Shown here in pieces: positions 1 through 46,604 of a stretch of 46,604 bases of DNA. Numbering within the stretch: position 1 is the first letter of the stretch; every line of letters starts with the position of its first letter. Position numbers and translations under genes: made by a program. The DNA comes from a virus (taxonomy: Duplodnaviria > Caudoviricetes): the IMG/VR virus record IMGVR_UViG_3300022173_000070, positions 1-46,604 of that record; one strand, written 5' to 3'. The notes beneath the pieces are model-generated. The model worked only from the letters and a program-made list of their open reading frames with translations. It was not told the DNA's origin and made no database searches.

Positions 1-2
1 AA

Positions 3-127
3 TGACTTCGCGCTGGCTGTGTTCAGTGGTCTGCGCGCCGTTGGTGTCCACCACAGAAATGCCGTCGCGCAGCAATTCGTCGGTGGTCATGGTGATGCCC
101 AGGTGGAGCATTTTCCACGAAAACGTC
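3..127. repeat. 125-bp terminal overlap, identical to 46479-46603 (circular assembly)
   Basis: Direct comparison: TGACTTCGCG...GAAAACGTC occurs at both ends; it lies inside the capsid ORF and joining keeps the frame. Confidence 0.95.
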
Positions 128-381
128 AGGGTCTTGATCGGGGTTGGGTTGGTGAAAACCAGCGTGTCGTCAGAGTTGAAGCCCTGGACGGTGGACTGGG
201 TTTCAAAAACCGGGCGCAGCGTGATGTTCCCTTTGCCACCGGGGAACGTCTTTTTGTTGCGCATCATGGTGTCGAGCAAGGGCTTGCTCTGAATGTGCTG
301 ATAAAACAGCTTGCCCTTGTCCATGTGGTAATCGATTGCAGCCGCGGCCACGTTATCGATAACGGCTTGTGTGAGTGCCAT
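3..381 (-). CDS. Major capsid protein, 5' part (continues at 46603 down to 45817; 346 aa joined)
   Basis: ATG at 381 gives MALTQAVIDNVAAAAIDYHMDKGKLF..., open through the overlap into ORF 45817..46587; directly downstream of scaffold-like gene; GAGG RBS. Confidence 0.85.
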   Translation of the reverse strand, partial: MALTQAVIDNVAAAAIDYHMDKGKLFYQHIQSKPLLDTMMRNKKTFPGGKGNITLRPVFETQSTVQGFNSDDTLVFTNPTPIKTLTFSWKMLHLGITMTTDELLRDGISVVDTNGAQTTEHSQREV

Positions 382-399
382 GGTGAAGACCTCGCAGAA

Positions 400-1479
400 T
401 TACGCGTGTGTAAATCCTGCGGCTGACAAACAAGCGTCCTCGAAACTCTTCGGAGCGGGTGCGGTGGTCGAATTGCCAAGTGCCAAACTGCCTGCCCCGG
501 AAGGCCGGATTTCAGGCTTTTTGTGCAAAGCGCGAAGCGCTTTAGTCGCTTGGTCATAGGCCATTTGTGCGAGTTGCACGGCCTGCTCTGGCGTTTCCAC
601 ACGGTATTGCGTGCGCAAAAGCTTGAGCTTATCCACCACGAACTGCTCTTTCAGGGCGTAGTCAGGATCGCTGGTTCGTACCTGCGCTTCCCACTGGCTG
701 ACTGCTGAAACCATGCCTTGCCGGGCCTGCGTTTGCTGCTGCTCAGTCGCTTGCTGGTCGATGTGCTGACGGTATTGCTGGTTCTCGGCCGTCTGGCGAG
801 CCAGAAGGTTACGAGTCCGTACCGTTTCGCGGGCGATTTCTTCCGTGGTAAAGCCTTCGTCGACTTGGCGTTGCAAGTCAGGCGGCAGGACGTTTCCCAG
901 GAACGAATCGATTCTGTGCAAGTGAGTTTGCAGCGCTTCACGGGCGGCCGCGGGATCGGTTTTCATCAGCGCCATGATCTTGAATCCGTCGATAACCTCG
1001 GCGGGTTGCAAGCCATTGCTGCTCATGTACTGTTCGATCAGGCCGTATTCGTCAGCGCGGGGGCGCAGCGCTTCGATTTCCTGAGAAACGGCTTCTGCCT
1101 TTTCCCGGTATTCGTTGCGTGCCGCTACCATTTTTTGCCAGCGCGGGTGTTTGCCGAAGGGTTCCCCTCGATCCTCACCGTCGTCCTCTTCCTCGTCCGT
1201 GTCCGGTTGGTCCGCTTTGGCGGGGGTTTTCGGATCGGCGGGAGTTGGTGCGCTGCCTGCTACGGGTTTCTCTGGCTGTTCCTCGCCATTCGGCTTGGAG
1301 TCTTTCGTTTGATCAGCAGCCTGGAGTGCGGCCTCCAAGAATTTCGCGTGGTGCTCTGCTTCACTCAGCTCAGGTTCCGGTGCAGGAGATTCGGTTGGTT
1401 GAATGTCCGAATCCACGGCTGACGACGCCGCTTGCCCTACGTCTGCGATTACTTCTTCATCCACTGGCGAAGTGGCCAT
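400..1479 (-). CDS. Capsid scaffolding protein (359 aa)
   Basis: Acidic/Pro-rich N-terminus and coiled-coil body; position between portal and capsid; start moved to MATSPVDEE because the ORF-track start is inside an octamer array. Confidence 0.7.
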   Translation of the reverse strand: MATSPVDEEVIADVGQAASSAVDSDIQPTESPAPEPELSEAEHHAKFLEAALQAADQTKDSKPNGEEQPEKPVAGSAPTPADPKTPAKADQPDTDEEEDDGEDRGEPFGKHPRWQKMVAARNEYREKAEAVSQEIEALRPRADEYGLIEQYMSSNGLQPAEVIDGFKIMALMKTDPAAAREALQTHLHRIDSFLGNVLPPDLQRQVDEGFTTEEIARETVRTRNLLARQTAENQQYRQHIDQQATEQQQTQARQGMVSAVSQWEAQVRTSDPDYALKEQFVVDKLKLLRTQYRVETPEQAVQLAQMAYDQATKALRALHKKPEIRPSGAGSLALGNSTTAPAPKSFEDACLSAAGFTHA

Positions 1480-1498
1480 ATCTACGCCCCTTAGTAGG

Positions 1499-1546
1499 CT
1501 GTACGAATGGACAATTGGACAAATGTACATTTGAACAATTGAACAT
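1499..1546. repeat. Octamer array 1 (6 units)
   Basis: CTGTACGA ATGGACAA TTGGACAA ATGTACAT TTGAACAA TTGAACAT. Confidence 0.9.
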
Positions 1547-1603
1547 CGAAAACGAATCTATGGGCGCAGTATAGCGCTGTCCACGACGGACGCCAGCGGA
1601 CAG

Positions 1604-1849
1604 TTATGTTTTGGAATGGGTTTTTCTGATGGCGTTCCACAAAACGGGCACGGCCGGATCGTCGCCACAGTACGACGTACAGTCGCAAGACGTCGTTTCA
1701 CTGCCAGCGTAGCAAGGGAGATTCGGCGGGGTGTCACGCATGGGGACCAGATAGGCCGCGCCGATATCCGGCATGAAGCACTCGCACCCGGCCAGGGTCG
1801 TCTGGCATTTGAGGCAAATATGCACTTTGGTGTACTTGGAGAAATTCAC
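1604..1849 (-). CDS. Small Cys-rich hypothetical protein (81 aa)
   Basis: GTG start with GGGAG RBS upstream; same strand as late genes; CxxC and CxC motifs. Confidence 0.5.
   Translation of the reverse strand: MNFSKYTKVHICLKCQTTLAGCECFMPDIGAAYLVPMRDTPPNLPCYAGSETTSCDCTSYCGDDPAVPVLWNAIRKTHSKT
1671..1687. promoter_or_regulatory. 17-bp palindromic operator-like site
   Basis: TACGAC-GTACA-GTCGCA; matches TRCKAC-N5-GTMGYA but lies inside a possible ORF. Confidence 0.45.
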
Positions 1850-1865
1850 TACGCACTCCCTATCA

Positions 1866-2590
1866 AAATCTGCTGGGCCTAACCCTTAATGGTACGGCAG
1901 ATTTCGCGTAGAAACGCTTGGATCAGGGCGGGGGCGAAGAAAGGAAGTCGCCTAGCGGCTCCGTTGTGTGGCCTTGTCCTACGCTGCGCTACGGAACGGC
2001 CGGGAAAATGCTCTCGCTGCGCTCGGCAGTTGTTGACGTTTTGCCCTGCTCGGCGCAGACCGGATGGTGAGGGGGTGGTGGTTCGGGCAAAACTCGCCCA
2101 AGAACCTAGAAATTCCAGGGCAGTTAAACCCGAGGGCCAGACCGGACGGAGCCGGGGTATGGAGCCAATCGGGATGGGATTAGAGGGGGTTCCTCCCACT
2201 GCCAAGGTTACGACACACCGCGCCGCCGATTCTCGCCCTTGGCCAACGGTTTGGATGGCGATGCGCCCGAGGGAATACCCCAACCTAGACGCCCTGCAAA
2301 TCCTTAAACCGCAACTCGTTGCGATGTGGCTGGGAATCGATCCCCCGGTAGCCACCCAATCACCGAATACACGCCGTCGTCGCTGCACCTTCCACCCGTG
2401 TATTGCGGTGGATCATCGGTTAGCGAAACGCCATCAAGAGCTTGTCTAGGGGGACTGATCCCAGTAGAATGTCCAGACGGTTCACGCCATCCCCGCGAAA
2501 GAGATAGTCCCGTGATCCAGTGACCAGCGGCCCTTGCAGGGGCGGCTGGTCGGCCAAAGCCCGCTTATGCGGGCTTTGTGCTTTGTTAGG
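1866..2590 (+). ncRNA. Candidate large structured non-coding RNA (~700 nt), family unknown; strand tentative
   Basis: No credible CDS; at least ten stems found by eye, including long-range 1956-1964/2146-2154 (9 bp perfect), 2361-2373/2397-2410 and 2247-2256/2300-2311; ends in a terminator-like hairpin. Confidence 0.55.
2555..2587 (+). terminator. Intrinsic terminator-like hairpin
   Basis: CAAAGCCCGC-TTAT-GCGGGCTTTG followed by TGCTTTGTT. Confidence 0.65.
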
Positions 2591-2671
2591 CCGTGAGATT
2601 AGCGGCAAAATCACATCTGCTCAATAGGTTAGCCAACAATCTTGCGATTGTTTGGGGGAACTTTCGGTAAA

Positions 2672-2724
2672 TACGACAATTTGTAGTGTAGCCAAACGCC
2701 AGCTATTTGCTACACTCTGTCGCA
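2672..2724. promoter_or_regulatory. Two 17-bp operators overlapping the probable promoter of the lipoprotein gene
   Basis: TACGAC-AATTT-GTAGTG (2672-2688) and TGCTAC-ACTCT-GTCGCA (2708-2724); extended -10 TGcTACACT at 2708-2716. Confidence 0.65.
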
Positions 2725-2744
2725 ACCACACGGAGGTTCACGCC

Positions 2745-2993
2745 ATGAAAACCGCTCTGATCTGCCTGTCTGCCGTCCTTTGCCTGTCCGCCTGTTCAAA
2801 CGATCCCGTCACTAATTACCAATGGGCGCAATTCGCCAATGGTCTAAGCGCGGCGGCTGGTCAGCAGCAAGCGGATGCAGACGCCGCGTTCTACTACCGG
2901 CAGCAGCAGTTGCAGCAAGCGAATCAGGCTCAGCAGTTGCAGGAAATCAGCGACCGGATGCCCCCTGCGGCAAATTCCAGCGGCTGGTGGTAG
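2745..2993 (+). CDS. Small lipoprotein (82 aa), moron-like
   Basis: GGAGG RBS; signal peptide MKTALICLSAVLC with lipobox LSAC; opposite strand to flanking structural genes. Confidence 0.8.
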   Translation: MKTALICLSAVLCLSACSNDPVTNYQWAQFANGLSAAAGQQQADADAAFYYRQQQLQQANQAQQLQEISDRMPPAANSSGWW

Positions 2994-3094
2994 ACAAATC
3001 GGCTCAAGTTCGGCACCCTGCGGCCGGGATGAAATTTTCGTTCTTCGCCGGACGAACGCACACCCGTCCTGTGCGGCACTGCAAGATTCCCATT

Positions 3095-3137
3095 GAAAAC
3101 CCCGTTCGGGACTCCATACCGCAACGGGGTTTTCTTT
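3095..3137. terminator. Bidirectional terminator between lipoprotein and portal genes
   Basis: GAAAACCCCGTT...AACGGGGTTTTC inverted repeat between convergent genes. Confidence 0.75.
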
Positions 3138-3146
3138 GCCTGCGGT

Positions 3147-5366
3147 TTAGCCCATCGGGTTGCCTTGCGCCATCGAAACGACATTGCCTGGAGTGGTCGG
3201 CGGCATGTTGGTTTGCTGCGTAGCGCCCGGCCCCATGCTGCTACCAGCCGGGGGCTTTTGTGCGTTGTTCGCGCCCTGCGCCCCTTGCTGATTTGGGTCC
3301 GTGCCCGGTGCGCCCATGCCCGGTTGGACTTGCTGGTTAAGCGCTGTGATCGATGGCAACGACTGCGCAACGGCGTCCGTCGTGTCGATCCGGTCGTCCA
3401 AACGCTGCACCACTTGCTCGGCCAGCCACTGCGGTTTGATCCCCGGAATCTGCATCAGCAATGGCGCGAGACGCTCCATGTTCTGAATTTCCGCGGCCTT
3501 GTTTGGGCGTCCGCTGGAGCCGGCTTTGATATTGAGGGTCAAGTCCTGGGCAACTTGTTCGTTGCTCAGTTCGGGCCAAACTGCACCTGGACCTGCAATG
3601 CGGGTCACTTCCTCGGGCGACATTTCCAGCAGCAAAACGTGGCTGGCAGCCTTGGCCATTTCCGTCAGGAAGTCGTCCAAGTCATCGACGTTAGAGCCCT
3701 GCGCGGTCATCCGGCTGGACTCGGCAATACTCGATTCCGTGGCCGTCGAGCCACTGGTGCCGCCCAAGTTCGCCTCTTGCGTGCCCACCACTTTCAGCAA
3801 GTCGGAGAAACACGAATCGACCTCGTACAACGCTGGATCGACCGGACTGTACGGCACGCGCTGCAAGACCGAATCAATCGACGTACCGGGCACCATGCCG
3901 GATAACTCGACGACGGTGTGCGCGGCGGACGCCGTAAGATTGGCTTTGTCCTGCTCGTCGAGCAAACCTTTCGGCACGGCATGTTTCGGCCGGGCAGCGT
4001 CCAAATGCTCGCGCAACCGCTGACGGCGCAAGTTGTAGTCGACTTGCATGCCGCGCATCAGATGCACGTCCGATGGCGGGAAAATCGCGTCTTCGTCTTC
4101 GGCGTCGTTGAAGGTCAACACGAACCATGGCCAGAAGTTTTCGAGGCGCAGCGGCGGCGCGGCTGGCGGCACGATGAACGACGGAAACCCTGCACAGAGC
4201 GTCATGCAAGTGCCGGTGGCTTTGTCGTACAGCTCGTAAATCGCGCACAAGTCGCCCTGGCTGCGCTTGTCTTCTGGCCCGTAAAGCAGGGTATTCGTGC
4301 TGGCCGACTCGCCTTCGGACGTGTGCGAGTTGTAGTTGCTGGCCACGTCGACGCCGTAGATTTCTTTCACGTCGTCGCATGACAGCATGTATTCCTGCGC
4401 CACCCAACGAGCGCCGACGAAGCCTTTCAACTGGCGGCACCGCGGGTCAACGATCAACGATGTCGAAGGCGGGAATTCGAAGTCCAGCCCTTCTTTCACC
4501 AGCATGTCGGGCTCGCTGTTCGCGGCGGCGGACATGCGCAGCAACTCTTCGGATTGAGGGTCGCTTTGCTCGATGCTACCTTGTGCTTGCTCCAGGCCGA
4601 TGCGCTCAGCCCGGCGAAGGGGCTGGGTTGCGTCAGTGATCTTGTCCACGTCGCCGGGTAGTTTCTCCATAAACCGGTGGTAGCCCAGTTTCGTGTAACC
4701 CACGCCTGTGGTGATGGTCCGGCGCACCAGTTGTTTCATGCTGGTTTTGAACGGCACCGCCTGCTCGCCAATCTCGTATTCGTAGACAATTTCGAGCGTC
4801 TTGCCCATCTTGTCGGCCTGCACCCGGCGCGTCATGCCTTGCTGAACGTCCTGCAAAACCATGTTCGCCATCTGCAACATCTGCGGATCAGGCGGCGGCG
4901 TGCCGGGGATCAATTGCCCAGTTTGCGGGTCCATGGTGTCCGGCTGTGGCGGCATCAGCGCCTGCTTAAACGGCTCCAGGGATTCCAGCGAACCATCCCA
5001 AATCTTGAAGTCCAGGGTCTTGCGCCGCACGGCAATCGCGGTCGGGTTTTTCGCGTACAGCACCGCCACTTTCTGGTTCACAGCGCGCAGCGTGATGTTC
5101 GCCACGTAGCGCTGATCCTCGGGCGTTTGCTGGGGCCATTGCTCGCCATGGGCAAACTTCTGGTCTGCTTTCATCCGCTTGAACACGGGCGCCCATTGCG
5201 CCTTGGCCTTGCGGATTCGGGCAGTCCACTGCTTGACCAAGGCCGCTTCTGCCTCGCTCGGGCTTGGCGCTTGCGGCACGCCCTGCGCGGGTTTCGGCTG
5301 GCCCTCGGGACCGCCTTCACCATTCATTTCGCCCGGCATCAGGGGGCTTTGGTCGTCGTCCAACAT
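3147..5366 (-). CDS. Portal protein (739 aa)
   Basis: Immediately after terL; podovirus-portal size with Gln/Pro-rich tail; AAGGAG RBS before MLDDDQ at 5366. Confidence 0.85.
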   Translation of the reverse strand: MLDDDQSPLMPGEMNGEGGPEGQPKPAQGVPQAPSPSEAEAALVKQWTARIRKAKAQWAPVFKRMKADQKFAHGEQWPQQTPEDQRYVANITLRAVNQKVAVLYAKNPTAIAVRRKTLDFKIWDGSLESLEPFKQALMPPQPDTMDPQTGQLIPGTPPPDPQMLQMANMVLQDVQQGMTRRVQADKMGKTLEIVYEYEIGEQAVPFKTSMKQLVRRTITTGVGYTKLGYHRFMEKLPGDVDKITDATQPLRRAERIGLEQAQGSIEQSDPQSEELLRMSAAANSEPDMLVKEGLDFEFPPSTSLIVDPRCRQLKGFVGARWVAQEYMLSCDDVKEIYGVDVASNYNSHTSEGESASTNTLLYGPEDKRSQGDLCAIYELYDKATGTCMTLCAGFPSFIVPPAAPPLRLENFWPWFVLTFNDAEDEDAIFPPSDVHLMRGMQVDYNLRRQRLREHLDAARPKHAVPKGLLDEQDKANLTASAAHTVVELSGMVPGTSIDSVLQRVPYSPVDPALYEVDSCFSDLLKVVGTQEANLGGTSGSTATESSIAESSRMTAQGSNVDDLDDFLTEMAKAASHVLLLEMSPEEVTRIAGPGAVWPELSNEQVAQDLTLNIKAGSSGRPNKAAEIQNMERLAPLLMQIPGIKPQWLAEQVVQRLDDRIDTTDAVAQSLPSITALNQQVQPGMGAPGTDPNQQGAQGANNAQKPPAGSSMGPGATQQTNMPPTTPGNVVSMAQGNPMG

Positions 5367-5376
5367 AATCGCTCCT

Positions 5377-5424
5377 TTGTACATTTGGCCATTTGTCCAA
5401 ATGTACGGCTGTCCAAATGTACAA
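5377..5424. repeat. Octamer array 2 (6 units)
   Basis: TTGTACAT TTGGCCAT TTGTCCAA ATGTACGG CTGTCCAA ATGTACAA, filling the terL-portal gap. Confidence 0.9.
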
Positions 5425-5428
5425 GGCG

Positions 5429-7036
5429 TTAACGTAAGTAGCGCTGTGGGTCGTCGGTCTTTTCGCGCTTGCGTAGCCGGTCCGCGCTTTCCAGAATCCA
5501 TTGGATAGAGCCCGTCTGCGCAGCGCTGGCCAGCGGCACCACATTGCTGGCCCGCACGACCGAATCCAGACCAATGCCCACCCAAGAAATGAAGTCCACA
5601 AAGTCGTCATTGCGCCCGTTCGGGAAGTTCAGCAGCTCGTCCACCGCGTCGGAATACCAGCCCGCGAACGCGGGGAAGTGGACCTTTTTCATGCTCATGC
5701 GGGCTTGGATGGCTTGCGAACGCGTCATCTTGTCCCGCGTGGGCACGCGCTCGTCGATGGCGACGTAGGTTTTCGTCTCATTCATCCGCTTACGGAGAAA
5801 TGGGCCAATCGACAGGCTGATATGCCCCTTTTCCGCCCACCACGTTTGCGGCCGGTAGCGCTGCATCAGGTCCAGCATGGCTTCGACTTGCGTTTCGCCG
5901 TCGATTTGCCGCCAGACCAAATCGGGCAGAATCCAAATGTCTTCTTTGTCGTCGATGCCGATCACGCCCATGCACGTTTTGTCGCGCTTCTGCTCCAGGG
6001 ACACGGCATGGTCACTGGCGGCGTAGTAGCGCAAGTTGCGGGGCAAGTCGCCCGGCTGGTACGGCAAGATATGTTCGCGCTTGAAGTGGTTGCCTTCCAG
6101 CGGCGCCGGCCGTCCCATGTACAGCGCAGCAAAACCGCCCGGATCGAGGCGGCGCATGGATTCCAAGTGCGCGAGCGGGGTTCGCTCTGGCCACAGGATT
6201 TCGCCGGGCTCGCGGCCCAGTGGATCATCCACGTCAGCAAACGCCGGAATGTTGATCACAGTCCAGCGGCTGGCTTCGTGTGCGTTGTAGTACGGGCTTT
6301 TCGGGTCAGTGAGGCGACCGATGATGTCGTCTTCGTGCCAGCGCGTCGCACAGATCACCACAGCGCCCCCGGTGCCCATCACGCGAGACATGGCCGTTTG
6401 CGTGAACCATGTCCAGGTCGAATCGCGTTTCGCTTTACTGCGGGCCTCGTCTGCCGACTTGATGGGGTCGTCGATGATCAGCAGATCGCCGCCGCGGCCA
6501 GTGATGGTCGAGCCCACGCCTGCGAAGGTCAGGATTCCGCCGCGCACGGTCTGCAAACGTTCCGCTGAGGCGTTGCCTTTGCGCAGCGTCACGCCGGGGA
6601 ACACTTGCTGATAGAACGGCGAGCGCATCACTTCGCGGCACTCACGGCCGAAGTCCAGGGCAAGGTCGTCGGTGCAGGCGGCCACGATCACTTGGCGGTA
6701 CGGATCGCGCCCCACAAACCACGTCGGCAGTCGCCGGCTGGTCAGTTCTGACTTACCCACCCGCGGCTGTACGGAAATGATCAGGCGCAGAATCTCGCCA
6801 CGCTCCACTGCCATCAGCTTGTCAGACAGATAGTCGTGGATTTTGTGGGTCTTGTAGCGGCTGGAATCCGGGTTATCCGGGTCCGCGGGGTCAGGCATGG
6901 AGAGCTGGGTATAGCGCAGCAAGTTTTCTTGCGCCTCGCGCACTTGCACCAGCCGCTTGGCTGCATGGATTTGCCGCTGGTAGGCCTCGATTGCGTCTTG
7001 ACGCTCGCGGTCTACTGCCGTGGGTTTAGCCGCCAT
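5429..7036 (-). CDS. terL: Terminase large subunit
   Basis: Walker A VQPRVGKS, Walker B LLIIDDP, CATRWHEDD coupling motif, RNase H-like ASD and NDDFVD. Confidence 0.95.
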   Translation of the reverse strand: MAAKPTAVDRERQDAIEAYQRQIHAAKRLVQVREAQENLLRYTQLSMPDPADPDNPDSSRYKTHKIHDYLSDKLMAVERGEILRLIISVQPRVGKSELTSRRLPTWFVGRDPYRQVIVAACTDDLALDFGRECREVMRSPFYQQVFPGVTLRKGNASAERLQTVRGGILTFAGVGSTITGRGGDLLIIDDPIKSADEARSKAKRDSTWTWFTQTAMSRVMGTGGAVVICATRWHEDDIIGRLTDPKSPYYNAHEASRWTVINIPAFADVDDPLGREPGEILWPERTPLAHLESMRRLDPGGFAALYMGRPAPLEGNHFKREHILPYQPGDLPRNLRYYAASDHAVSLEQKRDKTCMGVIGIDDKEDIWILPDLVWRQIDGETQVEAMLDLMQRYRPQTWWAEKGHISLSIGPFLRKRMNETKTYVAIDERVPTRDKMTRSQAIQARMSMKKVHFPAFAGWYSDAVDELLNFPNGRNDDFVDFISWVGIGLDSVVRASNVVPLASAAQTGSIQWILESADRLRKREKTDDPQRYLR

Positions 7037-7256
7037 AGCGTTGGTCAGCCTTCACTTCGGCCGCCAGCTTTGGCTGCTGAATCAGCCGGGCGATGATCGC
7101 GGCGGCGGTCAGCAACGCCGACAACCAGGGCGGCAGAAATGCCGACACGGCGGGCAACCACTGGTCTGCCGCGGAGACGATGACAGCGGCCGTTCCCAGT
7201 TGCACGGAACTCAGCTTGTACGCTTTCTGCCAACCCGTGATCAGTTCGACGCTCAT
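7026..7256 (-). CDS. Small two-TM membrane protein of the lysis cassette
   Basis: 76 aa, two hydrophobic segments, overlaps the endolysin stop. Confidence 0.7.
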   Translation of the reverse strand: MSVELITGWQKAYKLSSVQLGTAAVIVSAADQWLPAVSAFLPPWLSALLTAAAIIARLIQQPKLAAEVKADQRYGG

Positions 7257-7879
7257 AGCTCAGCCCCTTTTAGGATCGCGGTGATTTTTTCGAACCGCGC
7301 TTGACGGTCAGCAGCGCCAATCTGGCCGCCGTTGATAATTTTTGTGGTGCCCTTGAAGTCGCCACGGTCCATCCGCTGGTTCAGCGCGTAGCGGTTCCAA
7401 TACCAAGCGGCCGCCTCCAGTGCGTAGGGCGGATGGGCCAGTTGTTCGGGGTTGTTGATCAGGTCCAAGCCGATGGCCCGGCCGGTGTCGGCGTAGTTAC
7501 TTCGCCCCGTGGTCATGAAGGCGCCGCGGCCGCGGTACAGCCAGCCGTCTTCGCTCGTTTCATTGCCCATGCGGTTGGCGTAGCAGTTGTTCGCGATGGC
7601 CTTGGGATTGCGCGCCAGCTTGACCGCCAACGGCGTGGGCTTGCCGTCTGCGGCCCGGTAGCGTTTGGGCCATGTCGAGGCGAGCCCTTCGGCGCTGTAG
7701 TTCAGGTTTTCCACAAGGCGGGTCAGGTCGGCGGACTCATGCCCGACTTGAGCCAGGAAGCCGGCGATGCGGTTGGCGGTGTTGATGTTGTAGTCGAGCA
7801 ATGTCGCGTTCAGCGAATCGCACAGGTTTGGGTCCGCCTTGGGGAAAATCTGCTTGAATACGGCTTCGGTCAGTGTCAT
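7253..7879 (-). CDS. Endolysin, glycoside hydrolase family 19
   Basis: FLAQVGHES, ENLNYS, YRGRG, TGRSNY and INGG motifs. Confidence 0.93.
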   Translation of the reverse strand: MTLTEAVFKQIFPKADPNLCDSLNATLLDYNINTANRIAGFLAQVGHESADLTRLVENLNYSAEGLASTWPKRYRAADGKPTPLAVKLARNPKAIANNCYANRMGNETSEDGWLYRGRGAFMTTGRSNYADTGRAIGLDLINNPEQLAHPPYALEAAAWYWNRYALNQRMDRGDFKGTTKIINGGQIGAADRQARFEKITAILKGAEL

Positions 7880-8190
7880 CGCGGGAACCACCGTCGATCT
7901 TGGTAGAGAACGCGGGCGATGTTGCCGCCGCTGTGTGTGATCAAAACCAGCACGACGGCGAAGAACAACACGCTCCAGATTTCGGTGTTCGGGCCATAAA
8001 CTGAAAACTTGGTCAGCAACTGCGCGGCCATGGCGAACGACGTACCGGCCAGAAGAAACGCCAGAAACGTCGAGAAATACTTAGTGCGGTTCGCGCTGGA
8101 ATACCCCAGCAGAACGCCGACCGTGGCTAGGTGAATGCCGATGCGGAAGCACAGAAGCACATCCCCATAGGCCAGTGGGTCACTGCTCAT
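7876..8190 (-). CDS. Holin (three TM segments)
   Basis: Three hydrophobic helices, GGNIARV near the C-terminus, ATGA overlap with endolysin. Confidence 0.8.
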   Translation of the reverse strand: MSSDPLAYGDVLLCFRIGIHLATVGVLLGYSSANRTKYFSTFLAFLLAGTSFAMAAQLLTKFSVYGPNTEIWSVLFFAVVLVLITHSGGNIARVLYQDRRWFPR

Positions 8191-8569
8191 CGCTGCCCCT
8201 TGTCTTCAACCTCAAGACTGCTTTGATTACGCTGTTCAGCCAGTTCGGCAGGTCGCCATCGTTGAGGACCATCAGGTTCAACGCGCCCAAGATGGCCGCC
8301 GCTAGCGCTGCGCCTAACACGCCGGCCAGCATGGCGGCGGCGCCGCCCACTGCGATGGCCGACGCGTAGCCAAAACCCCACGAAACCACCGTAAGGCCCA
8401 TTTTTCGGAAGAACTTGAACAACCGGCCCCCCGCGGTCGGGTCTGGCAGGAAGATAAAAAACACGCACCCAAAAGACGCCCCCATCGCTGAGCCGGGATG
8501 AAGCTGTGCAATCAACGCCCCCAAAAACAGCAGGAAGGCGACGAACCAACCTGGAACGAGGTCAGCCAT
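8180..8569 (-). CDS. Putative holin/antiholin
   Basis: 129-aa multi-TM protein at the head of the lysis cassette. Confidence 0.7.
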   Translation of the reverse strand: MADLVPGWFVAFLLFLGALIAQLHPGSAMGASFGCVFFIFLPDPTAGGRLFKFFRKMGLTVVSWGFGYASAIAVGGAAAMLAGVLGAALAAAILGALNLMVLNDGDLPNWLNSVIKAVLRLKTRGSDEQ

Positions 8570-8580
8570 GGGGCGAGTCC

Positions 8581-8856
8581 TTAAACGGGACGAACTGGCC
8601 GCAACGCGGCGTCAGGGAAGCCAACGCCTCCTTCCTTCCAAGCGCGAACTTTGGTGCGGTACGCACGCCATTGCGTTTCCGTGCCAGGCAACGCGGCCGG
8701 GTCGGCGTCTTCAATGGCAATGAGCTGATCCGCGATAACGGCCAGTTCCGCGACGCGCCATGCGTCCTCTTCGATAACGTGCTGCGCCCGCAAAATCGCG
8801 GCGGCCTCGGCGTCTTTCATGGCTTTGGTAATGAGCTGGGACCAGTCGATATTCAT
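8581..8856 (-). CDS. Tail fibre assembly protein (91 aa)
   Basis: MNIDWSQLITKAMK...WRAYR...FPD..RP pattern typical of Pseudomonas tail-fibre chaperones. Confidence 0.75.
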   Translation of the reverse strand: MNIDWSQLITKAMKDAEAAAILRAQHVIEEDAWRVAELAVIADQLIAIEDADPAALPGTETQWRAYRTKVRAWKEGGVGFPDAALRPVRPV

Positions 8857-9191
8857 GCGGTGAACTCCCCGTCGCGGGCGGCCATTTGTTCGGGGGTCAG
8901 TGGCTGCGGGAACGCCACGGGGCCATCTGGCACGTCGACCAGATCGACCGGAAACGCTTGTTCCGGGGAGTAGTTCCACGGGTTGGGTAGGAGCAGGGTC
9001 AGGGTCAGTTCGCCGTCGAGTTTGTCCACGTCTCCAGCGAACCACAGGGAGCCGATGGCGGAACGGGGCAAAGTGTCGCCCTCGCCCATGGGCGTCAGGT
9101 CGAAGGCCTCGCCGTTGACTGTCAGAATGTCCCCGGTTTTAACCACGTCCAGGGTGTCGTCGCGCCGTTGCGGACTGAGTTTGATGCGCAT
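8853..9191 (-). CDS. Tail fibre-associated protein (112 aa)
   Basis: MRIKLSPQRRDD...LTVNGEAFD; coupled to the tail fibre stop. Confidence 0.75.
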   Translation of the reverse strand: MRIKLSPQRRDDTLDVVKTGDILTVNGEAFDLTPMGEGDTLPRSAIGSLWFAGDVDKLDGELTLTLLLPNPWNYSPEQAFPVDLVDVPDGPVAFPQPLTPEQMAARDGEFTA

Positions 9192-10654
9192 TAGAACCAC
9201 CTCCCGATGGCGATATATCCCGCGTAGGAAGTAGCGCCGTTTACGACGCCAATTAAGCGCATTGCCATCGCCGCCGTACTTGCGCTGCCCTCGATTGCGG
9301 CCCATACGACTTGCGGGGTTGTGATGGCGGACGGAACAACCATCGGGGTTCCGACGAAGCCCACAGGGAACGCTAAAGTGATGTTCACGCTGATGTACTG
9401 GGAGCCGTAAGACGTTGTGAGCGCGTATTGCGTAGAGGTGTAGAACCAGCAGACTTGCGTGCCGTCGGCGTACTTGATGTAACGGCCGTTCGCGTTGCTG
9501 CCCGTGTCCATTAGCGCGCCGGTTGGGACGCCTGCGGTCTGCGAAACCGCGCCGAGGATGTTTGAACGCTGGTACGCCGTCGCCTGCATGTTGGCCATGT
9601 CGCTGGCCAACTGCGCCGCATCTACGGACCCAGGATTGATGACTGCGCCGAACAACTTGACGACCCAGCAACCGGTGACGTTGAGCGGGCGCGCTTCAGT
9701 GGTGCCGCTCGCCCCGGTCGTACCCGTGCCGTTGTTATTGTCGAAATACGCTTGGCCACCGCCCGCCACACCCGCCGACGCGGCTGGGGATGCCAGCGCG
9801 TAGCCGTGCGTGTGGGACAGGTTCGCCGACGCTTGCAGAAGGCCGTTGGTGCCCGCCGATTGCGCACCGTCACCGCGCATGAACACCGCGCCGAGCGAGC
9901 CGGTGTACTTACCGTTGTAGTCCGGCATGCGGAAGTTCGTCGAACCGTCGCCCAGGGTGTATTTGCCGCGTTGCAAGACCGTTGATAGCCAAGTGGCGTC
10001 AGCCACGGTTGGCACGTTGCCCGCGGCAATTGCGGCGGCTGCATCCGGGTAAGTGGCGCGGCTGAGCAACTGGCCATCCGCGACCACGAAGCCGGGCGGA
10101 ACAGCGGCGCGGTTGGGCCACCATGTCGTGAAGAACACGGGCAAGGAGTCGCCGCCGACCTGTGCCCACTGCCCGTTTTGGTAGCCTTCGAACCGGGTCA
10201 ACTGGCTGTTGTATCGGAACTGGCCTTCAACCGGTGCGACCGGGCGCTGCGCGTTGTTCCCAGTCGGGATCGTGGCGGCGCCGGTCGTTGCATCACGCGG
10301 TACGGCCAGCGTGGCGTTAGTCGCGACAACCGTTTCCAGGGCGTCAACTTCGGCCTGCGCCGTGTCCGCTTTGCTGACGCCCAAGTTCGCTTGGGTTTGC
10401 GCGGTCGCGGCGTTCGCAATACCGGTGTTCGCGCTGGTCTGCGCCGCGACTGCTGCGGCCATGGCTGCGTCTGCGTCCCCACCCACTTCGACTACATCGC
10501 TTTTGCGCGCCAGCGGATAACCGCCCACGGTCACGCCGTCATGAACGACCGCCGTTTTCTTGTCGGTGTCGACCGTAATCTCACCCACTGCGCCAGTAAA
10601 GACGGCGTGTTCAGCGGTGGAACCGCGACGACGTTGGACCTGTTTACCCGCCAT
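9191..10654 (-). CDS. Tail fibre with Mtd_N-like N-terminus and collar domain
   Basis: VQRRRGSTAEHAVFTGAVGEITVDTDKKTAVVHDGVTVGG; collar motif GFVVADGQLLSRATYP...GDGSTNFRMPD; C-terminal GSNANGRYIKYADGTQVCW. Confidence 0.88.
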   Translation of the reverse strand: MAGKQVQRRRGSTAEHAVFTGAVGEITVDTDKKTAVVHDGVTVGGYPLARKSDVVEVGGDADAAMAAAVAAQTSANTGIANAATAQTQANLGVSKADTAQAEVDALETVVATNATLAVPRDATTGAATIPTGNNAQRPVAPVEGQFRYNSQLTRFEGYQNGQWAQVGGDSLPVFFTTWWPNRAAVPPGFVVADGQLLSRATYPDAAAAIAAGNVPTVADATWLSTVLQRGKYTLGDGSTNFRMPDYNGKYTGSLGAVFMRGDGAQSAGTNGLLQASANLSHTHGYALASPAASAGVAGGGQAYFDNNNGTGTTGASGTTEARPLNVTGCWVVKLFGAVINPGSVDAAQLASDMANMQATAYQRSNILGAVSQTAGVPTGALMDTGSNANGRYIKYADGTQVCWFYTSTQYALTTSYGSQYISVNITLAFPVGFVGTPMVVPSAITTPQVVWAAIEGSASTAAMAMRLIGVVNGATSYAGYIAIGRWF

Positions 10655-10672
10655 AGCGGAGCCTCCGTTTGA

Positions 10673-11488
10673 TTAGGCTGTGACTTCGCCCCAGTCTTCG
10701 GCGGACGAAATGGACTCGTAAACGAACCCCCAGTCGTCCACGAAAATCGGCATGATTTGAACGCTTGAAGAAATTTTTACGAGGACGTTTTGCGTGCCCG
10801 TGGCAGGCGGCGGCGTGAAGGTCAGCGTGGTGCCGGTGACGGCGTACTTCGACGGGTTGACCACCAGACCGCCGATAAACACGTCCAGAAATTCTTCGTC
10901 GGCAATCGACTTCGGCAGCTCATAGCTGGCCTGCGCCGAGTTGCCATCGAACACGACGGTGCGCGGTGCGAGTGCATCGAGCGCGCCGGACAATTGGCTG
11001 TAGTAGAAGTGCGACAGGTCCGCGCTGGCCGCGCTTTGCACGGCCTCGGCTTCGGACTGGTCCGCACTGACATCTGCGGCGGCGGCACTGGCGGCGGCAC
11101 TGGCCGCGCTCATTGCGCTTTGGTCCGCGAAGTTTTCGGCCTGATCGCGAGCCGTAACCGCTTGGTCTTTGTAGACCAGCGTGTCGGCCTTGATCTGATT
11201 CATCACGACGATGGCTGGACCGGTGATGTTCGCCGCGCCCTCTTCGGCCACTTCGGTGACGTAATCCAGCGCGTCTTGCGCAAGCTGGTCTTTGCCCACC
11301 GACGCGTTTCGCAACTTGCCGTCGTCACGCTGAATTTCAGCCAGTCGCGCCTGCGTCTGATCCATCGACACTTCGACGGCGTTGAACTCGGCGTCCAAGT
11401 CCGTGCCTTGAATCGGGTTCGACGGATTGTTCGACGAGGCCGAACCAAACGGGTGTTTACGGTCGTATGGCTTCGGAATCTGGCTCAT
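10673..11488 (-). CDS. Tail fibre adaptor/anchor protein
   Basis: N-terminal LDAEFNAV...RLAEIQRDDG domain, Ala/Ser coiled coil, beta domain, C-terminal DWG repeats. Confidence 0.7.
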   Translation of the reverse strand: MSQIPKPYDRKHPFGSASSNNPSNPIQGTDLDAEFNAVEVSMDQTQARLAEIQRDDGKLRNASVGKDQLAQDALDYVTEVAEEGAANITGPAIVVMNQIKADTLVYKDQAVTARDQAENFADQSAMSAASAAASAAAADVSADQSEAEAVQSAASADLSHFYYSQLSGALDALAPRTVVFDGNSAQASYELPKSIADEEFLDVFIGGLVVNPSKYAVTGTTLTFTPPPATGTQNVLVKISSSVQIMPIFVDDWGFVYESISSAEDWGEVTA

Positions 11489-12027
11489 TACGCGTTCTCC
11501 AGGGCGACGACGCGTGCGGTCAGCGCCTGAATCTGCGTGGCCAGCAAGGACAAGGCGCTTTGCACGTTAGTGACGGGGACCGACGAAATCGGCTGCACAG
11601 GAATGGACGACGCCGCAATCGGCTGGTTGATGAACATCCAGTTACCGGCCGTTACGTCGGCGGCGAAGTTGCCCGAAGACACATGCGCCACCACTGCCGC
11701 CCACAAAATCCCGTCCGCGTTGACCGCATCACCAATCGCGTACCCGGTCAGCGTCACCCACGCACCGCGGGGGTAGAACCCGCCCGTCAGCACGGCGAGC
11801 ATGTCGGCGCTTAGCTGTTCCTTACCCACTGCTCCATTGGCCAGTGAACCGTCGTCGTTCTGGATTTGGGCCAACCGATCCTGCGTATCAGTGATCGAGG
11901 TGCGGACAGCGTTGAACTCGGCGTCCAGTTGTGTGCCGGGCGCCGGCTCGCCAGGGTGATTGGCTTCCCAGTCGGTAAACGACGTCTGGCGCGTGTACGG
12001 CGCGGGCAAAGGCGTGGAAACAGGCAT
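11488..12027 (-). CDS. Tail appendage protein with the same anchor domain plus a CBM5/12-like module
   Basis: LDAEFNAV...RLAQIQNDDG; GAWVTLTGYAIGDAVNADGILWAAVVAH pattern. Confidence 0.7.
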   Translation of the reverse strand: MPVSTPLPAPYTRQTSFTDWEANHPGEPAPGTQLDAEFNAVRTSITDTQDRLAQIQNDDGSLANGAVGKEQLSADMLAVLTGGFYPRGAWVTLTGYAIGDAVNADGILWAAVVAHVSSGNFAADVTAGNWMFINQPIAASSIPVQPISSVPVTNVQSALSLLATQIQALTARVVALENA

Positions 12028-12197
12028 GGTCCGGCGACCTCGGGGATAGCTGATTGCCGGGTAGTGTAGTTGTCCGTTGTCCGCACGGACAGTCTATTTA
12101 CTGAAATTGTGAGCGGCGAGCGGGGTCCGCTGGATCAGTGGCCGGCAGTTGCGCCAGATTGAGGCCTAAGCGGTGTGACACCGGTTAGGTGTGTCGC

Positions 12198-12261
12198 TTG
12201 TACATTTGGACAGATGGACAATTGGTCAGTAGCACAATTGGACAGATGGACAATTGTTCAG
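12198..12261. repeat. Octamer array 3 (8 units)
   Basis: TTGTACAT TTGGACAG ATGGACAA TTGGTCAG TAGCACAA TTGGACAG ATGGACAA TTGTTCAG. Confidence 0.9.
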
Positions 12262-12265
12262 GGGA

Positions 12266-12282
12266 TACGACGATATGTAGTA
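12266..12282. promoter_or_regulatory. 17-bp palindromic operator
   Basis: TACGAC-GATAT-GTAGTA upstream of the late tail/lysis operon. Confidence 0.7.
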
Positions 12283-12532
12283 ATCATGTTTAGGGGGCGA
12301 AATTTTGTCAGATTGGCCGATAGGAATTCACACGTACGCGAGCGACTAGGGGGGAGGGGTGGACAGGGGGTCGGCTGGCTTGGCCCATGCTGCGGCCTGC
12401 CTCGCTCTGCTCGGCTGGTGGCTGCGCCCCCTGAAAAGCCCCGCCCCATGCAGGAGGGGGGCTATTGCCTGACCATGCTGTTAGCAGGTCGGGACATACC
12501 CATAGTCTGCTACAGACGATAGGTATGCAGCT

Positions 12533-13102
12533 CTAGCCCAGCAAATCCGCCACTTCTAGGCGTGTCACTAGGTCTAGTTGCTGTTCGGTTGTGCTGTTAA
12601 CCCTCTCAGCGGTGCCCTGGACCGTTGCTGACTGCAATCCGGCCAGCACCTTGTCACCTTGCTTAATGAAGGCGCCCAGCTCTGCCAGGGTCATATCTGC
12701 TAGCGCTTTGCCATTATCTGACATCATATCCGCCTGACCATGCCCAGCCGTCTCTAGTACCCACTTGCAGGCCGCGAAGCGTACCGAGGCCGGTGTGCGC
12801 TCCCGGTCCGTGATTAGCGCCTTGAGTTCGGCGAACGCGAGCCCCCCTAATTCGCCCTCAATGAAGCCCTGCCGGGCCTCTAAGACGGCTTTTATGACCT
12901 TCGGATCATTCCGTAAACGGAAGCCCGACGTTTCGGGGTTTGCGTACCCTGCCTTCTCGGCTGCGAGTGTGGCCATACCGGTACGGGAGAACACGCGAAT
13001 GAACGTGGCACGGGCTTCGGAGACTTTTCCGTCCGATGTCGGGCCGCGTCTTGGCGTCGGCGCTGCGCCTTCTTTGATTGCAGTTAACGCCTGATTGGCC
13101 AT
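12533..13102 (-). CDS. terS: Terminase small subunit (putative)
   Basis: ATLAAEKAGYANPETSGFRLRNDPKV resembles the TerS HTH pattern A..AGY.....G.RL...P.V; helical VRFAACKWVLE segment. Confidence 0.7.
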   Translation of the reverse strand: MANQALTAIKEGAAPTPRRGPTSDGKVSEARATFIRVFSRTGMATLAAEKAGYANPETSGFRLRNDPKVIKAVLEARQGFIEGELGGLAFAELKALITDRERTPASVRFAACKWVLETAGHGQADMMSDNGKALADMTLAELGAFIKQGDKVLAGLQSATVQGTAERVNSTTEQQLDLVTRLEVADLLG

Positions 13103-13174
13103 GCTTCGAATCCTCAATAAGTGCGACATCCTGGTACGAGCAAGTTAGACCACTGGTCAACTAATCACCAAACT

Positions 13175-13239
13175 TACTACCGTTCGTCGCATTTATCCAT
13201 TGTCCGTGCGGACAGGTGGAATTACTACACAATGTCGTA
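13175..13239. promoter_or_regulatory. Two 17-bp operators in the divergent terS/early-gene gap
   Basis: TACTAC-CGTTC-GTCGCA (13175-13191) and TACTAC-ACAAT-GTCGTA (13223-13239). Confidence 0.7.
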
Positions 13240-13285
13240 TATGTTTAGGTCTAGTTTCACAAACACACACAACGGAGTCACCCTC

Positions 13286-13567
13286 ATGACTATTCAAGCA
13301 ATCGCATTCAACACTGGCCGGGGATACTCCCGAGAAGGCCAACGCATAGTGGCCAAAGTGTTATCCACCGAACCTGACGAACATATACCAATGCACCGCT
13401 TTGCATTCGCTGACCTGGATCGCGGTATCTATGGCCGCGCCACCTGCTTTGGCGAGTTCAATCAGAACAACATCATGGCCGCCTATGACGCCGGGAACTA
13501 TGAGGGCACTTGGTCAACCGCTGACTTTCACGACGCCCACGAATACTACCGGGAGCTAACAGCATGA
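13286..13567 (+). CDS. Early hypothetical protein (93 aa)
   Basis: GGAG RBS, ATG at 13286 (MTIQAIAFNTGRGYS). Confidence 0.75.
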   Translation: MTIQAIAFNTGRGYSREGQRIVAKVLSTEPDEHIPMHRFAFADLDRGIYGRATCFGEFNQNNIMAAYDAGNYEGTWSTADFHDAHEYYRELTA

Positions 13568-13734
13568 GCGCCGTTCGCCGTGTGTCCGTGTTCGGCCTAG
13601 TCGCTGCACTGCCTGCCGCTGGCTGCGCCGTGTTCCTCTCGCACATCGCCTACACGCTGGACAACGAGGCACTTGCCGCCGTGTTCACCCTGGCAGGCGT
13701 GGCCATCGTCTACGGCGGCTCAAAGATTCGCTAA
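13564..13734 (+). CDS. Small two-TM membrane protein (56 aa), absent from the ORF track
   Basis: ATGA overlap with upstream gene; MSAVRRVSVFGLVAALPAAGCAVFLSHIAYTLDNEALAAVFTLAGVAIVYGGSKIR. Confidence 0.7.
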   Translation: MSAVRRVSVFGLVAALPAAGCAVFLSHIAYTLDNEALAAVFTLAGVAIVYGGSKIR

Positions 13735-13767
13735 ACCCGTGGTCCGCTGGACAGGCGGACCAACTAA

Positions 13768-13784
13768 CACGACAATCTGTCGCA
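13768..13784. promoter_or_regulatory. 17-bp palindromic operator
   Basis: CACGAC-AATCT-GTCGCA, intergenic. Confidence 0.6.
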
Positions 13785-13811
13785 ACAATCCGCCCTCACG
13801 GAGTAACAGAC

Positions 13812-14057
13812 ATGACTCGCCAAGAATACAAACAAGCCCGCCGCCTGCTACGCGATAACGGCCGCATGGCTTTCCGCTGGATCAAAGACGAAGAAGTCCG
13901 CGAAGCACTGCGCGACCTGCGCGACGGCCAAGACCTGCTAGCAGAACGCCAGGACATCGTTCTTTACTGCCAGCGCGAAGGGTTTGCCTACACATTCAAC
14001 CATCTGCGCCTGCTCCACCCTTACTGGTCGGGCCTGACCGAATCCACCGCTAGGTGA
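13812..14057 (+). CDS. Early hypothetical protein (81 aa)
   Basis: Preceded by the shared ATCCGCCCTCACGGAG leader. Confidence 0.8.
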   Translation: MTRQEYKQARRLLRDNGRMAFRWIKDEEVREALRDLRDGQDLLAERQDIVLYCQREGFAYTFNHLRLLHPYWSGLTESTAR

Positions 14058-14120
14058 TTGAGTCGAGCGCCTGCTAACACGGGCGCTCCGCTGAACCACC
14101 CACCATCCGCCCTCACGGAG
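14058..14120 (+). repeat. Intergenic cassette repeat, copy 1 (hairpin plus RBS)
   Basis: Near-identical to 14679-14743; its last 16 bp also occur at 13788-13803. Confidence 0.9.
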
Positions 14121-14129
14121 TAACACGAC

Positions 14130-14672
14130 ATGACCGACACCACACGCCGCATCTGCATTCAGAACTGGGCCACCTACAACGAAGGCCGGCTAGATGGCCG
14201 CTGGTACGACCTAGAGGACTACGCCGACCTTGAAGCCCTGGAAGCCGCTGTGAAAGCCAACAACCGCGCCGACGCTGAGGAATTCATGCTGGCCGACTTC
14301 GAAGGCTTCCCTGATGGCCTGATTACCGAAAACACCCACTACAGCAAGGCGCTGGAAATCAGCCAACAACTGGACGACGTGGACGACATGGCCGTACTGC
14401 TCGCCTACATCGACGCCGTGGGCATCCACTACGCCGAACTCCCCGAGTTGATCGAACAGGCCGAAGGCCGCCACCGAGGCACAGCAGACAACGAGAAAGA
14501 GTTTGCCGAAGAATATGCCGCTCAAGCGGGCTACATCCCGCAGGACTCTTTCCCTAGTGACTCGCCATTTCGATACATCGACTGGCAATGGTACTGGGAC
14601 GGCCAACTGCGCTTTTCCTTCGTCACTGGCAACGACAGCGAAGGCAATCTGCACTTCTTCACCAATGACTAA
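14130..14672 (+). CDS. ardA: ArdA antirestriction protein
   Basis: YNEGRLDGRW, EEFMLADFEGFP and FRYIDW motifs; strongly acidic; 180 aa. Confidence 0.88.
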   Translation: MTDTTRRICIQNWATYNEGRLDGRWYDLEDYADLEALEAAVKANNRADAEEFMLADFEGFPDGLITENTHYSKALEISQQLDDVDDMAVLLAYIDAVGIHYAELPELIEQAEGRHRGTADNEKEFAEEYAAQAGYIPQDSFPSDSPFRYIDWQWYWDGQLRFSFVTGNDSEGNLHFFTND

Positions 14673-14678
14673 GAGTGC

Positions 14679-14743
14679 TTGAGTCGAGCGCCTGCTAACG
14701 CGGGCGTTCCGCTGAATCACCCAAACCATCCGCCCTCACGGAG
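14679..14743 (+). repeat. Intergenic cassette repeat, copy 2
   Basis: TTGAGTCGAGCGCCTGCTAACGCGGGCGTTCCGCTGAA...ATCCGCCCTCACGGAG. Confidence 0.9.
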
Positions 14744-14751
14744 CAGCAAGC

Positions 14752-15135
14752 ATGAACAACGAACCCCAAATAATCGCCCTGCAAGCGCTGATTGGCCGCG
14801 CCCCTATCAAGGTGAACAGCGCCAACCGCGGCAACGTGCGCAAGTGGTGCCGCGCTGTGGGCGTGGCTTCCTTGGTCGTGGAAAAGCTGACCACTGCCGA
14901 GCTGGCCAACGCGTACAACGATGCCCAGGCGCTGGCCGACCTGATCATGCAGACGCCTGCGCCCCGCACACGGCCGGCTGCTACCCTGCCGATTGACCAT
15001 GAGCAACTGGCCGCCATGATCCGGCTCGCCGTGGCCGACGTGCTGGCCGAGCTGCGCGACGTACAAGGCGCCCCCCTGACCGAAACGCGAGTCCGTGAGC
15101 TGATCGCGGAAGCCGTGAAGGCAACCGCCCGCTAA
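14752..15135 (+). CDS. Early hypothetical protein (127 aa)
   Basis: Shared leader/RBS; phage-like codon usage. Confidence 0.8.
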   Translation: MNNEPQIIALQALIGRAPIKVNSANRGNVRKWCRAVGVASLVVEKLTTAELANAYNDAQALADLIMQTPAPRTRPAATLPIDHEQLAAMIRLAVADVLAELRDVQGAPLTETRVRELIAEAVKATAR

Positions 15136-15247
15136 AACCCCCTGCCATCCTGTCCGTGGCTTCGCTGCGGACGAGATCGCCGGAAAGATGAATCGACGTA
15201 CTGCCTTTTTCGAACGCGTCTCCTACGCGCTTACAGGAGCTTACAGA

Positions 15248-15379
15248 ATGAGCCACGACCCCGACCTACTCGCGCAGCAGCAACGCCGCCGACGCTTACA
15301 AACGGCGCTTCTGTGGATTCCGTGGGCGCTGATCGCCATCATCTTGGCCCTGCTAGCAGTTCGTCCGCACATAGGCTAG
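15248..15379 (+). CDS. Small single-TM protein (43 aa)
   Basis: AGGAG RBS; RRRR followed by a hydrophobic helix. Confidence 0.6.
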   Translation: MSHDPDLLAQQQRRRRLQTALLWIPWALIAIILALLAVRPHIG

Positions 15380-15415
15380 TCTGCGGCTGCACGCGGCACG
15401 CAGGCCGTAAGACAG

Positions 15416-15445
15416 AACCCCGTCAGAGTCTTGGCGGGGTTTTTT
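15416..15445 (+). terminator. Intrinsic terminator of the early cassette operon
   Basis: AACCCCGTCA/TGGCGGGGTT stem with T-run. Confidence 0.8.
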
Positions 15446-15460
15446 ATGCCCGCGATTTGG

Positions 15461-15979
15461 CTAGGCGAGCCAATCCCTGTCGCTGTGCTGCCACTCGCGA
15501 ACCGCTATCCACAGGCTGGTGCCGAGGCTGGGCATGGCGAACCGCTTATCCGTGACAAGGCGCACCACCTGACTGTCATCGAACCAGCCAATGCCGTTCA
15601 GCGCATCGAGCGCCAGCTTGCCGACGTTATCCAAGTCCGGCTTGGTCACTGGCCGGGTCTGGTCCGCATGGGCCAGTGCTTGCTGCTTGAGGTTCCAACT
15701 CTTGGGGATGGGGTTGTGGATCAGCAGGCGCACTTCCAGGGGGCCAGACAGCAGCACCTGCCCCACCTGATCCATCCAGCACTGGCGCACCCAGGCCTCG
15801 CCTTTCAACGTCGTATCCGGGGTATACAGCGTCACCTTCCCGCCCCTACTGCGTGCCCTTGGCCTACCTTTGGCCACTGGCTTTCCGGGGATGTGACATA
15901 TCAACCACCTGTCGCACTCGTCCAAAAGGCCCGTTCTAGACGGCTCTACGCCTAAAAGGTCCATCAATGTGGTCGCCAT
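15461..15979 (-). CDS. rusA: RusA-family Holliday junction resolvase
   Basis: PGKPVAKGRPR and KPDLDNVGKLALDALNGIGWFDDSQVV motifs. Confidence 0.92.
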   Translation of the reverse strand: MATTLMDLLGVEPSRTGLLDECDRWLICHIPGKPVAKGRPRARSRGGKVTLYTPDTTLKGEAWVRQCWMDQVGQVLLSGPLEVRLLIHNPIPKSWNLKQQALAHADQTRPVTKPDLDNVGKLALDALNGIGWFDDSQVVRLVTDKRFAMPSLGTSLWIAVREWQHSDRDWLA

Positions 15980-16039
15980 TCTGTGCCCCTTTATTTCAGC
16001 CAGAACACCCAGCGCGAAGGCTCTAGTACGCGGCTTTGA

Positions 16040-16290
16040 GCCCCATTTGTGCCACTTTATCGTGTTCCACTAGATGGGGGCATCGTCGGAGGCGTGTGTG
16101 TGAGCGTGTGTGTAGGTGTATGTGTGTAATGGATACTTAGTTAAAGTGGAACAACAAGAACAACAAGAACACTATTACCAGAAACAATAAGCAAAACAGA
16201 GAGTTACGAGAGATTGCGACATTTTGTGTAAACAGGAACAAGTGGCACAAAACAGCGTTTAACTGGAACACTTACTACGCTTAGTCGTAA
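16040..16290. other. Candidate replication origin
   Basis: AT-rich non-coding gap just downstream of the primase-helicase; GTGG(A/C)ACA-type repeats in both orientations; GT-rich tract; operator TACTAC-GCTTA-GTCGTA at 16273-16289. Confidence 0.55.
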
Positions 16291-16308
16291 CTCTCTGCCG
16301 CTCTTACA

Positions 16309-18774
16309 TCAAATTGGGTTCAACTTCTTAAAAGCTATCGCTGCTTTCTTCACTTGATCGACTGCAAAACCCGTTAGTTGCTTGTCATCCTTGTTCAACC
16401 ACGCCGGATTTCTCACCCATACATTGATAGTCCTGGCCCCTGCGCGGCACTTACGCGCTGTTAAATACCCCTTGCTGAGCATGAAACGCGCAACCGTGCG
16501 GCCGGCGAACGTGGTTGGCAAGGGCTCGCCGCGCCGGTTGGCCATGTCCTTGAAGTCCGCGATCACCACGAAATCGTGCGTGATGCTGGGCGCTGAGTCG
16601 TCGGCCAGCAGTTCCAGCAGCAACGAATCCGCGTCTGTGCGCGCAGCCTCGACCATGAACCCCTTCGCGGCCGTGTCCGGCGCACGCAAGTCTGGCTTGT
16701 ACAGCGCGCTGAATGGTCGTGCGTCCAGCCAAGCCCGCAGTTCGCCCGGTCCTGTACCTTTGAGCGTGTCATACAGCGCCTTATAGAACGGCTTCCCGCC
16801 GTGTCGGCTGGCCCAGCCGGCCGCCCACTCTTCGACGTCGTGCTTATCGGTAAAGCGCGTGGACAGCACGCAGTAACGCGAATCGCCGTCCTCCAGGGGC
16901 AAGGCGTCCCCATGGTTCGTGGTCAGAAAGAAGTTCACGCAGTTACGAATCCGGCGCATGTCTTGGCGCATCGCCCGAACCCCAACCATCGTGTTCGTGA
17001 TGTAGGGTTTCAGACGGTTAAGCGTGTCCTGCGCGTCCTGGCCGTGTTGCTTGATTTCCTCGACGCACACCAACAAATGACCCTCAAGCCAAGCGCTGTA
17101 CTGCTCTTTAATCTGGTCGTTGCCGATGGTCATCCAGTTGGCCGTGCCCAAGAGACAGCGCATCACCTCCGCAAAAAAGGTCTTGCCGTCTGTCTCGGCG
17201 CCCCGGATCAACAACGCGTATTGCAACCGCCGCTCAGGGAAACGCACCAGATGCGCCATAAAATCTAGAACGATGTCCTGCGAATCGCCGTCGCCTGGGA
17301 AAAGGTTTTCCAAGTGCATCAACAGCATGTTGACGGCGTGGCTGTCGGCCAAACTGACAGGCTCAGGCCGCAAATCCCGGTAAGAATTCGCGTAGCGCAC
17401 GCCTTCGACCTCGTAAACCGCCTGTTCACCGGGCCAATACTGCAAGCTATCGACCACGGGGATGGGTCGAATGGCCAGCGCACAGTCAGCAGCGCGCACC
17501 ACGGGCAGACCGTTTTTGTCACTGCCAAGGTCTTTAACGACCTCCCGGTCGTAGCGCCCGTTGAAGCTGGCCGGGCCTAATGTGCGGCCACGCGTGCGAG
17601 TGTTGAAGAACTTCCCTTCGCCCTCGCAGAACACCCAGTCACCCAGCCAGCCGAAGCGCTTGCGCGAACTATCGCCTTCCTCGGGCGCGACGGGTTCGAA
17701 CTCGTGCGTCAACTGGCCCCAAAGGGCTTCGGCTATGTCGGGCAGTTCACGGGCGTAGGCTTCCATCCCTGCGTCATCGAGCCCCAGGTGCAAGCGCACC
17801 AAGTCCCAAGCGACGTGCTGACCTCGCGCCGGATCATGGTCATGCTCTGAATGCAGGAAGGCCGGGAACCCGTCCGGCGTCAGATAAAGGCGAGCGCCGC
17901 CCGAAGTGGTGCCGCCCATGTAGGTAAAGCGGTCGTCTGTCTCTGTCGGCTCATACGTGCCTGGTAACAGCTCGTCGAGGCAACGGAGAATGTCGTAGGC
18001 CCGGCAGAAGGTGCCAATGATCCCGCGTTTTTCCCGTGGGTCTTCGCGGGTCATTTGCGCGACGTGTTCGTCTTCATCTGCACGGCGCGGCCACTCGGCC
18101 GAGTCGGTGTAGTCGGCGTAGTGGGCCAGCTCGTCGTCGACATCGAGGATCGCCCCGTCGTTGCTCCAGGCTTCGAACTCGCCGTCTACCGCCGCCGATG
18201 GCCAGAACATCAGACGCGAGAAATCGAACGAACACCGGTCCACCCACGTCATATCCGGGTCCAGACCTTCGGCAATACGGCGGGACAGTGCCTGATATTC
18301 CAAGTCATCCACCGGCCGGGAGAGCGTGAACACCACGCGCAGCCGCGGCTGGTCGAAACAGTGCTTGTGTGTGGTGTGCGCCGCGTATTGCAGGCCCACG
18401 TACTCGCCTTTCACAGCAGCGCGAAGTTCGGGCCAGCTCACGCCGGGTTCGTCGATGTCCAGGGTAAGCAGCGTTCGGTCTATCTGTTTGTCCTTGCGAC
18501 GTTTGAAGCCCTTAAACGAGCCAGCCACAAAGCTGCCCACGTCCTTGACGGCGACCTGCTCGTCTTTGGACATGGCCAGATATTCGGCGAATGTCTCAGG
18601 CGTGCGCTTGGGCGAAGAGAGTTTGCGCACCAGCTCAGCCCATGACGGGCTCTTGTGCGTGATGTGCGGGGATTCGCGACTGGTGGACAGCGCGATCTGG
18701 TAGCAGATGTTTGGGTTTGCGCCAGACGTGCGGCGGCTCGACAGGCGTTTGCCCGTTTCAGGTTTATCGGTCAT
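16309..18774 (-). CDS. Primase-polymerase/helicase (prim-pol N-terminus, SF3-like C-terminus)
   Basis: LTLDID and HTTHKH...PRLRVVFTLSR primase-like motifs; Walker A GAETDGKT, VCVEEI, FLTTNH. Confidence 0.88.
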   Translation of the reverse strand: MTDKPETGKRLSSRRTSGANPNICYQIALSTSRESPHITHKSPSWAELVRKLSSPKRTPETFAEYLAMSKDEQVAVKDVGSFVAGSFKGFKRRKDKQIDRTLLTLDIDEPGVSWPELRAAVKGEYVGLQYAAHTTHKHCFDQPRLRVVFTLSRPVDDLEYQALSRRIAEGLDPDMTWVDRCSFDFSRLMFWPSAAVDGEFEAWSNDGAILDVDDELAHYADYTDSAEWPRRADEDEHVAQMTREDPREKRGIIGTFCRAYDILRCLDELLPGTYEPTETDDRFTYMGGTTSGGARLYLTPDGFPAFLHSEHDHDPARGQHVAWDLVRLHLGLDDAGMEAYARELPDIAEALWGQLTHEFEPVAPEEGDSSRKRFGWLGDWVFCEGEGKFFNTRTRGRTLGPASFNGRYDREVVKDLGSDKNGLPVVRAADCALAIRPIPVVDSLQYWPGEQAVYEVEGVRYANSYRDLRPEPVSLADSHAVNMLLMHLENLFPGDGDSQDIVLDFMAHLVRFPERRLQYALLIRGAETDGKTFFAEVMRCLLGTANWMTIGNDQIKEQYSAWLEGHLLVCVEEIKQHGQDAQDTLNRLKPYITNTMVGVRAMRQDMRRIRNCVNFFLTTNHGDALPLEDGDSRYCVLSTRFTDKHDVEEWAAGWASRHGGKPFYKALYDTLKGTGPGELRAWLDARPFSALYKPDLRAPDTAAKGFMVEAARTDADSLLLELLADDSAPSITHDFVVIADFKDMANRRGEPLPTTFAGRTVARFMLSKGYLTARKCRAGARTINVWVRNPAWLNKDDKQLTGFAVDQVKKAAIAFKKLNPI

Positions 18775-18941
18775 GTCAGTGGTGCCCGAGAGGATGCGGA
18801 ACGCAGGTTAAGCGGGGCTTGAGTGGGATCGACAGCAGAGGCGCAAAGGGGTAAGCCGGCAACTGGTTCAGAGGGTCAAGGGCGCGCATGTCGGAAGCTC
18901 CGCAGGGGTCATTACGAACCACAAGCATCGCCGCAAAAGCG

Positions 18942-19136
18942 TCAGTCCGCCAGTCCGTCGTCACTCGCGGACAGACGCGCCGCATGGAAACGGGCCAGCA
19001 TGGCGTCGAGTTCAGTTGAGCATTTATGGCTTTCGGCGTGGCGATACTCGGCGTCGCGCCGTAGTTCGTGCAGGCGCATACGAGTGTTTAGGAGGCGGGC
19101 GAGTTGCGAGAGAAGTTCGTCAGGGCTGGGGGGCAT
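18942..19136 (-). CDS. Hypothetical protein (64 aa)
   Basis: MPPSPDELLSQLARLL, helical, in operon orientation; start uncertain. Confidence 0.5.
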   Translation of the reverse strand: MPPSPDELLSQLARLLNTRMRLHELRRDAEYRHAESHKCSTELDAMLARFHAARLSASDDGLAD

Positions 19137-19267
19137 AACTATTCCGTCAGTTGTAAATGTTGCCATCCTTGGCCGCGAATACCCAGTCAGACATGATGAT
19201 GGTCGTCCGCGCTCCCTCAAGCGCGGACGGTTCATCATAGCCAATGACTGGCGATCCATCCAGTAGG

Positions 19268-19900
19268 TTAGTCGTCGCGCTTCGGCCAGAAGACAGACGG
19301 GTCATATCCAGGGCGGGACTTGGCTTCTTTGTCTTCGGCTGTCTCAGGGCGCCGCGCAATCCAGCCGCTCGGCACGTCGTCCCCGGTTGTCAGCCGTAGG
19401 TATTCGGCGTGTGCCTCGGTCGGGTCGCTGTAGCAATAGCGCCGTTTGTACGGCGTGACTGCTTGCACGCCGATAAACAGCCCGGTGGTAAACGCCAGCC
19501 GGCCGAGGGCGACATAGGTGCCGTCGTCCAGCCGTCGCCAGCACTTAAAGAGGTTGTCCGGGTTTTCTAGCTCCCGTTCAATATCCTCGTCCCGGTTAGC
19601 CGCGGGTGCCTCCCGCGCCTGCACTAGCGCGAGTAAAGCATTCCAGCGCGCAATCCCGGCCAGCGTCATCGCTGACAACTGAATGACGTGTTCACCCTCT
19701 AGCGCTGGCGTGGCTTCGGGGATGGCGCGTAGCTGATCGATGTACAAAGACAGTGTTGTCTCTATCGCGTCCACCGCTTCGCTGACGGCGTGCGCCCGGT
19801 CATCGCCGTAGCTGTTCAGCTCGGGCAGGTCGCGGCACAACACCGCAACCCCCACAGCGTCCTGCTCAAAGCGAATCGCATAGGCGTAGCGGTCAGCCAT
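19268..19900 (-). CDS. HicB-like antitoxin domain fused to an unknown C-terminal domain
   Basis: YAIRFEQDAVGVAVLCRDLPELNSYGDDRAHAVSEAVDAIETTLSLYID...IP is a HicB N-domain; no HTH; no hicA nearby. Confidence 0.8.
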   Translation of the reverse strand: MADRYAYAIRFEQDAVGVAVLCRDLPELNSYGDDRAHAVSEAVDAIETTLSLYIDQLRAIPEATPALEGEHVIQLSAMTLAGIARWNALLALVQAREAPAANRDEDIERELENPDNLFKCWRRLDDGTYVALGRLAFTTGLFIGVQAVTPYKRRYCYSDPTEAHAEYLRLTTGDDVPSGWIARRPETAEDKEAKSRPGYDPSVFWPKRDD

Positions 19901-20216
19901 GGCCTAGAGCCTCCCGCAACTGCGCCTCGCCATACAAGTCGATCATGGCGCGCACAGAAGGCTTAGCAATCGTGCCGGCCTTCATGTTCAAGAACACGGC
20001 CGCAGGTGTGCGGATTGCGTCCTTGAGCGCGAGCGCTCGTTCTGGCAGATCGTGGAAACTGTGGCGACTCAGCGGCGGTTCTTCTCCTCTGAGCGCAACG
20101 GCTACCCCACGCAGAAGCTCGGCTAGCCTGTCGTTGAGCGCTGCGCATTCCTCGCACTCGGTCCGCAAGTCGTTGCGCTCTTGCTCCAGGGCGGCATAAG
20201 CGTCTCGGTCAATCAC
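19893..20216 (-). CDS. Hypothetical protein (107 aa)
   Basis: Overlap-coupled within the operon. Confidence 0.75.
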   Translation of the reverse strand: MIDRDAYAALEQERNDLRTECEECAALNDRLAELLRGVAVALRGEEPPLSRHSFHDLPERALALKDAIRTPAAVFLNMKAGTIAKPSVRAMIDLYGEAQLREALGHG

Positions 20217-20535
20217 GCGTGATCCCCTCTTCGGCTATGACCTTGAGCAGCTTATGCAGGTCGCGCACCACTTCAAGCGTCAGCTTGTCGCCCATGGTCT
20301 GCGCTTCAAAGCGCATGTGCATGGCCTGGATGGCTTGCAGCGTGAGCAAGTTCAGGTGCTTTTGCTCCCGCATATGCCGCTGGATGGTCAGGATTGGCAA
20401 GCCCAAGGCAAACACAGCAATCGCGCCAGTCAGGTCGTAGTTAATACCCACGCCCAAGGCCATCAGACCCACGCCGCCAAACTGAACAATGTCGGTCAGG
20501 GTGTCGACGGTCCAGCCAAAAGGTAGCTGCATCAA
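20209..20535 (-). CDS. Hypothetical membrane protein (108 aa)
   Basis: Two N-terminal hydrophobic segments; overlap-coupled. Confidence 0.75.
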   Translation of the reverse strand: MMQLPFGWTVDTLTDIVQFGGVGLMALGVGINYDLTGAIAVFALGLPILTIQRHMREQKHLNLLTLQAIQAMHMRFEAQTMGDKLTLEVVRDLHKLLKVIAEEGITRD

Positions 20536-21230
20536 TGTTTACTCGCAGTCTTGGCTTCTTCGGCGGTTCTGCGCAGCTCCGCGTTTTCTTCACCACGGCC
20601 CGTTAACGCCATGAGCATGCCCGCGATCTTGGGCGCCATCTGCGTTAACAGCGCGTCATAGTCCGCGCTGATCTTGTCGAAAACCGCGAAGTATATGCCG
20701 CGCTGGTCGGTAGGAAGCTCGCGCATTCGCTGGTCCAGAATCGCGTGCAGCCCTGCTCTGGCCCGCGAATGGACGGCCGCCGTCAGCCCCTCGGCTAGCT
20801 TCTCCATCAGGTCGTCGTCGGTCATTGGACCGGCGCCGTCCTTCTTGACCGGGCGCGGCTTGCCGTTGTTGTCCTTGTGGATCGTCAGCAGGCGGATGGT
20901 TTCTTGCGCGACCGGGTTGTCGGCGTTGTCCTCCATCATGCCGCGCAGTTGAAGCACGCGCTTGATAGCGGCGTCCCGGTCGCAGACCACGCCCAGCGAG
21001 CGAAAGCCCGCGAACTCGCCAGCGTTCAACACGACTTCATCCCACACGCCATGGCTGTCTAGGTAGATCACGGGCTTGTGGCCGTAGCCCAGCTTCGCGA
21101 CAACCTCTGACACCATTTCCGGCATAAATCCAGTCAGGTCCGGGGCGTCAGCCTCGGTCCCATCCCGGTATTGGACAGTTACCACATCGCCGTCAGCGTT
21201 AACGTCGATTTTTGCCAGTTTGGTAGTCAC
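20532..21230 (-). CDS. Hypothetical protein (232 aa)
   Basis: GTGA overlap with the Arc-like gene. Confidence 0.75.
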   Translation of the reverse strand: MTTKLAKIDVNADGDVVTVQYRDGTEADAPDLTGFMPEMVSEVVAKLGYGHKPVIYLDSHGVWDEVVLNAGEFAGFRSLGVVCDRDAAIKRVLQLRGMMEDNADNPVAQETIRLLTIHKDNNGKPRPVKKDGAGPMTDDDLMEKLAEGLTAAVHSRARAGLHAILDQRMRELPTDQRGIYFAVFDKISADYDALLTQMAPKIAGMLMALTGRGEENAELRRTAEEAKTASKH

Positions 21231-21472
21231 ATCAAATCCTTGAGGGTAATCCCCAGTTCAGTGGCGCGGCGCTCCAGGGCGTCGAGCAAAAGGTGCTTGC
21301 GCCGCTTGCCGTGCAGGTACTCTTCCATCGCCACCATCCATATGTCATTCATCGAACGCGCCTCCAGTCGTGCGCGTTCTGCAACCTCTTCGGGCATCCC
21401 ATGTCGCCGAAAGCGAACTACAAATTTAGGTGCATCTCGCGTATCAAATTCATCGCTATTGCGGCGGGACAT
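21227..21472 (-). CDS. Arc-family ribbon-helix-helix regulator (AmrZ-like)
   Basis: TRDAPKFVVRF...GMPEEVAERARLEARSMN parallels the AmrZ [24 protein letters not shown]...RSMN pattern. Confidence 0.85.
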   Translation of the reverse strand: MSRRNSDEFDTRDAPKFVVRFRRHGMPEEVAERARLEARSMNDIWMVAMEEYLHGKRRKHLLLDALERRATELGITLKDLM

Positions 21473-21484
21473 GACTAATCCTTG

Positions 21485-21901
21485 TTAAGCAGCGGTATCC
21501 GGGGTACGCCATTTTAGCACTTCATCTTTCCCGTACTGGCTGATCCACTCTTGAACCTCTTTTTTCAGAATGTTCGCGGTCCGTACAACGTCGCCCGTGT
21601 GCGGGTTGGTGAAGAGGTAGTACAGGTTCGGCTTGCCCGTCTTGCTGGCGTGGGCGCTCTCGCCCTTCGGCGCTTTGCTGTACGTGCGCTTCTGCCCGGC
21701 CTCGACAACGCGAAACGACGGATCAACCACTTGCGCGGCTTCGTGGATGGTCTTGTCGAATTTGGCCAGCAGCGCTTGCAACTCCTGTTCAAACTCAAGC
21801 TCGCGTTTCAGCGCCGGGTCGCCTTGCAGTTGCTGCATGCCGGCTTCCAGCTCGCGCATCTTTTTCTGCATTTCGCGCATCTGAACGAGGGGGTTAGTCA
21901 T
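21485..21901 (-). CDS. mvaT: MvaT/MvaU-family H-NS-like protein
   Basis: LKRELEFEQELQALLAKF...DP oligomerisation region and NPHTGDVVRT...EW..QYG...V..W C-domain. Confidence 0.88.
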   Translation of the reverse strand: MTNPLVQMREMQKKMRELEAGMQQLQGDPALKRELEFEQELQALLAKFDKTIHEAAQVVDPSFRVVEAGQKRTYSKAPKGESAHASKTGKPNLYYLFTNPHTGDVVRTANILKKEVQEWISQYGKDEVLKWRTPDTAA

Positions 21902-21928
21902 GTCTTCTATCCTTACGAGGGTGGTTTT

Positions 21929-22150
21929 TTATGGGTAAACGCGTTTGAAGCTGGCGGTCGTGTACCAGCAGAGCGTGGCGTGCAGGTAGATCATGTTTCC
22001 GGGGGCACGCGAGTTGTACATGCGGAAATCCACGGAGGCTTGCGGCTTGCTGATCCCGAAAAAGTCGACCAATTGCTTAGGGGCCACAGAGCCGTAATTT
22101 GCCAGAAGAAAGTCGATCATCCTTAAACGCTGTTCAATGGCGTAGGTCAC
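21929..22150 (-). CDS. Stand-alone CapW-type winged HTH (no WYL domain)
   Basis: QRLRMIDFLL..YG.V....LVDFFGISKPQASVDFRMY...APGNM.Y resembles the N-terminal wHTH of CapW-like WYL repressors. Confidence 0.75.
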   Translation of the reverse strand: MTYAIEQRLRMIDFLLANYGSVAPKQLVDFFGISKPQASVDFRMYNSRAPGNMIYLHATLCWYTTASFKRVYP

Positions 22151-23310
22151 AAGAGGGGTTCCATAGTTGTGCTTATTGGTTTGCGGAAGTTGACCGCATT
22201 AACTAAGTGGTCAGGGGTATGGTGCAGATAGTTGCGCTGGCAAACAGCGGCAGAGTTGCCCAAAACGCCCGCGATGTTGATGATGGGAACGCCTGCCCGT
22301 GCCATCAAGGTGGCAGTAGTGTGGCGCATTACGTGCGGAGTCAAATCGCGGAACTTCTCGTTGCCGGTTGCCTTGAAGGCACGACGGCAAAGCGTCTCAA
22401 ATGCCCCTGACGGTTCGGTCGCCTCGTCCAGCACGTACTGGGTTTTGCGTTCCTCATACGCTCTCTGTAAGAGAGGTATAAGCCAGTCAGCGATAGGGAC
22501 AGCCACGACCTTTTTAGAGGACGTTTGTGCGCCCTTCTTCTGCGCGGCTTTTGGGTAATAGATACGGCACGCGGTCAGGTCTACGTCGTCCCATTCCAGC
22601 CGCACAATGGCCGACTTGCGCGCTGCTGTGCCAAGAGCCAGGGCAACGAATCGCCAGATGCGGGACATGCGGCCTTCGTCGTCTTCCCAGCGCACGAACT
22701 CTAACAGCCAGTCGTGTTCGGCCTCAGTCAGCCACACGTCATTGCCTTCTGGAGCGTCGGGCATGTCGAAGTGCGGCAAGGCATTGGCTGGGATGCGCTG
22801 GTGCTTCGCGGCGTAGTTAAACGCAGTCACCAGGGCATTCATTTCGTAGCGTAGTGTCCCCTCGCCAGCCTCACGCACGGGGTTCGCCGTGGCACGTCCC
22901 GCGTAGACCGGGGCTGTCGCGGAGCGTCTAGCCTGCAGGTATTGCTGTAACACCGCGGGGTTGCGTTGCAGCGTGCTTACGGGCAAATGTCCCAAACTGG
23001 CGCGTAGCCAGCCAAGGGCCAAGTCGCGCCGCACGACGTCATTCGCTTTGGTACTGACGTGCTGTTCACTGTAGTAGTCGAACACTGCCCCTACGGTTAA
23101 CAGCTCTCTGTTTCCCTCACCAGTGAGAGAGAGACGGTATCTCTCTAACGCCTCTTTCGCCTGTCCCTCGTCCTTTGTCTTGGTAGAGAGCCGCGTGGTC
23201 GTGCCATCGCCCGGAGAATGGCAGATACGCCACACACCGCTATCTAGCTTCTGTAGCCAAGGTTGCCCGTCGCGGTTGCGTGTGCGGGGAGTCGAGGGAG
23301 ACTTTTTCAT
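22147..23310 (-). CDS. int: Tyrosine recombinase/integrase
   Basis: TAARKSAIVRLEWDDVD (catalytic R), HVMRH (HxxR), LGN, catalytic Tyr in NYLH. Confidence 0.92.
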   Translation of the reverse strand: MKKSPSTPRTRNRDGQPWLQKLDSGVWRICHSPGDGTTTRLSTKTKDEGQAKEALERYRLSLTGEGNRELLTVGAVFDYYSEQHVSTKANDVVRRDLALGWLRASLGHLPVSTLQRNPAVLQQYLQARRSATAPVYAGRATANPVREAGEGTLRYEMNALVTAFNYAAKHQRIPANALPHFDMPDAPEGNDVWLTEAEHDWLLEFVRWEDDEGRMSRIWRFVALALGTAARKSAIVRLEWDDVDLTACRIYYPKAAQKKGAQTSSKKVVAVPIADWLIPLLQRAYEERKTQYVLDEATEPSGAFETLCRRAFKATGNEKFRDLTPHVMRHTTATLMARAGVPIINIAGVLGNSAAVCQRNYLHHTPDHLVNAVNFRKPISTTMEPLL

Positions 23311-23807
23311 AGACGTGACCGCGCAGAGGCGAGTGCCTTTTCCGCCAGACTAATATGGTACGGCTGTGCTGAAACAAGTGGAGCAGGCTTTTGTATATCA
23401 GGGCGTGGGGCGTGTTTCACTGACACGGCTTCTTCGCCGTCTTCATTGGTCGCGCTTATCACAAAGCGGACTTCTAAGCCTTCGGCACGGGCAGCCTTTT
23501 CGGCTTCCATGATGGCGAGAAATCGAATGAAAGAAGAGGACGGATGCACATACTGAAAAGGTATGTCGTACAGCGAACGCCGCACAGAGAGCGTGACGGT
23601 TAATCCGGGGGTCAACTCTATTCGGGTATTGACTCGGCGGTCCAGGGGATTGTTGGTTATGGGTTTGGGAACTTCAATTCCTAGCGCCCGGCCCATTTCC
23701 TGCATCATCTGCCAATCACGCAACTTTTCAGTTTGCGCTTTAGTTAACTGCGTTGATCGTACCGCCGACTTATGTTTATAAGCGTCTGACTTCGCCGTAT
23801 TCGCCAT
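23307..23807 (-). CDS. Hypothetical protein (166 aa) in the repressor position
   Basis: First gene of the leftward operon, ATGA overlap with int; no HTH or S24 motif recognised. Confidence 0.65.
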   Translation of the reverse strand: MANTAKSDAYKHKSAVRSTQLTKAQTEKLRDWQMMQEMGRALGIEVPKPITNNPLDRRVNTRIELTPGLTVTLSVRRSLYDIPFQYVHPSSSFIRFLAIMEAEKAARAEGLEVRFVISATNEDGEEAVSVKHAPRPDIQKPAPLVSAQPYHISLAEKALASARSRL

Positions 23808-23866
23808 GATGTCGTCTCGAATTAATCCGTGGTTGTCCTACCGATCCGCCAATAGCACATGGTTAC

Positions 23867-23895
23867 AGGTTACGACTTTATGTAGTAATCTGCAA
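23867..23895 (-). promoter_or_regulatory. Leftward sigma70-like promoter with a 17-bp operator over its spacer
   Basis: Minus strand TTGCAG-17 bp-TAACCT; operator TACGAC-TTTAT-GTAGTA at 23871-23887. Confidence 0.65.
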
Positions 23896-23984
23896 CGCGA
23901 ACTATTGGAAAAACCCCTACAAATTAGGCCTGAGCATTACGCAATGCCAGGCGTTTGGCAAGTTTAGCTATAAAGAGGTGACAA

Positions 23985-24260
23985 ATGAGCAAGCAAGACT
24001 TCGACGTCGCGAAAATTGTTGACCATTTTGGCGGACGGTCCGCGCTGCACGTAAAACTGGTTGACGCTGGACACAAAATAACCGTTCGGGCCATTGATCA
24101 ATGGCTTTATCGCGGGACTATACCAAGTGGCTTTTTAGCGACTATGCTACGTCTGTCCGTTCTGTCCGGCGAACCTCTGGACCTGTCCAAGTTCACCAAG
24201 AAAGCGGACCAGCGATCACGACCTGATTCCCGAGAACCGATAGACTCCCTGCTGGATTAA
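23985..24260 (+). CDS. Cro-like HTH regulator
   Basis: IVDHFGGRSAL...ITVRAIDQW..RGTIP; first gene of the divergent rightward operon; GAGG RBS. Confidence 0.75.
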   Translation: MSKQDFDVAKIVDHFGGRSALHVKLVDAGHKITVRAIDQWLYRGTIPSGFLATMLRLSVLSGEPLDLSKFTKKADQRSRPDSREPIDSLLD

Positions 24261-24262
24261 CG

Positions 24263-24514
24263 ATGACCATCACCACTGACGTAGCTGAGCTGTCCGACGA
24301 TCAAGCCATGCTTCTGCAATGGGTGAACACCGCCCTGGAAACTGGCGTTTATCGCGAATGGCCAAAAATGGCTGAGCTGATGGCGATCACGGTCTACACG
24401 TTGATCCAAGCCATACCGCCCGGCGACTTGCGCAGACACCTGGATGTCCTCCTTACTGAAATGAGGATCAACATTCGGGAAATGCGGGATTTGCTGGAGC
24501 GGCGGACGCACTGA
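24263..24514 (+). CDS. Hypothetical protein (83 aa)
   Basis: Tightly packed in the operon. Confidence 0.7.
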   Translation: MTITTDVAELSDDQAMLLQWVNTALETGVYREWPKMAELMAITVYTLIQAIPPGDLRRHLDVLLTEMRINIREMRDLLERRTH

Positions 24515-24517
24515 CCC

Positions 24518-25870
24518 GTGCCGGCCTTGCTGGAAAACCAAGAGATTGCCGCTGACTGGGCTTACGACCGCCCCGCGGCAATTCTCGCCATGGACATGGG
24601 CCTTGGGAAAACGGCCACCGCCATTACGCTGTTCAAGCGCAAAGGCCTGCGCCAGATTCTGGTCATTGTCCCGGCTGGCCTGCGGGTTAACTGGCTTCGC
24701 GAGTTCGACCGCTTCTGGCCCGGCCACCCGGATATTGACCTGATCCTGTCCGGTGCCCATCGCTTCACCAAAGCCCCCATCGTCATCGTTAACTACGACT
24801 TGCTGGCCGTGCCCGCGATCTTTCACACGCTGCGCCTGCGCACTTGGGAAATGGTCGCCTGCGATGAATCGCAAATGGCCAATAACAAGGACACCCTGCG
24901 CGGGAATGCCGTACTCGGGCCAGAAGGCCTGACGCGCCGCGCCATGCGTGTGCTGGCCCTGTCAGGCACGCCCGCCCCGAACCACGTTGGCGAGCTGCAC
25001 GGCTGGTTCCAAGTGCTGTGCCCTGAGCTGCTGAACGTGCGAGCCGGCAAAGAAGGCTGGCCCGATGTCAGCCACTACGACCACTTTCTGAAACGGTACG
25101 CCCGCTACAGGACGACCAAATACGGTATCCAGGTGACGGGGACGATCAACGCGGCCGAGTTCAAACGCCGCTTTGCTTCGATCATTTTCCGCCAGCGCAA
25201 AAGCGACTGCGAAGGCCTGATTCCGCCCCTGCGCGTCGGGCATATCGTGCTGGACACGGATAAGCCGCGGATGCTGCAAGCCCTGGAGCAACACCCGGAC
25301 CACGCCAAGCTGATGGCGATGTTGTCCACGCTCAACGCGGACCACCCCGACGCTTACAGCCGGCTGAAAGTCATGCTGGAGGATGTCGAGCTGGCCACCC
25401 TGCGCCGACTGACCGCCGTGGCGAAGATCGCCCCCGTTGCTGAGCTGGTCCACGACGAGCTGTTTGGCGGGATCGAGAAAATCGTGCTGTTCGGCCACCA
25501 CCGCGAACTGCTGGAAGGCCTAAACGACCGGCTGGGCGAGTTCAATCCGGCCGTGATCCACGGCGGTATTCCCAAGGACAAGCGGCAAGCCCAAGTCGAC
25601 AAATTCCAGAACGACCCGACCTGCCGTGTGTTCGTCGGCCAAATCGACGCGGCCGGCATGGGCATCACCCTGACGGCGGCCAGCCAGTTGCTGATGGTCG
25701 AAGCCAGTTGGGTGCCAAGCAAGAATCAACAGGCGATTGACCGGATCAGCCGCATCGGCCAGACAGAAAACTGTTTGGCGCGGTTCGTCGGTCTGGCGGG
25801 CTCCATTGACGAGATTGTCATGCGGGTTCAATCCCGCAAGGCCGAAGCCTTGAACGCCCTGCTGCTGTAG
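24518..25870 (+). CDS. SNF2-family helicase
   Basis: DMGLGKT, DESQ, LSGTP, GMGITLT and QAIDRISRIGQ motifs. Confidence 0.93.
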   Translation: MPALLENQEIAADWAYDRPAAILAMDMGLGKTATAITLFKRKGLRQILVIVPAGLRVNWLREFDRFWPGHPDIDLILSGAHRFTKAPIVIVNYDLLAVPAIFHTLRLRTWEMVACDESQMANNKDTLRGNAVLGPEGLTRRAMRVLALSGTPAPNHVGELHGWFQVLCPELLNVRAGKEGWPDVSHYDHFLKRYARYRTTKYGIQVTGTINAAEFKRRFASIIFRQRKSDCEGLIPPLRVGHIVLDTDKPRMLQALEQHPDHAKLMAMLSTLNADHPDAYSRLKVMLEDVELATLRRLTAVAKIAPVAELVHDELFGGIEKIVLFGHHRELLEGLNDRLGEFNPAVIHGGIPKDKRQAQVDKFQNDPTCRVFVGQIDAAGMGITLTAASQLLMVEASWVPSKNQQAIDRISRIGQTENCLARFVGLAGSIDEIVMRVQSRKAEALNALLL

Positions 25871-25915
25871 GGGCTCAAGGTCTACCAAATGCTCGCCACC
25901 GACTGGCGGGCTTGG

Positions 25916-25978
25916 ATGTCCATTTGTCCAAATGTCCACTAGACACTTGTACAAATGTCCATTTGTCCAAATGTACAA
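25916..25978. repeat. Octamer array 4 (7 units plus a 7-bp spacer)
   Basis: ATGTCCAT TTGTCCAA ATGTCCAC tagacac TTGTACAA ATGTCCAT TTGTCCAA ATGTACAA. Confidence 0.9.
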
Positions 25979-25992
25979 CAGGAGTGTCAACC

Positions 25993-26484
25993 ATGCAACT
26001 GCAATTCACCATCGATCCGTCTACCGACTCTTTCCGCGAGCTGTCGGCCCTGTCCAACTTCTTGCTGCACCTGACTGGCCAAGCGTCCCAGTATGCCCCT
26101 GGCCCCCTGACCAGTGGCGAAACCGCTGGCCCGGTTGACACCGCGGCGGCTGATCCAGCGCCGGCTGTAGACGTGGCGGATGACGAGCCAGTGGCCAAAG
26201 CCCCGGCCAAGAAAGCAGCGCCGAAAGCCAAAGCCGCCGCCAAGGTGAAAGAGCCTGAGCCCGAGCCGGCTGTGGTAATCGTCGAAGAGGAAGAGGAAGG
26301 CCCAGACTACGGCAAATTGCGTCTGGAAATTCGCACCCGCTTCGCAAACTGGGCTGAGCAAGTCGGCATGATCGAAGGCAAAGCGCTGCTGGATTCCTTC
26401 AATGTCGGCAAGTTCAGCGAGCTGGATAACAGCCAACTGAAAGCGTTCAGCAACAAATTGGCTGTGATGGAAGCCGATCTGTGA
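25993..26484 (+). CDS. Hypothetical replication-module protein (163 aa)
   Basis: AGGAG RBS; Ala/Lys/Pro linker and C-terminal LLDSFNVGKFSEL domain, as usually found upstream of DUF2800 genes. Confidence 0.8.
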   Translation: MQLQFTIDPSTDSFRELSALSNFLLHLTGQASQYAPGPLTSGETAGPVDTAAADPAPAVDVADDEPVAKAPAKKAAPKAKAAAKVKEPEPEPAVVIVEEEEEGPDYGKLRLEIRTRFANWAEQVGMIEGKALLDSFNVGKFSELDNSQLKAFSNKLAVMEADL

Positions 26485-27704
26485 GCGCGGCGCGGGAACT
26501 GCCAGCGCATAGCGAGTTAGGCGGCTCCGTTATCGCGCTGGTTGAACTGTGCCCTGGCTCTTACTCGCTGTCGAAGGGGATGCCGAACACCGCGGGGCGA
26601 CACGCCCGCGAAGGCTCCCTTGCGCATGCGCTGGCCGAGCTGTGCCTAACGAAAGGCACTGACCCCGAGTTGTACCTGGGGCAAAGCCTGCCGGGCTTTG
26701 AAGGGCTGGAAATCAACGCGGAAATGGTCGAACACGTCGGCCGGTACGTGGACTACTGCCTGTCGGAAACGCAGGACGGCGACATCGTGCTAATCGAGGC
26801 GAAGTTTGACCTGTCCGAGCTGGGGGAGGACGCCGAGGAAATGTTTGGTTCGTCCGACTACGTGCGGTTGCGTCCGTCGACGGGCCACCTTCTGGTGGTT
26901 GACCTCAAGTACGGCGCAGGCGTGCCAGTGGAGATTCTGACCAAGGATAAGAAGCCGTCGCGCCAGTTGCTGTACTACGCCGTAGGCGCAGCGCTCAAGG
27001 TTCGCGACGAGGGCCACATTGTCCGCAACGGTACGCTGGTGATTTACCAGCCGCGTGCGCCGCACTCGGACGGCGTTTGCCGGATTGTCGACGTATCCGC
27101 CATCGACTTGCTCGACTGGATCGGCGAATTGCTGGCCATCGCCCGTGCGGCCTATGACCCAAATGCGCCACTGATCGCGGGCCATCACTGCCGCGAAAAG
27201 TTCTGCAAGGCACTGCCTCGCTGTCCTGAGCATGCCAAGTGGATCACCCGCCAAGCCCAACTGGAGTTTTCCCCGGTTGGCTTGGAAGTGAAGGAAAGCG
27301 ACCCGCGCCTGCTCTCCCCTGAAACGCTTTCGGCTGTTCTGGATGCTGCCCCGGCCGTGACGGCGTGGATCAACCAGTGCCAGCAATATGCGCACCAGGG
27401 GCTGGAACGTGGCGAAGGGTTTCCCGGCTGGAAGCTGGTCAACAAACGCGCCTCGCGTGTGTGGGACAAGCCCCAAGCCGCGCTGGTGGCCAAGTTGGTC
27501 GAGTTGGGCGCAGCGCGTGAAGCGCTGTTTTCGACGCCTAGCCTGCTGTCACCTGCACAAGTCGAAAAGCTGTTACCTGCCGATCAACGAAAGGAGTTGG
27601 CCACCCTGACCAAATCCGTTTCGTCCGGCACCACGCTGGCTAAAGACGACGACAAACGCCCGGCCATCAAAGCCGGACCTGCCGCCGATTTTGATCCGGT
27701 CTAA
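26481..27704 (+). CDS. DUF2800-type Cas4/RecB-like nuclease
   Basis: EGSLAH, FGSSD, VVDLKYGAG, QLLYYA motifs, Cys cluster, GWKLV. Confidence 0.87.
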   Translation: MSAARELPAHSELGGSVIALVELCPGSYSLSKGMPNTAGRHAREGSLAHALAELCLTKGTDPELYLGQSLPGFEGLEINAEMVEHVGRYVDYCLSETQDGDIVLIEAKFDLSELGEDAEEMFGSSDYVRLRPSTGHLLVVDLKYGAGVPVEILTKDKKPSRQLLYYAVGAALKVRDEGHIVRNGTLVIYQPRAPHSDGVCRIVDVSAIDLLDWIGELLAIARAAYDPNAPLIAGHHCREKFCKALPRCPEHAKWITRQAQLEFSPVGLEVKESDPRLLSPETLSAVLDAAPAVTAWINQCQQYAHQGLERGEGFPGWKLVNKRASRVWDKPQAALVAKLVELGAAREALFSTPSLLSPAQVEKLLPADQRKELATLTKSVSSGTTLAKDDDKRPAIKAGPAADFDPV

Positions 27705-27728
27705 ATGTACAAATGTACAATTGTCCAG
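27705..27728. repeat. Octamer array 5 (3 units)
   Basis: ATGTACAA ATGTACAA TTGTCCAG. Confidence 0.8.
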
Positions 27729-27740
27729 AGGAATAGAGAA

Positions 27741-28298
27741 ATGGCCGAAGCCAGAAGCGAAGTGCTGCGCACCCCGGAAGCTGTCGCAAGTTTCCTGAAC
27801 GTGTTCCGTCCACACCCGGAACAGAAGACCAAAGACGGTCGCCCGAAGTACACCCTGACGCTGATCTTCAAGCCAAAGGCGCAGAAAACCCCCGAGTTCA
27901 AGGCGCTGAAACGCGCTGTCGAGGACGTGACCGCGGCCAAGTGGGGAGACGAGCGCCCGAAAAAGCTGAAAACCCCGTTCCTCACTGCTGAGGATTTGGA
28001 CAAGGTGCCAGCCGGCCTGGAAGAAGACGACGTGTTTATCCGCCTGACCGCCGTGAACAAGCCAGGGATCGTGGATCAGAACGTCCAGCCGATCATGGAC
28101 GAGAGCGAGCTGTATGCCGGTGCCCGCGTTCGTTGCTCCGTCCAGTGCTTTAGCTGGGTTGACGACAAAGGCGGCAAAGGCGTGTCGTTCGGTCTGAACA
28201 ACATCCAGAAAGTGGGGGATGGCGACCATCTGGCGGGCGGTTCCCGTGCCGAAGACGACTTCGACGCGGTGGAAAGCGACGACAACCTGCTGGATTAA
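27741..28298 (+). CDS. DUF2815-type ssDNA-binding protein
   Basis: KYTLTLIF, PGIVD, YAGARVR, KGVSFGLNNIQKVGDG and acidic tail. Confidence 0.88.
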   Translation: MAEARSEVLRTPEAVASFLNVFRPHPEQKTKDGRPKYTLTLIFKPKAQKTPEFKALKRAVEDVTAAKWGDERPKKLKTPFLTAEDLDKVPAGLEEDDVFIRLTAVNKPGIVDQNVQPIMDESELYAGARVRCSVQCFSWVDDKGGKGVSFGLNNIQKVGDGDHLAGGSRAEDDFDAVESDDNLLD

Positions 28299-28318
28299 CT
28301 GGGGGGTTTGACGGCCGC

Positions 28319-28342
28319 TTGTACATTTGTACATTTGTACAG
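28319..28342. repeat. Octamer array 6 (3 units)
   Basis: TTGTACAT TTGTACAT TTGTACAG. Confidence 0.85.
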
Positions 28343-28359
28343 GCGGCCGTTGTCTATCT

Positions 28360-30480
28360 ATGGCCGAATCCGAACTACACCTAGACTTTGAAACCCGCTC
28401 TGTGCTTGACCTAAAGCTGGTCGGAGTGGGGATTTACGCTAACCACCCGTTGACTGACGCGTGGTGCTTCGCATGGGCCTTTGACGACGAACCCGTCGAA
28501 CTGTGGTGGCGTGATACGCCGGTCCCGCAAAGGGTGATCGACCACATTCGAAGCCGCGGCAAAGTGTCCGCGTTCAACGCCTCTTTCGAGTGGCATATCT
28601 GGAATTTCGTACTGCGCCGCGATGACCCTTCGCTGCCAGAAATGGACTACCTGAGCCTTGATTGCACCATGGCCCGCGCAGTGGTGATGGGCTTGCCGCG
28701 CTCCCTGGAAGTGGTCGCCTACGCCCTGTCGCAGAAGACAGCGCGCATGGAGAAAGACCTTGCCGGGCGCCGGCTCATGCTGCAAATGGCTAAGCCCCGC
28801 TTTCACGGGCCACAAGGGCTGGCATGGTGGGACGACTACACCCGCCGCGAACGGCTGGGCGCCTACTGCATGAAAGACGTGGAGGTTGAACGCTGGGCGG
28901 CGGGCTATCTGCGCCCGCTGACCGCGACCCATCGCCGGCTGTGGGAAATGGACTTTCGGATGAACCACATCCGCGGCGTGCAAATCGACGTGCCCCTGAT
29001 CCGCCGCGCCGAGGAAGTCACCCGGCTGGCCGTGAAGGACTTGTGCGACGAGTTGGCCGAGATTACCGGTGGACGCTGCGCCAGTGCCACGCAAGTGCAG
29101 AAGTTCCAAGCATGGCTGGAGACGCAAGGCCACGCCCTGCCGAACATGCAGAAAGAGACACTGGAAGCCGCCCTGGAAGACGACGATTTGCCGCCTGTGG
29201 TCCGGCGTGCGCTCGAAATCCGCCAAAGCGTGGGCAAGACATCGGTTGCCAAGATTCCCGCCTTCCTGCGCCGTACAGACGCCAAGCAGCGCATGCGCGG
29301 CATGTTGCTGTTTAACGGCGCCGGCCCCGGCCGGTGGACGGGCCAAGGCGCACAGTTGCACAACTTGCCCCGGCCGACCGTTTCGAAAAGTGACGTACTG
29401 TACATAGTACGCGTACTACGTAACGCACAAATGAGTGCCCGCGAAAAAGTCGACCTGCTCAATGCGGTCTACGGTGCCACCCTGCCCTGCGTCTCTGAGG
29501 CGATCCGCGGGTTTATCGTGGCCAGACCGGGCCACCGCCTGCATGTCCGCGACTTTGCGAACATCGAGGGAAGGTGTATTGCGAGAATCGCGGGGGAAGA
29601 CTGGAAGATTAAGGCCTTCCAGGCATTCGACGACGGCACTGGTCCTGACCTGTACCGCGTAGCCGCGGCCGGTATCTTTGGCTGTCGTGTCGAGGACATC
29701 GACGACGACCTACGGAACGTCGGGAAAGTGAGCGAACTCGCTCTAGGGTTTGCCGGTGGCGCACCCGCCCTGACCAAGATGGCCCGCAAATACGGCATTT
29801 TGCTGGTCGATTACATGGCCGTTATCCGGTCATCCGTGAGTAACAAGGTGATCAGCCGCGCCGAATGGGGCTGGACCAAATACGGGTTCCGCGCCGGGAT
29901 CGAGGAAAACGCATGGATGGCCGCGGAAATGGTCAAGCTGGCATGGCGTGACCGTCACCCCGCCATCGTCGCGCTGTGGGACAAACTGGTCGAAGCTGCA
30001 ATGTCCGCCATTCGTGAGCCTGGAGTGCAGTTCACCTATCGGGATGTGACGTACCAATACGGCAAGATCAAAGGCCACGGTTATCTGCTGTGCCGTCTGC
30101 CAAGCGGCCGACTGCTGTACTACCCACACGCCCAAATCAAGCACCAGACCACGCAATGGAACACTGAGGACGCGTATATCTCCTACTCGTCCACTGACCC
30201 CGTGACCAAGCGCTGGTGCCAGCTCGCACTGACCAAAAACATTGCCGCAGAGAACGTCACCCAAGGCGATGCGTTCGACTTTCTGGCTGACGCGATGCTG
30301 CGTTGCGAACAAGCGGGCTTTCCTTCGGTCCTATCCGTTCACGACGAAAACATCGCCGAAGCACCCGAGGGGGCAAACGATGATCTATTTGACCAGCTCA
30401 TGGCTGAGCGGCCCCACTGGGCGAAGGGTATGCCGCTGGCTGTGGCTGGCTTTGTTGATCGTCGTTACCACAAGGCCTGA
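28360..30480 (+). CDS. polA: Family A DNA polymerase with 3'-5' exonuclease
   Basis: Exo motifs DFET, FNASFE, YCMKDV; motif A DFANIEGR, motif B RNVGKVSELALGF, motif C VHDE. Confidence 0.93.
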   Translation: MAESELHLDFETRSVLDLKLVGVGIYANHPLTDAWCFAWAFDDEPVELWWRDTPVPQRVIDHIRSRGKVSAFNASFEWHIWNFVLRRDDPSLPEMDYLSLDCTMARAVVMGLPRSLEVVAYALSQKTARMEKDLAGRRLMLQMAKPRFHGPQGLAWWDDYTRRERLGAYCMKDVEVERWAAGYLRPLTATHRRLWEMDFRMNHIRGVQIDVPLIRRAEEVTRLAVKDLCDELAEITGGRCASATQVQKFQAWLETQGHALPNMQKETLEAALEDDDLPPVVRRALEIRQSVGKTSVAKIPAFLRRTDAKQRMRGMLLFNGAGPGRWTGQGAQLHNLPRPTVSKSDVLYIVRVLRNAQMSAREKVDLLNAVYGATLPCVSEAIRGFIVARPGHRLHVRDFANIEGRCIARIAGEDWKIKAFQAFDDGTGPDLYRVAAAGIFGCRVEDIDDDLRNVGKVSELALGFAGGAPALTKMARKYGILLVDYMAVIRSSVSNKVISRAEWGWTKYGFRAGIEENAWMAAEMVKLAWRDRHPAIVALWDKLVEAAMSAIREPGVQFTYRDVTYQYGKIKGHGYLLCRLPSGRLLYYPHAQIKHQTTQWNTEDAYISYSSTDPVTKRWCQLALTKNIAAENVTQGDAFDFLADAMLRCEQAGFPSVLSVHDENIAEAPEGANDDLFDQLMAERPHWAKGMPLAVAGFVDRRYHKA

Positions 30481-30537
30481 CCATTTGGACAAATGTACAA
30501 CTGAACATTTGTCCAAGTGATGGCAATACGCTAAAGT
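30477..30537 (+). promoter_or_regulatory. Octamer array 7 (5 units) overlapping the probable parA promoter
   Basis: CTGACCAT TTGGACAA ATGTACAA CTGAACAT TTGTCCAA; TTGTCC(30509)-17 bp-TAAAGT(30532). Confidence 0.75.
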
Positions 30538-30569
30538 CAGGCTTCCAACCCTCATACGGAATCCCGATC

Positions 30570-31196
30570 ATGGCCCAAAAAGTTTGGTGCGTTGTTAGTC
30601 AAAAAGGAGGCGTCAGCAAATCGGTTATCGCCTATGCGCTGTCGGAAAAGCTGGCGACGCCCGGCGTTAAAGTCGTGTTGTGCGATACCGACTTTCCCCA
30701 GTTTTCGGCGCTCACGCTGGCCGAGCTGCGCGAGCAACACGGCGGCGAGCCATTGCCGTTCAAGGTAGTGTCGTGCAAGGACACGGGCGAAGTCGGCCGC
30801 AAGTCGAAAGGCTTTCACCATGTCGTTATCGACGGCGCCCCGCATGCCAGCCAGGACACGTACCACTATGCCAAATACGCCGACGTGGTGATCCTGCCAA
30901 CCCGCACCGCAATCATCGACCTGACGCCCAACCTAGAACTGGCCCGCAGTCTGGAAGCCCGCGGCATTGCTCGCGACAAGATGGTTTTCGTGCTGACGCA
31001 ATCGCCAAGCAAGACGGAAACGGCGACGGCGCGCACCATCTTGCAGTACGAAGGCTGGGCAGTGCTGGAGCAGGATTTGCACTTCGCGCAGAGCTTTTCA
31101 ACGGCGGGGGATCGCGGACGGACCATCAGTGAAGTGAAGCACCGGGGGCTGCGCTACAAAGCCGGCATGCTGCTAGAGCAGCTTCTGCGCCGGTAA
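30570..31196 (+). CDS. parA: ParA-family partition ATPase (short, type Ib-like)
   Basis: SQKGGVSKS, LCDTDFPQ, VVIDGAP and ADVVILP motifs; 208 aa without an N-terminal HTH. Confidence 0.9.
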   Translation: MAQKVWCVVSQKGGVSKSVIAYALSEKLATPGVKVVLCDTDFPQFSALTLAELREQHGGEPLPFKVVSCKDTGEVGRKSKGFHHVVIDGAPHASQDTYHYAKYADVVILPTRTAIIDLTPNLELARSLEARGIARDKMVFVLTQSPSKTETATARTILQYEGWAVLEQDLHFAQSFSTAGDRGRTISEVKHRGLRYKAGMLLEQLLRR

Positions 31197-31209
31197 CTTT
31201 CCTGATACT

Positions 31210-31233
31210 TTGTACATTTGTCCGTTTGGACAA
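31210..31233. repeat. Octamer array 8 (3 units)
   Basis: TTGTACAT TTGTCCGT TTGGACAA between parA and the RHH gene. Confidence 0.85.
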
Positions 31234-31254
31234 CGCTGTTTAGGAGTCCGTGCT

Positions 31255-31497
31255 ATGACCACAACCACAAAAGCGCTTCCCACCAGTAAATCGCTGCACC
31301 GCGAAGTCGATAACGATCCGACGTTGCAGGAAAACCGCGCCAAGATGCGCCGCCTGCCCGTCGACATGCCGTCCGCGGATTTGCGCGCCTTTGGCGACCA
31401 AGCCCGCGATAAGGGCATGACCATGCGCAAGTATTTTTACTACCTATGGGACAAGCAAACCGGGGGCACGCGCTCCCGTGCCCTCTTCGACGAGTAG
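31255..31497 (+). CDS. Small ribbon-helix-helix protein, candidate centromere-binding partner of ParA (80 aa)
   Basis: AGGAG RBS; flexible N-tail then RRLPVDMP (strand), SADLRAFGDQARDKG (helix), TMRKYFYYLW (helix); directly after parA. Confidence 0.65.
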   Translation: MTTTTKALPTSKSLHREVDNDPTLQENRAKMRRLPVDMPSADLRAFGDQARDKGMTMRKYFYYLWDKQTGGTRSRALFDE

Positions 31498-31553
31498 TCA
31501 ACTACGCTTGCAAGTTCGCGCCCCGGTAACGGGGCTTTCAGGGAGATACGCGT

Positions 31554-31754
31554 ATGCCCGCCGTAAAGATGCCCCGCCTATCCGTCCGAGTGGACGACCT
31601 CCTAGACCTGATCGAACAGTTCAATGCGTGGGGCGGCTCGATGCCCCCGGCCGAAGGCGAACTGTGGCGCACACGGTTTTCTGACCTCCAGTCCCGCGCC
31701 CAAACGCTTTACGACAAAGTGCCCGTGGAGAACGAAGCGCAGGCGCTGTCATGA
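31554..31754 (+). CDS. Hypothetical protein (66 aa)
   Basis: GGGAG RBS; ATGA overlap with the next gene. Confidence 0.7.
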   Translation: MPAVKMPRLSVRVDDLLDLIEQFNAWGGSMPPAEGELWRTRFSDLQSRAQTLYDKVPVENEAQALS

Positions 31755-32101
31755 AGCCCTACTACACCCTGGACGCCGATAACAAAGTGGAAGTCGCGCC
31801 CGACTTCGATGCCTGGATGACGTGGGTGCGCAAGCATCACGAACGCATGGAAGTCGCGATCACAGCGTATCCACACTGTCACATTCGCACCGTGTTTCTC
31901 GGCGTCGAATCCAGCGGCGAAGACACTTGCCCGCCCTCCGTGTTCGAAACGGTGATAATCGGCGGCCCCCATGATTCGAAAACCATCACGTCCACCGCAT
32001 GGGAGGCGGCCCGGCAAACCCACGCGAAGGTCAGCGAGCTAGTCGCCCGCGAAGCGCTGGACGTGGATTTTTCGGACCAGCCAAGCCCGTTTCAGGAGTA
32101 G
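31751..32101 (+). CDS. Hypothetical protein (116 aa)
   Basis: Coupled ORF with IRTVFLG...FETVIIGG pattern. Confidence 0.75.
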   Translation: MKPYYTLDADNKVEVAPDFDAWMTWVRKHHERMEVAITAYPHCHIRTVFLGVESSGEDTCPPSVFETVIIGGPHDSKTITSTAWEAARQTHAKVSELVAREALDVDFSDQPSPFQE

Positions 32102-32103
32102 AT

Positions 32104-32340
32104 ATGGAACTGAACCCGAACCATCCCGTCACGCAGCAAACCCACGACAACTGGCACAAATACGTGGCGATCATGCTGCACAAGTACGGCGACATGCGTA
32201 TCACCATGGCCGACGTTCTAGCCATGCCAGATGACCTCGCGGTCACGGTGCAAGAGCTGGAAGACGGCGTGCATTTGTGTCTGGTCAGCATGGCCGAAGC
32301 CGAGGAACTGGCGCGTATCCACGGCGGGCGGCCGATATGA
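32104..32340 (+). CDS. Hypothetical protein (78 aa)
   Basis: AGGAG RBS, starts MELNPNHP. Confidence 0.75.
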   Translation: MELNPNHPVTQQTHDNWHKYVAIMLHKYGDMRITMADVLAMPDDLAVTVQELEDGVHLCLVSMAEAEELARIHGGRPI

Positions 32341-32621
32341 AACGCAAGCGCGGGCCAAGCGACGGCGAGATTTACGAAGCCGTGAGCCGCAAGGCGAACC
32401 CCGAGCTGCATGCGGAACTCGACCGCTTGCTAAAAGACCGTCCGCTAGATACGCCCTCGTTCGACGACCTTCTGGCCGCCGACCGGGCCAAGCTCAAGAA
32501 CGGCGACAAAGACTGGACTTCGCCGTGCCTGAACTGCGATGCGGTCCCGACCATGCACCCGACCAAGCTATGCGGCCCGTGCTGTACCGGCGAAGCCGAA
32601 ACAGCCGGGGGCAATTGGTAG
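32337..32621 (+). CDS. Hypothetical protein with CxxC/CxxC zinc-finger-like tail (94 aa)
   Basis: ATGA overlap; CLNC...CGPCC. Confidence 0.7.
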   Translation: MKRKRGPSDGEIYEAVSRKANPELHAELDRLLKDRPLDTPSFDDLLAADRAKLKNGDKDWTSPCLNCDAVPTMHPTKLCGPCCTGEAETAGGNW

Positions 32622-35600
32622 TTAAGGCTTAACCGGCCGTTGCGGACGGGCTGGACGCACTGCGCGTTTCGGCCCGGTCGCTTTCTCTTCTTCCTTCCCT
32701 TTGAACAAGTCCGCCACTGATTCGACCATGCCCTTAATCGGCTTATCGTCGGCTTTCGTGCGCTTCTTATTGTCAGGGATGAACTCGTCGGTCAGCACTT
32801 CGCCCGCCTTCGGCACGCCATAGACGGTGGCCGCTTTCACCAGTGGCCCAGCCGGGAGCGCCGACAGTGCCGCTTGTGCCAGTGGCTCGCCAAACGTCTG
32901 GTAGAGCATGCGCGCTTCTTTGCGTTCCTTGGTGTTGGTCTTGTCCGAGTCTGGCCCGAGGAACGCGCCCAGCGTGCCTGACGCTTGCCCCAGTGCCGGG
33001 CCTAGCAGCGACTGGCTAGGGTCACGGCCATAGCGGACGCCGCCGTTAACCATCTGAATCCAAGGATCAGCCACGCCGAGCAAACCAGTGCGGCTAACGG
33101 TGCCTTCCATCTTCGCCCCTGGTGTCAGCTTTTTCTGGTCTGGCCGGCTGTACGCCTTTTCGCGCAGTTCGGTAATCATGGCCTGGATGCCAGTCATCGC
33201 GCCGACGCTCAAGCCAAAGGACGCGCCAAGCGAAGCCTTTTGCGCTGCGCTCATGTCCTTGTTTAGCACGGCCAGCCGCACCATGCGGTTCAGCACGTTT
33301 TTCTGGAACGCGTAGTTGAACGACTGGAACTGAAACACCATTTTGCCCAGCGGATGGCTGGCCCAAGCGGGTTTAGTCGCCGCGTTCGGGCGCTGTACCG
33401 ACTGATCCACGAAGCGCAGCGCCATGTTTTTATACAGGTCGCCAAACTCGCCTTTCAGGTCGTCTGCGGTCGGCAGTTTGTCGCCGAAGTCCTTCACGTA
33501 GGCTGCAAACGCCGCTTCCTTGCCCTTCGGCACGCCCAACTCGCGCAGTAGCAGGTCGCTTTTCACTGCATTGGCGCCCGTGCGCTGACGATCCGCGGCA
33601 AGGCGTTTCATGAAAATGCGCGCCTGCTGTGCCGACAGGGCACGCGTGTACTCCGTCAGCGGCGTGAGCATGTTGCGCTTGAAGAACGAAGTCAGGAGCT
33701 GGTTTTGTAGCTTGCTACCTGGCTCGTTACCTTCGAATCGAGCAGCGGCCGTCGATCCTTGCTGGCTCTCCGTGGTCGCACCAATCTCGTCAGAAAAGGC
33801 GAACGCCTCTTTCACGGACTGGCTACGGCCTTTCTTGCCAACAACTGCGCGCAGCGTGTTGATCGCATGCCCGCCGAGATTCTGTGCAATGTTCGCGATG
33901 TCGCCTGCGTTGCCAATAGCCCCGCGCAACGGCGACGTGGCCAGCTCACCAACGGACGCGAGTGCGGACTTTTCCAGCATGCCCAGCGTCCCCGCTGTGC
34001 GAACCCACGCCATGGTATTTTCTGCTGTGCGGCCGTAGTTGCTGGTCGGGATACCGGCGTTAACCGATACCAACTGGTTGACCTGATCCAGCACTTCGCG
34101 GGCTTTCGGGTCTTCCTTTAGCGCCGCGTCAGTGATGGTTTTCCAGTTGGCAAAGTTGTCGCCAAACGGCTGAAACTTGCCGTCGATGTCCACGCCGCTT
34201 TTTGCCACTTCGGCACGGCGTACCGCCCGAAGCGCGTAGTTCGACAGCATGCCGCCGACGTTGCGCGAATAGAACGGTTCCAGGTGCTTGGCGGCGGCCT
34301 TGCTGAAAATCCGGCCTTTCATGAAGTCCGGTTTCGGGTTGTTGGACGCATTGGCGCCACTGCCGGGCGGAACGTCGCGGCCATGCACAACGGCAGACCA
34401 ATATTCCTCAGCCTTGGCCCGTGCGTCAGTAGGCGACAACGCGGGCGCATCCTGCTTGTAAGCCTTGGCCGCGGCGTCGACGAACTGGGTCCGTTTGGAC
34501 TCCACCAGCGTTACGTCATGCTCGCGTGGGAAGTAGCCTTTGACCTCGCCCATGTCGATTCCGGCGTCTTTCAGGTACGCGTGCGCGTCCTTGAAAAAGT
34601 CGCTGATCAGGTTCGCCGCTTCGCCGATTTTGCCGGTGCGCGGTGTCCCAGGGTTTTCCACCAACTTGATGATTTGGTCGACCGCTTGCGCGCCTTCCAG
34701 CTTGTTGTCGTGCATGAAGTTGTGGATGCCTTCGGCACGGTTCATGTAGCCCTTTTTCCCGCCAAACAGCGCCCGCTGGCTGCGTTCGTCGAGCGTCGGC
34801 TTGGTGCCGTCGCCCTTGCCTGCGGTGGCGTGGAACACGTCGCCCAGTTGTTGCAGGGTTGGGCTGTCCGTCTTGTTGGTCAGTTCCTTTAACGAGGCTT
34901 CTGCCGAGTCGAAAAACTTGCGGATACCGGCGCGGAAACGGCCTTCTACAGACGGGCCTTTACGCTCGATCAATTGCGCCAGTGGGTCCGCCAAATCGCG
35001 GGCGTGTTCGCGGGCGGTGCGGCTGTCGTCGCCCTGCCAGATCGCTTTTACCAGCGCTTTGATGCCTTTCCCGACTGCTTCGATGGCGGTTTTACCGCTA
35101 TGCACGGCGGCGCCGGTCACGTCGAACAAGGTGTTTTGGCCGCGGGAGGCGGCGACATCGGCCGTCCGATCACTGCCGGATAGGGTGAAGTCGTCGCGGT
35201 CCTTATCAGCCTGCGCTTTGTTTTCGGCGGCGGTGCGGCGTTTGTCCGCCTGATCCTGCGCCTGCTTCGCGTCACGCTCGCGGGCCTGCAAATCTGAGTC
35301 AGTGTGCGAGTCCAGGGCGAAGTCGTCCCCTGCGTCTTCCTGCGGGCCTCGGTGCGCTTCGACCAAATCCGACACAAAGCGCTGCTGTTTCTCCGTCAGC
35401 GGACGGCCTTTGCCGGTCGCGGCACGGTTCAGCAAGTTGCGCGCTTCGGTGCTGGAATAGCCAAACTCGGTAAGCACTTTATGCACGTCCGGGTCGTTGC
35501 TCAGCCACTTGGTCCGGCCTGCGGCCTTGCCTGCGTCATCGCGCAGCAACTTGCCGCCTTTCTCGTCCCAGTTGACTCGGCTCAACCGGTCGTCCAGGGC

Positions 35601-38600
35601 TTTGGCAGTATCTTCGCTCAGGCGCTGATCCAGCTCGTCGCGCACGCGGTTGCGGGTCGGGGTCGATTCCCGGCCTTCCATCTGGTCAATCTGATCGCGC
35701 ACCGCTACCCGCTCGCGCTGCAATTCACGGGCGCCGGGCAGATCGCGGTTCAACCGCGCTTCTGACGCTTGCGCGTCGAGGTCGCGGGCGCGCTGACGTA
35801 GTTCTGCAACGGTCGGGCCTTCGTCGGGTGCCTTCTGGCCGGCTTTCAACTCGTCGACTTGCCGTTGCAGGTCCGCAATGTCCTTCGGATCGTCTTCGAA
35901 GTAGCGCGCAAGACTCAATTCGTGTTCAAGCTGTCGCAATTTCTCCGCATTGGCCGGGCCTTCGTCTGCTTTGGGAGACGCTGGTGCCTCGGGGGTGGGA
36001 GACGCTGGTGCCTCCCTCTTAGGCGGCTTGATCTTGTCGCTGTTGAACGGCGTGCCGCCTTCCTGCAAACCGTGAATGCGTCGGTATTCGTCCCATTTCG
36101 GGTCATTTGACCAGCGCGACGGCGCCCGGCCGTCTTCTGCCAGCACTCTTTCCAGCCGGGCGTCGGAGTCTTTTAGCTCCTGTTCCCAGTGCTTGATGTT
36201 CGCTTTATTGCTTGGCCCCTTGGCGCGTTCTTCATCAAGAATGCGGCGCGTGGCCTCGTTGCCGCGCTTTACGACGTCGATACGCTCTTGCTGTTCCGGC
36301 GTCCGTGCGGCGGCTTCTGGCTCCGCTTTCGGCGCTGGGTTCTTGGCGTTGAATCGTTCTTCCCAGTCGGCCACCCTTTGCGCCTCGTTGGCGTGGTTGT
36401 CCCGCGCAATCGGGTTCATCAGATCGTCACTGCCGCGCAGCAAACGACTACGTTCCTGACCGAGCCGGGACCATTCAAGCTTGTGCTTGGCCGCCTGCAA
36501 TTGCTCTGCTTCGGTCGGCCGTGGCTTGTTGTAGCCTGCATCGCCGTTACGGTTCATCTGGTGGTATTTGGTGTATTCGGCACTCGCCCGTGCTTCCAGA
36601 TCGTCCGCCTGCGCCTTAACCTCGGGGCTGGCGTCCTCGTATTGCTGCTTCTCCCACTGCTCGTACCGGAAACCGTTTTCGCGTTCGCGGTTTGGCGGGT
36701 CTTTCGGCTTTTGCCGCCACTCGGGAACGTCGGCCCGTGGCTCAGGCGCTACCGGCTCGACAGGGCGAGTCTCGGCGGTCGCTTCGACAGGTTGTTCACG
36801 CACTGGCGCTTCGGCCGGGCCTTCAAGGCGCGGCTCCGTGCGCTCGCCTTCGAACATATCGCCCGTGCGCCCAACTGGCGGAACTTCTGGCGCACCAGGG
36901 CGACCGCCCGGCAGGTATTCGCCGCGCAGACCGCCGACCGATTTCGAGCCAATAACGTCGACCGAACGGCGCGGGGCGGGTTGATTGGTCCCGACGCCGG
37001 GGGCTGGCTCTTGAGAGCGCGCCGCCAAATCTTGTGCCATGCGTGGTGTGATGTCGTCCGCACGGGGCGCTCCCGCCGAGTAGTCGGCTTGCAGGTCCGG
37101 TTCCCAGTCGTCCAAGTCTTTTTCGCGGCGCTGACGGCGCAATTCGGCAATGTCGAAAGCGTCCTTGGCAAACTGGCGCGAGTTGGCTTGTTCGCCCTCA
37201 GTACGGGCCAGATCAGGCGTCATGCCGCGTTCGCCGCGTTCGGCTTGCGTGGCGGCACGGCGGAACGAATTAACCGCTCCGCGGGGCGATTGGCCGCCCT
37301 GGATGTACTTCACAATAATGTCGATGTCGCGAGCGGATGCATTCTCGACGCCCATTTCGCGCAGCATCGCCGCCGCTTGGCCACGCGGGGCCAGCGTATC
37401 GACGCGAGCCTGCTCGCCGGCCGCATCACGCACAGGTGGCGTGCCATCGGGAATGTCGATCCCTTCTGGCCCGACCTGCACCTTGTCGCGGGGCCAGACG
37501 TTAACGTCGTTGAAGGTTTCGGCCAGTTCACTGCCGCGCACTTTGTTAGCCTGGCGTTGTGCTGCAACCGACGCGGGATCAGTCGGCCGAGCGGCGTTCA
37601 GGCCGGTGTTCTGCTGCACCATATCCGCCGTAAAGGCGGGGTCGTCGACGGCGCGGCCTGCGGCCTCGGACGCGGCCTGCGCCTGCTGGAACCACTGCGC
37701 GGCTTCGTCGGGGGCCATATCTTCCAGCCGTTTCGCGGCCCGCGTTTCGATCCAGCCACGGAACTTGCCGATAGCGTTACCAATCGCCTGCGGCGCGGCG
37801 TTCAGCGTGCCGCCCAGCACGCCGCCCAGCACGCCGGCCAATGCCGTCTGCTCGCCGCTGTACTTGTCGCGCATGCCAGCGCCCATCTGGTTTGCCTGCA
37901 CCACGGGATCAGTGATAACGCCCGTTGCAGCGTTGACGCCTGCGCCTTTGGCAAAGGTCTTGGCCAGTGTCAGGCCACGGCCTACCGGGATCAGGTTTTC
38001 AACGGCGGGAAGGCTGCCGCCAAGCGCGGCTGTCGCGCTGCCCGCTCCCGCGAAAATCTTGCCTAGCGTGCCCTCGGCCGTGTCATAACTCGGCACGGCT
38101 TGCGCCTCGGCTTCGTCTAGCCGCTGCTGCTGGCCAAAACTGGCTTCCTTCGGAATGGCCGCCGCGATCCTGTCGCGGGCAATCTGCATCTGCTCGTCGG
38201 CTGTGGTCAGCGGACGCCCTGGCTGGTCGCCCATCTGCTGCGCCGCCAAGGTCGGATCAAGCATGGCCATTTGGCGCTGCCGCGGATCGAGCTGTTCAAG
38301 CCCGCCATCGAGCATGTTCGCCCGCCAAGTGGCGTCAGCCGCGGCGGACCGATCCGCGGCACCACTCTGCTGGTAATCCATCATGCTGGGGATCAGCGTC
38401 TGGTGAAACGCCTGATTCATCATCGGGCCAAAGGCGGCTGCTTCGCCTGCGAGCGTGCCGCGCTTGATAGCCTGCGCCGCCTGCACACGGGGGTTCTGCG
38501 CGTATTCGCGCACCAGTGGCGGTAACGGCGCCTGCATTTGGCCGTCGTCCATCATCACTTGGCCAGCGCTCGTCGCCATCGGCGGAACGAAGGCCTGCGC

Positions 38601-38696
38601 GACAGGGGCGCCTTCCTCGGGCAAGTCGTCAAACGACAGACCGCCGACTTTAGGCGCCGCTACTTCGTCCGGCAGATCGTCGAAAGACAGAGCCAT
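32622..38696 (-). CDS. Large internal virion/ejection protein (2024 aa)
   Basis: Last and largest late gene, helical and Ala-rich; position typical of podovirus core proteins. Confidence 0.75.
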   Translation of the reverse strand: MALSFDDLPDEVAAPKVGGLSFDDLPEEGAPVAQAFVPPMATSAGQVMMDDGQMQAPLPPLVREYAQNPRVQAAQAIKRGTLAGEAAAFGPMMNQAFHQTLIPSMMDYQQSGAADRSAAADATWRANMLDGGLEQLDPRQRQMAMLDPTLAAQQMGDQPGRPLTTADEQMQIARDRIAAAIPKEASFGQQQRLDEAEAQAVPSYDTAEGTLGKIFAGAGSATAALGGSLPAVENLIPVGRGLTLAKTFAKGAGVNAATGVITDPVVQANQMGAGMRDKYSGEQTALAGVLGGVLGGTLNAAPQAIGNAIGKFRGWIETRAAKRLEDMAPDEAAQWFQQAQAASEAAGRAVDDPAFTADMVQQNTGLNAARPTDPASVAAQRQANKVRGSELAETFNDVNVWPRDKVQVGPEGIDIPDGTPPVRDAAGEQARVDTLAPRGQAAAMLREMGVENASARDIDIIVKYIQGGQSPRGAVNSFRRAATQAERGERGMTPDLARTEGEQANSRQFAKDAFDIAELRRQRREKDLDDWEPDLQADYSAGAPRADDITPRMAQDLAARSQEPAPGVGTNQPAPRRSVDVIGSKSVGGLRGEYLPGGRPGAPEVPPVGRTGDMFEGERTEPRLEGPAEAPVREQPVEATAETRPVEPVAPEPRADVPEWRQKPKDPPNRERENGFRYEQWEKQQYEDASPEVKAQADDLEARASAEYTKYHQMNRNGDAGYNKPRPTEAEQLQAAKHKLEWSRLGQERSRLLRGSDDLMNPIARDNHANEAQRVADWEERFNAKNPAPKAEPEAAARTPEQQERIDVVKRGNEATRRILDEERAKGPSNKANIKHWEQELKDSDARLERVLAEDGRAPSRWSNDPKWDEYRRIHGLQEGGTPFNSDKIKPPKREAPASPTPEAPASPKADEGPANAEKLRQLEHELSLARYFEDDPKDIADLQRQVDELKAGQKAPDEGPTVAELRQRARDLDAQASEARLNRDLPGARELQRERVAVRDQIDQMEGRESTPTRNRVRDELDQRLSEDTAKALDDRLSRVNWDEKGGKLLRDDAGKAAGRTKWLSNDPDVHKVLTEFGYSSTEARNLLNRAATGKGRPLTEKQQRFVSDLVEAHRGPQEDAGDDFALDSHTDSDLQARERDAKQAQDQADKRRTAAENKAQADKDRDDFTLSGSDRTADVAASRGQNTLFDVTGAAVHSGKTAIEAVGKGIKALVKAIWQGDDSRTAREHARDLADPLAQLIERKGPSVEGRFRAGIRKFFDSAEASLKELTNKTDSPTLQQLGDVFHATAGKGDGTKPTLDERSQRALFGGKKGYMNRAEGIHNFMHDNKLEGAQAVDQIIKLVENPGTPRTGKIGEAANLISDFFKDAHAYLKDAGIDMGEVKGYFPREHDVTLVESKRTQFVDAAAKAYKQDAPALSPTDARAKAEEYWSAVVHGRDVPPGSGANASNNPKPDFMKGRIFSKAAAKHLEPFYSRNVGGMLSNYALRAVRRAEVAKSGVDIDGKFQPFGDNFANWKTITDAALKEDPKAREVLDQVNQLVSVNAGIPTSNYGRTAENTMAWVRTAGTLGMLEKSALASVGELATSPLRGAIGNAGDIANIAQNLGGHAINTLRAVVGKKGRSQSVKEAFAFSDEIGATTESQQGSTAAARFEGNEPGSKLQNQLLTSFFKRNMLTPLTEYTRALSAQQARIFMKRLAADRQRTGANAVKSDLLLRELGVPKGKEAAFAAYVKDFGDKLPTADDLKGEFGDLYKNMALRFVDQSVQRPNAATKPAWASHPLGKMVFQFQSFNYAFQKNVLNRMVRLAVLNKDMSAAQKASLGASFGLSVGAMTGIQAMITELREKAYSRPDQKKLTPGAKMEGTVSRTGLLGVADPWIQMVNGGVRYGRDPSQSLLGPALGQASGTLGAFLGPDSDKTNTKERKEARMLYQTFGEPLAQAALSALPAGPLVKAATVYGVPKAGEVLTDEFIPDNKKRTKADDKPIKGMVESVADLFKGKEEEKATGPKRAVRPARPQRPVKP

Positions 38697-38698
38697 GG

Positions 38699-39844
38699 TT
38701 AAATCCCCGCTGCTTGGATTTGCTGCGCGTTGTAACCGCCCTTGAGCAGTCGGTCGATCACGGCTTGTCGCGACTTGCCAGCCGCGATTGCGTTCTTCGC
38801 GGCGGCAAGGTCAGCGTTTGGCGCGGCTCCAGGCTGAGCGTTGGGCATGCTAGGCACGGCCGGCGCGCTGACAGGTGGAGCCGCAAACTGTTGCCCCAGG
38901 TTCGGGCGTGGCGGACGTTGCGCCGATGGACGCGACACAACCTGCGGCGGTACAGCGGCGGCACTTTCGGAGCCATACCAAGTGCTTTGGGCTGGGACTT
39001 CTGGCGTGATGGTCGGCGCATCGCCGTACACATCCGCAACGGCCCGTTGGATCGCGCCGTACTGGTCCTGCGGGTTGGCCTGCACATAAGCGGCTGTGCG
39101 GGCGCGTACCTCGGATAAGTCAGCCGGCGATACGGATGGGTCCATGTTCCAACGGCCTTTGTCGTCCTTGAAGCTGCCGGGGATCGATTGCAGCAACGCG
39201 CTATCCAGTTTCACGGGATCGACTTTGAACTGCGCAGCGGCGCCGCCGCGATTGCCGGATTTGATGTTAGCCGCTTCGACCGAGCCCTTTAGGCGCTGGT
39301 CTGCGCCGTACATGGAGCCCGCCAAACTCTGATCAGAGCCGTAGCGCGAAGCGCCGGCTTGCAGCTCGGAGCCATAGCGATTCGCTGCAACCGTGTTTTC
39401 GTTCTGCTGGAGCTGGCGAGCCTGATCCGCACCAAAGCCGGGTTCGGTATCGCCATAGTCGCCGCCCGCTCCCACGACCAAATCGGCCAGCACGCCGGGA
39501 TTGACCGCGTTTGGGTCGTTGATCCCTCGCGCCGCGTACCCGCCGCGCACGAAGCCCGGCAACGCGTTCATCTGCGGGGCATCGCCGCCTTCCAGAATGC
39601 TGGCGTAAACGCCCGTCTGGTCGTTGTTGCGGAACGCGTCGGCCGCACCTTTCTGCGCGGCTAGCCGCGTGTTTATTTCGCTGCCTTTCAGGTTGTCGAG
39701 GTTCGCTTTCGAGGCGTACCCCTGGATCTGCAAGTCGCGCATCGGGTTCGGGGCGAACGCCTTGAACACGTCGGCCAGTGGCGAAAGCTGTTCGGCGTAG
39801 GAAGGAACACCACGCCCGTACAGCGAATTTTGGTAGTAGGGCAT
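38699..39844 (-). CDS. Internal virion/ejection protein (381 aa)
   Basis: GGGAG RBS before MPYYQNSL; Gly/Ala/Gln-rich. Confidence 0.65.
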   Translation of the reverse strand: MPYYQNSLYGRGVPSYAEQLSPLADVFKAFAPNPMRDLQIQGYASKANLDNLKGSEINTRLAAQKGAADAFRNNDQTGVYASILEGGDAPQMNALPGFVRGGYAARGINDPNAVNPGVLADLVVGAGGDYGDTEPGFGADQARQLQQNENTVAANRYGSELQAGASRYGSDQSLAGSMYGADQRLKGSVEAANIKSGNRGGAAAQFKVDPVKLDSALLQSIPGSFKDDKGRWNMDPSVSPADLSEVRARTAAYVQANPQDQYGAIQRAVADVYGDAPTITPEVPAQSTWYGSESAAAVPPQVVSRPSAQRPPRPNLGQQFAAPPVSAPAVPSMPNAQPGAAPNADLAAAKNAIAAGKSRQAVIDRLLKGGYNAQQIQAAGI

Positions 39845-39846
39845 GG

Positions 39847-40758
39847 TTAACTTCTCCCGCGAGTAGCGTTTCGGCGCTGTTGAACTGCGGTAGGCGCCAA
39901 AGCGCCGAACGCCCGGCCAGCATTGCCCCATACGCCGGCCGTGTTGCCCACGCCGTTGGCAAAAATCCCGCCCATCAAGCCCGGCGCGGCGGCGTCTGCG
40001 GCCACTTGCCCCGCGGCGCCGGCTGCGGGGACAAAGCCGGCCAAGTTGCCCGAGTAACCGCCCACGGTCGCGCCGGCTGTGGACGATCCGCCCATGGTCG
40101 CGCCATACGAGCCCATGCCGCCTGCTGCGCCCGCACCGCCTGCGGCGGCTGCGCCACCAACGCCGGGAGCGCCTGCACTGCCGTACATGGCGAGCGCCGT
40201 GCCCAGCAACTCTTGATTGCGCCCGGTGCCCTCTTTGCTCGCCATGGCTGAGGCGACTTCCCCTGGAAGAAGTGCCGCCGAACCACGGGCAAACGAGCCC
40301 TGCATGCCCAACAAATTGGCGAAGTTGCTATTTGCGATCTTGTTGCCCAAGTTCACATCGGAATACGAGCCCAGCCGGGCGCGAGCGTTGCCGATGGCGC
40401 CGGCCTCTTCCCGTGCGGTGCCGCGTTTGGTGGCGGCGTCTTCCATCACGATCTTGGGTGCGCCGTTATCGGTCGACGAGTTGTAGTCCGTCGCGGCCTC
40501 AACGGCGGCCGGCGCATAGGTCGCTTCGCGTTTGGCGGCGGCGTCTTCCAGGGACTGATTCTGCGCGTCGACGTCCATGCCCTGTTGCGATTGCAGCAAG
40601 GTGGATTCGCGTTCGTTGCGCAGCGTGTCCTGTCGGCCTGCTTCCATTGCGCGAGCGTCAGCCGCGGCGTCTTTCATCGCGGCTTGGCGCCGAGATTGAG
40701 CGTTCATCTGGAGCGCTGTACCAGCGACTACCAGACCGATAGCGACGGGATTGCACAT
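39847..40758 (-). CDS. Internal virion/ejection protein (303 aa)
   Basis: MCNPVAIG hydrophobic start and Gly/Ala-rich C-terminus typical of small ejection proteins. Confidence 0.7.
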   Translation of the reverse strand: MCNPVAIGLVVAGTALQMNAQSRRQAAMKDAAADARAMEAGRQDTLRNERESTLLQSQQGMDVDAQNQSLEDAAAKREATYAPAAVEAATDYNSSTDNGAPKIVMEDAATKRGTAREEAGAIGNARARLGSYSDVNLGNKIANSNFANLLGMQGSFARGSAALLPGEVASAMASKEGTGRNQELLGTALAMYGSAGAPGVGGAAAAGGAGAAGGMGSYGATMGGSSTAGATVGGYSGNLAGFVPAAGAAGQVAADAAAPGLMGGIFANGVGNTAGVWGNAGRAFGALAPTAVQQRRNATRGRS

Positions 40759-40760
40759 GG

Positions 40761-41621
40761 TTAGCGCCCCCCTACAGTGCCGGAACCTTTCCAGCTAGCG
40801 GGCAAGTTGTACGCGCCCTGTTGCTGTTGCGCCTTGGCGATTGCCTCGGCTGTCGATTGATTGGTCAGGTACGTGCCAAGGCCTGCCGCGACGTTCTTCA
40901 CCACGCCGTTCAGCGGGGTAAACGCGGGCATCGCCGAAAGCTGGTTGGCCGAAGTCTGCGCGACGTTGTATGCCGCGTCAGGATCGGCAGTGGCTTGCAG
41001 CATGCTGACGGCGCTGGCCTTCTGCGCGGCCAGATCAGATTTGCCCTGGTTCACGTAGTCTTGGCCCGTGTCGTACACAGCCTGCTTTTGCAGCGCGAAG
41101 TCTTTATCCAGTTCGGCGTTCTTATCACTCGCCAGACTGGACTGGATGTTCCCGCCACGGGCGAGCGCAAAGGTCAGCGCTTTTTGCTGCTCGCCGTACT
41201 GCTGCTGGACCTGCGGCAGTGCGAAGTCTTGGTAGGCGGTAGCGCGCTTGTTGAAAAAGTCGTCGCCAAAGCCGCCTACGTGAGTCGTCACGCTAGTGGT
41301 GCGGGGGTCAACGGTGTACAGCTCCGTCGGCGTCATGATCTTGCCCTTCGGGGTCTTTACCGAAATGCCGCCGCGTTTCTCGCGCTTTTGGTTATGCCGG
41401 TCGAACATGATCGGCGTTCCTTCTGCGTCGTAATACGTGCCGGACGCGGTGCCCCAGTACGGATCGAACGCCACTTTCTGCGCGGTGTTCGTAACCACGT
41501 CCCGGCCGTTAAACAGCTCGTCGATTCGGGCCATGCCATCGCGAATACGCGCCTGCCGGGCCTGTTCTTGTTCGCGCTGATAGTCAACGCCATCATCACC
41601 ACCGCCGCCGCCACCACTCAT
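40761..41621 (-). CDS. Virion protein (286 aa)
   Basis: MSGGGGGG start; late-operon position. Confidence 0.7.
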   Translation of the reverse strand: MSGGGGGGDDGVDYQREQEQARQARIRDGMARIDELFNGRDVVTNTAQKVAFDPYWGTASGTYYDAEGTPIMFDRHNQKREKRGGISVKTPKGKIMTPTELYTVDPRTTSVTTHVGGFGDDFFNKRATAYQDFALPQVQQQYGEQQKALTFALARGGNIQSSLASDKNAELDKDFALQKQAVYDTGQDYVNQGKSDLAAQKASAVSMLQATADPDAAYNVAQTSANQLSAMPAFTPLNGVVKNVAAGLGTYLTNQSTAEAIAKAQQQQGAYNLPASWKGSGTVGGR

Positions 41622-42052
41622 GGCAATACCTCCAATTCGAAAAGCTGTTGCGCGGGCTTGTAGCCCAGTTGCTGCGCCCGGCGTGCCCAGCCAATGCGCT
41701 TGCTCGCGAACTGCACATGCGAGCAGCGGCAGTCCACGGCGTACTGTTTGCAGGCGGCGAAGCCCACGGCTAACGCGTCAGGCCCACATCCAGGCACGGT
41801 GTAGGCCAGTAGAACGAACATCTTGTCCGTGGTGCTGCGGGGGCTTGATTGCGCCCGGCACACGAATACTCCAACCGCCTCGGCGTTGTCGTAAACGACA
41901 AACAACGCCCAGTGCCCCGCCATAAGTTCGGCGTACAACGCGGGGGCAAAATAGGCTTCCCCTTCACGCTCGCCCACACGCATGCACGCGTCCGCTAGCA
42001 GCGGATACACGCGCTGGATTTCAGCTCTGTCAGCGACCGGGGCGCAGTGCAT
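41618..42052 (-). CDS. GNAT-like fold protein (144 aa)
   Basis: GGAG RBS before MHCAP; A...CSHVQFASKRIGWARR...LGY pattern. Confidence 0.55.
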   Translation of the reverse strand: MHCAPVADRAEIQRVYPLLADACMRVGEREGEAYFAPALYAELMAGHWALFVVYDNAEAVGVFVCRAQSSPRSTTDKMFVLLAYTVPGCGPDALAVGFAACKQYAVDCRCSHVQFASKRIGWARRAQQLGYKPAQQLFELEVLP

Positions 42053-42527
42053 GGCTGCAATTCTCCGGGTAGAAAACATAGGTGTAGAACGTTTCGTTGT
42101 TCTTCCCGACTCGCGGGTTTTCCGACTCACGCACAGCGCCGAGGCGTTCCAGCCAGCGCTGTGCATCGACGTTACTTTCGAGGGTGCGGCACTCGGCGCG
42201 GTTAAACCCCAGCTCCACCATGCGGGGGATCATGGTGCGCTTCACAAAGCGGGTCAGTGCCCAACCAATTTCGGCAAAGCGTGGCGTGGCCATCGCCCAA
42301 GGTGCCCACATACCGGGCCACAGCTCATTGGCGCCCAGCAAGGCAATCGGCTCGCCATCCATTCCCAAGATGCACCACGACAATTCCTGCTGATTGAACG
42401 CTATCGGCTGCGCCAGCTCGTTGGCGTCGTCGGTCCAGTGCGTGGCCAAAACTTCGGCACGGTCCTGCGGCCGCAATCGCTTGCAGACGAAAAGGCAGTC
42501 GCGGTATGCCGGTCTAGTTATTCTCAT
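42030..42527 (-). CDS. GNAT-like acetyltransferase (T7 gp13-like position, 165 aa)
   Basis: LRPQDRAEV and NVDAQRWLERLGAVRE motifs. Confidence 0.7.
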   Translation of the reverse strand: MRITRPAYRDCLFVCKRLRPQDRAEVLATHWTDDANELAQPIAFNQQELSWCILGMDGEPIALLGANELWPGMWAPWAMATPRFAEIGWALTRFVKRTMIPRMVELGFNRAECRTLESNVDAQRWLERLGAVRESENPRVGKNNETFYTYVFYPENCSHALRPGR

Positions 42528-44619
42528 GCGACCGGAAATGGATTGCCAAGTTAGCGAGTCGGGCATAGCCATCGGATCGGCCTTTTAAGGTCAGAGAAAA
42601 GTGCGTGGAGTCGCCCACGGAAGCGCACCGGCCTTGTTCGCCGTAGGTGCTGCCATCGATCTTGGCTATCAGTTCGCGGGTTTCCGGGTTCTTCGGATCG
42701 AGTGCCAGATACACGTCCCAACGCCCTTCGGCCCCCACGTCCAAGCCTTCAACGGCTTTCTTCGCGGTCGGGATTTCAGCGTCTAGGAACGGCAGTTCCA
42801 CTTCGAATTCAAACTTCTGTTCCGTGTCGTAGTGCGTCGACGACAGCCCGCCATACAGGCAAAGGCGATCCCCAACCCGTGCCACCAGTTGGGTATTCGT
42901 TACCGCCCAGTCAGTTACTACCCGGTCCGCGCCGAGTTCTTCCAACTCGTAAGTGGTCCACGCGCTCACCTTCGCCCCCGGAAAGTGGCTGAACACGTAA
43001 ACGACGGGGCCAACGGCAAGCAGATAGCGGCCTTCGAACGGCTCAGCCATCGACACCGCACGCGCTACAAGGGCTTCGTCCAGGGTGTGGGCATACGTCA
43101 GCAATTCGCCGTCGATAGCAGAGCCCACGTCATCGGTGCTGGCCATGTTCGAACTGTCTCGGGCGCGCAGTGAGCGCACGCCAGACTCCGACAGAAAGAA
43201 CACGTCAATATCGCCAAACGCGCCCAAGGTGCGCGGCGCTCGCGTGCCAATGTTCGACAGAACTTGGTCCTGCTTGTTGTTCGCGTTATCCGCGTCCACG
43301 GTCCAGATTTGCACGTTGCGCCGGGAAAACACGGCCATACGGTTCTGGTAAACCGCCAAGCCCATCAGTTGGCTTGAACCGCCATCCTGCGTGGACATAT
43401 TGATAAACCCGGCACCGGTATGCGACGACGCCCAAGCGGTAGGGTCAGGCACGGCCGGCGTGCCCGTGAACCCGGAAAAGTGCATTAGCGATTGGTTGGC
43501 GGCGTAGACCTTTTGGCCCAAGGTGCGGACGAAGGTTGCCGTGCCTGCCGCGTTACCGCGCATCACGACCGCCAGAACGCCGTTTAGGTTGATAGAGAAA
43601 ACGTCTTGCCCTTCGAACGTGCCGCCCACGGTAAACGTCACTACCTGGGCAACGGCGTTCGTTCGATTTGCGCCACCGCTCGACACAAGCGGCGCCGAGG
43701 TTGTCACGTTCCCGCCCACCGCGACCACGGTGGCCTTCCCGTTGTACAGCGGCCCCGTATCGGGCGCAGTCAGCGTCACCGTCGAGCCCGACGCGGAAGC
43801 CAGCCATCTAACCGAAGGGTTGTAGCCATTAATTCGGGCCGCGATCAGTTGCGCCGTCGCGTTGTTACTCGTCACCCAATCCACAGGAGCGCCGAGCAGG
43901 TCCACGCCGCCAATCGTCACTTGCGTGACGCGGTTAACGCCAGCGCTTGCGGTGCCGCCAGTGACGCTAAACGAACCTGTTGCGGTCGTCGCTTGCACTT
44001 CGGGAACGCTCGCCTGCGCGAGCGCTGCGGTCAGCGTCTGGTCATTGATGGCACCGCCGTTGGCTGCGGACGAAGAATAAGTAAATGCCACGCCGGGCAC
44101 GGCCGCGGTAACGGAAATTACGTTGCCAGTGGCCGAGGCGATAAAGTCGTTAAGCGCGTCAATTCGAGCCGCCATCGCGGTGGCCAGCGTCTGGTTACTC
44201 GCCACGCTGCTGGCGATGTCGTCCCACTCAATCACGCGGACGCCGTTGTAATAGTGGTAAATCGAGCCGTCCGAAAACTCAGCCACGGCGTAGATTTTGC
44301 CGTTGAAGTTGTCGGTACTCAGGATGCGAACCAACGACGGACCGCCCGGCGCTACCAACTGCTGGTAGTTGACGCCAGCCGGAACCTGTACGCCAAACAG
44401 CGTACCGAACACGTACAGTTGCCCACGTACCGACGTACAGCCTTTGGTGTCACCGGGGGGCAAGTTGTAGACCGGCACAAACTCTTTGCGCACTTCGATT
44501 TCGGCGCCACGCGTCAGATGGACGTTTCGCGCCAGACGCAACGAGCCGGGCGGGGCGGTGTACGCGGATTTGCGCGTATCCAGTCCCGCTTGGAAGTTGC
44601 CGATAAGGAGGTATGCCAT
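42514..44619 (-). CDS. Tail nozzle / tail tubular protein B-like (701 aa)
   Basis: NFQAGLD...PPGSLRLARNV start, beta-rich, FFLSESGVRSL, AWT; position after the adaptor. Confidence 0.75.
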   Translation of the reverse strand: MAYLLIGNFQAGLDTRKSAYTAPPGSLRLARNVHLTRGAEIEVRKEFVPVYNLPPGDTKGCTSVRGQLYVFGTLFGVQVPAGVNYQQLVAPGGPSLVRILSTDNFNGKIYAVAEFSDGSIYHYYNGVRVIEWDDIASSVASNQTLATAMAARIDALNDFIASATGNVISVTAAVPGVAFTYSSSAANGGAINDQTLTAALAQASVPEVQATTATGSFSVTGGTASAGVNRVTQVTIGGVDLLGAPVDWVTSNNATAQLIAARINGYNPSVRWLASASGSTVTLTAPDTGPLYNGKATVVAVGGNVTTSAPLVSSGGANRTNAVAQVVTFTVGGTFEGQDVFSINLNGVLAVVMRGNAAGTATFVRTLGQKVYAANQSLMHFSGFTGTPAVPDPTAWASSHTGAGFINMSTQDGGSSQLMGLAVYQNRMAVFSRRNVQIWTVDADNANNKQDQVLSNIGTRAPRTLGAFGDIDVFFLSESGVRSLRARDSSNMASTDDVGSAIDGELLTYAHTLDEALVARAVSMAEPFEGRYLLAVGPVVYVFSHFPGAKVSAWTTYELEELGADRVVTDWAVTNTQLVARVGDRLCLYGGLSSTHYDTEQKFEFEVELPFLDAEIPTAKKAVEGLDVGAEGRWDVYLALDPKNPETRELIAKIDGSTYGEQGRCASVGDSTHFSLTLKGRSDGYARLANLAIHFRSHENN

Positions 44620-44622
44620 GGC

Positions 44623-45309
44623 TTACGTCCCCGGCGCTTTAACAGTGATCGGGCGCCACGTCGGTAGCGCTCCCGCAATCGGAAACACGCTTTTGCGCTG
44701 GCTGTTGCCCTTGATCTTGAGGTAATGCGAATCGGCCAATTGCAGCACGATGTCTGCTGCGGGGTCTTTGGCACGCTTGAGCCATTGGCCTGCCGCAAAC
44801 AGCACGATCAAGCGGTCGTCGAGGTCCGCACGATCAGCGTCCTGACGCAACGGGCGCAAAGCCCGAATGCCCGTGAACTGGAGTTCACAGCCCTGCTTAT
44901 CCGTCATTGGCCAGATTTCATACTGGCCGTCGTCGTAATACTGCCAAGCGCGCACCGGGTCCGACCGCTCGCCTTGGGCGCTGTCGTACTCGTTGCGCAT
45001 GCCTGGAGTAATGCCATAGGCCACGCCGCACCAATCGTTTTGCGGCGTTTCACGCGATACGACGTATTCGATCCGGTCAGGGTTCAGGTCAGTCGGGAAG
45101 CTGTACTGCGACTCGCCCGCCTGCAATTCTTCGGTGCGGTCGACGCGCAGATGCGGCCACGCCCAGCCTTCATACAAGATGTCTTGCGTGCGGCGTAGCG
45201 TGGTCTTGATCGCTTCCAGTGCGTTCTGCGACAGCGATGCAGTCGATGCAAAACCCGCTTCGTCACGGAACATCGCAACCAGTTCGCCCAGCGTGGTGCC
45301 CCGTGCCAT
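44623..45309 (-). CDS. Head-tail adaptor / tail tubular protein A-like
   Basis: TLGELV start, WAWPHL, LQAGESQYSFPTD, EIWP. Confidence 0.75.
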   Translation of the reverse strand: MARGTTLGELVAMFRDEAGFASTASLSQNALEAIKTTLRRTQDILYEGWAWPHLRVDRTEELQAGESQYSFPTDLNPDRIEYVVSRETPQNDWCGVAYGITPGMRNEYDSAQGERSDPVRAWQYYDDGQYEIWPMTDKQGCELQFTGIRALRPLRQDADRADLDDRLIVLFAAGQWLKRAKDPAADIVLQLADSHYLKIKGNSQRKSVFPIAGALPTWRPITVKAPGT

Positions 45310-45315
45310 ATCGGA

Positions 45316-45729
45316 TTACTCCCCGTCGCCGCCGCCTAACAGAGCGTCAGACGCGTTTTGCTTGCCCGCCTTGCCAGCCTTCGGCGCTTCCACTTCGGCT
45401 TTCGGTGCTGGGGCTTTTGGTTGTTCTTCCAACGCGTCAAAACCGATGTCTGACAGGCTGGTGGGTAGTACCGGGCTACGCCCTGGGTAAACGTCGTCTA
45501 CCAGTCGTTTGCCTTCTTTGCTGACGTTGCTCTGGCCATACAGGTGGCGCAGACGGTCCAGTTCGTCCGCGGCCTTGGTATTGGCCTTGTACGTCGGAAC
45601 GATGGTGGTAATGGCGTCCTCGCCATGGATAGCGCGTAACAGGCTGATTTCAGCCACGGTTACGTCATCTTTCCAGACGCTGTGGTACGCATCACCACTA
45701 AGAAAAACCATGCAGGAGCAATGTTGCAT
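45316..45729 (-). CDS. Hypothetical late protein (137 aa)
   Basis: GGAGG RBS before MQHCSC; VTVAEISLLRAIHGEDAI. Confidence 0.75.
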   Translation of the reverse strand: MQHCSCMVFLSGDAYHSVWKDDVTVAEISLLRAIHGEDAITTIVPTYKANTKAADELDRLRHLYGQSNVSKEGKRLVDDVYPGRSPVLPTSLSDIGFDALEEQPKAPAPKAEVEAPKAGKAGKQNASDALLGGGDGE

Positions 45730-45785
45730 GTCGCCTCCGATCACTAGGTAGGGATGTCCAAGAGCCCAAACGCGCACGTATCACC

Positions 45786-45817
45786 CTGCACGTTTGGACA
45801 ATTGGACATTTGTACAT
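45786..45817. repeat. Octamer array 9 (4 units)
   Basis: CTGCACGT TTGGACAA TTGGACAT TTGTACAT directly after the capsid stop. Confidence 0.85.
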
Positions 45818-46603
45818 CACACGATGGCAACGACCATCGACGTGTTCAGTTGGGTGGCCACCAGCGCGCCGGCCCAAGTGAAGGAGCGATAGATAACCAT
45901 CTTGTCGAAAGGACGGGCAGGGAAATGCTTTTTCATGTCCTCGCCTTCAATCGGCATCAACTTGAACTTGGTGGTATCGATGAAGTAGCAGTATTTGCTC
46001 TTGCCGAGCGCGTCCAGCGTTGGGTCGTACTCGAAAGTACCCAACCCGTTCAGGGTCAGTTTACCCACGCCCACGTCGCCGCCCTTTTCGAAGCCGGTCT
46101 GCGAGTACACGCCATGGGCGGCGTATTCGCTTTCGATGGCGTCGAGGAAGTCCGAACCGCACAGGATTTTGTACTTCGGAGTGCCGTAGCGGGTCAGTTG
46201 ACGAACCTGTTTGCGCAGCGTGTTGATCAGCGCCTGCGTGGTTGGGTTCGGGGTCACGGCGTTGGCGCCGGCCAGCGAAACGTTCCGCCACAGCGGAGTG
46301 GTCGCACGGTCGATACCAGCAACGGTGCCGGTCGCTACCACGTCAGAAATGAAGTACGGGATACCAGGGAATTCCTTCGCCGATTGCGTACCGTCTTTCC
46401 ACAGGATGTTGTTCAAGCCCACGGCGAAACCTTCGGCCGCATCATCCAGCTTCGATTGCAGGATGTTGGCCAGCATGGTGACTTCGCGCTGGCTGTGTTC
46501 AGTGGTCTGCGCGCCGTTGGTGTCCACCACAGAAATGCCGTCGCGCAGCAATTCGTCGGTGGTCATGGTGATGCCCAGGTGGAGCATTTTCCACGAAAAC
46601 GTC
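45817..46603 (-). CDS. Major capsid protein, 3' part
   Basis: In frame with the part starting at 381 across the overlap; GIDRATTPLWRN, YDPTLD, YFID motifs. Confidence 0.85.
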   Translation of the reverse strand, partial: TFSWKMLHLGITMTTDELLRDGISVVDTNGAQTTEHSQREVTMLANILQSKLDDAAEGFAVGLNNILWKDGTQSAKEFPGIPYFISDVVATGTVAGIDRATTPLWRNVSLAGANAVTPNPTTQALINTLRKQVRQLTRYGTPKYKILCGSDFLDAIESEYAAHGVYSQTGFEKGGDVGVGKLTLNGLGTFEYDPTLDALGKSKYCYFIDTTKFKLMPIEGEDMKKHFPARPFDKMVIYRSFTWAGALVATQLNTSMVVAIV

Positions 46604-46604
46604 T

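Follow-up and report, generated by a model that had tools for sequence, protein, structure and literature searches.

The window, by which we mean the whole stretch of 46,604 nucleotides analysed, is the genome of a temperate podophage, ~46.5 kb in size; positions 3-128 recur as its final 126 nt, and with this overlap of its ends the assembly is regarded as circular. Comparison with PHROGs and Pfam identified genes for terminase, portal, capsid, lysis, a family-A DNA polymerase, a primase-helicase, a tyrosine recombinase and ParA, the last matching the partition function expected of a plasmid prophage. An MvaT-type domain and matches to plasmids, set out below, point to a Pseudomonas host. Phage-plasmids, as characterised in the account of Pfeifer 2021 (PMC7969092), combine virion genes with plasmid replication and partition functions; of these, the window shows virion genes and ParA, and its assembly is circular. 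Inside its head module, between the portal gene and the probable scaffold gene, lies the structured region considered here (Table 1).

Table 1. Coordinates in the window of the predicted parts of the element and of the surrounding features.
Feature	Position	Strand	Details
Probable scaffold gene	400-1476	minus	
Cysteine-rich ORF, 81 aa	1604-1849	minus	one homologue, 63%
Separate hairpin just upstream of the small variable ORF	1866..1904	minus	z -2.92; outer stem kept in sister phage L001
14-nt motif, candidate primosome-assembly (pas/ssi-like) signal	2013..2026	minus	blastn 14/14, E 0.043, to ColE1-type plasmid L061
Predicted long RNA, RNA II-like pre-primer	2057..2589	minus	~450-535 nt; 3' end approximate
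Most conserved body block	2140..2170	minus	29/31 nt identical in L001
Candidate folding-switch segment	2409..2419	minus	pairs with 2510-2519 or joins the 2412-2359 hairpin
Predicted antisense promoter P_I	2442..2470	+	-35 TTGTCT, 17 nt, -10 TAGAAT
Predicted antisense RNA, RNA I-like	2476..2586	+	~110 nt; three stem-loops, the last a terminator; z -4.13
Intrinsic terminator hairpin of the antisense RNA	2555..2578	+	
Predicted promoter P_II (long RNA)	2596..2624	minus	-35 TTGAGC 2624-2619, 17-nt spacer, -10 TAATCT 2601-2596
Glutamine-rich, lipoprotein-like small ORF	2745-2993	+	
Portal gene	3147-5369	minus	
Integrase-type gene (tyrosine recombinase)	22147-23310		
ParA-type ATPase gene	30570..31196	+	PHROGs and Pfam; small unannotated ORF behind

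Several features of the surroundings deserve record in their own right. The lipoprotein-like ORF is kept in the sister phage L001 (79%) and in two further relatives, L002 (99%) and L005 (47%); it finds no convincing family, and may be a superinfection-exclusion moron. The hairpin at the other flank is probably not part of the long RNA described below, and is possibly a terminator or a translation-control hairpin. Arrays of an 8-bp repeat, TG(G/T/A)ACA(A/T)(A/T), stand upstream of several operons, including those of scaffold, portal and parA (1508-1545, 5423, 12199, 25930-25977, 27706-27727, 28320-28341, 30486 and 45795-45803), and may serve as partition sites or as operators for a single phage regulator. 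The early region encodes an MvaT-type DNA-binding domain protein and a HicB-like protein (21485-21901 and 19268-19900), and a palindromic motif at 2668-2700 resembles one upstream of the rep origin in relatives L005-L012, making it a possible shared operator.

The original prediction placed a structured, possibly undescribed non-coding RNA at 1866-2590, and it was borne out in so far as the element is non-coding, structured and without an Rfam family. Every stem arm that it listed was found in place and complementary to its partner, and no Rfam family scored up to its cut-off at any position of the window; between 1500 and 3200 the search gave 11 matches at E<=10, none of them convincing. The judgement that the region holds no credible gene was likewise confirmed: the ORFs at 1879-2388 and 1889-2449 (169 and 186 codons) have no tblastn match in relatives, no PHROG match and no homologue, and L001 carries frameshifting indels there; of the ORFs with at least 12 aa, just two have a positional counterpart in L001, and in each of these 3 of 18-19 residues are identical. 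Folding energy upheld the claim in part, with z of -1.46 on the plus and -3.39 on the minus strand across 1860-2600 (20 shuffles each). This signal is due to 2460-2620 and not to the body of the element: scanned in segments of 120 nt, the element reaches z below -3 at 2460-2620 only, and its body by itself (2050-2441) does no better than shuffles (z -1.24 on the minus strand, +0.86 on the plus).

Comparison with L001 (71.6% identical to the window over 1180 aligned nt; portal 93% identical) gives stronger evidence than energy and does support the structure as real. In seven of the predicted stems, all picked independently of L001, both partners have changed at 16 pairs, and 11 of these are still Watson-Crick pairs (background 0.357, p=0.007); two-sided changes in paired columns number 11, against 0-2 when partners are slid by 1-3 columns; for the body this covariation is drawn from two sequences, and pairs within one helix are not independent. 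The element is kept in L001 from the promoter to 2057, at ~72% identity and with frameshifting indels, and its conserved core is 2057-2624 rather than the 1866-2590 first proposed. The large enclosing stem 1956-1964/2146-2154 fell outside what is shared, its 5' arm being absent from L001. At these two segments part of the most conserved block has a perfect copy in inverted orientation, which the window has and L001 lacks; a read-through RNA could sequester that block. Two long-range complements that were not in the original list of stems, 2154-2160/2275-2281 and 2073-2078/2392-2397, show no change when aligned with L001, with a one-base insertion adjoining each, and would join conserved G-rich loops to C-rich 3' blocks.

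Two opposed promoter-like sites divide the element between strands. The hexamers and spacing of P_II, whose transcript is predicted to start near 2589, are identical in the window, L001 and L002, with a spacer sequence that varies; a consensus promoter scan missed the site. In L002 it lies upstream of, and on the same strand as, an RNA of the PAGEV family (RF03037). P_I was the sole plus-strand match of the same scan, and its 17-nt spacing and TAGAAT box are kept in L001 and L002, with CAGAAT at the same place in plasmids that carry PAGEV. To judge from P_II and from the orientation that PAGEV has in L002 and the plasmids, the minus strand is the most likely one for the long RNA; this RNA would contain covarying hairpins at 2410-2361, 2355-2326, 2311-2247 and 2243-2201, and its first 110 nt are complementary to the predicted short RNA. 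Only the last ~110 nt of the element look like a plus-strand transcript, with a promoter of their own, three hairpins and a terminator whose substitutions preserve pairing on the plus strand alone: 2558 A>G (contigs X11 and X20) and 2556 A>G (L001) each make a G-U pair there and a mismatch on the minus strand. One long plus-strand RNA of the ornate GOLLD or ROOL kind is not supported.

Within the putative long RNA, segment 2409..2419 may act as a folding switch. All 10 pairs that it can make with 2510-2519, which lies within the stretch covered by the antisense RNA, are identical in L001; the computed switch is not clean, this pairing being well populated at one of six transcript lengths, and a clean alpha/beta/gamma switch was set aside as unsupported by computed folding. 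The most conserved body block is a candidate for the region of RNA-DNA switch, with the origin position inferred from the spacing to the 14-nt motif, a candidate pas. That motif matches L061 at 1845-1858, just downstream of the RNA II region of this ColE1-type plasmid and on the same strand, and its 11-nt core also occurs on the long-RNA strand of plasmids pA4J1 and pA22BJ2; the stretch 1941-2115 is kept in X11 and absent from L001, which lacks the pas-like motif. In the window and L001 the predicted long RNA has a C-rich 3' half (skew about -0.2), where ColE1-type and PAGEV plasmids are G-rich (+0.1 to +0.3; L061 +0.12 to +0.29); such a C-rich composition does not fit a standard R-loop. Resemblance to a CsrA sponge through GGA repeats was also considered and dropped, with just two copies of GACCGGAYGG noted.

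Closer relatives indicate that the predicted short RNA is still changing under constraint. Contig X20 shows three compensated pairs, all in one hairpin (2523/2550, 2525/2548 and 2528/2545), among 13 substitutions (2 of 200,000 permutations), and a further compensatory pair, 2524/2549, is common to contig X10 and L001; one pair is broken in each of X20 and X10. Seven listed changes fall in the 114 nt of the antisense region of X10 and none in the preceding 147 nt (p=0.003; for X20, p=0.06), and among close relatives the short-RNA region, including loop II, is the fastest-changing part. The contigs X20 and X10 have a depth below 5, and a single study is the source of both X11 and X20. The runs labelled as RNA (X11, X20 and X18) yield contigs whose longest records are 30-43 kb and are probably DNA. 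Two others, X8 and X9, cover only P_II and then continue into L002-type sequence.

The short RNA also provides the link to plasmids. The RNA body of L002 matches small Pseudomonas plasmids at 73% (best E 2e-11; 10 of 17 matches), and a covariance model, R1, built from the short RNAs of the window and L001 only, was searched against 399 kb from 37 sources, for which E-values are rough. Plasmid antisense units rank first among these sources: R1 finds full-length matches in L168 (twice), L165, L166, L167 and L169 (E 2.4e-8 to 9e-5) and in L002 (E 1e-3), against a best score of 16.6 bits in 97 control loci (327 kb). It gave no match to true ColE1 RNA I (L061 1217-1319) or to a truncated unit in plasmid pA62H2. 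Plain alignment of the short RNA to the plasmid units gave z of 5.5-8.1 for the window and 1.7-4.9 for L001. On this sequence evidence the predicted short RNA unit is homologous to the antisense units of five small Pseudomonas plasmids with PAGEV. The plasmids are laid out like the window, with a -10 box followed by three hairpins and a terminator. In each of the five PAGEV elements the PAGEV motif begins, on the opposite strand, 62-64 nt beyond the point where the antisense unit starts.

The likeness ends with this control unit. PAGEV (cut-off 61.1 bits) has no match in the window or L001 at E<=10, where the positive controls L002 and pLz4W score 69.5 and 110.6 bits, and the body at 2050-2441 compared with PAGEV bodies gives z about 0 and no profile match; a remote homology of the bodies, hinted at by short shared words, was rejected at that value. 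The plasmid link is confined to the 110-nt control unit and the genomic slot because no PLSDB or INPHARED record has a window-type body. The antisense unit of pLz4W (L165 1699-1812) weakly matches the Rfam ColE1 RNAI model (26.6 bits, E 0.012, below cut-off), which suggests that PAGEV may be part of a ColE1-like RNA II. According to Weinberg 2017 (PMC5737381), PAGEV lies in a predicted origin and its mechanism is unknown. The REP fragment that Romaniuk 2019 (PMC6896180) describe as cloned from pA22BJ2 (7384 to 1610) spans the antisense/PAGEV region, and such REP modules worked only in Pseudomonas by that account; the fragment also has a 135-aa ORF, named RepB by the authors. Four complete small plasmids have no Rep3_N. 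For the 135-aa ORF Pfam gives no Rep family, and neither pPMA4326D nor the window has it; its presence on the cloned fragment nevertheless weakens the argument that the RNA is sufficient. In pA62H2 (L174 1740-1850) a PAGEV-like region lies next to a parA operon, with an antisense unit that ends after the second loop into a tetranucleotide repeat and is apparently a relic.

What occupies the same slot in related phages bears directly on function. A portal search found 52 loci, 11 with portal identity of at least 64%, and nine of these reach the slot (L008 and L010 end early). Seven of the nine carry a Rep-type gene: Rep3 in L012 (128 bits); RepL above cut-off in L004 and just below it in L006 and L011; a protein in L007 assigned as RepL-like by the likeness of its start to L006; and, in L005 and L009, an HTH_36 protein behind iteron-like repeats, for which a Rep role is inferred. 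The remaining two are L001/L003, with the window-type element, and L002, with a portal 99% identical, where the PAGEV RNA stands behind the same promoter. The window itself is without a Rep of the families tested, with no Rep3_N, RepL or HTH_36 by profile search and no tblastn match to eight proteins from relatives and plasmids, including the Rep proteins of the relatives. In most of the distant loci found with the portal the scaffold gene follows soon after the portal, or structural genes lie between. The position of the element in the head module is explained by a swappable replicon slot: portal and scaffold adjoin directly in distant relatives, and Rep genes occupy the place in closer ones.

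ParA homologues occur in three of 43 records searched and in three of eight near-complete ones (at least 90% complete); these are the three complete Rep-bearing relatives, with none in the five other near-complete records. The recombinase is common to the window and the three Rep-bearing relatives (six of 11 records). Pfeifer 2021 (PMC7969092) notes such recombinases among phage-plasmids, as well as P1-like elements in which replicases are exchanged at a single position. Upstream of the rep origin, the Rep-bearing relatives share another conserved non-coding element, a few hundred nt long (L005 7380-7730, L007 6820-7170, L009, L011 7460-7810 and L012 7450-7800), with an invariant ~28-nt core, a terminator-like hairpin, a promoter-like site and no Rfam match; it is a candidate unknown small RNA.

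Outside L001, searches found no window-type body. Those by blastn of phages (INPHARED), plasmids (PLSDB, also with the L001 version) and E. coli genomes returned terminator-sized or other short matches; one, a 25-nt terminator match in L061, lies far from the RNA I of that plasmid and was dropped. Pattern scans of viral contigs gave 4, 84 and 1 stretches and those of metagenomes 17; every one of these either belonged to the L001 contig, the L002 contig or the contig of the window itself (L159, dropped) or was a chance match. A portal search of GTDB genomes found two distant loci only, a lipoprotein search the L001 and L002 contigs only, and PLSDB no close relative of the window; the CC-licensed PMC and bioRxiv literature described no RNA I/RNA II replicon in a Pseudomonas phage.

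Conservation, covarying stems, opposed promoter-like sites, homology to plasmids and slot exchange with Rep genes lead us to read the element as a plasmid replicon, and we put the probability at about 0.7 that it is an antisense-controlled, Rep-independent RNA replicon of a phage-plasmid. The predicted long minus-strand RNA would prime replication in a ColE1-like manner and the short plus-strand antisense RNA would limit copy number. P_II would make a 450-535-nt RNA from about 2589 leftwards, whose 3' part would stay hybridised to DNA near 2140-2057 and be extended by a Pol I-type polymerase, either the host's or the phage's family-A enzyme; the pas-like motif (2026-2013) would then load a primosome. 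The 110-nt antisense RNA would bind the nascent 5' loops, alter the fold and block priming, its fast-changing stems and loops would set incompatibility groups, and ParA would partition the circle. For the R-loop, RNase H and Pol I route specifically, the chances are about even. We advance more tentatively, as a doubtful proposal, that the element represents a new class of replication-primer RNA in which an antisense head shared with PAGEV is joined to an unrelated ~430-nt body, whose C-rich 3' end would keep the RNA-DNA hybrid in place in another way than ColE1 does. As speculation, the G-rich loops at 2283-2270 and 2397-2388 may capture the C-rich displaced strand at 2163-2151 and 2078-2066.

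Among other explanations, the one that survives best, and is still improbable, holds that a plasmid-derived replication element is now a relic or accessory, or acts as ssDNA, in a prophage kept by integration. The integrase-type gene and the C-rich 3' half would suit such a history, as would the cut-short antisense unit of pA62H2 and the suggestion in Weinberg 2017 (PMC5737381) that plasmid motifs could act as ssDNA. A relic would hardly be expected to show continuing compensatory change in close relatives or to keep both promoter-like sites and a strand-specific terminator, and the recombinase does not argue for integration alone because the Rep-bearing relatives share it; no Rep of the families tested was found in the window to accompany ParA. 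Less probable again is a reading in which the region serves the small ORF and the scaffold-capsid operon as a leader or attenuator under antisense control; P_II does point toward these genes, and a hairpin and ribosome-binding site stand ahead of the ORF at 1849 in both the window and L001. Several observations speak against it: the 81-aa ORF of the window gives way to a different short ORF in L001 and is replaced in X11, the next gene is convergent in pA4J1, the scaffold gene has its own promoter-like site and repeat array, and Rep-bearing and slot-less relatives do without the element.

GOLLD, ROOL and the phi29 pRNA are large or structured phage-associated RNAs, and a stand-alone ornate RNA of this type, with a head-assembly or decoy role, would agree with covarying stems over ~500 nt, the lack of an Rfam match and the position between portal and scaffold. 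We nevertheless consider this very unlikely. The loop-loop contacts on which the original prediction drew are not conserved: the GTTTT/AAAAC kiss has a duplex energy of -0.3 kcal/mol and its 2017-2058 hairpin has no counterpart in L001, and the CCTAGAC/GTCTAGG contact loses four of seven pairs in L001, its 3' arm overlapping a -35 box. The element is absent from relatives with 64-75% identical portals, it is replaced in L002 by an unrelated PAGEV body, and an internal predicted promoter splits the plus strand. A prohead RNA resembling pRNA, or a structured late leader, both suggested at the outset, found no support. A type I toxin-antitoxin pair, of which a sense/antisense layout is typical, or a protein-coding region, for which the two long ORFs might speak, may be largely dismissed, given the lack of any conserved small ORF or of any homologue of the long ones.

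If an RNA replicon is indeed present, RNA-based prophage origins would extend to a Pseudomonas-type phage-plasmid, with an RNA body absent from Rfam, and the PAGEV mechanism would gain a concrete RNA I/RNA II model. It would also explain some phage-plasmids that have ParA and no recognisable replicase and are missed by Rep-based screens. A slot that swaps Rep3, RepL and HTH-type proteins with two RNA types would be a natural experiment on the rise and recombination of protein-free origins, to which the window adds a non-PAGEV body and the exchange of Rep and RNA; natural loop alleles exist for incompatibility comparison, and a compact new origin could serve Pseudomonas vectors. These possibilities can be set against a short list of precedents: the 2011 MRB paper presented ColE1 as the only earlier RNA-initiated plasmid family (PMC3035462), and Wetzel 2020 described mycobacteriophage origins as the first RNA-based prophage systems (PMC7157519).

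Set beside the phage-associated RNAs, the window lacks an Rfam match to GOLLD, ROOL or pRNA, its loop-loop contacts are unconserved and its element is swapped for Rep genes in relatives. The nearest likeness is to the PAGEV plasmids (RF03037; pLz4W, pA4J1, pA22BJ2 and pPMA4326D), which have a homologous three-hairpin antisense unit with its promoter and terminator, whereas the long-RNA body of the window has neither match nor similarity to PAGEV and its 3' half is C-rich. ColE1, with an RNA II of ~550 nt and an RNA I of ~100 nt in the survey of Ares-Arroyo 2021 (PMC8683028), resembles it in predicted sizes, in the antisense overlap at the 5' end, in three stem-loops with a terminator, in having no Rep found, and in the 14-nt downstream motif shared with L061; the ColE1 primosome assembly site is described as lying downstream of the origin (PMC3167613). 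The window element differs in lacking an RF00106 match, in its z of 0.1 to L061 RNA I, in having no G-rich 3' tract and in residing on a 46.5-kb tailed phage with ParA. A G-rich primer 3' region that forms a persistent hybrid at the origin is a ColE1 feature, and its G-rich composition was checked on L061. Direct membership of ColE1 was rejected given the missing RF00106 match, the lack of RNA I homology and the C-rich 3' region; the ColE1 survey, for its part, places two plasmids only in Pseudomonadales and leaves distant variants open (PMC8683028).

The MRB origin, as Le Roux 2011 (PMC3035462) describe it, is an ORF-free region of ~500 bp with an RNA I and an RNA II, and one plasmid, pES213, has just the 110-bp RNA I core in common with the other members, its body being different, a parallel to the window and the PAGEV plasmids. 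By that description MRB RNA I has 68 nt and two hairpins, against ~110 nt and three hairpins in the window, and MRB plasmids are reported only from Vibrionaceae, setting them apart. Extrachromosomal mycobacterial prophages, in the account of Wetzel 2020 (PMC7157519), depend on a RepA gene or else on a non-coding RNA origin, together with a par system; the likeness lies in related temperate phages with a Rep gene or an RNA origin plus par. Compared by description, those prophages have actinobacterial hosts and an RNA next to parABS that replaces the integration cassette, whereas in the window the RNA lies between portal and scaffold, far from parA, and the recombinase is kept. By the tests run, the predicted element is a member of neither ColE1, MRB nor PAGEV, and likely works like a ColE1 or MRB replicon.
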